A stretch of 64,000 nucleotides of DNA from Eutreptiella sp. 'Long Island Sound 2002' (GCA_964036045.1 OZ038378.1:125860001-125924000); one strand, 5' to 3'; positions 1 through 64,000 are shown, counted from the stretch's first letter. A program made the numbers and translations. The notes: generated by a model not told the origin, from the letters alone.

Positions 1-749
1 AGTCCACTCGAACATGCTCCGCAGGGCAATACAGCGTTGACAGACTTTCAGTTGGGGGGGAGAGGAGATAGAGCTCCGTCGCCAGGCGCTCCAGCCCCTC
101 AAAAGACCGGTTCCACAACCCCGACTGAATTCCCCGGAACCCCAGCGTGCGAAAAAAAGGGTAAATGATATAGCTGGAGTCAGCAGGACCAAGACAAACC
201 CCTCGGTTGTGTGGGAATGACTGAAAACTGTGGTACTTTTCCTCTCTCCAAAAAGTGTTTCTGGTGCCAGTGCATCGTGGCTGAAACATTGCCCATTCAA
301 CCACTGGTGCCCCGCTCCCGTGTCTAGTGACGATGTTGCGGGCATATTGATTGTCGCAAAAGCGACAGCACAGGCACATGAGTAGCTGCAAGAAAATGAT
401 CGGCTTGTCGGTGGGGGAATGATGTGTCCGCACTCCGGTCCGCAAACCATGTGTTTTTGTTTGCAGTGTGCATCCTCGCTTCCCCTGGGGTGCTGGGGAG
501 ACCATATGGTATGGGGATCCGTTGGTCGCAGCTTGCTGCAACACGCTATGTGACCCAGGGGCCTCACTCTGGAAGAATTGGATTCTCTCTGCAATTCAGT
601 GAATAGAGCACAAAAAATTTGGTGGTGTCCCACAAACGCTGGGTGAGTACAACGTCACACAACCCGGTGTCTGTACCATGTCTCTTGTGTGGCTTGCTCG
701 GTGATGGAGGTCTTTTCTGGGAGGGCGATGAAAGGCACGCATGCATGTA

Positions 750-1046
750 CCGGGGGGGGGGGGTGCAACGGGATTTATTGGTATGACAAAATTTTCAACA
801 CGGGTTTATTTTGCATGCAGTCCCCTTTCTGCTATGGGAAATTTCGCATCCACATGCTGTGAACCTGGCTTTGGCAAGGCTAGACTTGGAAAATGTAACT
901 GTAGGACAAGCAATTTCGCCAAATTTCGACATACGTTTATTTGGCACAGCGGCCTGAAAATTGTGTGGGAAATTTCGCATGAAACTGAAATGTGAAATAT
1001 CCCACAGCGAAGACTTCCCCGTCGCGAAATCACCCCCCCCCCCTGG
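750..1046. mobile_element. ~297-bp MITE with TA target-site duplication (Tc1/mariner-type ends)
   Basis: Left end TA|CCGGGGGGGGGGGGGTG (TA at 748-749) and right end CACCCCCCCCCCCTGG|TA (TA at 1047-1048) are inverted repeats. The interior is AT-richer and non-coding (aaatttcgca motifs). Confidence 0.55.
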
Positions 1047-2032
1047 TACGGGCTCATGTACACGACAGTGACGACCGCAAAAGTTGCCTTGCCGAGAACA
1101 TATTGGTGGTGTGTACGGCAAGGATCTGTGGATGCCTGCCCATCAAAAGGGGCTGGCGATTGCCAACACGCGTCAATTGCATAGGCAACGGCCACCCGCG
1201 ATCGCCCTCACACGCATACAATGGCCGGTGTACGCCCAACCAACCACCTCGGAGGTACACTGCATCGCAACACGCGGCCAGGCACACACTTGTCAGGGAT
1301 CACATGCGTATTGCGGCGGGCCATCCTCCGGATTGCTGGCGCCGCGCTTCTGGCGAATGCACTGTGAGGCAGGAGCTTTGAATGCAGGAACTCACACAGC
1401 TCTTGCATCCGCAGTTTGCCCTTGGTCTGTGGACAGACGCATGGGGCATGGCAGTGGGAGCGGAGGGGGTGAATGGTTTGGATAGAACCAGCTGATGCCC
1501 AAATGCGGCGGGGGGGCATTTGCATTCGGAGGGGCCTGGGCCAATGCTCCCGGTCCGCAATACAGAGGGGGTGGAGGTGCCCTACGGGTTGTGGGGGTGT
1601 TGTCTTGGACAAGCCGTGGCTCACGCACGGCTCAAGGAGAGACATCTGCATGCAAAGCGACATCCAAAAACGGGAACCAGCGCCATACGGACCTCTTGGC
1701 CCGTGGAAATGGTGCAGGCGACCACAAAACACTGGCAGTTCACTTGCCTTTCGAACCACATAATGTCAGAATTGCACCAAAAAAAACACAAGGGGGGCCA
1801 TCGATTCGGTACAGGTACCAACAATATACGGCCCGGGCGGGTCGTGGCTCAGAAACGGCATAGTGTGGAGAGGGGCCAGGGGGGAGGGGGGGATGCAGAC
1901 CTGGGGCGACCATCACGGCGCAATGTGTCTGCATTCGCGGCCATTTGGACATGGTATCTCGCGACACACGTCCACGGCACAAATACCCCACGAGATTCTC
2001 CGCCAGCCAAATTGCCAGACATGGCAGTCAAA

Positions 2033-2449
2033 TGAAATGGGAGGCTGAGAGGCACGTGCTTAGAAACAGTTGTGGCGTGGCCAGCGTCTAGGCTGGCACG
2101 ATCGTTTCTCGGCCCCAGGAGACACGTCACACGGCACCAGAAATGCCCCGTACACCAGGGTTTCCCACTGATTCGGAATAAAAAAAAATTTGATTCGGAA
2201 ATATGCAGAAATATTCGGAAATATTCGGATTGTTAAAAAACACACTTTTGCTCTTTGTAAATGCCCGTGGATGTACTCTGGATGTTTGCTGCGCATACCA
2301 CAGGTCTCATACTCCCAATTTAATTGAAATGGGAGACTGAGAGGCACGCGCTCAGAAACAGTTCTGGCGTGGCCAGCATCTAGGCTGGCATGATGGTTTC
2401 TCAGTCCAAGGAGGCACGTCGAATGGCACCAGAAATGCCCCGTACACGC
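2033..2449 (+). repeat. Pair of ~120-bp direct repeats (2033-2155 and ~2328-2449)
   Basis: Both read aaatggga..ctgagaggcacg..ct.agaaacagtt.tggcgtggccagc.tctaggctggca..at.gtttctc...ggcaccagaaatgccccgtacac. Offset ~295 bp. Confidence 0.8.
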
Positions 2450-3159
2450 GCCAAAACGGGGACAATGTGACGGTTCGAAGATGAAAAGCCCCAGAAACAC
2501 CGACGAAACGTCGCACTGCAGTCAGCGGGGCCCTAGGCCCATACAAATACAGCACACCACGTGTGTAGGGCATTGTCAGGTGCGTGTCGAGAGCGTGTCG
2601 ATAGCGTGTCTGGGGTACATCGGGGGTATGTCGGGGGTACCTCGTCCCCCATGTGACACACGGTGCACACTGTCGGGGGCCGCGTCCCCGCGTCCAGGGC
2701 CCCACCTGTGTGGCCTTGCACGGACCTTTGCCTTGTCAAACCATGTCTCCTCTGCCGTGGGCATGCACATCTTGTCCTCGCAGAAGGTGCGGAACTCTGG
2801 GTACGTCATGCCAGGCCCATGGTCATCTTTGGAGGTCAACTGGCTTCCTATGGGCAGTGGGAGGGGCACAGGACACGTCACGTTTGGGGCACCACATCCG
2901 CCCAACTCCTATCCCCGTGGTTGTCGCATCTCCATCCTGGTCCATGAGCTCGCTGCCATAAACCGCACATGTACCTCGGCGTACATTTTGGCTCGACGTA
3001 CATTTTGGCCTGGCGAACATTTTGGCTCGGCGTACGGCAGACTGCGTCAACCTTGTATCGCCGGCCGGGTGTGCAGACGTACATCCGGCTGGCCAAATCA
3101 GCTGTCCAAATGTGCGGCTTAATCCATCAACCCCCCCAAAAGTGACCATAGCCCCTCAA

Positions 3160-3206
3160 CCGCATGCAAACCCTAACCACAACCATAACCCCAAACCGAA
3201 CCCTAA
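3160..3206 (+). repeat. Short degenerate CCCTAA-like (telomere-like) tract
   Basis: aaaccctaaccacaaccataaccccaaaccgaaccctaa, followed by taatcaagactgaa, which recurs at ~7990. Confidence 0.45.
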
Positions 3207-3399
3207 TCAAGACTGAACATTGGGACCGAGCTGCTGCGAAAGCAAGGCATGCATGTAATAGTCTGTAGTGGAACAACTTTGGGACATGATGCATGGTTGA
3301 TAGTGGCAGCGGGGTGCGGGTTCACCTGCACCTGTGTTCTTTGAGGGAGGATAGAAAGGTTGAGACTTCTTGGTTTAGAACCTGATAGCGATGAAGTGG

Positions 3400-4450
3400 A
3401 TAGCAACACTGAATACTAAGGATACTAAGGATGGTGGTAGTGGATGAGATTGCGGTGAACCGAAACCAAATATTGACGCACAAAAACAATGAATGCAGGA
3501 AGGCTTAGTAACACATCCTCTAGCAAATGCATGAGGAGGGTTAAAAGTCATGGTGGTAGCTGCTTTGCACTTTTTATGGTGTATTGCGCCAACAGTTTTT
3601 TGAAACATGCTCGTCCTCCCTCATCATTGCTTTTGAAAGCCTGCAAGGAGATACTCAAGCGGGGCCGGTTTTGGAAGACTATGCCTTTTTGATGCATTAA
3701 AAGCATAGATTTCACAATGACAAAGATAGATGGTTAAGTTGTCCCATCTAAAGGGGAGGAGGTCACCAAAGTGAATAAGGAAAGAGTGCTTCGCCATTCC
3801 CGGATGGAGTAGTTGATTGGGCCCTCCGGTAGGGAAGACATGGATTCCCTCATTGCATTGCCACTTTGGCAAGGTGCTATGTGCAAGCATAGCGGCAAAG
3901 ATGGGAAGGGATAACACTTGCCAACCAAAGCAGGATGTGTAGTAGGGCAATAGAACAGTGATCAATAAATGTATGATGTGTATCAATCCATTGATCAGTA
4001 GGAGTCTTAGCAAATAGTGCTTGTTGGTTGGGAAAAATATTCGCAAATTGGCACAAATGACAAATGTTTAAAGAAACAATTGCTCCACGTTGATAGTGAT
4101 GATTGCCACAAGCATATGGGGTTTGGTAAGCTACAAACAAACTTGGATAAAGAGAAAGCAAAATATGTGGATAGGAAGCAGCACAGAACGCACAGTAGAT
4201 TGCATAAGAAGAGGTGTGATCATGTGGTTTGTTCCTTGGCGAAGAACTTTTCTTGTAGGCGTTCGAATGTCACTAAGAAGCTCAATCTCCGCGATGGTGA
4301 GTTTGCGAATTTCCACCTGAGGAAAATCGTGCTGATTGAGGGTTAATGCGAGGCACTGCTCATCCGACACATCTTGAACCACGAAAGGAACGATATTGAT
4401 GTGCACAATTGTGGCATCAAGAAGTATGAGCTTGCCAAATTTATTGACTA
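3400..4450 (-). pseudogene. Degenerate non-LTR (LINE) reverse transcriptase fragment
   Basis: Broken minus-strand frames give GAIVSL..FANIFP (IVxLxK..NYRPI-like), REWRSTLSLFTL (GFRxxRST-like) and IYAFNASKRHSLPKPAPLEYL (DxSKAFDS-like). Many stops and frameshifts. Confidence 0.45.
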
Positions 4451-5410
4451 GAGGAGATTGAAATGGAGTCCCCAGCCCAGCCGCGAGACTGTGCGATGAC
4501 GCTGTGTGACTGGGGCCGGTTGGCCTTAGTAGGTGCTCCGGGGCGTCATCTCCTCTCGTCTTCACTGGGGAAGGGGAGGGGGTTGTAGGCTGGTAGCCCT
4601 GGTGGCGGTCGGGGGAGGGTGCCCACGCGTGGCCGCAGCTGGCTTTTTCCAGCGACCTGTGAAGAGTGTAGCCTTTTTCGAGCGACCTGTGAAGAGTGTA
4701 GCGGGCACCCGGGGGGGGGGGGGGTTGTTTGGGGTTTTGGGGCGCGGTGCGTGAGTGCACGACGGGGTCATGGACCGCATGGTAGTGTATCAAGCGGTAC
4801 AGATACTCCTTGGCGGTGGGGCGCAGAGCACGTTCGTAATGTGTCAAGAGGTGGCGTTCAAATGTGTCATCTATGCCGCTACCCGTCGCACTGCCTCCAA
4901 CTGCAGGTGTGCTAATGCCTTCATGGGGTCTTCTGCATAGCGGCCCAAGTGTTTGCACGGGGTCATCGTAACGCCCCCCCCCCCCACTCTTGGTGGCCTC
5001 AAGTCCCTAGGGGTTGGGGAAGAGGTTTTGGGATCCCTTGTGTTCCACCCCACCGTTTGGCCAGCCCTCGTCTCACCGGAGGGTGTCTTTTAGGCCCCAG
5101 GCGACCAGGGTGTCTATCCCTGCATAGTTGGGGCAGTGTTTGAAGTGCTCCCAAGCCTCTAGGGTGGTGTGGTTGCATGTGTAGTGTGTGTGTTCGTCCA
5201 GGATGTCTATGTGTTCCCGAGCTAGCCACCAAGTGACCTATGTGAGGAGCGGGATTTGTTCCCAGTGGAGTTGTATGCTTTTTTCCGGAGATGTGCTGGT
5301 ATGTCGGCCGAGTGGCGTGCTGAGTTGTACAAGGGGCGTGCCGAGGCTGTTTTCCATTTCTTGGATGTGTGCTCTGCTATCAGCGTCTCCCAGCACCTGG
5401 GCCAAGTGTT

Positions 5411-6526
5411 CAGGCTTGGGAAGTATCCATATCCGGAGTATCCCAGTATCCAGCAGGCCAGGGAAAAATGGGATAAATGGGATAAATGGGAAAAATGAGG
5501 GAAAATGAGGGGAAATCAGGGAAAATGGGGGGAAATGAGGAAAATGAGGGAAATTAGGGGAAAATGAGGGGAAATGAGAAGCTTGTCCACACTTGATGGT
5601 TGTTGCACCTTTTTGAACCACTTTGCATCACCTTTGCAGAGGTGTTGCCAATGCTTGTAGTTGTTTACAACAATGTAGTGACCTCCTTGACAACTCTGGT
5701 AACCCCTGATGTTGCATCCGAAGCATTAGTAGGAAACACGTGCAAACACAAAGGGGGATCATTGGCTCACATGATATTGTCGTGTGCAATGTGCACATGT
5801 CTACGGCAGTGGAACTACACCATTAAAGCGGAAGGAAACATAGGCCTTGTGTGTTCCTTCTTTCATACTCTGTTGCTTCTTAGAACGAACGTGTTTCCAA
5901 ACGGAAAACGATCGCTCCACATCGCAAGAGGTGTGGCGAATTGCCAAAATGGACCGGGCAATCGGGTACATAGTGGGTAGGCGGGCCCCACTGTACTTGG
6001 CACTCAAATGCATCCCCAAAGAAGAAGCCTTTTTCCACTGGCCTTTCAATTTCTTGGATGACTGGGCATCCGAGAGCCAACCACGATTCACAACGTCTCG
6101 CTTGGCCATGAATAATTTACCCTCACGAAGCCAAAAGGCCTGAGGGTCCATTTTATGTGACTTGGCTAAGCAAGAGATTGAGAAGGAAAAAGTAACAAAC
6201 AACAATAGCAACAAACACCAACATATGACACCAACACAACAATGTATTCCAAGTGGTCTAGAGGTACCCGAGTCACAGAAAATGCCGCTTCCCACTACAA
6301 CATCAAACAAAATTTGGTGACCATGATGGAATAAACCTTATGGAACAATGGGGGAAAATGGGATACATTTTGGTTCATCCGCATTGTCCCCATTTTTCTT
6401 GGGAGTCACCAATTTCCGTAGAGGAACGTTAAGAAAAAAAAGTTAGTAACCAAATATCCGGTGGAAAAATGGGGGGGAAATGAGGTATCCGGAGGTATCC
6501 GGAAAATTGAATACTTCCTAGGCTTG
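5411..6526 (-). mobile_element. Internally deleted hAT DNA transposon (~1.1 kb) with TIRs and apparent 6-bp TSD
   Basis: TIRs are CAGGCTTGGGAAGTAT (5411) and revcomp CAAGCCTAGGAAGTAT (ends 6526). AGTGTT lies at 5405-5410 and 6527-6532. Subterminal GGAAAATGAGG and GTATCCGG repeats are present. Confidence 0.8.
5801..6130 (-). pseudogene. hAT transposase C-terminal dimerisation domain remnant
   Basis: PTMYPIARSILAIRHTSCDVERSFSVWKHVRSKKQQSM matches the hATC consensus P.L...A...L.I..SS...ERxFS. Confidence 0.8.
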
Positions 6527-9500
6527 AGTGTTGGATGGGGTTTGGATAGTGGTATGCCTGGTGTCGGCCTGCGCCCAGAGTTCCCCTGTTGGAGGATGCC
6601 ATGTATGCGATGTGGCCGGAGTGATTGAGCAAGCGTTGTTGGGCACCGTGGATCAGCTGTAGGGTAGCACCTCCTATGAGCGGCCTGAGGGCGGATTCTC
6701 CGGAGCCATCGGTAAGTGTAAATGGAGGTCTGTGTGCAAGCGGGCTGTCGGTACCGTGGGATGGATGATAGAGATGGTGCGCATGCCTATCCCCTGTGTT
6801 ATGATGTGTCTCACTTGAAGGCTGAGGGTGCTCCTTCCTTCTTTACAATATTTTGGTACATAGTGTTACCGTAATACACGCTACTTTGCAACGGGGATGT
6901 GGTACAAATGAAACATGGCTGCTTGCCCAATGAAGAAGCACTTAGGGCAAACGCGGACATCTTAGTCAACGTGTGATGTCGAGCATGGATAATTGTTTCA
7001 ACTTTGGAAAGTAGCCAAAAAAGGGGGGGGGCACAAATAAATTGGTATCCTTAGAAGGTATTGATTGGAGCAAACATTGATGGGATCGCGTTGAAGCGGA
7101 AGCCACTTGCCAACACAAAAAAGGGTAGCCAAAAAGCAATAGGGGGGAGGGAGGTAGTTCAAGGGGTTTTCAACTCTGACATTGTCAAATGTGGGTCAAA
7201 GATGGCTCAACATAGCCTTAAACCCCTTGTTTGAGCACCCCGAATGGTCGAGGAACAATTTTGAAATCATTGCACACCTTTCTTGGACTCACAGGTGACC
7301 CCTATAACGCTACCCTAGCACGTGCCCCGTGAGCACCCAACCACTGTGCGGTGCCAAATTGAGGCCTTGAAAGGTGATGATAGCGCGGAAATAGCTCGCA
7401 GGTGATGCCGTTCATCATTTTTGATCACTAGAAGGGTGCCCAATGCATTCCAAGGCGATGAAACACAGCACACCCAGATGGAGTGAGAGAAGGCACGCAA
7501 AAAGGAAGCTTTGCAAGGCTAATGTTGGCGTATTTGGGCACAACAACAGGTCATTGAGGCGACCAATCGGGTGCAAAAAGCATGAGATGATGATCAAAAC
7601 TCTCTCTTCATCACATAGATTGGTTCCAATGCAAATGGACCCCTCCAAGGACATCCCACGCAACCGAACTGCCCGAGAAAAGGGGCATTTTTGGCCATGT
7701 TTGACAGATTGTGAAAACTACGTCCGCCACTTGCAATAGCCCCTCATGGCCCCCACCGCTGAGCTCCTTGCTCAAACTTTGTATGATTGTCCTTAACACC
7801 CATAGATATCAAACATATCCGAAATATCAGCTCACATTCAAGCACCATGACGGAGTTGCAACTTTTGCCCATTTCACACGTGCTTGCTGCCGCTTGTTGC
7901 TTGCTGCTTGCTGCTGCTAAATCCTATAGGTCCACCCTAGACACTAAAGAGCGTTACAAGACCAAGATTGGTTCCACCAGCTGAGTGACTAATCAAGACT
8001 GAATATCGGGACAGAGCTGGTAGGGAAGTGGGGTATGCATGCATGCAATGGCCGAAAGAGCACAAAAATTGGTCCATGCTAAACCGTTTGAGTGTGGTTT
8101 AACCATGGTAGTGAAATGCACAATCATTGGAAGTTTGAGGCTTTGGAGTTGGGTTGCGATGAAGTGGAAAGGCACACCGAATGCTATGGATACTACAAAT
8201 TTGGAGAGCGATAAAGATTAGGGGTATTTCATGGAATCACGGTGAAGTGAAAGCCAAAGACCCAAATGTTGATAAAAAAAATGGGCAAAACCACGGACAC
8301 ACAAGCCCCCCTACCACATTGTGCCATGCAAAAGAGGCAAAAACATTTTGTGTAACCCGCAAAAGACTACTTGTGGTCCACCCCTAGCGTAAAAACAATG
8401 AACTTTTTCGTCCTGTTTCGACCCATTTCTTGACCCACTTGTGGTCCCAAAATGGCACAATTTAAACGCTCTTTCCGACTTGAAAGGGGCCAAAATTGCT
8501 CCGCATGGGCTCAAAATAGGCTAATTTCACTTGTTTGGGCAATCCGAATGGTCCAAGATTCTTTTTTGGGGGAAAACACACCCTCCCTCACCATCACATA
8601 CTGATCCAGCACAGCATCTGCTTGACCCTCCCGGGGTTGGAGCACTCGGCCGCCAAGTCCTTGTAGTGGGAAAAGGTGCTGACGATCGACCCCAACACCA
8701 TGTACTCAAATAAATCCAAGCTTCCGTCCTACACACAACGGCGTGGATACTGCAGCCGCCTTCAGGTGCTGGGACATGCCATTGGGGACAGGAGAGGGGT
8801 GCTCCATAAAGGCTGGATACCAAGTAGTGTCACAGGTGTCCAGTGGCATGTCATTTGCGGTATCTGCTTCAGTCCAGGTCATTTGTGTCTCTCAGGAGTG
8901 GGGAAATTCAAGCGCAGTTTGTGGGTCAGGGTGGATTGTCTGTCCCGTTGGCCACCTGTGTATGACAGAGATGGAGGTCTGCCTGGCCCATTTGCTAGGA
9001 ACGTGCTAAGAAACATTGCATGCACCCGGGGCATGCACCTTATCCACTGGGCATCTGAAGGATTTCCCACTATTTGATTCGCAGCTCCCCCCCCAAAAAA
9101 ATATTGCACCTTTGCAGGTTGCCAAAATTGCACCCTCTCCAGACCGGCGCTGACAATTGCACGGCACTTTAGCAATGCCACACTGCTGCAACACAATGCC
9201 CCAGCCCTACCACACACCCGATCAGTGTCCACTGCCGAAAACATGCTCCGAATGAGTTGGATGACTGCATCACGCTGCATTTTGTTGCCGCGGCCGCCGG
9301 GGGCGACAACGTGCGCCCTCAAGCCCCGGCCATAGCAAGTCTGACACACGTCAAACCTGCAGCAGCAGAAGGATCACTGGGCAGGCCTACTGCCGTTGAG
9401 GACTCCACAAATCCACCAATCAAATCCGATGCACCCCCAAACTGCCCCCACACACAGGCAGGCCATGGCTCAGGGACCCCTGAGGACGCTTGGTTGGGTA

Positions 9501-11199
9501 CCATACAGCAGAAGCGATGTCCAGTGCCGTGTCTTGTGCATCACCTGCTTGTCAGTTGGAGTCAGGGAGTGTGTGTGTCGGAACACTGCACAGGGTGCAC
9601 AAAGTGGGCAAAATATTCAAAATGGGGAATGGGGAGGCTATAACACATGCATTCATTGGATGACGGGTTTCTGAAATGATGCGCCTTTCACAACATCATG
9701 GCACAGCACAAATGAAAAAACTGGTTTCAACTACACTTGTTGGTACTGGAAAATGCTTTTGCCTAAACGATTTAACAATGACAGTATGCCGTGTGATTGA
9801 CAATCTACAATGATGGATTGATTCATTAGTGATCTACAGTGCCATCAAAACGTTTGGAAGCGTGGCAATGTGTCGCGGGATCTCAGCAACGTCACCATGA
9901 GAGCGGTAGGCTCGCAACAGATTCTCTCTGATCAATACAGCGGTTTCTGCTCCATCGCCACATAACACAACATGCCGTACCGCTTCACAGCCCAATACGT
10001 GCGGCGAAGATGCGCCTGTCGGGCCTCTTGCTTGCTAATTGGAAGAACATGTGTCTCAGTTCTTACCCTACTGCCTAACTGCTACAGAGCAAGCGGTGCG
10101 GCATGCGATACATTTCTAGTGTTCTGCAGCTTTGGCCCACTTCATGTTCGCAATGCTCGGAATTGACTCAGACCGGGCTGCCAATTGGGGGACTGCCCGG
10201 CATATTGCATCCCATTTTTCATGCTTCCTAGATTGCCATGAAATGTGGACTGCACAAACCTCGTAAGGGAGGGGGGGGGATTCAATGGTAGGCTGAGCAC
10301 AATGGAGACATGACCCATCAGAAGAACATTTGACATGCACATAGCATTTACAGTGCTTGCGCAGTTCGGTACCCTTAGTGCCACTCAAAGGCTTTGCACG
10401 GCCTTGTCGGCACAAGCAAAACATTAACGGTTCGCTTTTGTCTCTCCCTCCATGGTGAGGAAGCAATGCCATGAACTCCCGGCTTGTTTTGGGAGCATGA
10501 GTTGGTGACCCAACAGAATTGGCCGCGGCAACCACTACAAAATGCAAAAAAAAAACACTTCGACGAAGTTGCCCAGCAATTGGTTGGTAGCGGGTGCAAC
10601 GGCAGCTTGGGGCTTGGGCTTGCTTTGGCGAAGCAGTAGTGGGGCACTTGAGCGAGCATGCAAAGCGATTGCGGGGCTTTGCATTTCTTGGGGCACTCAA
10701 TGTGCATTTGCTACAAAACGGAGGGGGCACCTTCCGACTTCACTTGGCTGAGGGGCGGCGGGACTAGCAAACTCTTGCCACCGGGCTGCCAGGTCATGCT
10801 TGCGCACCCACATTATATGACCAAACTGACACAATAGGGAAGAACTTACGAAATTTACGACCAAGAGTTAACACAAGCAACCACAATTCTAGCTATTGTA
10901 GATATCTACATGTACATCTAATATGCACAGCACTTGGATTTCCCAATCCGGTGGTGAGCTTGTTGTACGCATGCACCACCGCAAGTTTGACGCGTGGCAC
11001 CATGTTGCCACGGACACCAAGTGAGCAATGCTAAAAAAATGGTACTACCTTGAGTTGTTTGCTGCTCACCTCCTTTCTTCTACAACCCAAAAGAATTTAC
11101 GTAATTTAGGGGCTCCTTCATCTTCTCTCCAACAACACCTTCAACCACGGCACCTACTTCCTGCTCTACTCTTGCTGCCTCCCTCTGTCTACCTGTTTT

Positions 11200-13470
11200 T
11201 AGGCCGATTGTCCCAAAAGTTCAAGACGATCACCAATGTGTCAAGCAGGTGTCTCCAATGAGGGCCGATCTCCATCCATAGCAATTGGGCTATGAAGTGG
11301 TTGCAAATGGGTGTTGAATGAGGCGTCTTCCACACCGTAGTGCCACACGGTGGTCCATTTTGAGGTAAAATGAGCCGCTTTTGCGCCGTGTTTCAACACC
11401 ACAACCACCAGCAAGCAGGCGCAAAAAAAAGCCATTGTGGCTCAAAACCGGCGCGAAGCTACCTCAAAACGGCCGCGCAGCAAAAACTCATCACCTACAA
11501 CAAGTTTTGTGCCATTTCAAGCCGTGTAGCCCGTTTTATGGCCGATTTAGTGTCCAAAAAATGGCCGTTTTTCGGTTGTTTTCACGACGGTCGTTCTGAA
11601 AGCTCAGTGCGTCAAGTAGGTGTCTCCAATGAGGGCCGTTGTTGTTCCATAGTGATTGGGATACCAAACGATCGCAAAGGGGTGTGCCAGGGTGCCATGT
11701 GGTGGTCCATTTTGAGGTAAAAATGACATGTTTTTGAGGCATTTTTCGGTGTTATCAACTTAAACATGCAAGACCATCTCCAAGCAAGCCCACGTCCATT
11801 TCCACTGTGTGGGAGACGCTTCTTGCAACACCCCTTTGCGATCATTTCATCGTCCAAACACTGTGGACGAAGAACTGCTCTCATTGGAGACGCCTTCTTG
11901 ACGCACCGGCGATTGTCCTCAACTTTCAGGACAATCGGCTTCAAAACAGCCTGACAATCGTCTTTAAAACAGCCTAACAACGGCCATTTTTGGACAATGT
12001 ACTATGAAATGGGCTAGACGGCTCAAAATGGCACAAAACTTGCTTCAGTTGATGCGCGTTTACTTGGATGCCAGTTTTGAGCAACAATGTCCCCCGAAAA
12101 GATTTTTTACTCGCTTGCTTGCTGTTGTTGCTACTGCTCCCTGCTGCCACTGGAAGGTGAGGCTCACCCTAGACCCTAAGAAGGGTTGTAAAACCTTGAC
12201 GGAGCAGATGCAGCTCAGTAATCAAGACGTACGACTACAACCGAGCTTGGCTTGCCTAATGCCCTAGCACCATGTGGTGGTTCCTTTGAGATGAAAAGAA
12301 GGGTGTTTTTGAGACATTTTTTCGCGATGGTCGTCCTTAACGTGGAAGACCATCTCCAACGCAAGCCGTTCTTTTTCGAATTGGATTTCCTATGCAAGAC
12401 TAGGACCCACCTCGGTGCTAGTCATAAGTCTTGATTGCCAAGGTGGGCTTACCCTAACAAGGTTTTAGAACCCTTCTTGGGGTCCAAGGTGAGTAACACC
12501 CTTTAGCAACAGCAAGAACAACAGCAGAGACCAACACATTTTAGTAGCAGCAACAACAAGTAGAGGAAAAAAAAAACTCTTCTCCGAGACACTGTAGCTC
12601 ACAACCGGCATCAAAATAGCTCCAAATGACCGCCAAGGTGTTGCACATCACGTGCACCAAGTTTTGTGCCATTTCGAGCGTCTTTCCCATTGTACGTCTG
12701 ATTCCGTGTGCCAAAATGGCCGTTTGTGGGCTGTTTCCCAGACGATCGTCCTAAAAGTTCAAGACGGTCCCCGTTGGCGTCTCCAATGAGGGCCGTTCTT
12801 CCTGCATGGTGATGGGACCATTAGATGATTGCAAATGGGTATTCAATAAAGCATCTCGAACACCGTGGTGCCATGCAATGATCAATTTTGTTGTGACAAT
12901 GGGCCGTTTTCTTCTGCCATTTTTCAATCGAGCAAGTAGCAACAAGTCGGTTGACATAAAATTCTTTTTCCGAACACTGTGGCTGAAAAACCATGACTGA
13001 GTAGTTTCAAACGAACGGACAACAAATGCGCATCACCTTACAAACTTTTGAAATTGTGCCACTTTGAGCCGTCTTTCCCGTATTTTTGGCTTATTTAGTG
13101 TCCAAAAACTTTTTGGGCCGGCTTCAACACGATTGTTATGCAATTTGACGACGATCGCAAGTGCGTCAAGCATGCGTCTCTAACGAGGGCCGTTCTTCTT
13201 CCAAAGCAATTAGACCATCAGATGATTGCAAATGGGTGTTCCATAATGTGTGTTCCACACTTGGTGCCATGGGATGGTCCATTTTGTGGCGACAGTGACC
13301 CGTTTTCCCGCCATATTTCAAAAGGACCAATTGGCTGCAAGACCACTCACATTAATTGTTTTTGCGGACACCGTTTATGAAAGCCATTACGAAAGGGGCC
13401 CGGAACAAATAGACAGCAAATGTACATCACGTCCAACAAGTTTTGTGCCATTTTGCGCCATCTAGCACAA
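11200..13470. repeat. Cluster of diverged few-hundred-bp repeat units in both orientations
   Basis: gtctccaatgagggccg occurs at ~11250, 11622 and 12779, with a variant at ~13178. ttgtgccattt, ggtggtccattttg and aaatggccgttt motifs also recur. Confidence 0.7.
11790..12900. repeat. ~1.1-kb imperfect inverted repeat (foldback) with arms ~11790-12250 and ~12430-12900
   Basis: Examples: ctcaccctagaccctaagaagggttgtaaaaccttg (~12165) vs revcomp of caaggttttagaacccttcttggggtccaaggtgag (~12458); aaaatggcacaaaacttg (~12026) vs caagttttgtgccattt (~12657); ctcattggagacgcc (~11879) vs ggcgtctccaatgag (~12776). Confidence 0.75.
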
Positions 13471-13559
13471 TCTATGGTTGGGTTAGTCTTGGGTCAACTT
13501 TTGGCTTCGCCCCCTAAGTGTCCACTTGCGTGCAGGTGAAGGCAATATCTGCTTCTTTT

Positions 13560-15560
13560 GTAGGATGTGCGCAGGGGACATACTACCTGTTACCTTGCCG
13601 GGATGCATGTTGTTGCCTTCCTTGGCCCCTTCATCAGCCATTTCATCACCCACTTGGTCGTGGAAGTCCTACATGATGTGTGCTCCTTTGGCTTAGGGTG
13701 TCCACACGCCCACCATACAGCTAGTTTGTTGGTTGTGGTCAGAAGGTGCGGTGCCTCCTACAAGTCATAGTCCAAGGACGGGAGATGCGGCATATGATTG
13801 ACAGCCTTGGTGATCACCTTGATGTCGACGGCAATGGTGTCCCCTAGTTGTGCTAGGGTGGTTGCGATCCATACCCCATACATTTCCGCCCTATAGATTG
13901 TTTGAGGGCCAAGTGTGCACGTCGTGATGCACTTCTTTCCATTGACGACGGCTGTACATGCTTGCTCTTGCGGCACCCTCCGTGGGTATACAACACGGCA
14001 GTGCCGAGGAAGCCCATTAGGTGCCATTCATGGCGGTCGCGGATGGTGTAGGTGTCAACGACAAAGGTTCCCATCTTTTGTGGGATCAAATGGAGATGCC
14101 GTTGCTGTACATCAGAATCCTATTGTGCGTCATCTGAATCTTTGTCGTCAAAAAGGTAGTGATACTCATCCCGCAGTCCCTTTGGGATCCTTTGGGGGGT
14201 TGTCCGGTGTGTTTTAGGTAGACGCCCCATGTCCATGCCGAATGAAAGCACGATATTGCGATATGGATGCACGATGTACAGGAACTTGCCATAACAGGTG
14301 GGACTAGACATTTTGTGGTCGGGCAACTAGAGTGTCTTTTGGACTAGTTGTATCATAGCACACATGCCCGCGTGGCACTGTGCGTCCTAGGTGACATGAC
14401 AGAAATCTACCATTTTCATATATGAAAAGCCAAAACGCGTGTGGCGGGGACACAATAGACTACCCATGCACGACCTCATCTTCACCTATTTGGCGCACAC
14501 GATCGCAAGCATGGGCTACAAGGGAAAGGCACGAAGCACCTTGCCCCCCCCCCCCCCCCGCCGAGCACAAGTTTGCGCATACGACGAGCTACCACTCACA
14601 AGTCTCGATCAAGCAAAAAATGTCAACTCCGTCCTCCTGCTCCGTGAGACGGACAAGAGCCTCTTTTTGTGGGACGCATGCCGGGGCAACAGACTTGAAA
14701 CCACCTCTCAAAACTACGTGCTAGGGGCTCCACGTGTGGAGAACTAGGGTTGAAACGGATCCGTATCTGGGATCATCACACCATGAGGTCTGCGAGCAGT
14801 TCTTTGAGTTCATCATGGTTCTTTACAATGAAGGCGATATCATCAACGTAAACAAATGCAATGGGGTACTTTGCCATGAGTTGTTGAAATAGCACCCAAT
14901 AGGAGAACATTACTGGGGACCAAGGGCAGCCTTCTTCACTCCTCTACTAGGTTAACAGTGGACGTGTTGCTCTTCTATGTCACAGTATGTGTCAGTGTGT
15001 AAGTACATTCAGTTGAATGCGACCAACGCAATCGTTCGGGAATCGTGCATGCGAGAGGATAGCAAACACGGCGACAAGTAATGTGGAGGAAAATGCTTTG
15101 GCCACATCCAACACGACGACATATGGGTCATAGCCCTCCATTTAGACCTCATGTACGGCGTTGACAAGGTTGGCGGCCTGCTCAAATGGGGTGTGGTGGG
15201 CTTGGACCCATATTGTTGTGGGCTGGTTATGTGGTCAACGAGCTGCTGCACGCGTACTCAATACAGCTCCATGGTCACACACTATATGTTGTTTGTGATC
15301 GCAATGGGTCTGTAGATTTCCGGACGTTACATGTCTCCTTTCTTATACATGAGGACCACTTCTGAATGCAACCAATGTTCGGGGATATATCCGGTCTTCT
15401 TGATGGGAAGACCTCCTTGGTGCAATATGCGCAGAGGGTTATCCGAGAGCGTTCCGAGCGGTTTATGTGGCACCCCGTCCGGGACTACCGCTTTGCGCCT
15501 AGCGTTGGCATGCTTCCTTGAATTCGTCGAAGGAAGCCGGGTCACCTCCCACGCGGAGTT
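13560..15560 (-). mobile_element. Degenerate LINE retrotransposon: RT plus RNase H, interrupted by an unrelated insert at ~14400-14750
   Basis: Minus-strand motifs in order: KAVVPDGVP, WLHSEVVLMYKKGD, YRPIAITN, SPQQYGSKP, VLDVAKAFSS, EGCPWSPVMF, AFVYVDDIAF (YxDD at ~14840), then RNase H motifs LYTHGG, GPQTIYRAEMYGV and VGDEMADEGAKEG. Frameshifts and stops throughout. Confidence 0.9.
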
Positions 15561-16359
15561 GCAAGATATATTGTTTGATTAGTTTGGGCATGGCGTCGCA
15601 TCCCGGATTTTTGGAGGGCTTGCACTAGCTCCGGGTTGGGTTCTGTTTCTGCTAGTTGCAGTTGGACGGGGCCCCTCCGCTAGTTGTTGGGCAAAGAAAA
15701 AAAACACCCGGTCTCTGCATAACGCACAGTACCGCATGGTACTTACTCATTTCGTGCCGTTGTCCCTCAATTCTTGTGCTATTTTCTTCTTTGTTATGTT
15801 GAAGTCTAGGGGCCATGGGCAAGTGGCCTATTCCTTGGTTTCTTGTTGCGCCTCCCAAGGACGGAGGCCACTCTACCTAATGCCTTCAGTAGTGCAACGG
15901 GACTGTGGATAGGGTTGTTTGTGAGGGTTGGTTGCGCATATATGCGTGTGGCTTCTTGTGTGGTGGCGTTTTCTTGGCTTACATCCTAGCGTCTCGTGCA
16001 GTGTGTAGCGGTTATGAAGGCCTTGCAATCAAAAACATGCACGTCGATGGTCACGATAACAAGCCAGTGGTCCGACGTCGGCATGAAAATAGCAATCAAA
16101 ATCAATGTAAATATCAATGATAATCAATGAAAATATGAATGAAAAACAATGAAAATATCAATGAACATTGGGACTCCATGGTACAGCATTGGTGACGGGC
16201 CACAAAGGGTGTAGGCCACAAGGGGGTTGCTACGTCACATGTTGCTCCATCGCTTTGCTTCTTATGTCCAAATCGCCGGGGATTTTAAATGGAAAATGCC
16301 TAGGAACGTGCTCGGATACACCTAAGGCTATACCGAATATGCTTGGGGATCGCCTAAGC

Positions 16360-16490
16360 GACCACCAGAAAAATCCCAAGCAATTTCCCGAGCGCCCACC
16401 GGATAAATCCCAAGCGATATCCCGAGTGGGCCCCGGATAAATCCCAAGCGATATCCCGAGCGCCCACCGGATAAATCCCGAGCGTTTTTC
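16360..16490 (+). repeat. 34-bp subterminal tandem repeat (~4 units)
   Basis: ggataaatcc recurs at 16401, 16435 and 16469; unit cgcccaccggataaatcccaagcgatatcccgag. Confidence 0.85.
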
Positions 16491-16569
16491 CAAGTGGCCA
16501 GCGGAGAAATCCCCGGTGACGGTTGGTGCACCCACGGAAAAAATCGCTGGTGGCGCGTACTAGCAGGGG

Positions 16570-17130
16570 AAAAAAAAAAGAAAAATTGTACAAAGTACCA
16601 CAAAAAACTTGTGTCGGGCACCTCCGAACAGTTGGGTATGCGGCCCAGGTGTTGCAGTCCGACATTCGCACCGCCCCACCCCAAAACAGGGTGGGTGACA
16701 TCGGTTTGGGTATACCCCGGCCGCACTGAGGACCTCAGGGAGTGGGTTCCTGAGGTAGAGGTCAGCAAAGGTTAACGGTCAACCCCACTTTCCACTATTG
16801 TATTTGAGGGCTTTTGGTCATAGGAAATCCGTACTTTCAATCGCAAATTCACACTAATGCAACATCCCTTTCGTTTGCAAGGTCCCAAATTCGCAAATGT
16901 GAGCATTGCAATAATAATGACTGCAAAATTGTACAAAGTACCACAAGAAACATGTGTGGGGCACCTCCCAACAGTTGGGTATGCGGCCCAGGTGCTGCAG
17001 TCCGACATTCGCACCGCCCCACCCGAACACACGGTGGGTGACATGGGTTGGGGTATACCCCGGCCGCACCGGGGACCTCGGGGAGTGGGTTCCTGAGGTA
17101 GAGGTCAGCAAAGGTTAATGGTCAACGCAG
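16570..17130 (+). repeat. Direct duplication of ~200 bp (16575-16780 and 16925-17125) separated by one monomer of the 94-bp satellite
   Basis: Both copies start aaaattgtacaaagtaccaca and end gaggtagaggtcagcaaaggttaa. The spacer 16790-16890 matches the 94-bp unit. Confidence 0.85.
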
Positions 17131-17640
17131 TCTGTTGGGTAATGGTCACCTTCGCGGAGCAAGGTGGTACGGGGGGCACTTGAGGATGCCTCATCCTCAT
17201 CAATGCACTCCACCTTCACAGCTGGCTTGCTTGGGACGCCACGGCGGCGAAACGTTTTTGGAGGTGGTGCCTCCGGGACAAGGGACTCACTGCTGCTGCT
17301 GCTGCTGGTGGTACTGGGGGTGCCACTACTTGTAGAATCACCGCTGTCCGTATCTGAAGATGCGTCACTGGATGCCGTAGAGGAATTACCAGAGCTGTCT
17401 GAAGCTGTTGGGTCAGGGTCCGACGAATTATTTGCATCCACAACAATGCGCCTGTGCAGCTTGACAACACGCATTGGTTAGGTCCGCTGTGTGGCCGAGT
17501 CCGACAGAGGACCAATACAAACGATGCGGCTGAGTCCTCCGCACTGTTTGTCACCATTGTCACCTTCGTCCCCTGTTCGCGGGTTGTACTATGCTTACCT
17601 ACCACTGCCTTACCTTTTGCCCGTTCCTTGGCCAATTGTT
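16925..17640 (-). pseudogene. Degenerate accessory ORF: Ser-rich region plus conserved EGDHYP..PLLTST..LG.IP.C.EVP domain, unknown function
   Basis: ORF pieces 17115-17474 and 16854-17111 are homologous to ORF 57339-57803 (EGDHYP, PLLTSTPG, VRPG.T, LG.IP.C.EVP). Confidence 0.55.
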
Positions 17641-17809
17641 TCCGCTATTTTTTGGTTAGATAAGGGTTCGCACTGGCATAGTTGAATGTTGGCCACTGCC
17701 GTACCGCTGCCATCGTTGCAAGCGTCCAGTGCCGTTGTCCACTCCGCTCAGCACCACAACGGCCACAGATGCAGTACACATCCATTTTCCGGCTGGCAGG
17801 TGTCAATGG

Positions 17810-19400
17810 TTATATATACCGACCGGGTGCTAACATGCATGTAGCACCTGAACGTATTGTTGTCCAAAATTTTTGCGAGCAATCGCTCGAACACTGCCCT
17901 CCACATGGGGGAGGCACTGACCACACACTGCTCCAAAACCACCCCCCGCCTCTCGGGGTGCCACAGATGGACCTTAGAGCGACGGGCACGGCCAGGAATT
18001 TGACATACATTTCGTGACCCAACGTCTCTTCAATACTTTTGTCTGCCACGGTGGAGGTGAGGTGGGCAAAGCGCTTGCCAAGCCTCAAATCCCTCTCTCG
18101 TGCCTCATCTATACAGCCCATCGGTAACCGAGGCAGCTGGAAAACATGTTCCATACCATGACAATACAAGGTCTCTGTGCTACCTTCCTCACTGTATTCC
18201 AGGATAAGGTGCATCAGAAACACATGAAGCAGGCCCCAGATGTGCCATTCACTGGTGGGTATTTGTAGGGTACCACTATAGATCAGAACAACGATGTGAC
18301 AGATCGAGAGGAACAACACATGGTAAGGCAACGGAAGAGCAACATCTTGTGCAAGCCGTGACGCAAGCGACCGGGCCTCCCGACCCGTTAGCGAAACACC
18401 GGTCCGGAAGCGGCGTGGCACTAACAAGCGATGCTGACGGGAGTCAACAGGCACTTTCGTGATACCGTAGCCTATTGCCACGGTAACCAGATACTGGAAC
18501 AGTACGTTTGAATCTGCGGGGGGTTATACGTGCATGCACGACTAATGGCCCCTTTGATATTATGCAACACAGGATGCATTGGAAAAACATTTTGCAGGCC
18601 AGTGGTGCCCGCAAATTTTGTGCAGGGGCGTTCATGAAAGAAAAACGGTTCATGTAGGAACATGTCCCGAACACCGTGTGCTCTTTCCCAAGGGCACACA
18701 ACACAGGCACGCCCCCCCGGCTCCCACCATAGCTGATGGTGGTCAACAATTACAAACTGAAAAGCAACCGTGACTTGCACACGGTGGACACACCGGGCAA
18801 AACGCATAGGGACAACAAAAGGCTGGGCAGCTAGAGCATTCAACTCCCTACGTCTATGCTCCGCCACCCAACCGGTATAATCAACCTTGGACATTTCTCA
18901 CCAGGTCAAAAAACCGGTTGTTTCGGGAATGGTTTCAACAAAAGGGAACAGTGTCCCTCCCAGGTCTACCAAGGCAGCTTTGATGTTGACATTTGGACGG
19001 CCCCTTAGGGTAATTCCGCCACAAAAAATTGCAAGGGACAGAGTGCACTGGCCTGGTGGTGTAGAGGAGCGGCCCCTGCCTATTAGAGGCCCCGATTCTT
19101 TGAGAAGGTGTGCGACCACAGCCACCAGAAGCTTGTGATTCTCGGTGTCATAATTAAACTGTGGCAATATTATATTCTCCAACCCCCTCAACCGTTCAAT
19201 TGACCAGTGAGGCTGTACCTAGTTTAGAGTCTTCAGTACCCTCTTTGAGGCCAAAGCTTCATGCCGCAGACGAAGCAAATCGCTGGGCGATGGCTGAGGC
19301 GGTTTGGACGTTGAAGGGTTGCGGTGGATTTCTTGGCCACAGAGTCAACACTTGTATAGTGTGACACCCTCCGTCTTTGGAAGCCTTCTCTGTTTGATGT
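17810..19400 (-). pseudogene. Degenerate DDE transposase, Transib/RAG1/Chapaev-like motif spacing (lineage B)
   Basis: Across frameshifted ORFs: LSLAIFCGG (first-D site, D apparently mutated), FVIVDHHQLWW..G..RACVVC (second D plus CxxC), FPMHPVLH..MAIG (LH motif), LLHVFLMHL..GS...HGMEH (H..E region). Confidence 0.55.
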
Positions 19401-19580
19401 CGTTTAATGACATTGCTTTGGCTGCCGGGAACTCCCTTGTGTAGGCCTCGTCCCAGCCTTGTGCTTGTTCTGGTATAGCGTAAATGAAGGCGTGTCCTCG
19501 GTCAAGGGAAGGAGGTCCACGAACGGAGTGCAGCCACCCGTTCACCACAAATTGGTGGAAGATAGTATGCACGAAGTCGC

Positions 19581-19720
19581 CCCCCCCTACCCCCCCCCCT
19601 ACCTACCCCCCCCTACCCCCCCCAACCCCCCCCTACCCCCCCCAAACCCCCCCCTACCCCCCCCTACCCCCCCCCCCTACCTCCCCCCCCTACCCCCCCC
19701 CCCCTACCTCCCCCCCCTAC
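19581..19720 (+). repeat. C-rich (C5-9 TA/AA)n tract, G-quadruplex-prone on the minus strand
   Basis: Runs such as ccccccctacccccccctacctaccccc. Confidence 0.85.
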
Positions 19721-19799
19721 CTTCGGCTCGCTTCACTCGACAGACGGCTCGCTTCGCTCGACGCGGGGGCCAGCCCCCGCACCCCCCTTAAATGACATG

Positions 19800-20350
19800 A
19801 CTCCTGCGGTGCCCACAGACCGCCTTGTGTGTGCACCGCCTTTTGTGTGTACCGCCTTGCCTGTGGCCCCTTAAATAACAAGACTCCTGCTGTGGCCACA
19901 GGCCGCCTTTTGTGTGTTCCGCCTTGTGTGTGCACCGCCTTCTGTGTGTACCGCCTTGCCTGTGGCCCCTTAAATAACAAGACTCCTGCGGTGGCTACAG
20001 ACCGCCTTTTGTGTGTTCCGCCTTGTGTGTGCACCGCCTTCTGTGTGTACCGCCTTTCCTGTGGCCCCTTAAATAACAAGACTCCTGCGGTGGCTACAGA
20101 CCGCCTTTTGTGTGTTCCGCCTTTTGTGTGTTCCGCCTTGTGTGTGCACCGCCTTCTGTGTGTACCGCCTTGCCTGTGGCCCCTCAAATAACAAGACTCC
20201 TGCAGTGGCTACAGACCGCCTTTTGTGTGTTCCGCCTTGTGTGTGCACCGCCTTCTGTGTGCACCGCCTGGCCTGTGGCCCCTTAAATAACCAGACTCCT
20301 GCGGTGGCCACAGGCCGCCGTTTGTGTGTTCCGCCTTGTGTGTGCACCGC
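19800..20350 (+). repeat. 99-bp minisatellite (~5.5 units) built from 15-17-bp ccgccttttgtgtgt subrepeats
   Basis: ctgtggcccc recurs at 19861, 19960, 20059, 20174 and 20273 (period 99; one unit carries an extra subrepeat). Confidence 0.9.
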
Positions 20351-20352
20351 CT

Positions 20353-20480
20353 TCCCCCCCCATACCCCCCCCTACCTTCTCGACCCCCCCCCTACCTCCC
20401 CCCCCTACCCCCCCCCTACCTCCCCCCCCTACCTCCCCCCCCTACCCCCCCCCAACCCCCCCCCAACCCCCCCCCCTACC
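20353..20480 (+). repeat. Second C-rich tract
   Basis: Same ccccccctac-type runs as 19581-19720. Confidence 0.85.
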
Positions 20481-20557
20481 TCCAAGGTAGGGGGGGGCGA
20501 CATCGTGCGATATATGGGTGGAAGGACATTGGAGGCCTAATAAACGGAAAAGGGCAT

Positions 20558-23165
20558 GAGGGCTTTTGGTCAAGAAAAAACCGTACTTTCAATCGCAAAT
20601 TCACACCAATGCAACATTCCATGTCTCTCGGGCCATTCCAGTATGGTATTTGAGTGCTTCTGGTGAAGGGAGAACCGTACTTTCAATCGCAAATTCACAC
20701 TAATGCAACATTCCATGTCTCTCGGGCCATTCCAATATGGTATTTGAGTGCTTCTGGTCAAGAAAAAACCGTACTTTCAATCGCAAATCCACACCAATGC
20801 AACATCCCATCTCTCTCGGGCCATTCCAATATGGTATTTGAGTGCTTTTGGTCACGAGAAAACCGTACTTTCAATCGCGAGTTTCCTACCAATGCAACAT
20901 TCCACGTCTCTCGGGCCATTCCACTATGGTATATGAGTCCTTCTGGTGAAGACAAAAACCGAACTTTCAATCGCAAATTCACACCAATGCAACATCCCAT
21001 GTCTCTCGGGCCATTCCAATATGGTATTTGAGTGCTTCTGGTGAAGGGAGAACCGTACTTTCAATCGCAAATTCACACCAATGCAACATTCCATGCCTCT
21101 CGGGCCATTCCAATATGGTATTTGAGTGCTTCTGGTCAAGAAAAAACCGTACTTTCAATCGCAAATCCACACCAATGCAACATCCCATCTCTCTCGGGCC
21201 ATTCCAATATGGTATTTGAGTGCTTTTGGTCACGAGAAAACCGTACTTTCAATCGCGAGTTTCCTACCAATGCAACATTCCACGTCTCTCGGGCCATTCC
21301 ACTATGGTATATGAGTCCTTCTGGTGAAGACAAAAACCGAACTTTCAATCGCAAATTCACACCAATGCAACATCCCATGTCTCTCGGGCCATTCCAATAT
21401 GGTATTTGAGTGCTTCTGGTGAAGAGAAAACCGTACTTTCAATCGCAAATGCACACCAATGCAACTTCCCATCTCTCTCGGGCCATTCCAGTATGGTATT
21501 TGAGTGCTTCTGGTGAAGGGAGAACCGTACTTTCAATCGCAAATTCACACCAATGCAACATTCCATGTCTCTCGGGCCATTCCAATATGGTATTTGAGTG
21601 CTTCTGGTCAAGAAAACACCGTACTTTCAATCGCAAATTCACACCAATGCAACATCCCATCTCTCTCGGGCCATTCCATTATGGTATTTGAGTGCTTCTG
21701 GTCACGAGAAAACCGTACTTTCAATCGCAAGTTTCCTACCAATGCAACGTTCCATGTCTCTTGCGCCATTCCACTATGTATTTGAGTCCTTCTGGTCAAG
21801 AGAAAACCGTACTTTCAATCGCAAATTCACACCAATGCAACATCCCATGTCTCTCGGGCCATTCCACTATGGTATTTGAGTGCTTCCGGTGAAAAGAAAA
21901 CCGTACGTTCAATCGCAAATTCACACCAATGCAACATGCCATATCTCTCGGGCCATTCCAATATGGTATTTGAGTGCTCCTGGTCAAGAAAACACCGTCC
22001 TTTCAATCGCAAATTCACATCAATGCAACATCCCATGTCTCTTGGGCCATTCCCGTATGGTATTTGAGTGCTTCTGGTGAAGAGAAAACCGTACTTTCAA
22101 TCGCAAATTCACATCAGTGCAACATCCCATGTCTCTCGGGCCATTCCACTATGGTATTTGAGTGCTTCTGGTGAAGAGAAAACCGTACTTTCAATCGCAA
22201 ATTCACACCAATGCAACATCCCATGTCTCGCGGGCCATTCCAGTGTGGTATTGGAGGGCTTTTGGTCAACAGAAAACCGTACTTTCAATCGCAAATTCCT
22301 ACCAATGCAACATTCCATGTCTCTCGGGTCATTCCAGTATGGTATTTGAGTCCTTCTGGTGAAGAGAAAATCGTACTTTCAATCGCAAATTCACATCGAT
22401 GCAACATCCCATGTCTATTGGGCCATTCCAATATGGTTTTTGAGAGCTTTTGGTCAAGAAAAAACCGTACTTACTATCGCAAGTTCACACCAATGCAACA
22501 TCCCATGTCTCTCGGGCCATTCTAGTGTCGTATTTTGAGGGCTTTTGGTCAAGGGAAAACCGTACTTTCAATCGCAAATTCACACCAATGCAACATTCCA
22601 TGTCTCTCGGGCCATTCCAATATGGTACTTGAGTGCTTCTGCGGAAGAGAAAACCGTACTTTCAATCGCAAATTCACACCAATGCAACATCCCATGTCTC
22701 TCGGGCCATTCCAGTATAGTTTGTGAGAGCTTTTGGTCAAGAAAAAACCGTACTTTCAATCGCAAATTCACACCAATGCAACATCCCATGGCTCTCGGGC
22801 CATTCCAATATGGTTTTTGAGAGCTTTTGGTCAAGAAAAAACCGTACTTTCAATCGCAAATTCCTACCAATGCAACATCCCATGGCTCTTGGGCCGTTCC
22901 AGTATGGTATTTGAGAGCTTCTGGTCAAGAGAAAACCGTACTTTCAATCGCAAATGCACACCAATGCAACATCCCATGTCTGTTGGGCCATTCCAATATG
23001 GTTTTGAGAGCTCTTGGTCAAGGGAAAACCGTACTTTCAATCGCAAATTCACACTAGTGCAACATCCCATGTTTGTTGGGCCATTCCAATATGGTGTTTG
23101 AGAGCTTTTGGCCAAGTGAAAACAGTACTCTCAATCGCACAATCACAGTAATGCAACATCCCTTT
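20558..23165 (+). repeat. 94-bp tandem satellite (~27-28 units) with a 378-bp 4-mer higher-order repeat in its left part
   Basis: Unit gagtgcttctggt..agaaaaccgtactttcaatcgcaaattcacaccaatgcaacatcccatgtctctcgggccattccaatatggtattt; unit starts at 20558, 20652, 20746. Near-identical ORF translations start at 20654 and 21032, 378 bp apart. Confidence 0.95.
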
Positions 23166-23236
23166 CGTTCGCAAACTCGCAATGTCGCACATCTCGGCTA
23201 TACCAATACGAAAAGTAGCCAGTAGCTCATTCGTCG

Positions 23237-23734
23237 TTAGTTAAAATCCCATTCAATCAGCACCTCTCGCTGCTGGGACATCCAGTGACGGGGACGCGTG
23301 ACACGACCCGTCAGGTAATCCAGCGCAGTGCGGCCGTGCACAACGCGGAGAAGGCCGCCACTTCCACACCAGATGGCACTCCGGCCCAAAAGGCGCGGGT
23401 TGTCAAACTGGCGACACTGAAAACATGCGGCCAGTTGGATGGCCGCGGGCGTGAGGGGTACGTACCCTGGCCCCTGCTGCAAACCCTGCCGCAAACTGTC
23501 CATGGCGAGGCCAAGTTCAGACTTCTTCCCTCGCCGCCAAGTTGGCTGCCCCGGCGCCCCGCCTTCCCGCCGCCCTGGCGTCTGCATTTCTTGCATCCAT
23601 TGATGCACCTCCTCACCCAGGCGACGGCATTGTTTCCCCGTTAGCCGCAAAGACGAGGCCGGGGGGGAGGCCGAGGTGTGCGAGAAAACCTGCATGGCCT
23701 GGAGTGCCTGGTACGCGCACCCCTGGGCCAGCAC
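23237..23734 (-). other. GC-rich ORF-like segment (165 aa), unknown, possibly degenerate cargo
   Basis: Open frame in the ORF track with coding-like GC-rich composition; no recognisable motif. Confidence 0.25.
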
Positions 23735-24081
23735 ATCACGAGCCTTGCATACGACACGTGTACAGGGAAAACCACGCTGCTGCAGGGCGGCCTACAGGCT
23801 ACTACTCTGTGGCGAATTCGCTGGGTCAACAATAGTGCCCGTATACTTTATAACATCCCGCGTGGGGGGGGGGGGGCACGCGGTCACCCCCCCTCCACCT
23901 TGGCCTTTTTGGCGGGTGGTTCAGACACACAAGGAACAGCGGAACCTGAATCAAACAGAGAATCACCGGCCTTACGTTTACCAGCCTTACGCAAGGGCGG
24001 TGCATCAGGGCCCAGGACTTGAATGGCATAGCAGTGAGCAGATGTGGGGGCTGAACTAATGACCTCCGGGATCCCCGTGCT

Positions 24082-24807
24082 CTACACACTCAGATCAAGA
24101 GGACGAAAATCTTCTTGCGGGGATACCACCTTGCGTGCTACCCCCTTGCCCCGGAGGCAATAGTAGTTCCTGGCGGCCTTGTTGAACTTCTCGGCCCCCG
24201 GCGCATAGTCCTTGAAAAGCCGCTCCCGCTCCTTCCGCAACGCAGCACCCGCCTTCTTCAGCGCCCCCGGTCCGGCCTTCCGCTGGTCGTGGACGGTCTT
24301 CTTCGCCTTTGCCACCGGGGCCCCCAAGGTTTGCTTGAGCTTGGTGAGACCATCACAGGCCTTTCCAAGGTCTTCCCTGGTCAGGCCCATGAGGTCTGCC
24401 TGCAGCCGCTCGTAGAAGTCCCTCTGCATGCCATGGTCCTTTTGGCACCGCGCCGACAAGTGCGGTGTTCCTTCCTACAGGGCCCAGGATCTCCAGTACA
24501 TCAGCAGCGGTCCGCGGGGTCGTTCGATGAGGTAAAAGCTGTTGGTGCTGCCCTCCACCCCAAACCAATTACCCACGTAATAGGCCCACCTGGCAGGGAG
24601 GTCCTCCCGACAGCCGTCCCTCTCGGCCATGGCGTTGTTGGCGAAGGCGAATACGGAGCTGGACATGAAACGAAGAGCAGAAGCTATGGTAGCAGAAGCA
24701 GCGTAGGGCTTGGGGCAAAGGAAGTGGAGGTAGAAACCCAGTACGCCACCTACTTCGTCCCCTGCGCGTCCCCACTCGGTTGAGGCGGCTGCCAGGCAGC
24801 TTGCCAA
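24082..24807 (-). pseudogene. Unknown ~240-codon ORF interrupted by a single in-frame TAG (24475-24477)
   Basis: ORFs 24475-24807 and 24082-24459 share one frame (...YWRSWAL*EGTPHLSARCQKDH...). Strongly coding-like GC-rich sequence with a helical, K/A/R-rich C-terminal half. Confidence 0.5.
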
Positions 24808-25763
24808 AGTTGCAGTACAGACCGCTGTTTTTTCCGTGGTGGCTCAGGTACTGCCGGCGGTTTGGCGAGGAGGCGGAACTCAATGGCCCAAAGGAAACCA
24901 GACTCATGGACTTGGGAGTGGTAGTTGAGGTCAAAAAAGTGACCCTTAGGGGGTGTGACAAACAGGGTGTATGTCCCACACTCTACCTCATCCCAACACT
25001 TGCCTGCACTTTGATCATGGTCCGGCATGTGCAACACCGTAATCCGCGCGCGTGAAACCGCCACAAAACGGGGCTGAGGGTCTTGCGCAAAGACGTTGTT
25101 AATAATCGCGCACAAGGACTCATGGGGTTTGTGGATGAAAGGCAGTGGCGGAAACAGTGGGACTTTTTTTTGCAACGCTGGCTTTTTCACCGCAAAATCG
25201 GATTCCTCCAACCAGCCCTTTAGCATGTTAGGTGTCCAATTAAGGGTTTCCAATGCAGGACTCGCACTCTCTTTCAGGAACAGCCACGCGTCGTACCCCT
25301 CAATATCCTCTGGGGATGGGTCCAAACGGTCAGCGGGCGGTGTACGCAGGCGCTCGGGGAAGGGGATAATTTCCAGATGCCGATATGCAGTGCCAAGCGA
25401 AGTTTCCTGCTTGGAGGGGGCCAAATCGGAGAACGCCATACGCGCGGTTTTGAGTTCCAGTTTACATCTTTTGGCCAGCACAGAATGAAACACCGTATTT
25501 TTGGATTTCGGTTGATTGTCCGCAGGGAAAACGCGTTGCATCCAGACCCGGAACTGATTGGGTTGCACGTACGCGCGCTCCTTGTGTTCCACACAATAGG
25601 TGGCTAGGATGGTTTGTAATTGCGTCTGCACGTGCATTTTTCCTAGTTTTTCCGGTTGTACCACATCGGCATCCACCTCGGAAATTGCCAACGGTTCAGC
25701 TGGAACAGTGGCTGGCACAAGAGAAGACGAGTCAGACATTATGCAAGTCGGCATGCTACACAA
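24750..25763 (-). CDS. Uninterrupted 337-aa ORF, hypothetical protein (first ATG probably 25739)
   Basis: One of the longest ORFs in the window and not low-complexity. Its composition is globular-protein-like and it has no stops, unlike neighbouring relics. Confidence 0.55.
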   Translation of the reverse strand: MCSMPTCIMSDSSSLVPATVPAEPLAISEVDADVVQPEKLGKMHVQTQLQTILATYCVEHKERAYVQPNQFRVWMQRVFPADNQPKSKNTVFHSVLAKRCKLELKTARMAFSDLAPSKQETSLGTAYRHLEIIPFPERLRTPPADRLDPSPEDIEGYDAWLFLKESASPALETLNWTPNMLKGWLEESDFAVKKPALQKKVPLFPPLPFIHKPHESLCAIINNVFAQDPQPRFVAVSRARITVLHMPDHDQSAGKCWDEVECGTYTLFVTPPKGHFFDLNYHSQVHESGFLWAIEFRLLAKPPAVPEPPRKKQRSVLQLWQAAWQPPQPSGDAQGTK

Positions 25764-27464
25764 GAGGAAGGGCGCACATGCTGCGAGGATGGGGTAACCT
25801 TTAGCTACTCGGTGCTGCAGCAGGCGCCAGCACCACCCGTGTCAGTGGCCTGGGGCGCTTCGTGCGACTATGGGAGGGCCCGTTTGCTTGTGGTCCGCAA
25901 GGGGATTGATACTCGCCAGGTTCACAAGGCCCGGGTCCCATATACTCGAACCTGAAGGTTTGTGATTTGTTGCTTGCGCTACCATCGGGGCCCGCATCAG
26001 ACATGGTGCAACTGCAAACGACAAACCTACGGGCGCCGGACGTACGTGCGTTGCACTGCTCCGCGGTCTCCTTGCTGCGGGGTTGACGGGGGGGGGGGGG
26101 GGATCCCCGGCGCGGGTATGGGCGCCGCCGATTGGAAAAATCGGGGAGCGGGGAGCGTGGCTGGGGGCGTGGGTGGGCGCAGCTCCCCCCTCTACATCTA
26201 CGTGAGGGTGAGGCTCCCTTCACACGTGCGCTTGGGAGAACACGGCACGTCGAGTGGGGGGTGGGGGTGGAGGGGGAGGGGGAGGGGGGGCTGTCGTAGG
26301 CCGCATAGGAAGCAGGGAGACCCGTCGGTGCTGAACCATATCCGGCAACGTTGGCTGACCATGGGGAGGTGCAAGGTGGCATGTGGCAGGCTGCACAGGC
26401 AGCAAAGACGTCCGGGGCTTTGGGGCTTTGGGTCGCCCGAGCCATGAGCCTCGCGCGCTCCAGCAAGGGGTTGAGAAAGTGCGAACGGCTAAGGCGCTGG
26501 CCGCGCTGCCACATCTGCACCTGGCCCTGACGGCGCAGGGCAAACACGTAGCGTGACCATCCCATGTCGAACCGACTGTCCAGCTCCGGCAGGGGTAGCC
26601 GCAGCAGCTCTTCAGTCCGGGGGGTAAGGGGGTCAGTACGCGAGGCTAGGGGCGGGGTGGGGACATGTGCAGGGGCGAATTTCGGGGGGGGGGGGGGGCT
26701 GGGTAGTTGGGAAGGTGGTATTGGAGGGCAAACCGCATGGGGCACAAGGGGTATGGGTGACGGAGTGCGGTGTGATGGGGGTGATGGGGGGCTTGGCAGG
26801 GATGTCAGAGGCTGAGGCTGAGTTGGGGTGCTGGGGGTGATGGTGGCGACAAGCAATAGAGCAATTGTTGCTGAAACATCCATTCCATGGCTGTGAGGAC
26901 AAGACAACGTTGGGGCATAGCAGGCACAAATCCAAAACCAATGCAATAGCAAAACATCCAGTTCCTCACCCTTCTTATTTCCCCACACCCAACGCTATAG
27001 ACCTTGAAAAATCAGTCAAGTATTTGATTCAACACAAAGACCCAAATCACCTCCAACACACAGCACAAACAAATTTGCGTCATGGGCATGCACAGGTACC
27101 ATCCACAACAATCCTTGTTTGACTCTACCAGGGGGTGGCCCCTGCTGGTCCATGATCCCCCATCTCTCCAGTGCCGTACAAATAGGCACCTTCATCGGAC
27201 GCGGCCAGCACTTAAGGGGCTCTCCAGTCAAAAAAAAATCTCTGAAGAACACCAATGGTGATGCACAGTGCACATTGGGCAAGGCATGTGGAGGGAGGAG
27301 GGATGTTAAGGGTTATGACGCAAAAGATCTATCAAACAAAGGAATGATGGTGGGTTGGGCAGATTGGGAAATGCATCTGGTGGGGTGTTCAATGGGTTGG
27401 GTCTGGCCTGACTTTTCTGAAAACGCCTACCGATTGGGTAAGGCATGTTGGCAAAAATCCCTGA

Positions 27465-27645
27465 GGAGGATCCCGAGCGGCCCCCGGATAAATCCCAAGC
27501 AATGTCCCGAGCGCCCACCAGAAAAATCCCAAGCGATTTCCCAAGCGGCCACCCGATGAATCCCAGGCGATATCCCGAGCGGCCACCCGATAAATCCCAG
27601 GCGATATCCCGAGCGCCCACCGCATCCATCCTGAGCGTTTTTCCG
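27465..27645 (+). repeat. 34-bp subterminal tandem repeat (~5 units), same family as 16360-16490
   Basis: Units of the form ccggataaatcccaagc.at.tcccgagcg.cc. Confidence 0.85.
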
Positions 27646-28530
27646 AGCAGCCACAGAATTTGTGCCAAGCGGTTTTTTTCGGGTCAGGATTTATCCTAGG
27701 CATTTTGGCAGCGATGGTTCCGAATCCCGACGCGTATACCCGGGTGTTTTCGCTAAATCTTGTGGGAAATGGGTAGGAATTTGGACATAAGAAGCAAAGC
27801 GATTGGCCACATGTGTTGTCTCACGCTAGTGCAGGCATCTTGTGTTGTGGGCTCCGGATTTACCTCATGGTGGGGATGGTATAGGTGGCATGTGTGTAGT
27901 TTGTGGTGCCGGAAGCGACTCGGCTGACGACTCCGTATGGTGGGGTTGCAGTCACCCATCAACACGTCATACCAACAAGAGCTTGTGTACACGTCTTGCC
28001 AGTGTGTCCCTTATTGTCAGTGCAACCCGTAGCAAGTGAGTTTCCACAACGACTTCTCGTTGGGTAGGCGTATGGTCAGAGCTAGCATTGTGCCCTGTGT
28101 GTGCCAAAAAAAGTGGGAGTCATTGCGTGGGTTCCGTTGCATAAAGGGGTCCAATCATTCATCTAACCACATTCCATCTATCCTAGTTGCGAATTCATTG
28201 ATTGATTCACGGAAACGCCGCCACCGTACTTGGCACTTGAGGCAAGGCATTGAGAGGAGCCCAAAACCCAAGAAATGAATGGGCTACCCCAACTTGAGGC
28301 AAGTATGGTTTTTTGCTCTAAGCAAACAGTATAGGCCTCTGCATCCAAAGCTGTGCGCGCCGGATCTTGCAGCTAAACACGATCCCAACCCACCTCTACC
28401 TCTTGGTTGGAGTAGGAGGCTACAACATTTTCCCCACACAGATGAGCCATCAACGCCCTCGCCCGCAAAGAAACAAGTGGTGGCACCAGGGCTTGCTATG
28501 GGAAAATACCGGGCTACACATCCGGTGTGG

Positions 28531-28560
28531 CACGTGTCGCAAACTGCTTTGCTTCATATG
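28531..28560 (+). repeat. Additional copy of the CAC-type transposon end
   Basis: CACGTGTCGCAAACTGCTTTGCTTCATATG, followed by aaatccctaccgatttc, which resembles the interior of the 27815 end. Confidence 0.7.
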
Positions 28561-28869
28561 GCAAAATCCCTACCGATTTCTCATGCTATTTTATCAAAGT
28601 GCCCGGCGATCCGAAAGCGGCATTGGAATCACTGCCGCCGAAACGCCCAAGAAAAAGACCGTCCGTTGTGGATCTATTGGGTCCCCACTAGGGACCATCC
28701 TTGGGGAAGTTCGGCACCGACGCTTGCTGAATTGGGGACATGTAGAGCAAGAAATGAATGGGCAAGGATTTTTGCGAAATGTTACAACAACACCACCAAT
28801 GAGCTCACTCAAAAAACATCAAACACCACCCACCATGTGCCCTAATCCTTGTGTGGTGCCCACTATGCC

Positions 28870-30280
28870 GTAGCCACCATAGTTCTCTTTGTTCATAGGT
28901 CTTTTGTTGAACGGAGAGCCCCTTAACTGCCGGCCGCGTCCCGTGTAACTGTCTATGTGTACCGCACTAAATTGATGGGGGACCACAAACATTTTTGGTA
29001 CCGATGCCCAATTACATGCAACTTGTGTTCCCCTTTCCACCAAAACCGGCTAGACGTCATCGTGCAATGTGGAAATTTCGTGCGGGTATTGGCGTTGGAC
29101 GTACTTAGTCTTCTGTTGACTGCATGCCAGTTGACTTTTGTCCGTGCCTCTATGCATATCTTGGACTGCAGTGCGGACGTCCATTCGCACTTCTGTACCC
29201 GTGGAGAACATGTGGGGCGGGCAAGGTGCAGCTCTAGCCATGCCTATCTATGCTTGTCTCGGTGAGCTTTTGACATGGAGAAACGCTTTGAGATGACAAT
29301 GTTGCCTCAAAGCCTCCTCAGAGTTTCATCGTCTCCAAGTCAACGCGGCCCCTCCCATCTTTCTCGATCCCCTACGCCGCCCATGTCCACAGCTATCCAC
29401 CCTTCGGCAGGCGTTAATTAGGGGACCTACGAGAACTGTTACATCTTTAGGACAACGCCTCTTGCCTGTGGGATTCGGACGCAGAGAGATCCTCGAGTGG
29501 GATGGCCTCCACAGCTCCTCCAAGGCTAACCGCATTGCCATCACCATCATCCCTCGAACCTGTATGAAACATAAGGTCGTTCAAAAGAGAAAGATTCAGT
29601 TTTGAAACTTTCTTCTTTGAAATTTCAAATTCAAACAAAGTTTTGAACACAATTCTTGTTTTGGAAGGTTTGTTTTCTGTGCTAATCTTACCACATACCG
29701 CGTGTTGTGCACACTCAACGGCATACTCGAGGGGACTCCATTTGCTATACAGGAGATTTGTTTGACCCTTTCGTATTTTTGCCCGTTGCATACCATTGTT
29801 TGCACAGACCTTCACTTTGGTGTTTTCCGTTTGGGACCACCAACATGAACGCCACCACGACATCAGTCTACGGGCTAGCTGTGATTGCGGAGCTCTCAAC
29901 GACATTGATGCGCTTCAGCGGGGTGGCCAACGTAATCCATGCTCGTGTGGGTCACCTGTTGGCCCACTCGTCGGTGACCTCCCCACAGCGCAAGGCCTAG
30001 TGGGAGCAAGCCATCGTGGAAGGGGGACACAAAGTGGTACGTGCCGCACGGGACGCGGCCATACGGGACTATGCGGAGTCGTTGATCACTCCGCTTGGCG
30101 CCGTAGAAGTTGCTGTGGCCTTGAAAGACCCAAGTCCGGCTTCCGTGCCTTGTCGGGGTTCTTCACCCTGCAGGGTCTACAAAACTCCTTAACAACCGCA
30201 CGGCCATTTCCACGGGCCATTTGTCTACGGCAGGGCTTCGACGCGGGGTGGCGGGCTCGTTGTACCTCGCTCTAGCTGCC
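28870..30280 (-). pseudogene. Degenerate intron-containing accessory ORF (ORF-B), copy 1
   Basis: Homologous to 31700-33400. Contains a GT..AG intron-like AT-rich segment at 29560-29698 (gtatgtgg...tttcatacag). Confidence 0.5.
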
Positions 30281-30350
30281 CCCCCCGGTCACCGCTCGTA
30301 GCCCGCCTTCGTCGGGCGGCTAGCGGCCAATCGCCTCCTCGGTCAATTAC

Positions 30351-31690
30351 GTGCAATCACGCAACGCTCTGCACGATTGCATTGATTGGGCGCACCACTT
30401 CATGTTCATTGTGCGGGGCGATATGTTGCCTTGCAAAGGGGGAAGCTGGAGGCACCTGGGCATCGTGTTGGCCAACCCTAGTACCCGCGCCCGCCACCCG
30501 TCTTACTACTGGGTCATCGGGATGGGGGTGTGCGGTGACAAGGACATGGCCCAATTGGGTCCATACGGCGTGACAACTTGCAGGTATGGCCGCCACGAGG
30601 ACGTAGCTATTTCGTTTGATTGTTTAGGTGTTCCAAATTTAATGTTCATAGCTGAAAAAACGGTCAAATACCAACAAAATTGCCGAGATCCTTTTTTTTG
30701 AAGGTAAAAAGATATTTTTGAACATTCAAAATTCTTATTTCTTTTCAGATTTTGAAGCACATCTACGACCCCCGGCACCGTGCTTGGTCCAATGTAGAGT
30801 GCGCTGCCACCAGTCGTGGCGCCGGAGACAACCGGTGGATCCCCGCTGCGTGGCTGTCTCGAGGGTCCCCCAAAGTGGGTTCAATCTACAACGAGGCAAT
30901 GCGGGATTCCACCAGCCAGCGGTGGCAAGGCAGCCAACAATGCTGCACCTTGCAGCGCGATGTGGACCACCACTGGCAATACGTGCTGCATGGCCATAGC
31001 TTGCAACATGCCGGTTGCGTTGCCAAGCCCCTCGTGCGCATGAAACGGGAGCACATTTTGATGTGCGTTCTACACTTCATCATGGCATTGGGTCAGCTGG
31101 TGGTGCAGCTCTTGGAAGCCCTATGCAAAAACCTGGATAACGTATTGCGGGCTGTTGTGCAATTTGTCTTGGGTGGGGAACGCACCAGGGTTCGCCTGGG
31201 CTCTGCTACCTCCCGAGATGGGGTGGAGGTGTACCGCCTGCCGCAGTCTTAGGAGCAGGTACAGGATGCGGCCTGCCTGTACGCCCGTCACCCGGGTGGT
31301 CGCGTTGTACTGGAGATGCGCGAGCTGGTACGGCGGCTCTACCGCCCTTAAGAACATGGGCCGCAACCGCATTGTTATGGGCTAGCTAGCTGCTTCCGGG
31401 AACATGTGGCCCCGAAATCGGGGTCGCACTACCTCTGATTGTTGGAGGAGGACTGCGATGATGTCTTGGCGGCCCTGCAACCCCGAGGCATGGCCATAAG
31501 ACATCGTCGAGTCACTGAATACGATTCTGATGGTGGGATACAACGACCACTCGGACTGTGAGGGTGGCTTCGCTAAGCACACCACACTCCGGGAGGCCCG
31601 CGCGGTGGCCCAAGTGTGGGAGTGGTGGTTCTTGCAGTTTGATCTCCCACTCCACATCCGGGGAGTGGCATGTAGGACATCATGCATGGT
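30351..31690 (+). pseudogene. Degenerate DDE transposase, Transib/RAG1-like spacing (lineage A, copy A1), with a GT-AG intron at 30584-30748
   Basis: FMFIVRGD (D1), WVIGMGVCGDKDM, GAGDNRWI (D2), AKPLVRMKREHILMCVLHFIMALG (compare RAG1 AKPF..IDALH), DIVESLNTILMVGYNDH (E; compare RAG1 GNESGN), QVWEWWFLQFDLPL. Confidence 0.65.
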
Positions 31691-31699
31691 GAGTACTCT

Positions 31700-33400
31700 G
31701 ATGGAACTTTCACCCTTGCCATTTCACTCTTGTGCGTGCCTTTGTGCATATCTTGGATTGCAGTGCGGACGTGACTTTACACATGCGTGTTTGTGTGGAG
31801 CATGTTGGGCGGGCGAGGTACAACTCTAGCCATGCCTATCTATACTTGTCTCCATCACCTCTTGACATGGAGAAACAATTTGAGAAGACAATGTTGCCTC
31901 AAAGCCCTCTCAAGGTGTCATCGTCTCCAAGCTAGCGCGGCCCCTCACATCTTTCTCGATCCCCTAAGCCGCCCATGTCCACACCTATCCACTCTTCGGC
32001 AGGCGTTAGTTAGGGGACCTACTAGAACTGTTACAGCTTGGGGACAACGCCCCTTGCCTATGGGATTCGGACGCGGAGAGATCCTCGAGTAGGATGGCCT
32101 CCCCAATAGCTCCAAGGCTAACCCCATTGCCATCACCACCACCCCTGGAACCTGTATGAAACATAAGGTCGTTCAAAAGAGAAAGATTCAATTTTGAAAG
32201 TTTCTTTTTTCAAATTTCAAATTCAAAAATTTTTTTGAACGGATTAAACAGATATTGTTTTGGAACGTTTGTTTTCTGTGCTAACCTTACCACATGCCGC
32301 GTGTTGTGCACACTCAACGACATACTCGAGGGGGCTCCATTTGCTATACAGGAGGTTTGTTTGATGACCCTTTCGTATTTTTGCCCGTTGCATAGCAGTC
32401 TTTGCACAGACCTTCACTTTGGTGTTTTCCGTTTGGGACCACCAACATGAGCGCCACCACGACATCACTCTATGGGCCAGCTGTAATTGCGGAGCTCTCA
32501 ACGACATTGGTTCGCTTGAGCGGGGTGGCCAACGCAATCCTGCTTGTGTGGGTCACCTGCTGGCCCACTGGTTGGTGCCCTCCCCGCAGTGCAAGGCCCA
32601 GTGAGAGCAAGCCACCGTGGAAGGGGGACACAAAGTGGTACGTGCCGCAGAGGACACGGCCATACTGGATTATGCGGAGTCGTTGATCGCTCCGCTTGGC
32701 GCCGTAGAAATTGTTGTGGCCTTGAAGGACCTAAGTCCTGCTTCCGTGCCCTGTCGGACTTCTTCACGTCAGGGTCTAGAATACGGCTTGAAGACCGAAT
32801 AGTCGTCTCCGCTACCCATTTGTGTGCGGTGGGCCTTCATCACGGAGTGGCGGGCTTGTTGTACCTCCCTCTAGCTGGCGCCTCTGGTCACCGCTCGTAG
32901 CACACCTTCGTCAGGCCGCGACAAGCATCTGACATCTTCTTGGATGCACTGCGCACACAACATGCCACATCAAACATCAGACCTCAAACTTTATACACAA
33001 TCCTCGCACCCACCACAAAACTTTAATATGCGCTGTTCGTGCACATTCATGTTTGTGTAAACCACATTGTTGATTACGTACCGGCCATATACATCAGACG
33101 TGGTTGGTGAAACAAGGTGTATGCCCCTTGATGCTTCATTTGGTACAATGGACCTCCCTGGCTGCACTTTGCCTGTGCACCCGTCCGAATGAAACCTAAA
33201 CGTGCAACGTCCATCCCAACAAGACAGACGCAAAGTGGATGCGTGATGCAATGTGAAGAAACACCGTCTGTATAGTGCCCAATTTGCCCACAACATAGGC
33301 CATTTGGGTCTATTTTTCCGATTTCCTGCAAAAGTATTCTCGGTACCATTAATTGCTAAAAAATGATTTCTGATGATGGCAGTGCTCCCGGGGGTGCACA
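31700..33400 (-). pseudogene. Accessory ORF-B, copy 2, convergent with transposase A1
   Basis: 31700-32900 aligns by eye with 29100-30300 (offset ~2.6 kb). Same intron position (32152-32297, GC donor variant). Extends further 5' to ~33400. Confidence 0.55.
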
Positions 33401-34349
33401 TGATAATGGGCAATAGGCAGAAGCTGCCCCCATCAGAGGCTGATGGAAAAAATCCGGCCCAACCCGTCCGTTGCCGGATTTGGTGGGGCGTCTTTCTGAC
33501 AACGGTGTTCTACTGCTGGCAATAACACCCCCCCCCCCCCTCCCCCGCCCCGAGGATACTAAGTGCTACTTGTGACGATAATGGGGTTGTGCTGTGGGTG
33601 TGGGGCGAACCTTTGTGGTACTCCCGTTCTTGATGAGTTTTGTATTGTGATTCACATTCACACTTGCGTTCTATTGTTGGCTGTAAAAGAGAGTGTGTGT
33701 GTCCATACCATGTGTGTCACCCTGTTTACATCATCCCCGCACAAACACTGTCAACCAAGATCCACATCTGCCTGGCTCATTTGTGACAATATGCACTTGG
33801 TGTGCTGATCACTTCAACTATTGGCAGTAGTATTGTTCTTCTTGTTTGCTTCAACATATGGGGTGCGCTTATGAGTATTGAACCACTCTGGCTATATAGC
33901 ATTCTTCCACACCGTTGCGAATACATTGTATGTTTATGTGGGTTTCGGTTTTGATACATTCATTTTTCGACCTTGTCAGAAGCTCCATAGGTTGTATTGA
34001 ACAGACGGTAGGTCATAGCTTTCGCTTGCGCAGAATCTACTGCTGACCGTTAAAAAAACTTTGCAGTATGTTTACACAATAGTATAAACCTTGCAGCGTT
34101 ATATTTTTGGTGTCATAGACGTTTTTTTCCTGCGTGTCTTCCACTATGTCGGAATACATCAACGTGCTAGGTTGTGTGCCTCTGCCTTGAAACCATTCCT
34201 CTTTAGCCTACCAATTCGTTCCACACTCCTTTTTTCCACCATCTTTAGACTGGTAAAATGAGCACACGGGGGTGTGTGGTTTTAGAAGGGATGCCGTGAA
34301 GCATACAATCCAATTTCGGGTCTGTGCATATTCGCAAGATTTGGTTACA

Positions 34350-35170
34350 AAAAACGGGGGTGTTCATGGTGCCCCCAAACCATCCTTTAGTAAGGTACCC
34401 GGAAAAGGGTAACTTTGCACGCCCAAGATGATGCAGTGCACGATGCACATCAAAATGTGCTCCCGTGCCATGTGCAGGAGGGGCTTGGCAACGCAACCCG
34501 CATGTTGCAAGCTATGGCCATGCAGCAGGTATTGCTGGTGGTGGTCCGCATCATGTTGCAGTGCGGCATTGTTGGCTACCTTGCCACCGCTAGGTGATGG
34601 CATCCGGTATTGCCTCGTTGTAGATTGAACCCACTTTGGGGGGCAATTCCGACAGCCACTGAACGGCGGATCCACGGGCTGTCTCTGGCGCAGCGAATGG
34701 TGGCAGCACGTTCCACATGGGCCCAGGTAAAGCAGCCGGTGTCGTAGATGTGCGGAAAAATCTGAAAACAAATACGAACTTTGAATGTTCAAAAATCTTC
34801 TTTTACGTTCTAGAAAAAAAGGAATTTGGGCAGTTCTGCCGGTATTTGACGGTTTTTTGAGCTTTGAGCATTCAAATTGGAACAACTAGACAACAAAACG
34901 AAATAGCTACGTGTTGGTGGCAGCCATACTTGCAGGTTGCCAATGCATATGGACCCAGTTGGGCCATATCCTTGTCACCGCACACCGCCATCCCGATACC
35001 GCAGCAGTTCGCCCGGTGGCGGGCGCATGTCGATGGTTAGCCAACACGATGTCCACGTGGCTCCAGCTTCCCCCTGTGCAAGGGAACACATCGCCCCAGA
35101 CAATGAACATGAAGGGGCACGACCAGTCAATGCAATCGTGCAAAGCGTTGCACGATTGTGACGGAGGGAT
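34350..35170 (-). pseudogene. Transposase lineage A, copy A2 (inverted, 5' half), intron at 34762-34929
   Basis: Reverse-complement homologue of 30340-31090: FMFIVWGD, CGDKDM, HAGCVAKPLLHMAREHILMCIVH. Confidence 0.7.
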
Positions 35171-35629
35171 TTGGGAAAACCGCGCCTAAATCCAATTTGC
35201 CCCCTCCCCTTATTGAAAGAACAAAACCGAAGGGGAAAACGGGAGGCCTTAACACAACTGGAAAAACATAGACCATTACGGAAGCACCTTGGAAAACCTG
35301 AAACATAGTAGTAACAAAAACGAATACAGAAAGACATGTGCAAAATTGCAAACTAAAAGAGCAAAATGGGGAAAATGCGGGAGCAGGAAAAATGGGAAAA
35401 TTGAATATCGGCCAAAAAGGAATGCCAACACCTTGGAAAACAACGCAGCAAAAAAGAAGGTGCAACAGCAAAAAACAAAGAACAGGCACATGCGGATATG
35501 TGGGCACCATCATTTTACTCATGGATGAGTCCATCCATGTCATTCATAGGTTGTAATCAGCACCGTTGGGAGCTGGTTGGCGGTGCTGCAAAACGGGTAA
35601 CACGGTCTGAAAGTGGCTGAAAGGGATCC

Positions 35630-38600
35630 CACTATGGCAACAAAGGCAACGCCTGCTGCATAGCAAGGTCCCCTGTTTGGCGATGGTTGCTACCACTTGG
35701 TACGTTCACACCAAGCACATCCAGACAGTGCGACAACGCCGCCGTTGTCGAGTCGCGAACCTTGCCATTTTGCGGTGCCACCACTAACTTTGCGTGCATC
35801 CACGCGACACCAAGCCTCTTGTGAGGCTTACGTGGTGTTGCCTGTTTGTCTGCGCTGTTGTTTTCACCAGCCTCGCAAACATCATCTGCAACATTCACCA
35901 CCACCTCTGTACAACGGTGTGGACCTACAGAAAAGCATGCATGGCACACCAAACATGTGTTCCAGCAGATGCGAACCACCTACTTGCATCTGGCACATGG
36001 CTTACCTCTACGAAAGGTGATGAAGTCATCATTGCCAGCATGTGTCTTAGGGCTACTGTCTGGTGCAACAACTGTGAGACATCTACCTTGTTCCGTTCCG
36101 TACCCTTTGCAGAGGGTGCCGTTGAGATCAGTGGTGTAGCCGGCCCTTTAGAGAAGGGCCGGATGTCACCATCATCAGCCAGTGCTCCACACTACCTTGT
36201 AGACATTGAAGCATCGTAGCTTCCACAGATTCTCGTGCATTACCTCCTGCGAACCCTCCGTCTTGGGCGCAGATCAAACCGTGCACGGGCAACTAGGTGG
36301 TGTGCCACTGCAACGCCGTGTCCCTTTGCCCATTGCTCTAAAGGGGACAAGCTAGATTGCAATGCCGTGCACATGCTAAGAACACGTGTCTCAACAATGT
36401 CCTGCATACCACTGCTGAACCTCCCACACAACGAGATGGCACGCTCTACAGCAGCTTCAGCAAGGCAACATGTTCGCAACAACGCAAGAACACACCACAC
36501 ATTCACCCAATGTGCATGCTCCTTTTTAGGGGCCAAGGCCTCCCAAATTCTTGGACATTTGCACATTTGCAAAGTGTTGTACCTTGTGCTCCTTAAGGCC
36601 TGCCCACTGTGCCTAGGCACGTTCGCAGTGCACATGTGCTGCACTCAACTCATCTCGGTGTGAAGCCATGAACCGACACAACTGTTGTACGCCACATGTG
36701 GCAAGGTCGCTGACCGGCACAACCAGCAAACGGCCATGGTCCAACAACACTGCACACTCCAGCACTCTCCTGGGGTCAATTGTTGCCTGCCCCTCCTTGA
36801 TGCATGCAAACAACACATCATTTACTGCACGCGCCTCATCGCTTGGAAAAGGGGGGGGTGTTGCACACTTCTGCCCGCCTGAATCAAGCTGGACCAAATG
36901 CACACCATGCAATGCACCTATCACAGTTTGCTCATTGAGCTGCAACCAACCTGGAGCCTCCTCTCAAGCCACTTTCTGCAACCGTGCCCGTAGCATATCT
37001 GTGGCAGTGGCTAAATTTGCACCCGTGTGATGATATGCCCAGATGTGCCACGTTGTTCAAACATCACATGCCATGCAGGATGTCCCCATAAACCATCTTC
37101 CATGCAAGCAAACTGGCATCATGGCAGTCCTCCCACACATCCTCCTCTTTCATGGAATGTTGCACCTTCAAATTCAAATGCCTTGCCAGCCAGGGGACAT
37201 TGGCCAAAAAAAGAGAGTGTTGCGCCGCGCTTTTGCCCGCGACCACCTGATGCGATGATTTGCAGGGATGAGTAGCAAACCACTACGTTTATGAAGCACA
37301 TGGTCTTGCATACACTTTTGCACCTCCTTCCATTGCTGTGCCCCATTGTACAAGGCCGGAGGGCGATCCACGGCTCCCATGTCATCAGCATGGGTTGGGC
37401 CAGCAGCCTCCAATGCATGACCAAGCTTGCGCTGCAACGCATGGCAAGTCTCACCCATGCGGGTCATCGGGACCAGCCATGTCCCAATAAGGGCAAACAA
37501 ATTGTTGTCAATGGCAGGGACATCAAAAACTTGCCATGCACTAGCACCCCGCACAAGGTTGCAAGCCCCATCCACTGCAAAAGTCACCATCTCCGTCGCC
37601 CACCAAAACGCGGTCCGGTGTTCAAAACACCAGCAGGAATTCCAACTGCTTCGTAATTGTCCGTGCATCAGCACACGCCACATCCACCATACCAAGGAAC
37701 ACTTCACACATGCCTCCTGGGCCAGTCCCAAGGAAAACATGCAGAATGGCATACTCATGAAAGCGATGCCTTTACTTGTCCGAGCCTTCAAGCAAATGTG
37801 CGATGAAGGTTGTCATGTATAGGATGTGTGTTACATCGTCTTGCATGGCATCATGCATTGCTGCAATAGCCTTCTCAACTATCCACCGCCGTGAAGCATG
37901 GTGCCTAGTGGTAGATGTCAAGGAGCATTGAAGAAGAATCTGCTCACTTATGGCACGGATGGAAGTGCACATGCGTAACGCAATGTAAACGTCAACCAAC
38001 CGTGACAAAATGGCCGTCTCAGCATCAGTCAATGGCAGACCAATGTCCATGGCCTCCCCCTTGATGAAGACAATGTTCCTTCCCACCAATTCTACAGTGG
38101 CAACAGTGGGGCACAATGCATGATATCGTTGTGCACAATGCTGCTTGCAATCCTCCTTGGCCAATTGGTGGTGGTGCCCTGGCCGGTGCAGATTCTTTTG
38201 TGATGATGTTGGGCCACGTGACAACCCCAAATGGTTTTCCAACACTTCCCACCGCCATGTTTTTTGGCTAGGGGTCTTCATGCGCATCCCTTGACCGTAT
38301 GTTCCGTATACCAGGGCATTACTGGCCCGAGAGGGACGTGCCATCCTAGGAATGCCACGCACATTAGCCCATGCGCAACATACACACCCGCTCAACATAC
38401 ACGCTCAAAGTGGGCAACTGGTTAGCATGGCCGGGTGCATACCCCTAGGGGTCACGTGCCCTCTTGCCCTTCTTCCAAGGCTTCCACAACCAGTTCCCCA
38501 CCACACACACACCTAACCAGTAGATTGTGCTCCCTAACCCTATGAATGACTCCAGCCTCCCTCAATACCCCTGCCAACTCAAGGGTGGTGCTCACAGCGG
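35630..38600 (-). pseudogene. Decayed long coding region continuing downstream of the helicase; domain unrecognised
   Basis: A chain of same-strand ORF fragments with protein-like composition: 37772-38398, 37174-37791, 36613-36945, 36240-36644, 35632-35979. Confidence 0.35.
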
Positions 38601-40060
38601 CTGAGCCAGCTTCGGACTGGACAGCATGCAATGCATCCATCCATGCACCAGGTGTAGTGGTCAGCCCACGCCGCGAATCGCCAGAAGAGGTGGAGCTGAG
38701 GATGTGCCCTGCTGGTTAGTGTGTTTGCCCTCCAACCATCGCTCATTATCCTTGGAACATGAGACAGAAGGAAAGCCAAGATGACTTGGGCTTGCAGCCC
38801 TTGGAACCGCTCCAGGGTAGCAACCGCCATGAGGATAGGGTGCCTGCCCTCACACACACGGCTACCAACATAGGACACGCAATAATCGAGCCACACCGTT
38901 TGGGTATAGTGTGTAGTGACTACCGCCACCGACTTGTCCGGGTAAGTACATGCCCTGACTGCCACCTCCAAGAAATGCACACCAGCAGTCCCTCCTCCCT
39001 ACTCATGTTCCTGGCTGAGGCCAACACATCATCCATCTTTGTGCAGTTCCATGCCTGTAACACATAACTCACCAATTTCTGCATCACGTTTCCCCAAACT
39101 TCCCTCGAGTTGATCCCACCACGTGTCCGCATCCAGGTCCACGATGCGGATGGGGTTCTGAAGGAGTATATCAGGCAGGGGGTGGATAGGTGAGTGGTAA
39201 TAACCAAGAGCACCCCCTTTGAACAAGCAACGCATGACTGTGGCCACTGGCATGTTCATGCGGTATTGCCGTGCCAGGATACTGGCACGGCACCGCGTGT
39301 GGTAAAAGAAGAATGGCAAGCAGTTGGTGGTGCAGAACCGGTGGGAATCATGCCAATGCAGGTGAGGGCGAGCAGAGTGCATATCCACCTTGTCGTATCT
39401 GAAACTTCGCACGTCTGGCCATGCAACGTTGCATGCCTATGGCATAGCACTACAAGCAGCAGCCAAAAGCTGGACGTGGCTACAGGGCCGCAACCGCCTA
39501 GGGTCACCATACAACAGACGTTGGCTCATAATGACAGCCAAGTCCAATCCCACTGGGATGTTGTGCCTGGACGCCTCATCCACTAAAGTGAAGGCAAACC
39601 TAATTGGCGGCTTCCCTAGAGCAGCCCCAAGAAGCAGCATGCGCCAGTTCGCACCCATCCCAGCCGTGGCAAACACCACACGGCAGCTGTTCGAAGCACA
39701 TGCCAAGGTAGGCCCACAACCCGGGGTGTCCCCCAGGGTCGGCTCCACCTTCTTTTGGTCAAATGACTGGGCCCATGTGGGGCAGTAGCCCGTTGGGCAA
39801 GTAGACCAGGGTGCTGGATGTTTACCTAGCACCGGGCGCGGAACACAGGGTCAGGAGAACTCTCCTCGTGCACCCGTGCTAGCAAGTGGTCTATTGGTGC
39901 ATCGGTGGGTGTAATCAACAGCACGCATGACTCAGGATCCGATATACCATGTGAAGAGTGGTGTGGACCCCTCAGGGACGTCCCTCTGGGAGCCCACGGA
40001 ATTTCGGGGCTGCCACTCTGAGGTACTTAGAGGCTATGCTCGAGACTAGACCTCTCTCCC
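38600..40060 (-). pseudogene. Degenerate superfamily 1B helicase (Upf1/DNA2/senataxin-like, AAA_11/AAA_12)
   Basis: Motifs in correct order: WAPRGT (Walker A remnant), VLLITPTDAPIDHLL (Ia), TLVDEASR (II), LYGDPRRLRP (III), LARQYRM, VATLERFQGLQAQVI (V), RANTLTSRAH (VI). Confidence 0.85.
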
Positions 40061-42939
40061 TGCTGATGGCATGGCATGCAGGCTGTTGGTGGCCCGGACC
40101 TTCTCATCCAACAAAGCACGCGAACGTCTCCCTGCTGTAGCGGCATTCATGTGTTGAACCATCCGCAAGGGGCGGTTCTCAGTGCACAACACAATGCGGT
40201 TTTGGACCTCCTTGTCAACACGAAATAGGGCCTAAGAAAAAGCTCCCTATAGGGGTTTGTGGCACAACACAAACCCAACATCCGCAGAGCACCCCCACAG
40301 GGTGCACAAATGAATTAGACCATCACTGAAGGGGTAGCAAAGAGGACAACATGCAAAGAATGGCCAATAGGTGGGTACATGCCACCTACACTCCGCCTAT
40401 GGTCACAGTGTCACAGCTGACACCGCAAGCAGGCTATGCTGCCTGAAGGGTCAACATCATGACTAGTGCAAATTGTATCAACAAAATTCAGATTCACAGA
40501 TAAAAACGTCATGGTAACCGCACGAACATCAAACATACATATTTTGCTGACAGACGACACGACGCATTACTTCCTGAAAGGGGGGGCAGGCTTTTCCATA
40601 CGCTCTTGCACGGGGGAGGGGGAGGGGGGTGTTTTCCCGACTTTCTATTGGTTTTCGGAATGATTTTGCATACTTCGTGGAGGAAGAAACACGGCACAAA
40701 GGAAAGCAAACCATGGAAACATGAGAAGCGCAGCAAAACGAAGCATGCAAAGCAGAAGGGGCGTGTTTTCCCTATTTTATGGTCGTTGCCGAATCAATTT
40801 CCACACTTCCTGCAAATAAACGGAAAAGCATGAGTGGTGCGAAGGCCCTTCACAGATATAGTGCTGTCAGCAACGAAGGTCAGACGCAGCAAGTTGCAAT
40901 CATCGTTGCAAGCTCACTAATGGGTTGACAAGTGTCATTGGATCGGGAATGAAACATCACAAAATGGCAAATTGAAATTCCAATTCATAGAACCACCACT
41001 ACAAAGCCCCTTCTCAAATGTATTTTGGTTGCATATGACATTGACAAACAACAGTTTTCAAAATGGTTGTTGGCTGCTAGAGGACATGGTGTGCATCTTG
41101 TCGGCCAGGACCAACTGAGTGATGGTGGCAACAACGCAGAGGACACAAGGGGATGTCCCTTTCCTCGGCTGCCAACATTTCAAAAGTTCCGTACAAAACA
41201 GGTCCTAAGAAAAAGATACCTGCAAGGGTCCGCACAGGCACCGTCACGTGACGGAGCATTGTTTCCTGCTAAAAAATCCATAGCCGCTGAAACTTGGTGT
41301 GGGCACGGAGAGGCCTAGGCAAGATGTGTCAACTGTCATGCATCATCATTGAAGGGGCGCGCAGTCATGGTGTAACAGCACAGACTGCAAGGTGGCTTGG
41401 CTCCCTCAAGGGACGGCCTAATGACTATTCAAAAGTAAGGCACTGAAGTGCAAATGCATGAAAAGGTTCATGGCCACCGGATTAGCAACACTGATAATAA
41501 TAGACAGAGCATAAACATGTGCTAAGTAAAGTGCCCACAACAAGCAAAGGGGGGCGTCAAATTTTCCATGTCAATTATTTTTAGGGGTGGAGGGGGAGGG
41601 GGGCAGGCGGTGGTATGTTTTCCATGGTAGTCTTTTCCATCGGGGGCTGGGCTTCAAAGGACCCATGAGCGAAGGGATAGAAGGAATTAGAAGGGCCAAG
41701 GGTGGGTGGGTCAGGGGGGGGGGGGGGTCGTTAACCATTGTGGGGGGGGGGGGTTCCAGTGAAGATGTTTGATGCGGGTCATGGAGGGGGGGATGTGATG
41801 GAGTGCATTAGCAAGAAGATTGGGGAAGGGGGGGGTTCATGGTCCGGTAATGGCGGTCCATGAAAAGCTGATGTCTTATGTCTGATGGCCGACTAAGTCG
41901 CTATACGCAATCCTGGTCGGGGACTTCCGTGTTCTTTTGTTGCTAACAGTAGAACCTAGGCCACTGCCCTTTTCAGTGCAGGCGGTTGGACCTTCACTAT
42001 GATGCCAAAGTGGGTGGTTCCGGGATGTTACATAGCACACCACAACGCACATGATCGTTGATCACCATAGGCCCAAGTTCCTTCTACTATTGGCAGGAAA
42101 ACAGCAACAAAGCCTAAGAGACATGACAGTAAAGCGCAACAACACCGTGTACGCATACAGTGAATCACCATGGGCGTTCATGAGCACAACCATGGACTTT
42201 CATTGTTGGCAGTAAAACCATGGGGCGTAGTCAATTACCATCACATTTTGAACACCATGTGAGCTACCATTGCTCACAACAGCAAATGTTATGCTGGACA
42301 CAGTGGATTCATACCGCACCACCACAGGGTCCCCCATTAAAGGAGCACTCACCCTATTAGTACGGGGCACACTAGGGGTAGGCCCATAGTTTACGGTCCT
42401 AGCTCATGTATTGACTACGATGCCTCGTAAGGAAATATTTCTAAAGCTAGCAGTAAAAAGGCACACCGAAACGCGGAAAAGGCCTGCCGGGCCAGAAATC
42501 GGAAAATGGGCATCACCATTTTGCCCCGAATGGTAACAAGCAAACCGGTGTATATTGTACCACAAGCTGGAGGGATGGAAAGAGAGAGGCACTCCGAGTA
42601 GGTACCCATTTTTTCACGCCCCTAGTGCGCAAGGTTCCTTTCTATAGTGGGCGTACAACGGGTGTGCTCCTGTGCCTATGGGTAAAAATATGGAGAATAC
42701 CCTCACCTTAAACCCCCTGGTGAACACACCTTTAACAGAGTCAGACACAGCGGTTGACTCATCCCACATTCTACTGCCAGCAGCAGAAAAAGATGGTATG
42801 GGTGCCATGGAACCCATTTGGTTAAGTGTATTTCATAGTTGTTTTCCGTTGACACTCTTGAGAGACTGTTTCGGCAAAACAGCATTTTGGGTCCCTTAGT
42901 AAGTTACCATTTCCGCAATAACCTTTGCACGGCCAAGAT

Positions 42940-43560
42940 CATGGTAGAAGGTCGGCTAGTTGTGCAGATCCTGTAAGCCCTATGCAAAGACCTAGATAAC
43001 GTATTGCGGCCCGGTGTCCAATCCGTCTTGGACGGGGAACGCACGAGGATTCGCCTGGGCTCGGCTGCCTCCCCGGATGGGAAAGAGGTGTACCACCTGC
43101 CGCAGTCCTGGGAGCAGGTACAAGATTCGGCTTACCTGGACGCCACGCACCTGGGTGGTCGCACTGTATTAAAGATGCGGGAGCTGCTGCAGCAGCTGTA
43201 CCGCACTTAACAACATGGGCTACACCCGCATTGTCCTGGGCTAGCTAGCCGCTTCCGGGAACAGTTGGTCCCGGAATCAGGGTCCGACTACCTCCGATTT
43301 TGGGAGGAGGAGTGCAACGTTGTCTTAGCGGACCCGCAACCCCACGGCACGGTCATCATGACCCTGGAAACCGTCCAGTCAGTGAATAGGATTCCGGAAA
43401 GAAGGCTACAACGACCACTCGGACCGTGGGGGTGGCTGCGCTTAGCACAGCACACTTCGGGAGGCCTACATTGTGGCCCAAGTGTGGGAGTTGTGGTTCT
43501 TGCGGTTGAATCTGCCACTCCACACCCGCGGGGTCCCACATAGAACGTCGCGCATGGTGA
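42940..43560 (+). pseudogene. Transposase lineage A, copy A3 (3' half)
   Basis: Homologous to 31090-31680: VLDGERTRIRLGSAASPDGKEVYHLPQSWEQV, MRELLQQLYR. Confidence 0.7.
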
Positions 43561-43759
43561 ATACTCTGATGTAACCAATTGTGCAACCCCCACCACGCAT
43601 TTCCATTCACCGCTCGCCAGCCCCCCAGCTTTCATTTAGCATGCACGAAAACGCCGTCGGGGCGAAGATTACCAAGAGCAGTGCCGAACTACTTCCGATA
43701 ATGGTATGTCTTTGCTTGTTTTTGCATGGTGCCATTTTTGGCCTTAGGCAGGGAGTTTA

Positions 43760-43885
43760 GTCCACATTTGGGACAACGTAGTACGGCACAACACAGTACA
43801 GCCTAGTACAGTATGGTAAATTATAGCAAAGCGTGGTGCAGTGCAGTGCCGTACACCACAGTACATTACAGTGCAGTACCAATTC
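43760..43885 (+). repeat. Degenerate (CAGTA/CAGTG)n pentamer tract
   Basis: acacagtacagcctagtacagtatgg...gcagtgcagtgccgtacaccacagtacattacagtgcagtac. Confidence 0.55.
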
Positions 43886-44020
43886 AGGGCTGAGCAGGGC
43901 ATTTCGTTCAAATTGCAATTTTCAAAATTCAAAGGTGGTTCAAAATAGGTGTGCTGATGTTAGAGCTGTTTGAAAGTCCATTTTTCCTTTTTGGATTTTC
44001 CTTTTTGATCACTTGTTTTC

Positions 44021-45551
44021 AGGTGGAATTTATGGAGGGTTCATTCGGAGCCTTGCAACCCCAAGCGCCCCAAGTTAGAGCATCTGCACTGTACCCAACG
44101 GCACAAGCAGCAGCAGCAGCAACAGCACTAGCAACAACAGCACCTCGGGTTCTAGCAACCCCCCCACCCCCCGGCAACCGCCCTCTTGCCGCCAACTCCT
44201 CTCATCAGGTGCCAGAAAGGGGCGCGGAAAGGGAGGGCGGGACGGATGAGCACCCCCCCCAAAAAAAAGAAAATGGAAAAACAAAAGAGGGAAAAGGATA
44301 CGAGGGAAAATAGTGACAAGAAGGACATGCCACCACAGCGCACGGCAGGCGAGGCCACGGGTGCAAAGCTGAAACGGGAGGTTGGGACTGTGGTAAAGAG
44401 GGAGGAGGGGGACCAAGAGTTGGACTCCGAGGGGACCGTGGAGCACATGGCGGCGGACCCACGCACCTGAGTCCACGAGGTGGTGCCCCTCAACGCCCTC
44501 TCAAATGCCTTCGCGGTGCCATCGCGGCTTGGCGCTCTTGGAGAGGAGCCACCAGCCCGAGACGCCCCGCTGCTCCGGGGCCCAGTTAACGCCCACGTCA
44601 CCCTACAGTTTGTGTTGCAACGTACGCTACAGGGTGCCATCGAGCATTCAAAGCGCTCTGGCACTTGGGTATGGTTGGAGACCGAGGAGGGGGCAGGGCA
44701 GCTGTGGACGGTGGGCAACCGGGCGGCCGCAATGCGTACAATCCTAGGTTCCGCGGAGGCGTTGGAAGGCAAGCACATCAAAGCCTCCGGGGGCCTCTTG
44801 GGGTCGGTGGTGTACGAAGTGTTGTACCACCGATGGGCCGACCATGGCCTGACACGCGTGTAACGTCGCGCACGCAGGACATACTTTGTCCCAAGTTGGG
44901 GCGAGCTCACGGGGTGTGGGCGGCATAACCCAGGCCAAGCCCACAAATATGGGGGCCGACATCCCAGGAAAAACTTTGACGCGGCCCGAGACTACGCACC
45001 GCTATCCCCGGGAGGCGGATGCTGTGGAGGCGGAGGCCAAGCCAGCGGAAGGGCCTGTTCCGCGCCGGCGTGGCGGCGTTGCTGGCGTGTGGCAGCAGCC
45101 AAGGGCCAGAAGTATCCCCCCCCCCCGCTTTTGGCATGCCCCACAGTGCAGGAATTCAGAGTTTAAATGTTGGTGACTTGTCGTTTGTAGGACGTTCAAA
45201 TCTCAAAAGTGAGATTAAAAAATGAGCACGCCTAGAGAGAACTGTCGTCTTTTGAAAGTTCTGAAAAGAATTTGAAAATTCAAACCGGAACTTTTGTTTT
45301 TGCCTTGCCTGTCAAATTTCTTCTAGGTCACGGACGCTTCCATGAACGCCTCTCACACCGCCATCGTCCGTGTGCACTTGGATGGGGCGCGGGGCGGCAG
45401 CGAGGAGATCGTCAACATCGCTGGCCTCTTCTGCCTCCTCTTGAGCCGGCCAACCGCGGTCCTCCAAGTCTTGCGCGGCTTGCAAGAGTGGATGCAGAGC
45501 CTAGCGCTTAGCGGCCCGTGGGCGACCTCGAGGAGGCCGCCGCAACCGTGA
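44021..45551 (+). pseudogene. Decayed multi-exon coding region of unknown function
   Basis: Polypyrimidine-AG acceptors at ~44020 (cttgttttcag) and ~45327 (tttcttctag) open GC-rich frames. Frames 44186-44470 and 44480-44863 are broken by stops. Confidence 0.3.
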
Positions 45552-47619
45552 TTCCAGCTAAAGGAGGTTGGAAAGACCTCCACAACCGCGCACAAGGCGG
45601 CCCTCGCGCCAGCTGCCGTCAAGACGAAGGAAACCCCACCACCCGCCCCACCTGTGCGACTCAAATTCCAGCTGGATGACGAGGGGCGGGTGCGCGGGCA
45701 GAAGAGGCCCCGCCAGCCTAGCCCCTCCTGATCCACTTCGAGCTCGAGCTCCACCACGAGCTCTAGCGAGGTCGAGGAGGTGAATCCTAACCCAACTAAG
45801 CCGCCAAAGAGAAGGAAGCCGGCAACGAACCGCAGGGGCAGACCAGTGGGGCTCCGCGGGTGCGCACCCGATAGCGGGCTCCGCGGCGGCCTCTATTGGT
45901 TTGTGGGCTGAGGTGGGGCTGGACACCTTGTGTGCCTGTGTGGGGAGGGCGGGGCTTGTTGTGTTGCCCCCCCCCCTGTGGCCTTTTGCCACAGCTCCGT
46001 GGCTGTCACATCGGTGGCATAGCACAAATGTGCGGCCACCTTGTACGGGGGGGGGGGGGCAACAAAGGGGATAGTGGAGAGAAAGGAGAAGGAGGTGGCG
46101 GCTAAGGGGGCCGCGCAGGGGCAGCCAAAATGAAGTGAGGGCAAGGGGAGGGGGGCATCCGCAGGCCCGAGTGTGTGTGTGCTTTACCCGCAGGGGTTGG
46201 CAAAAGAGGTGGTGGTGAGGAAGGTAAATGGGAGGCGGCGAACGTGGGGGCTATTCGGCACCGGGGAGACACCAATCAACCCGGACAGCGCCCGCGGAAA
46301 TCGCCACTAGGTCCAACGAGGACTGAGCCCGGGACACCCAAGCTCTTTGGGTGTCCCTATCGTCCCTCGAACAGTAAAGGACACCAGGGGGCCCTTTGGG
46401 TGTCCTTGGAGGACATCTATGTGTCAATGGGGTTGCAGCGCGTGAAAGGTTGTTGTGTGTTGCATGTGTATGTGCTAACTTTAGTGGGGGAGTTGTTCAA
46501 TTTTGAAAGTTCAAACGTCAAAAAACAGTTAAACACTTTTTTTGCAGATCTTCGCGTGTTTGAGGAACTTTTGCAAAGATTCAAAAGCGTGCACCCATTA
46601 ACCATCACAACGAACTGCCATAGCACTATGTCGCATAATTGGTGAAAGACACTATGAAAGTTTTGAAAATAGCTTTCAAACGTCAAAAGAATCTGATTCC
46701 CTTGAACGACCTTACGTTGCACACAGGTTCCCGGTAATCTATTAGAGATGCATCCTCGCAATGTCCCCTCATCCCATACAACCTCCCCACGGAGGGCCCA
46801 AGCAGCCCCCCGCGCCCCTTACCCAGCCGCACCATCACTTGAACCGCCTTTGGATGCCTACCACGTTGCCATGCCTGCCCCATCGGAGGCACCTATGTCA
46901 ACCACAATGCCCAAACCGTACTGTCCTCGATCATCCCAAGCGTGTCTCCAAGGGCATGCCCACCCCCCCACCCCCAACCCAAACCTACAAATCTTGGGCC
47001 TTACAACACAAATCCTTTGCAGCAAAAGGGGGGGCGGTTTGAATTTTCTATTGGGTTAGTTTTTGGTGGGGGGGCCATGTACATATTTGTCTTGGTGAAC
47101 CGCAACAGGAACACCCTGTTGTATGTACCCTTTGTGAACGGGCGATAACGTTCCTTTTGAATGGGCGTTGAACCTAGTGTGAATGTGGCCGTGTTTTGCC
47201 ATAAAGTCCCCCATGCTGCCCCTCTTACACGGCAGCTATGTGTCAAAAAATTCTTAAGCAAATTTACTAGAATAGTACAAACAAGGCTAACATGTCCTTG
47301 GTGCACTATAGCTTCACTGCCCAAATTTCTCTTCCATTCACATGGCTCAAAACGTGCATCCTCCATGTCAGGTTGGGAATGCGAAGTTAATGTCAAGTTT
47401 GAGCAAATTTCGTGCCAAATTCGGGCGAAATTAACATAAAGTTTGGTGAAGTCCGAATTGACAAGAGACAAGACATAATGGTATGGGAAACAAGAGATAA
47501 TGTTTCCTGATATACTTCTTGTGTCAACGCCCCATCTTCCGGGCCCCAAATCGTTGCTGCAAAATCTTAACATAACCTAGGTCACTTGCTTCCCTTCTCC
47601 GTGCTCAAGCGGCAACGAG

Positions 47620-50600
47620 TCACACACTTAATGGGCACTTGGCTGCATGGTCCCCTGGGTGGGATCCCGACCCTCGCGGCGGGGACTGTCATCAATGGTG
47701 TGGGTATGCACAACCACATGCAAGCCCAACTTGCCTCGCAAGAGGCTTAGGTCCCCACTATTGCGCAACATGCCCTTCAGTCTCCGGTTCCTCCCCTCCA
47801 TTGTAAAACATACAAATTTGGAGAGGGTTCGCCACTGACAAGCAAAAAAATGCAAGTGGTCTATCTACAAGTGGGACCACACAAGTTTCGCCAACTGCTA
47901 TATAGATGCGCTTCATCAGCTGCAATACTATACTGCCTCAACCGCTTTAGGTTACCCCCAGTGAACCACCGTGTCTGCCATGCAAACACACACATGGCAC
48001 TAACACTAGTCAACCACTTGTGGCATACGTCCACCTAGAGTTGTGCTGCAACACGTCCGCCTTCCATCCAGCCCTTATGGATACACTCATCTATTAGGGT
48101 TTCCCAGCCCTTGTTCCGCATGAGGTGCACTCCTGCAGCACACGCAAGTCGATTCTTCCCCTTTTGGTTGGCCCCTCATAATTTGGGGCCCCTCGCGTGC
48201 ACATTTTCGCCGCTAGCCGGGCCACAATTCGTATAGGTGGGGGGAGAGTGCAAGCGACCTTGGCAAGTCTTGCCATTGGCTGCCACTGCAGCATCCCTCA
48301 TATCATACATACCACATGTACAAACCCGCATAACACCGTGCAACCCATAATCAGGGATGCGGCATGCGGTGGAGAGGTGCCGGAAAACAACACTAATGGG
48401 GAGGTTGGCATCCCACATCGTTTCGATTGTTTAACTGGTGCCAACATTGGCCAAGCAATCAGCACTATTACGACCACAACATTGCGTGTGGGGGCTTGGC
48501 TTCCAGTTCTTGCACCCATTTAGCAAGGTTTGCGCCTTTTGATCGGCACAAAGGAAAGACGGGGGTTGCCGTGTTGCCCCTAAAGTGCCTACGATGGTGA
48601 CCTTGCTTGCATCAACCACCTCATGTGCGAAGCCAACCTCTTGCGCCAGTGCATAGATTGCGCTCCACTGCTCGAAGCCTCCTATTAGCCACCAACTTGC
48701 GAGCACATTAGGACTAGTGGTACCCCCTATTGTGCAAAGCACGTAGCTGGGCTCGTGCTGGTTGGTGCCGTCAATGGCTATGGGTACACAATGGTTACGG
48801 GGTGGGGGGTCCAAGGTCCTATATATCTATAGGAGGTACGGCGCGGCACTGGTACAAGTGCCTCACTCGTGCGTGCAAGATGCATGCTGCACCATAGATG
48901 ATGGTGCCGTTCCCGTCTAGGGCTTCCAGGACTCGAGCGGCTGGTTGAGGTAACTGCCGTAGGCGGTCATAGACACCGGGCCATGTTACGCCTATTGCTA
49001 GTTGCGGTGTGGGGTACTAGGCCTCTGTCCGCGATAGGTGGCGTGACCGGAAGCGCCATACAGTGCACGTGGTTTTGTCCCATAGGGTCGGTGCTGTGGC
49101 TGAACACGGCAATGTGTTGTCCTTCTCGAGGGTTAGCACTACCTGCCCAATCTCCAGGCTGAGTTGGCATGTATCAGTGGCTCACAATTCCTTCCCAAAT
49201 ACCTCCTCGAGTGCCTTCAATCTACGGTCCAAGTCGGTTCATGAACGCACGGGGTGGACGAGACCAGGGGCCTTCCTGGCAGTACCGCGGGGCATTGTGG
49301 ACTTTTTGAACAAAGCACAATGCAATACCGGTCACTTTCACAAAAAGTTGGATGTCTGTAGTGCACGAGTAGTGTTCATCACAACCCCCTGGAAGCATGG
49401 TTCCATGGCACGAAAAGTGCAAGAGCATAAAGAAATCTATTCATTAAATTCGCACCAATTTCGCGTGAAATTCATATTCACGGCCACATGCCAACACACA
49501 TGCGAATATGCCGTGGATGTGAATTTCGTGCTAATTTCGCGCAAATATGGCTCACACAAATGGATACCATAGTGCATGTGAATGGAATGATACCTCGCAT
49601 TGCGTTGGCTCTCACTAGTCGTGACTGCCTGTGGCTTGATTGCCTTTGGGCTGGCTGCTATCACCCCCATGGCCGCCCGCCTATGGGGTTCATGACCCCC
49701 CTAGGGGTATCTTGATATTGTGGTCCGTGGCTGCTGCTGCTACACGGGCCGGGGTGTAGTGTGCCTGGACACGCGCATGCGACTCCAACGTAGACCCCAT
49801 GTGCGGAGGACCGCTCCCAAATGGTGTGTTGGGGTTGTTCGCTTGTAATTGGAACTAAACAAGCCACTCCGCAGCGGCCCTCTTATGGTCTCTGCTGGGC
49901 CCATCCATTCGTGCGTACTTGCAAACAAAAATCTGCACTCCCTCGAAGTTGGTGTGTGTGTGGGTGGGGGGCGGTGCACCCCACCTAAGCGACTCATGCC
50001 GGGGATGCTGCTAGTGCTACGGCTGCTCCTACCTCTACTTGTGCCTAAAACGGGCAAAAATTTGCTGCTTCAAGACATCAAACTGGCCCTGTAGTAGGTT
50101 CCTTTCCCGTTCTGCTACCTTCGACGCCGAGACAGTAGAATTGTCTCTCGCTTCGCGATACCTCAAGCTGCCTCCGCAAAGTTTCCAACTCCTTTTAGGC
50201 CTTCTCGCGCTGCTGAGATTGCTGCTGTTGTTACTACTATAGTTAATGGGTGATTTTGGGGTGCAAGGGGGTTCCCGTGGACCTCGGGAGGTGGCCGCAC
50301 GGGGGACTTTCCTTGGCCGACCGGTTGTGCCTGCCTTGGGTCTGCGTGGGCTACGACTCCACCGGTATCCCGCTAAAGACCGCCTGCACGCGCGTTCGTC
50401 CCCATCCCCCTCTTCTGCCGTCCCTTCTGCCTAGGCGCGAGTCCCCCGAACGGTGTGGTTGCGCATGCATAGCCATGCACTGTCCACCCAATCATCATTC
50501 CATGGCCCCTAATGCCTAATGGCATTCAAGGCAACACACCAGCTCGATGTACGACCCCCCCCCCCCCGCGACGGTGAATGGTAGGGTCCACTTTCCAGTG

Positions 50601-50950
50601 GCCGCTCTTGAGGCGATAGCCAAAGCGAGCCACTGGAACCTCGCCTTCCTTTGAACGCATGGTAAAACCCTCCTTCATGGTCACCGGACATCGGAAGCTG
50701 GTGGTTTGGGGGGCTTCGCATTCTCCCCCATTGGGGATGGTGGCATTCAACCTCCGGGCTACGCCAAAAATTCACTACAACCCCCCCTACCCGGGGGTAG
50801 AGGTGGCTTCCGAACAAAAGGCGTGCCCTGATGTGGGCAAGGGTGCAATCGAACCCGGGCTCGGGATCGGACTCGGCCCAGGGCTGTGGGCCGGATTCCG
50901 ACCCAGTGTGGGACCAACTGGAGTTGTCAGCCTGCTGCGCAGGCCCCTTG
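47620..50950 (-). mobile_element. Ty3/Gypsy-like LTR retrotransposon remnant (gag? - protease - RT N-half), with an unrelated repeat inserted at ~49440-49580
   Basis: Protease-like VPIAIDG...TIGGTTS...QTLLNGCKNW, then RT motifs LIDECIHKGWME, VVD(*), KFVCFTMEGR..LKGM and HTIDDS (YxDD equivalent), truncated after that. No LTRs identified. Confidence 0.55.
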
Positions 50951-52407
50951 TCAGGGTGCTACTAGCTATGGGGCTTGAAGCGCCTCTCAGTGTGGAAGGA
51001 GCTGGGGTGGTGGCTCCCACCATTGGACATATCTTGTGAGAATTGCGCAGTACCTTTGAAAAATTAGTGTGAAAATTGTGCGAAATTGGTGAAATATCGG
51101 TGCAACATTTTTGTGTAATTCGCATTACACATCATTTTGGTCGAAATACGCATTATTTTTTATTTGGACACCCTTCGTGCAAACCTAGAGCGAAATTCGT
51201 GCGAAAATGGCATGCAATGTGTTTACACAACGAAGTATGCAGCCCAAAAGAATACCCACACGTCACACGGGCATGTGAAAAACCACAGCCCCAGTTTGCT
51301 TCCTTTGGCGGCCTTGAGGCGGGGGCAACGGTGATGAGCTGCCACGCCGTTGCGGGGCGCGTTGCTGGGACAACACCACCGAGGGCGCGTTGCTGGGACG
51401 ACACCACCGAGGGCGAAGCGGACACTAGCATGCGCTCCGGTGGTCCTTGCCTTCAGGACCTCCAACTAGTAGGGTCCACGCCACAAAATGACTTGACCTT
51501 CCCCGGCTGGGAGGTGGGCGCTGTGGGGGCTCCTCCGTAAGAGGAATGTCGGGTGCAACTCACAGGTGGGACCGACACCCGCCTCCATAGGGTTGAAGAT
51601 GGCATCCATTATATCCTTGTTAGCACTGAAGACCCAAATTGAATCCAATATATTTAAATTTTGGCCAAAAATTGATTGATTAAAAAAATGGCCGCTGTTG
51701 CGGGGGGTTAAGGGCGTTCCTCAGAAAAATTTTCACCCCCATGGGGTGCCTTGTGTGTTTGTCCGCCATTTTACCCCGTGGGTGGGTGTGTGTGGGGGGG
51801 GGGGGGGGTCCACCTGTGTTGATGTGTAAAAATATCAAAATGGCCCTCGGCTATAAAATTTGAGATTAATTTTTGGTTTAAAATTTGCCAATTTTAAATA
51901 TTCTGCGTCGCCAGGATTCAAAATGAAACCAAGAAAATTTAAACCAACTTTCCTAAAACGAAATATCCCTACAAAAGCACAAAAACAAACAAAACATACC
52001 CATTGGCCTTCGCGGCTCATGTCCTTGGCCATTCGGGCCATTGTTCACGTGTTACACCTCTCGGGGCCCCTTGTCTCGGGCCTAGACCTTGGGACCCGTC
52101 TTTGGGTCCCATAGTGCAGGGGTGGCTTGGCTGGGATTGAGGGGGTCAGGGGTGTCACTTGGTTTGGGTTGGTTGGGTGGAGGGTCATTCGGGGGGTTAG
52201 CGGGCTCGGTCCGGGGTTCCTAACTTGTGTCCATGGCCATGCGGGCCACCGTAATACCTAATAATAATACCTTACACCCCCCCCCCTCCCCCCCCCCCAC
52301 ACGCACTTTGTGAGGAAAACAAAAACCAACCCAATGCGGGCACAAACACACACCACCATCTTACATTATACCCCCCTTTTACCTCATACCTCCCCGACCC
52401 CTCCTCC

Positions 52408-52416
52408 ACCCGAAAT

Positions 52417-52494
<78 letters not shown>

Positions 52495-52512
52495 ACACAC
52501 ACACGCACACAC
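52408..52512 (+). repeat. (CA)n microsatellite, ~50 units
   Basis: Direct sequence. Confidence 0.97.
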
Positions 52513-55249
52513 AACAATTAAGGTTTGGGAGGGTATGCCCCTTTCTTGTTGTAGGTGGACGGGACAACCCAATGCAGAACCAAGAGACAGGGGTTGGAGG
52601 TATGGCTGTGTGTGCATGTGTGAGTGTGTGTGTGTGTTCGTTGTGGCTAGGCCCAAAAGCAGGTTGAGGGGCTATCGTGGCGTTTGGGGTTGTGGTGTGT
52701 GGGGGTGTGGCTTCCAGGGTTTTGGTGTGTGTAGCTGTGGTTTGTGGGGCTGCGGTGTGCGGGGGGGGGGGGAGGGGGGTCCCTAAGCCTTTAGTGTTTG
52801 GCGTTATTGTTTCTCTACACAAAAATGGGTGCATAGCGTCACATAGGGTGGGTGGGGGCGATGGCAAGATCGTCCCAGCAGATCTGCCATCGGAAGGGGA
52901 GGGTGGAGTGGTCCTCCCTTTCAAGAAGGTCCAATCCGTGAAGGGTGACCATGTCACATCCCAATGGAAGGGTGACAACATTGTCAACAGGGTAGACCTT
53001 GCACACCCCCTCCTGGGGTTACCCTGCTCATGCCGCCCCCCATAATAACAAGAAGACTTTCCACCGCCTTGTCCCCCGGAATAAGCCTAAGGGGTAAAAT
53101 CCTTCAAACCGCCCCCTTCAACCCTACCCATAGCCTTGTACTTCACCCCATGCGGCAGTACACTTGAGTGTGCTCTAGGGATTGCACATCGATGTGCACT
53201 ACCAGGGGGGAGGGTTGTTGTTGTTTGCCCGCCCATTGCAAAATAGACCCTACATAACAGTCATCGGAGTCGTAGGTCGCCTCCTCCAACTCAACGGTAA
53301 CTATGGCAGGAGATTGGTAGTGGGAGTGGGTGTCAGCGGCGAGATCTGGCAGGGATCCTATCTGAGACAAGTGTTGGGACATCTGAGAAGCAAAGCTCTG
53401 TTGCACAAGGGAAACAATGGGTGACATATGGGAAACATATGTGACATGGATGTGAGATGGATGCTAAATTCTTGCGCAACTCGTGTGAAATGGATACGAA
53501 ATTGGTGCTAAACTTGTGTCAAATTTGCGTTTGTCTAAATGGTGTGAATGACCTCTGAATGTGTTTGTGAAAGGGAGTGTGAGTGTACTTTTTTGTGAAT
53601 CCTTGTGTGCATTTCAGCACGGTACCAAAGTGCCATTTGGAAGTCCTTAGTTTTGTTGAATTTTGGGAGAAGAGAGCACAACAAACGGGAACCGTAGCAA
53701 GGCAAAAGGAAAAGAATGAGTCAAAGAGAGGTCAAATACGACCTGCATTCCGAAGCACGGTTCACAAGGGGTTCATTGTCGCAGCAAGGACTGCCACTAA
53801 GCCGGTCCTACATCCTCAGAAGGAATGTGGAGCACAACGCCCTTGTTTTGGACACCCTTGCGTGTGGCCCCGAAATTCCCCGGGAACACAAATCTCGTCC
53901 CCACATCCTCCGTCCCATGCCTGCCCTAGCACAAAGGCAGCGGACCCACACCCAAATGCAGAGGCATCACACCCGTTCCATGCTCCCCGAGGTCAATGCC
54001 TCTGCTAAGCGCCCCTACTTTGACCTTTTGCCCCTCTCTGCCAAAGCACAGCCTCACATGTGCTTCGCTTGTTGCCAATTTGCTATTGCTTGGGCATTCG
54101 AACCAAACAACACCACCCATGAAGTGATGCACACCACAAAGGGTGCCGATCTCCGTCTCCAAGGGGTAGGGGATGTGCGCCACGGTTCCTGCAATTGGGT
54201 CCTCGGGACCGTTGCTTAGTTGCGAGCGAGACGATGTTGAGGGTGGGGGGGGGGGGGGGGGCTACGGCGGTGGTCTTCGGGGCGGACGTGGCTTTGGTGG
54301 TCGTGGTTGGGAGGGGGCGGTGCCTGGGGCTTCTTGGCACGGGGGAGTAAGCCATTGGTGGAGTCAGAAACCAACTAAAAATGAAAACCCTTCCCGCTGT
54401 GCCTGTGAGGCTGGGGCTGAGGTTTGCTTGTCACTGGGGATGGGGCGCTAGTAGTTTGGCGGAGGTTGTGGAGGTGGACTCCCACCCTCCTCCCCACTGC
54501 TTGCCCCTCTGTTACCCGTTACCACCCACAGGTCCCGTTCGTGCGTCCCCATGAACCCTACCTCTACCACCTTGGCCCTGTTCGTGGGCTCCTACCCCTT
54601 CGACGTCACAGAGATGTGAGCTACCGTCCGGCCTGCTTACCAATCCCACAGGCCACCTAGCACAGCAAGGCCCAATGGTGGGTCCTGGGCCAAGAGGAGA
54701 TTGAGTCTTCCCAGGGGCATTTCTTGGGGGCCCCGTGGGCCCCCCCATGTTACACTGGTGCGACCGCTATTGGTCGCATTCGTGGTTAAGTCGGCGACCT
54801 AAAACAACCAAAAATAAAACACAAGAATTAATGTAATTCTTGCAGCAAGTTCATTGACGTCTGCTGCTGAATATATTGCGGTCATTCTTAATATTTGACG
54901 TGCTGGTCCGGAAATGGAAGATTAACCGGCACATATTAGTGCGGACGTTCGAAATATTGACCGACATCCTACATGGAGCATACTTCATACATTGATGTAG
55001 TTCCCACTGCAACCACCACCGCCTTGGCCCGTTTGAAATTGCCAGCCGTGAGGGCGCCTCCGCAGGCTTAACGAACACCTCAGCGGCCCCCGTTGCACTT
55101 TGCGTTGCCCCCGTTGTCGCAATCTTGGGGGCCGGGGGGGGGGGGGGGCTTGGCATGGGCGGCACACATGCTAGTGCACCGCGTCCCGCTTTGGTAGGAC
55201 TGCTCTGCTTATGGGTTGTACGCGAGCAGCGGGAGAGCAGGGATATTAC

Positions 55250-56150
55250 CCAGTGGGAGGAAAATATATGGAGACCTCCCCTACACGCCACAGGTGGAGC
55301 CGGAGCTTGGCCATTGTGCATGGGGTGTTATGAGGGGCCCCATTGGTGCGCAATGGTACGTCGAAGATGAGGAACCACCACTCCCATTCTTCAAATACAA
55401 CCTCGACCTCCTATTAAAACCTAAGGAACAAGGCCCACTACCTCCCTGGGGTTGGTGGTGCTTGTAGGCGCGATTAAGGATGGCGCTAAGACTCTCACTG
55501 ACTTCCGAGCACACTGCGGTCAATCCAACCCCCAACCGTGCCGGCTTAGCCACCGCCATTGTGGTATATCTCCTCACACAACGGGGGTAGTTTGCTTGGC
55601 AAAAGGCCTTGCAACACTTGGCACGATTTGAAAACGCAATCTCCAGGGCTAGTGGGCCCATAGTGCGTGGCTTGTCGGGTAAAAGTCCCCGAGGAGGTCC
55701 CGCATGGCAAGCACCGCTTGCCACTCACCATCCTCCGGGGGGTAGGCCAATAGGGGGCCAACCTCCTGCCACGCATGGAACAACGAACGGGACGGATCAC
55801 GGTCCAACATGGCCGCCGCACCCAACTTAACCGCCGTGCAGGCCCGGTAGAGTACCCGTTGCGCGGCCTCAATGGTCTCCGAGGGGAGGTCCGCGAGGCG
55901 GGCCTCAATGAAGGCGACTTGGCGGCCCATGGCCATGCAACAATGGAGGATGCATTGTCAGACCACACATCCGTAAACCACAATATGCGGGTCCCCAACG
56001 CATCCCCAATTCTCCAAGCTAGGGCCCGTATCCTTGTAGCAGTCACGGGTGGACGCCTGACTGGCCAATGTACGCTGGGTAGCTCAGTTGGACCATGCCA
56101 CCGCACCTTTGTCCCACAACCCCATATTGTACATTGAGCCACCTTGGGCT
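55250..56150 (-). pseudogene. Degenerate DDE transposase, diverged lineage C
   Basis: CILHCCMAMGRQ...AMRDLLGDFY aligns with lineage A VLHFIMALGQ...MRELVRRLY. Also VCSEVSESLSAILNRAYKHH (E motif) and EEWEWWFLIFDVPL. Confidence 0.65.
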
Positions 56151-56399
56151 ATACCAAACCGCGGAAAAGGCGGCGCACGAAGGGTTAGTCTCCCGCAACG
56201 ACTAGTTCATTGTGTACCCACTTGGCTGCCTAATACAATCTCTTGCAATCGTGAATCGATTGCAAAAGCTAAGAGAAAAAAAACTTAAATATATGCATTA
56301 ATATCGGTGCGTCAGTGTACTTCCTTTGTACGAACTGAGTTACTAGTCATGCAAATCGAAATCTTCACCGCGAGATACTAACCAAAAATGAACGAACCA

Positions 56400-56990
56400 C
56401 AAATGGAACGCAAACAGGCCGCCTCACCGACCAATGTACGCCACGTGGCCTCTCCGTTGGGCTCATCAACCATGGTGCACTACGTCACAAACCCACATAC
56501 TTGTCGGGAATTGGGATAGCTGTGTGCGGTGACAAGAACATGGCCGTGCTAGCAATAGTTTGGGTCGACAACTTGTAGGTTTGTGCCCCATTCGTTGTTT
56601 GACAATTTCCCCGTGAATATATCCGGGTTCATTTTCTAGATTTTAGTGGGTATCAATTTAGCTTATAAAAATTCAGTTAGCGTCAACGCGCACACCTTCA
56701 TCCATATAACAACTGCCTTTTTCTCGTAGGTTTTGCCATCTGTTCGGGATTGCAAGAAGTTAATACAAGTGGGTACATAACGAACTCGTGATTGGGGGAG
56801 ACTACCCCTTCGTGCGCCGCCTTATCTGCGTTTCAATATGGCATATGCTGGGCTCATCTCCTTACAGATGCTCAAGAAGTTCTCCCACGTGGGGATGGGT
56901 TGGAGGAAAAGATAACCCATTGCGGCTGTGTATGCGACCCCCGCCGCATCATGTACTCGGACACGGTCCAGAACCTTTGGGACGTTACAA
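56400..56990 (+). pseudogene. Diverged transposase fragment D (D1-D2 region) with intron at 56579-56729
   Basis: GLINHGALRHKPTYLSGIGIAVCGDKNM, then GT..AG, then WVHNELVIGGDYPFVRRL. Confidence 0.6.
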
Positions 56991-57338
56991 TCCATGAGGA
57001 CCCCAAGTAATTCGGGTGCGGGAAAAAGGAAGGAAGTACATTGCTTCACGGCCTCCATTTGGTTAGTGAGAGTAACTGTGGGGTAGCCCGCCTCCGTGGC
57101 CTTGGCCCACCGTGACTTGGTCAAACGGAATGAAGCCACCAACTTAGCAAGGAGTTGTGCGACCAAATGGTCACGCAAACTTGTGGCACTACTGAATCAT
57201 GTAGGCAAGATGCTGTAAGGATGCACCGAGCGGACACCTTATAAACCTGGAGCAGCTTTTGGCACGTGCATCGGAAAAATTGCCCCCGTAGCGCACTTTA
57301 TACGGTGCGCCCCCGCAGAGGAAAAAATCCATAGGATG

Positions 57339-57950
57339 TCAAAAAAACGGGGTGGGGTACCCGCACACAACCACACGGGCAAACGAGCATAGGAGTACAA
57401 ATTCACTCTTCAAAGTTTTCCAACCCATTGTTAAAAAAAAGCACTTGTCGGGCACCTCCGAACAACTGGGTATGTGGCCTAGGAGCAGCAATACGTCATT
57501 CCCACTGCTCCGGCCCGATTGGGGCTGGGCGTCATCGGTTTGGGTAATCCCTGGGCGTACCATGGATCTCGGGGGGTGGGCTCCTGGGGTTGATGTCAAC
57601 AATGGTTTCCGGTTGGCATACTCATTTGGGTAATGGTCGCCTTCCTGCAAGAAGGTCCAAGGCGGTGCTATACAATATGCTTCATCCACATGAATGAACT
57701 CCATGTTAACAGTTGCTCTGCTTGAATAGCCAAGCCGGGGAACCTTCTTTGTAGGCGGTTTAACGTACGAAGGGGAGTAACGGCCGCTGTTGCTTGTGAG
57801 CATTGCGTTACTGGTAGGAGCATCAATGCTGATAGCGGAGCTTGAAGTAGTTACATCAGAGGACGAACTAGAGGAACTGCTTAAAATCCTTTGGTCACGT
57901 CTTGCTGAACTACTTGCACCTGCAACAATGCACCTGTGTAGCGTGTCCTA
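57339..57950 (-). pseudogene. Second, diverged copy of the Ser-rich/EGDHYP accessory ORF
   Basis: LQEGDHYP..RKPLLTSTPG..VRPGIT..LLGHIPSCSEVPDKCF, homologous to 16925-17480. Confidence 0.55.
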
Positions 57951-58357
57951 GTGACCTAGACTGAAGTGAATATGGTTTATCTTTAATATTTTAGATATTG
58001 AATGGATAGCATGTTAGCCGGCTAAAGATCACCATGTTGACCCCCTTTCCGGTCATCTTGTGTCACTCTTTTTGTGTGCATACCGCAATATCTAGGGCTT
58101 ATTATGGGTTACATTGCTGCATAAAGGATGGTGGATGCGTTGCAATGGTTGTGGATGGGTATGGCGGACATCGCCTCGTCCCCGGGCCCACCGTTCACCT
58201 CACTCGTACCACTTTTTCCCCTTGTGGAGCTCTTGTGACGCCTTTCTTTCGGGAGACCGTCTCTCGTAGGGATGGTCCGCAGCGCGCACTCCGCACCTTG
58301 GATTAGGGCAAGCATGGCCCTTAAGCAAATGAAGAAAAAAATCCCCTGCGATCCCCA

Positions 58358-58388
58358 CATATGAAGCAAAGTGATTCAGCGACATGTG
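58358..58388 (-). repeat. Fourth copy of the CAC-type transposon end
   Basis: Revcomp is CACATGTCGCTGAATCACTTTGCTTCATATG. Confidence 0.7.
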
Positions 58389-60379
58389 TCGAGGATTGGG
58401 GCGCCCGCGGACACGGTTGTGTACGGCCAAACACATATGGCACAAAGGCACATTTGGGCCCAATAACCAACTGACTTGCCATGGTGGTGCTCTTGTGTGG
58501 CATTGTGCAACCCAACCTCGGACCACCCCGTAGCCCTGGGACGCCCATCTATACCGCTTTGCAAAAGGATGTCGCAAAAACCCACACGGCGTGCATCCGT
58601 GCTCCTCAAAGTAACATCCGCTGGTCCTCTTGAAACATCAGGGGCCCAATTGTAGATTGGGATCCACGGATGACATGGAACATGATGTGGCTGCACCTCA
58701 AGACGTGAAACCCACATTGCGTAACATAACTTGGGCTACAACACTGGCTTTCTCCTAGTCGCAACTGTACTACAACCACAACCCCGTGGTAACATAAAGA
58801 GCGTGGCCTTCTTTGCTAGGGCTCCTCATGATAATGTACAATGGCTTCCCAAGAAGGGCAGGATACGCCTGGCTGTGGGTGGCTAGTAGACTAGACTGGG
58901 TGTACATTGTGGCCACTGGACAGAATTGGTGTGTGCTAGCGCCCTGTTTCTTCTTTACAGCAGCTAGTCTGTGAACAGTGGTAATGTGTTTCCGGTACCA
59001 AACAATGATATTGATCATCTTGATGGTCCTCTCTTTCAAGAAACATGTGTCCAAGAAGTCGTATAGGTGCAAGATCGTTGTCTTATCCGACTTATGGGTT
59101 GGAGCTCTACTCCTGTTGCGCGCATGTGCCTTTCTTGAACAACCAATACCGTGTGTTGTATATAACAATAACGTAAAATAAATTTTCCGTATCCTTGCAT
59201 TCACGGTAAATGAACCCGACAATGTTGTGTGTTCCATTTGTATGTTGATGATTTTGCCGTCGTTGTCTTTTCCGCTGACCCTTGGTACTTCAGCCCCGTT
59301 GTGCAATTCCGCTCTTCATTTGGCGTGGAACTTCTCTGGGAGACACTCCGCTTCCGTTGTGAGCGCGTTTTGGGTTTGGGAGCAAAGTGTAGTGACTAAT
59401 AGTCCCCTCTGCTTCTTGTGTGCCATTTTGACCTAGCTTTTTACGAGTGATGCCTAGAAAAAAGGGTGAGCAGTGGTGGAAGTTCAACAAGATAGACCAT
59501 CCCACGTAGTAAGGGGACGCAGGACAAACGGTGAGAGTGGTAGGGTGCCAACCAAAAGCCGGGGATCTCATGGGCACAAGAAGCAGAGGTGTTACAGGAG
59601 AACTAGGGTGCCATAGCAAAGCCATTGAGAACCATGTGGTGCGCGCAGGTGCACTTGTGTGTCATCGAATTTCGAAAAAAGAGGCGGCGGGTCGACAAAT
59701 CCTCATCTACAGCGCTCGTCTATTTGCACGGCTCAAGATGCGAACTCTCTTGCCGATGCACGGTCGAGAACATTGGCACCGCCACGCCAGCATGCGGTGA
59801 GTATGGAATGGAAGGCAACCACTGGCCAATAGGGTATGAAGAACAGTGGTGCACAACATGGACAAAAGGCACGACAATGGATAGTGCCTAGGGATGGTTG
59901 GAAACACATCACGCAAAATATGCAACGCATGCAAAATATGTAGATCACATTCGGGTATCCATGTACCATAAACGGCTTCTTTATTGTCTCACTTGCATGC
60001 ACACAAATGCAATACATCAATCGTTTCATTCGGATTGTGTCTGAAAGAGACCACAAAGGGAGGTTGGAACAAAATAACAAACCGCAGGGATAAAAAGGAG
60101 AACACTACAACCCTAGGAGGGCCGAATTCTTGTCCATCTTGGAAGCAAACACAAGGTAAAAGAGGAAAGGAACGAGCACAATACACTATCGGGTGGCGAA
60201 CAGTCCCTGCAAAGGGCACCAATATCACACCCCTAGATCACATGGGAGCCCCCCCCCCCCCCCCAAAGCGGACACCAACTGCAAACTGTGGATAGGAGGG
60301 CGGGAGAGGGAGGGGAGGGGGCGGAGGGGGGGCGCCACATACGAAGGAGAGAGCAGGGAGTCACGAAAGAGCATCTGTT

Positions 60380-62560
60380 AAATATGTAAGGACCGACAAG
60401 GCACGACAAGACCGCCCACGCTATTGCACGACGTACATGTGGCATAATTGCCAGATGGGCGGGCTTGTATTCTCCTTGGTGATAAACTAGGCGACCCTCA
60501 CATCGTGACCATAGCTGAGCTGACGGAGAAGACGGAACACGTGTACACCGCACCCTGGACATCAGCGTATTCAATTTCTTGTCATTACCGCTTGTCTACA
60601 TCATACACTACATCGCCGTAGAGTTAATTTCCATGATGACAAAGCGGGCCTGGGCTTCCTTTTCTGCCGGATCATGATGCACTTCAAGTGCGTGTGGTTG
60701 TCCAAAGTGTGAAATGGGACCACTAAGAGATGCGTTCAAGGAGGGAAGGGACCGAGAGATCCAAAGAGATGCACGATAGACTCTTCCTCTCCCAATGCAT
60801 CACCTACTAGATCGAAACTTTTGACAAAACGACTCGTGTGGAGCACATGAAAATTGGGAACCAGGGCAAAAGGTGATTTCTATATTGCGATGTACATAAT
60901 TGAGAGTGTCTGCTTTTGACAATTTGTCCCACATTGGATGTGTGGCACGGGCACAACATGTGAAACGCTTGCACCCTGCGCAAGAACCGCTGAAGAGTCC
61001 AGTGTGCAAGATGCCCTTAACACGAATGCCGTGCTACACTTGTGGAGCCAACGCCAAAGTGGCGCAAAGCGTTTGCGCCTCTCTATGCAAGGAGCAGACA
61101 AGCTTGCGACTGATTTTCCTCGAAGTGTCAATCTGGGGTACACCGAACAAGTCATAGATTGGCACCAAAGGCAGTTGTGGGTTTAGCATGGGTACGCCCT
61201 ATCCCTACTTAGCCTAGTGCGGCAGGGTGACAGGCGAAACAAGTCCTACGCCTTGGCCCAGGGTTGTCGTCCTATTTGCATGCATGTGCACTTCCTCCAA
61301 GACCTCTCAATTGTTTAGAGTCTAGTAAAAACAATGACTTGCTCAGGTCTTCCAGTGGGATCTCTTTGTCTCGGAGTTCGGCGGGGACCTCCAAATCCGT
61401 TAATCCGTCCAAATTGCACTGCTTGTGCGCCATATGCTGAGGAGCATCCATGGGGCGTTTCACGTGCCACACAGTGTAACTCTGCGCCAAGCAATGAACG
61501 TCCGACATGGTCGTCCGCCGCAGAGACATTGTAATAAATGTTTGCACTCGGGAAAAAGGCTGCCATTCACGCAGCTCTTGTGTGTGGATGTCAATGAACA
61601 GTAACAAATGACCGTGCTCCCAACACAGCGATGCCACAGTCAAGCTGCCAGTGCTATGGAGTTTGTCTCAAGGTCGGCAAGCATGCGACATTGGTGGAGG
61701 TGTGGACAAGTGGATCCCGGTGGCGGTAAAAGGGGGCCCACCGTATGTTGTGCCTGAATACACCCCCATGTCGTTGGTTCGTTGTGAAGGAAATGCATTG
61801 CCGCCAGCGGTGCTCATATTGGCGCCCCTACGGGAGGGACTTCCATGTGGTGCCGCGTCGTGTCAGTGCTTGTGCCAGCACTTCTAGGCATAAATGTATG
61901 GCTTCGGACTAGGTATGTAGCATGCCTTGACAGACACGTGGAGAAAAGAGGCCCAAGTAATTCAGGTACTTCATTCAGCGACGAAACTGGTGTCAGTGCT
62001 GGAGGCGGTGATGACCTTGTGGGCCGCTTGTGCGGAGCTGCATGTTGAGGCAAGGTCACGGCATCCAAGGCCAATGTGCGTTCTACAACGGTGGCTCCCT
62101 ATGTTTGTGGCCATCTCATGTGCTCCACCGTGGGCGTGGAATCCTCCCACTTATTTTCTCTCTATGGGGGGATGGATAGGACCAAGTTGACGTGATTCGA
62201 TTTGTTGCTAGGTTGTAGGCTAAGTTGTTTGTGGCGGGGGCCCTTGAACGCGCGTGGTGATATGTGTGGGACAAAGGATGTGGTGTGTTACATCTTGTCA
62301 ACTCCATATCCGTGCGGGTAATAGATAACATGCAAGTGCCATGTGGCTCCCACCATACTCCAACGCGCCTAAATATGAAGAGAGATTGTTATAGGGCGTG
62401 CGGGAATCGCAAGCACGTGCGCATTCGTAGCTCGTACCTACATGCCGTTTGCTGCAAATTCAGCGCCTCAGACTTCCATGTCCCCCATGTGTCCGTCCAA
62501 ATCCCCAAAAACAAGGACTTGCAAAGGCACGCTATCAGACACTCCTACACTCACTAACCA
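60380..62560 (-). mobile_element. Highly degenerate, internally deleted LINE remnant (APE-like piece, RT C-end, RNase H-like region)
   Basis: VLVFGDLDGHMG (APE GDxN-like, ~62490), MKYLNYLG (RT end, ~61955), then DCGIAV..DVHCL..VWHVK (RNase H-like). Confidence 0.45.
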
Positions 62561-64000
62561 TGGTGCTGCCCGCAACGGGGGCATCGTACCCGTTCCATCT
62601 GCTAGAGTGCCCTATATCACAACCACCCTATGTCCCTCAGAGCCATGGTCCCCACTTGAATGGGTTGATAGCAGAGAGGGGCGACCATGATGTCCAATGT
62701 CGTTGCCGGTTGTATCTTGTGAGTCCTGCAGCCTATGCGTCTTCTTGTGGTCCCGGTGCCCAGTGCCCCCGCGCCCAACAAACTTGGAGTAACTTGGGCG
62801 AGATGAGTTGATGCGCCTTCTGCTATGAGGCATACTCCAAATATTGCAAGAAGAAATGATGTGGAAGAAAGACAAGAGGAACAAGCCGGAGCACAGAAAG
62901 GAAATGAAGAAGAACGCAAGGAAGAAGAAGGAAAAAGAGAAAGGCTCAAGAAGGGAGTACGGGAGGTGCAGCCCAAAGGGTAAAAAAGTGGAGGAAGGTG
63001 ACAAGCATGACGTCAAGTGTATCACTCACATTCCATGGTGCAATCCACCTTCTTGTAGAGAAATGACCCCATATCCCTTGACGACGGCAAGGACGGCTCC
63101 GGGTAATGGTATGGGTCAGCCGCCGGCGGGTAGTGGATGAAACAGTTATTTACCTATTGCGTACCATTGTATTTAAGACGGGGTCCTCCACTAAAGAGGA
63201 CGAGGTAACCAAACTCTTCAACGCCAAGAGCACACTAAATCAAATTACCATCGAGCACCTCTCCAGCCTGGCAAGGGCCGCCAAGAGAAAAAAAGAGACT
63301 TTCGCAGTGAGACGGTAGAGGAATGACGGGCGCACAGCCCTCTGGCCAAATGCGCCCAAAAAAACACAAGTCTTGGTATACCGATCAAAGTAGCCTTCAT
63401 ATTTTCGAGAAAATTTTTTTGCATGCGGAGGACCAACAATGGCACCTTGGGCAAGTAGCTTTTGGGGTCTCATGGGCCAATGACAAACATGCATGACGAC
63501 GGCAAATGTTGCATACGTGTGCCAAAACTATTTGACACCACGGACATTGAGCACCCTCGACATTAGCCCCCTGTGTTCGCCACAGGTCGAGCTAGTTCCT
63601 ACGTAACAAAATCCGAGGTCAGATGTCACCTTGGGACAACGTGACCAGTGGCGGTCACCATCACCGCTGCCAACACAAGGAGGCTTATTCAAAACTAGCC
63701 GATGCTATACAACAAGTGGGACTAACAAAACACACGGCCCACAGCTCATGCACGATAACAAATCAAGATGTTGTCATGAAGAGTTCACATTCCACTTGTG
63801 CCGCCCATTATTTCGCGAATGGTGAGGCTATCCTTTTGGTGGGTTCTAGTATCGCATGATTGAGTACAATGCCCGGTGTGACGATCACATTTAAGGATGC
63901 GCAGTTGACTCCGTTGAGCGGCTGGGCTTGGTGCATGCCGTGAACGACCTATCTTCCTCGAAGGAAAACAAAGTCAACAGGATATGCGGCACAAATGGGA

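Follow-up and report, generated by a model that had tools for sequence, protein, structure and literature searches.

A DNA transposon family of Eutreptiella with CAC-type ends, a predicted RAG1-like transposase, and a one-base target-site duplication

The En/Spm (CACTA) elements of plants have CAC termini, subterminal arrays of short motifs, an accessory gene, and many internal-deletion derivatives. Each transposase superfamily is taken to have an almost invariant length of target-site duplication (TSD), since this length mirrors how far apart the two active sites lie on the bent target DNA. The CMCT clade, which comprises EnSpm/CACTA, Mirage, Chapaev, Transib, Plavaka, and ESTA, as well as Lanisha, together with RAG1, is characterized by 5'-CA..TG-3' termini, TSDs of 2 to 5 bp, and, in EnSpm, Mirage, Chapaev, and Transib, the residue layout D..D-CxxC..HxxxH-E (PMC12730594). 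A 5-bp TSD rule holds for RAG, BbeRAGL, and HzTransib (bioRxiv 10.1101/2023.08.20.553239). Here, these systems were compared with an element in a 64,000-nt stretch of DNA, called the window throughout, from Eutreptiella sp. 'Long Island Sound 2002' (GCA_964036045.1 OZ038378.1:125860001-125924000). Positions 16236 to 27815 of the window are very probably a single copy, inactive but close to full length, of a family of DNA transposons within the RAG1-fold CMCT group, one that, as far as was found, is undescribed.

The family shares with the CMCT clade its CA..TG termini, in the form CAC..GTG, and CACATGT...ACATGTG termini were found in 55 copies. In the window, the 38-bp terminal inverted repeat (TIR) of end A (16236 to 16273, plus strand) consists of CACATGTTGC, TCCAT, and a 23-bp block, and the 37-bp TIR of end B (27779 to 27815, minus strand) consists of CACATGTGGC, CAAT, and the same 23-bp block. 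Both ends start with CACATGTCGC, and the segment between this start and the common block measures 5 nt in A and 4 nt in B. The 25-bp perfect inverted repeat with CACATGT termini that an earlier note on this sequence had described was found at 16249 to 16273 and 27779 to 27803, with the outermost CACATGT at 16236 and 27815. The window has four occurrences of the terminal motif CGCTTTGCTTCWTATG, where 0.03 would be expected, and the genome has 133 + 146, compared with 2 + 7 for a control. In the 2.28-Gb genome, A ends numbered approximately 120, with about 98% conservation per position, and B ends 137. On its inner side, each end carries a polar array of the 10-bp motif ATCCCRAGCG, with 7 units at end A (16357 to 16513, plus strand; alternating 12/22-bp spacing and a 34-bp period) and 10 units on the same strand at end B (27470 to 27658); the counts were 7 near end A and 8 to 10 near end B. 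The 34-bp repeat blocks previously noted near both ends are present, but their orientation is direct rather than inverted. No nonamer-like AT-rich element was evident in end A or end B. A second pair of end-like motifs, at 28531 and 58388, was not called one element; its flank bases differ, and the interval lacks a transposase core.

Copies of the family span 0.3 to 12 kb in the genome and include numerous internal-deletion derivatives, the smallest being miniature copies of 325 bp. Common copies are 4.5 to 6 kb long, and the window copy, at 11.6 kb, is far longer. Among the approximately 58 copies examined, none had all genes intact. The two tandem arrays reported earlier were both recovered: a 94-bp array of 27.7 units (20557 to 23162, plus strand) and a 99-bp array (19820 to 20354). 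The latter is surrounded by two C-rich, CCCCCCCCTA-like arrays (19580 to 19722 and 20350 to 20480), and this whole block (19580 to 20480, plus strand) lies just upstream of the transposase gene. In addition, a 202-bp segment is directly duplicated (16582 to 16783 and 16925 to 17126, 93% identical, plus strand), and the duplication overlaps the transposase region at its 3' end. Since canonical copies contain about 4 units of the 94-bp repeat, against 27.7 in the window, this array is probably an internal component of the element that has expanded in the window copy. The proposal that the element seeds satellites was not supported, as the genomic matches listed for the 94-bp unit all lay inside or beside a family copy, with the exception of one at C2:53.93 Mb that was not placed.

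The DDE transposase relic proposed earlier is present at about 17115 to 19566 on the minus strand, where a gene of approximately 815 aa, if intact, is split over three frames and its start codon has been replaced. These frames correspond to aa 1 to 301, 308 to 485, and 487 to 827 of an 854-codon open transposase frame in another copy, L013. The supposed Ser-rich accessory ORF (17115 to 17474) is no separate gene but forms the transposase's C-terminal tail, which is conserved and acidic/Ser-rich. Relatives of the transposase numbered 10 by word search and 413 by exhaustive search, none with a Pfam domain, and a metagenome scan for relatives found none. For the 854-aa frame, no Pfam family, the RAG1 and EnSpm models included, matched at an E value of ≤1, and the family profile had no match among PDB sequences.

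The motif order in the transposase is D138, D230, C243-x2-C246, H429-x3-H433, and E447, which is the catalytic and zinc residue layout of the CMCT clade (PMC12730594). Conservation across the wider family was 37/39 for C243, 70/82 for H433, and 62/70 for E447. In an AF2 model with a core pLDDT of 70 to 89 and an overall pLDDT of 54, the top 47 Foldseek matches were all RAG1, HzTransib, or BbRAGL (E of about 2e-5). The TM-scores of the model were low (0.2 to 0.37). An independent aligner, VIA-align, gave the best and only strong structural matches to HzTransib (Z of 8.9), RAG1 (Z of 8.7), and BbRAGL (Z of 7.8) over 270 to 324 aligned residues, with model residues 86 to 446 placed on RAG1 531 to 959; the P element transposase also reached a Z of 7.7. 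Judged from order, spacing, and aligned ranges rather than from superposition, D138, D230, and E447 would be equivalent to RAG1 D600, D708, and E962 (reference residues from PMC4914335), and the putative zinc ligands appear to be placed as RAG1 C727/C730 and H937/H942. The predicted structure thus supports a position of the transposase with RAG1/Transib and the CACTA-type group.

As in other CMCT elements, there is more than one gene per element. An intact ORF of 337 aa, as described earlier, is open in the window (ORF337; 24750 to 25763, minus strand), and its residues 71 to 215 are homologous to an extension that transposase homologues of other organisms have at the N terminus, where this domain lies directly upstream of the transposase core (P0005, 36% identity, E of 3e-24). 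Because the domain adjoins the transposase core in other organisms, ORF337 is probably a component of the family. The second ORF of the earlier note, said to have one stop, is the remnant ORF311 (23893 to 24765, minus strand). The product of this partner gene is helical and coiled-coil-like and ends in a basic tail; the window version can be aligned in a single frame, interrupted once, with the copies that keep the ORF open (L020 and L014). Two further frames are more doubtful. A proline-rich ORF of 395 aa, also called ORF397 (25801 to 26988, minus strand), is fully open only in the window copy and is possibly not a gene, since it is frame-inconsistent in other copies, and a 184-codon open frame (23240 to 23791, minus strand) of doubtful coding status is partly common to L020 and L042. 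No Pfam match was found for nine window ORFs, five partner ORFs from better copies, or three foreign homologues (P0003, P0005, and P0008). The ESM atlas gave no usable match for ORF337 or ORF311, and the AF2 model of ORF337 (pLDDT of 33) was unusable. A MAFFT alignment hinted that ORF337 or ORF311 might be a truncated transposase paralogue; this candidate was rejected at hhalign probabilities of <1%.

ORF337 and ORF311 are most plausibly the family's own accessory genes. It is unlikely that ORF311, the proline-rich ORF397, or both are instead host-derived cargo captured by the family, even though ORF397 is open in the window only and ORF311 has word-search relatives solely from the same species and could not be linked to the transposase through Pfam, the atlas, or profiles. 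A host copy outside the element was not found, all ORF311 matches being 66 to 100% identical, like the element copies themselves, and the order and strand of ORF311 were the same in all copies that retain the region. Furthermore, the dN/dS of the partner ORFs, ORF311 among them, was 0.40 to 0.76, similar to that of the transposase, with shifted-frame controls that separate poorly, so that selection on these ORFs is only weakly indicated. ORF337, the best-supported partner, is tied across species to the transposase, of which the Ser-rich ORF forms a part; the claim that the element moves captured genes was not supported.

The earlier note had found no TSD, but one exists, and it is 1 bp long. 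In the window, T at 16235 (assigned from the family rule and empty sites) and T at 27816 (assigned from the family rule) flank the element, and the target reads C(16233)-g-T before it and T-t-G(27818) after it. The same single base was present on both sides in 50 of 55 independent insertions (P = 9e-25), and all seven miniature copies examined followed the one-base rule; apparent duplications of 2, 3, 4, and 5 bp occurred in 6, 0, 1, and 0 of the 55, respectively. In all six unoccupied paralogues of the L001/L016 site, a single ...T... stands in place of the ...T[element]T... of the occupied site, and in five of them the left- and right-flank alignments overlapped by exactly one base. Duplications of 2 to 5 bp and shifted element boundaries were ruled out by these counts and empty sites. 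The target preference included C at -2 (31/50, P = 5e-7), G at +2 (28/50, P = 8e-7), and A or T at the centre (35/50). The landing site is a palindrome, C-N-[A/T]-N-G, of which exactly the central base is duplicated. A literature search found no 1-bp TSD for a DNA transposon.

A common base could also arise as a one-base crossover or microhomology from another integration chemistry, recombinase-like or by blunt-end joining, rather than from a staggered cut. A length of 1 bp does lie outside the range reported for the DDE cut-and-paste superfamilies of the clade, and the five insertions that broke the one-base rule had complementary flank bases, two of them resembling insertion without duplication. 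This explanation is nevertheless distinctly improbable, because the only large protein that is conserved carries a RAG1-type, RNase H-like DDE core, the duplicated base is the midpoint of the target palindrome, which is what staggered cutting by a symmetric transposase dimer should give, and a Pfam search of the window and partner ORFs found no recombinase-like ORF.

Less probable still, to the point of being very hard to sustain, is that the family simply falls within one of the named superfamilies, such as CACTA/EnSpm with a 3-bp TSD, Chapaev with a 4-bp TSD, or Transib/RAGL with a 5-bp TSD, and that its TSDs have decayed or been misread. Such membership would be compatible with the CAC termini, the subterminal repeats, the presence of several genes, and the RAG1-like fold. 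However, the 3-, 4-, and 5-bp duplications expected from the families named earlier were seen in 0, 1, and 0 of 55 insertions, against 50 with one base; exactly one base was duplicated relative to empty paralogues; and the ends are about 97% conserved, so that TSDs should be legible. In addition, the termini are CACAT, and neither the EnSpm nor the RAG1 model of Pfam was matched.

The family differs from the CMCT clade in its 1-bp TSD, against the stated 2 to 5 bp (PMC12730594), in its polar ends with subterminal motif arrays on the same strand, and in that no sequence similarity to any of the named lineages could be detected, the match to RAG1/Transib being at the fold level only. With Transib, RAGL, and RAG1 it shares a CAC-initiated, heptamer-like terminus and a palindromic target preference 5 bp wide; unlike them, it has a 1-bp TSD (5 bp in 0/55), long subterminal motif arrays, and a TIR spacer asymmetry of 1 nt rather than 12/23, and it matched neither the Pfam RAG1 model nor, when its profile was searched, any PDB sequence. 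A RAG2-like (kelch) partner, as in RAGL, was not recognized among the partner ORFs, which had no Pfam match. The family resembles En/Spm in its CAC termini, subterminal arrays, accessory gene, and internal-deletion derivatives, and it differs in having CACAT rather than CACTA termini, a TSD of 1 bp instead of 3 bp (0/55), motifs all on one strand, and no hits to the EnSpm transposase models of Pfam.

That the two window ends are separate insertions with an 11.6-kb composite between them, a caveat raised earlier and one to which the unusual length and the packing with arrays might point, is vanishingly improbable, because A was paired with B in every copy examined, the same T stands on both flanks in a perfect C-N-T-N-G site, the interior is colinear with copies L014, L020, L034, and L042, and the flanks adjoin in a paralogue. 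In this paralogue, the two flanks of the window element are neighbours at C1:86994182-86994717, with about 13 bp beyond a perfect empty site. The original proposal of one large DNA transposon with CAC-type ends was thus borne out by end pairing, the 1-bp TSD, and contiguous flanks; left and right ends co-occur genome-wide rather than with separate partners, and other copies keep the same internal order.

In the proposed mechanism, a DDE transposase of approximately 815 aa would bind the 37/38-bp TIRs, perhaps with help from a partner protein that occupies the subterminal motifs. Its excision of the element at the CAC ends would probably use nick-hairpin chemistry, as in RAG1/Transib. The two 3'-OH ends would then be joined to target phosphates one nucleotide apart, around the dyad of the target palindrome, and gap repair after this one-nucleotide stagger would produce the 1-bp duplication. 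The window copy itself is presumably incapable of its own transposition, since its transposase lacks a start codon and is broken by two or more frameshifts.

At not quite even odds, the family may be the founding example of an undescribed RAG1-fold transposase lineage that has kept a 5-bp palindromic contact (C-N-W-N-G), has moved its strand-transfer sites inward to a one-nucleotide stagger, and has polar ends and accessory proteins of its own. If this is true, the 1-bp TSD would be a target-duplication class unreported for any eukaryotic cut-and-paste superfamily. Pipelines for transposable elements that demand a TSD of at least 2 bp would overlook such elements or divide them wrongly, as nearly happened in the earlier note. 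An enzyme of the RAG1 fold that cuts with a one-base stagger yet reads a 5-bp palindrome would be a natural experiment on target capture geometry, showing how this geometry can shift in the fold ancestral to V(D)J recombination. The family would also add a protist branch, with accessory genes of its own, to a group whose known members come mainly from animals, plants, and fungi.

The 11.6-kb main element (window 16236-27815) carries a perfect 25-bp inverted repeat at 16249-16273 and 27779-27803, which is prolonged outward to the CACATGT termini at 16236 and 27815, as described in the earlier note. The terminal motif occurs four times within the window, compared with 0.03 times expected, and 279 times in the 2.28-Gb genome, compared with 9 times for the reversed control. 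The genome search and end pairing proposed in that note, carried out on 20 and later 40 more loci fetched from the genome, revealed two kinds of termini: end A, consisting of CACATGTCGC-TCCAT, a 23-bp block common to both ends, and then CGCCGGGGATTTT; and end B, consisting of CACATGTCGC-AAAT, the same block, and then CCCTACCCATTTCCC. An A end was paired with a B end in every copy. The genome contains about 120 A ends and about 137 B ends (controls gave 0 matches), and the elements range from 325 bp to 12.3 kb. This is a real transposon family with two distinct, paired ends, and in the window A is the left end and B the right one. The 34-bp repeat blocks previously noticed near both ends were found inside each end of the main element; they consist of the 10-bp motif ATCCCRAGCG at 12/22-bp spacing, with 7 copies by end A and 8 to 10 by end B. 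Since these copies lie on one strand throughout, the element is polar, and since all of its genes are on the minus strand, end B is upstream.

The possibility that the two ends belonged to different insertions, raised in the earlier note as a caveat, was eliminated by the flanks as well as by the consistent A-B pairing. The left flank (query 75-299) matched C1:86994495-86994717 and the right flank (query 3-300) matched C1:86994182-86994479 on the same strand, both with about 90% identity to the paralogue G000:C1:86994182-86994717 of the same assembly. Because the flanks adjoin there, the 11.6 kb interrupts a sequence that is contiguous elsewhere, and the main element is one single insertion. 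The C1 paralogue is about 13 bp longer than a perfect empty site, and the extra bases may be either the footprint of an excision or a simple indel. Directly left of the main element, at 16083-16165, lie 3.8 units of a 22-bp tandem repeat, ATGAAAATATCAATGAAAATCA, the unit of which is also arrayed on eight or more other chromosomes.

No target-site duplication (TSD) had been recognized previously; the family TSD is one base. Of 55 independent insertions, 50 had an identical single base next to both termini (binomial P = 9e-25), whereas duplications of 2, 3, 4, and 5 bp were found in 6, 0, 1, and 0 of the 55, respectively, and the miniature copies obeyed the one-base rule in 7/7 cases. At the L001/L016 insertion, the host sequence is a dispersed repeat, giving unoccupied paralogues; in five of these, the alignments of the two flanks share exactly 1 base, and the junctions of six paralogues read ...T... 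versus ...T[CAC...GTA]T... at the occupied site. The target reconstructed from 50 insertions is a palindrome centered on the duplicated base. Position -2 was C in 31/50 sites (P = 5e-7) and position +2 was G in 28/50 (P = 8e-7), at least one of the two being present in 44/50, and the central base was A/T in 35/50. The site of the main element fits this target exactly, reading C-g-T on the left and T-t-G on the right. In a literature search of incomplete coverage and without Repbase, a 1-bp TSD was not found for any DNA transposon.

Several further features of the target sites were observed. The bases at -1 and +1 were identical in 19/50 targets (about 25% expected) and complementary in just 9/50, which is odd given the otherwise palindromic target. 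The five exceptions to the one-base rule, L039, L052, L053, L057, and L064, all had complementary flank bases (T|A, C|G, G|C, G|C, and C|G, respectively), and two of them match C-n-x|n-G with zero duplication; these five could represent blunt insertions or insertions that have since lost one of their TSD copies. At L017 (G000:C5:86116051-86121819), the 30 bp outside A resembles the 30 bp outside B once the latter is reverse-complemented, and the copy seems to have inserted close to the center of another palindromic or TIR-bearing sequence.

The DDE transposase relic reported inside the element is a broken gene at about 19566 to 17115 (minus strand), spread over three frames with its start codon lost; in the related copy L013 the open frame has 854 codons. 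The Ser-rich ORF, previously read as a separate accessory gene, is the conserved acidic/Ser-rich tail of the transposase. A Pfam search of the transposase returned no families at E <= 1, and a PDB sequence search gave no matches. By word search, 10 relatives were identified, the most distant at 37% identity, and an exhaustive profile search found 413 related cluster representatives, mostly fragments; no Pfam domains were found among them. Several relatives derive from contigs of 2.5-4.5 kb that resemble transcripts. The alignment contains, in fixed order, YxDGYxPRG, ADHHHLWxE-x5-CVxCPW, QPVLHNxKGAISR, SLTGREA, and LYxHGxxH-x13-SDEAGE. The resulting residue order is D138, D230, C243/C246, H429/H433, E447, and these residues are kept across the wider set of relatives. 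Mouse RAG1 has the same order with similar spacing: D600, D708, and E962, with the zinc ligands C727/C730 and H937/H942 between D708 and E962 (PMC4914335). The core of the AlphaFold model was moderately confident, and its best 47 Foldseek matches in the PDB were all RAG1, HzTransib, or BbRAGL (E about 2e-5). An independent all-against-representatives aligner ranked HzTransib (Z 8.9), RAG1 (Z 8.7), and BbRAGL (Z 7.8) highest, followed by the P element transposase (Z 7.7), and model residues 86-446 aligned with RAG1 531-959. The comparison of the predicted structure thus points to RAG1 and Transib.

The internal order of the window copy recurred elsewhere, as the earlier note had proposed checking. 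The other copies are colinear subsets with varying deletion breakpoints: L034 and L042 retain the transposase region, then window ~23630-25845 and 26965-27815, and L014 retains 23938-27815. The window copy is therefore among the most complete. Both tandem arrays described previously are present, the 94-bp array at 20557-23162 (27.7 units, versus about 4 in canonical copies) and the 99-bp array between two C-rich arrays. The 94-bp array reaches about 29 units in other family copies. With 30 of 144 candidates scored, which makes the count a lower bound, all listed genomic matches to the 94-bp unit but one (C2:53.93 Mb, unplaced) lay inside or beside mapped family copies; we see growth within elements rather than the seeding of free satellites that had been suggested. 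Upstream of the transposase gene, the CCCCCCCCTA-like C-rich arrays (19580-19722 and 20350-20480) have a mirror counterpart in G-rich tracts of the proline-rich ORF region (26076-26122 and 26672-26719), and together they generate many imperfect long-range inverted repeats.

The 337-aa ORF337 (24750-25763, minus) is open in the window, as first reported. Over residues 71-215 it is similar to an N-terminal extension in the transposase homologue P0005 (36% identity, E 3e-24), in which the ORF337-like domain lies directly upstream of the transposase core; it also resembles the N terminus of P0010, and P0056 is a free-standing relative (43% identical). Given this adjoining position and the free-standing relative, ORF337 is a family component and not captured cargo, and the suggestion that the element moves unknown genes, read as gene capture, is not supported. 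The second, broken ORF of the earlier description is ORF311 (23893-24765, minus), interrupted in the window but uninterrupted in copies L020 and L014. Its sequence suggests a helical protein that has a basic tail, and the word search found copies from the same species only. The proline-rich ORF397 (25801-26988, minus) is fully open in the window copy only. The dN/dS ratios of ORF337 and ORF311 (0.40-0.76) were similar to those of the transposase (0.45-0.75), with weak separation from shifted-frame controls. Database searches with the partner ORFs gave no functional assignment.

The window also contains two sequences that resemble ends and belong to a related subfamily. A B-like end starting CACGTGTCGCAAAC at 28531 (+) lies tail to tail with the B end of the main element, 715 bp away, and an A-like end at 58388 (-) accompanies a piece of transposase C terminus (57351-57758, 37% identical). 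The two ends face each other 29.9 kb apart with unlike flank bases (g and t), and no transposase core was found between them.

No named lineage matched the family by sequence. It has the motif, terminus, and fold of the CMCT clade (PMC12730594), but its 1-bp TSD lies outside the 2-5 bp range of that clade, and the TSDs of RAG, BbeRAGL, and HzTransib are 5 bp (bioRxiv 10.1101/2023.08.20.553239). The observed features of its transposition are paired ends, a one-base duplication, a palindromic target, and deletion derivatives mobilizable in trans. A RAG1-type DDE enzyme would cut the element out at its CAC ends and join both 3' ends to target phosphates 1 nt apart around the dyad, and repair of the resulting one-nucleotide gaps would yield the 1-bp duplication.
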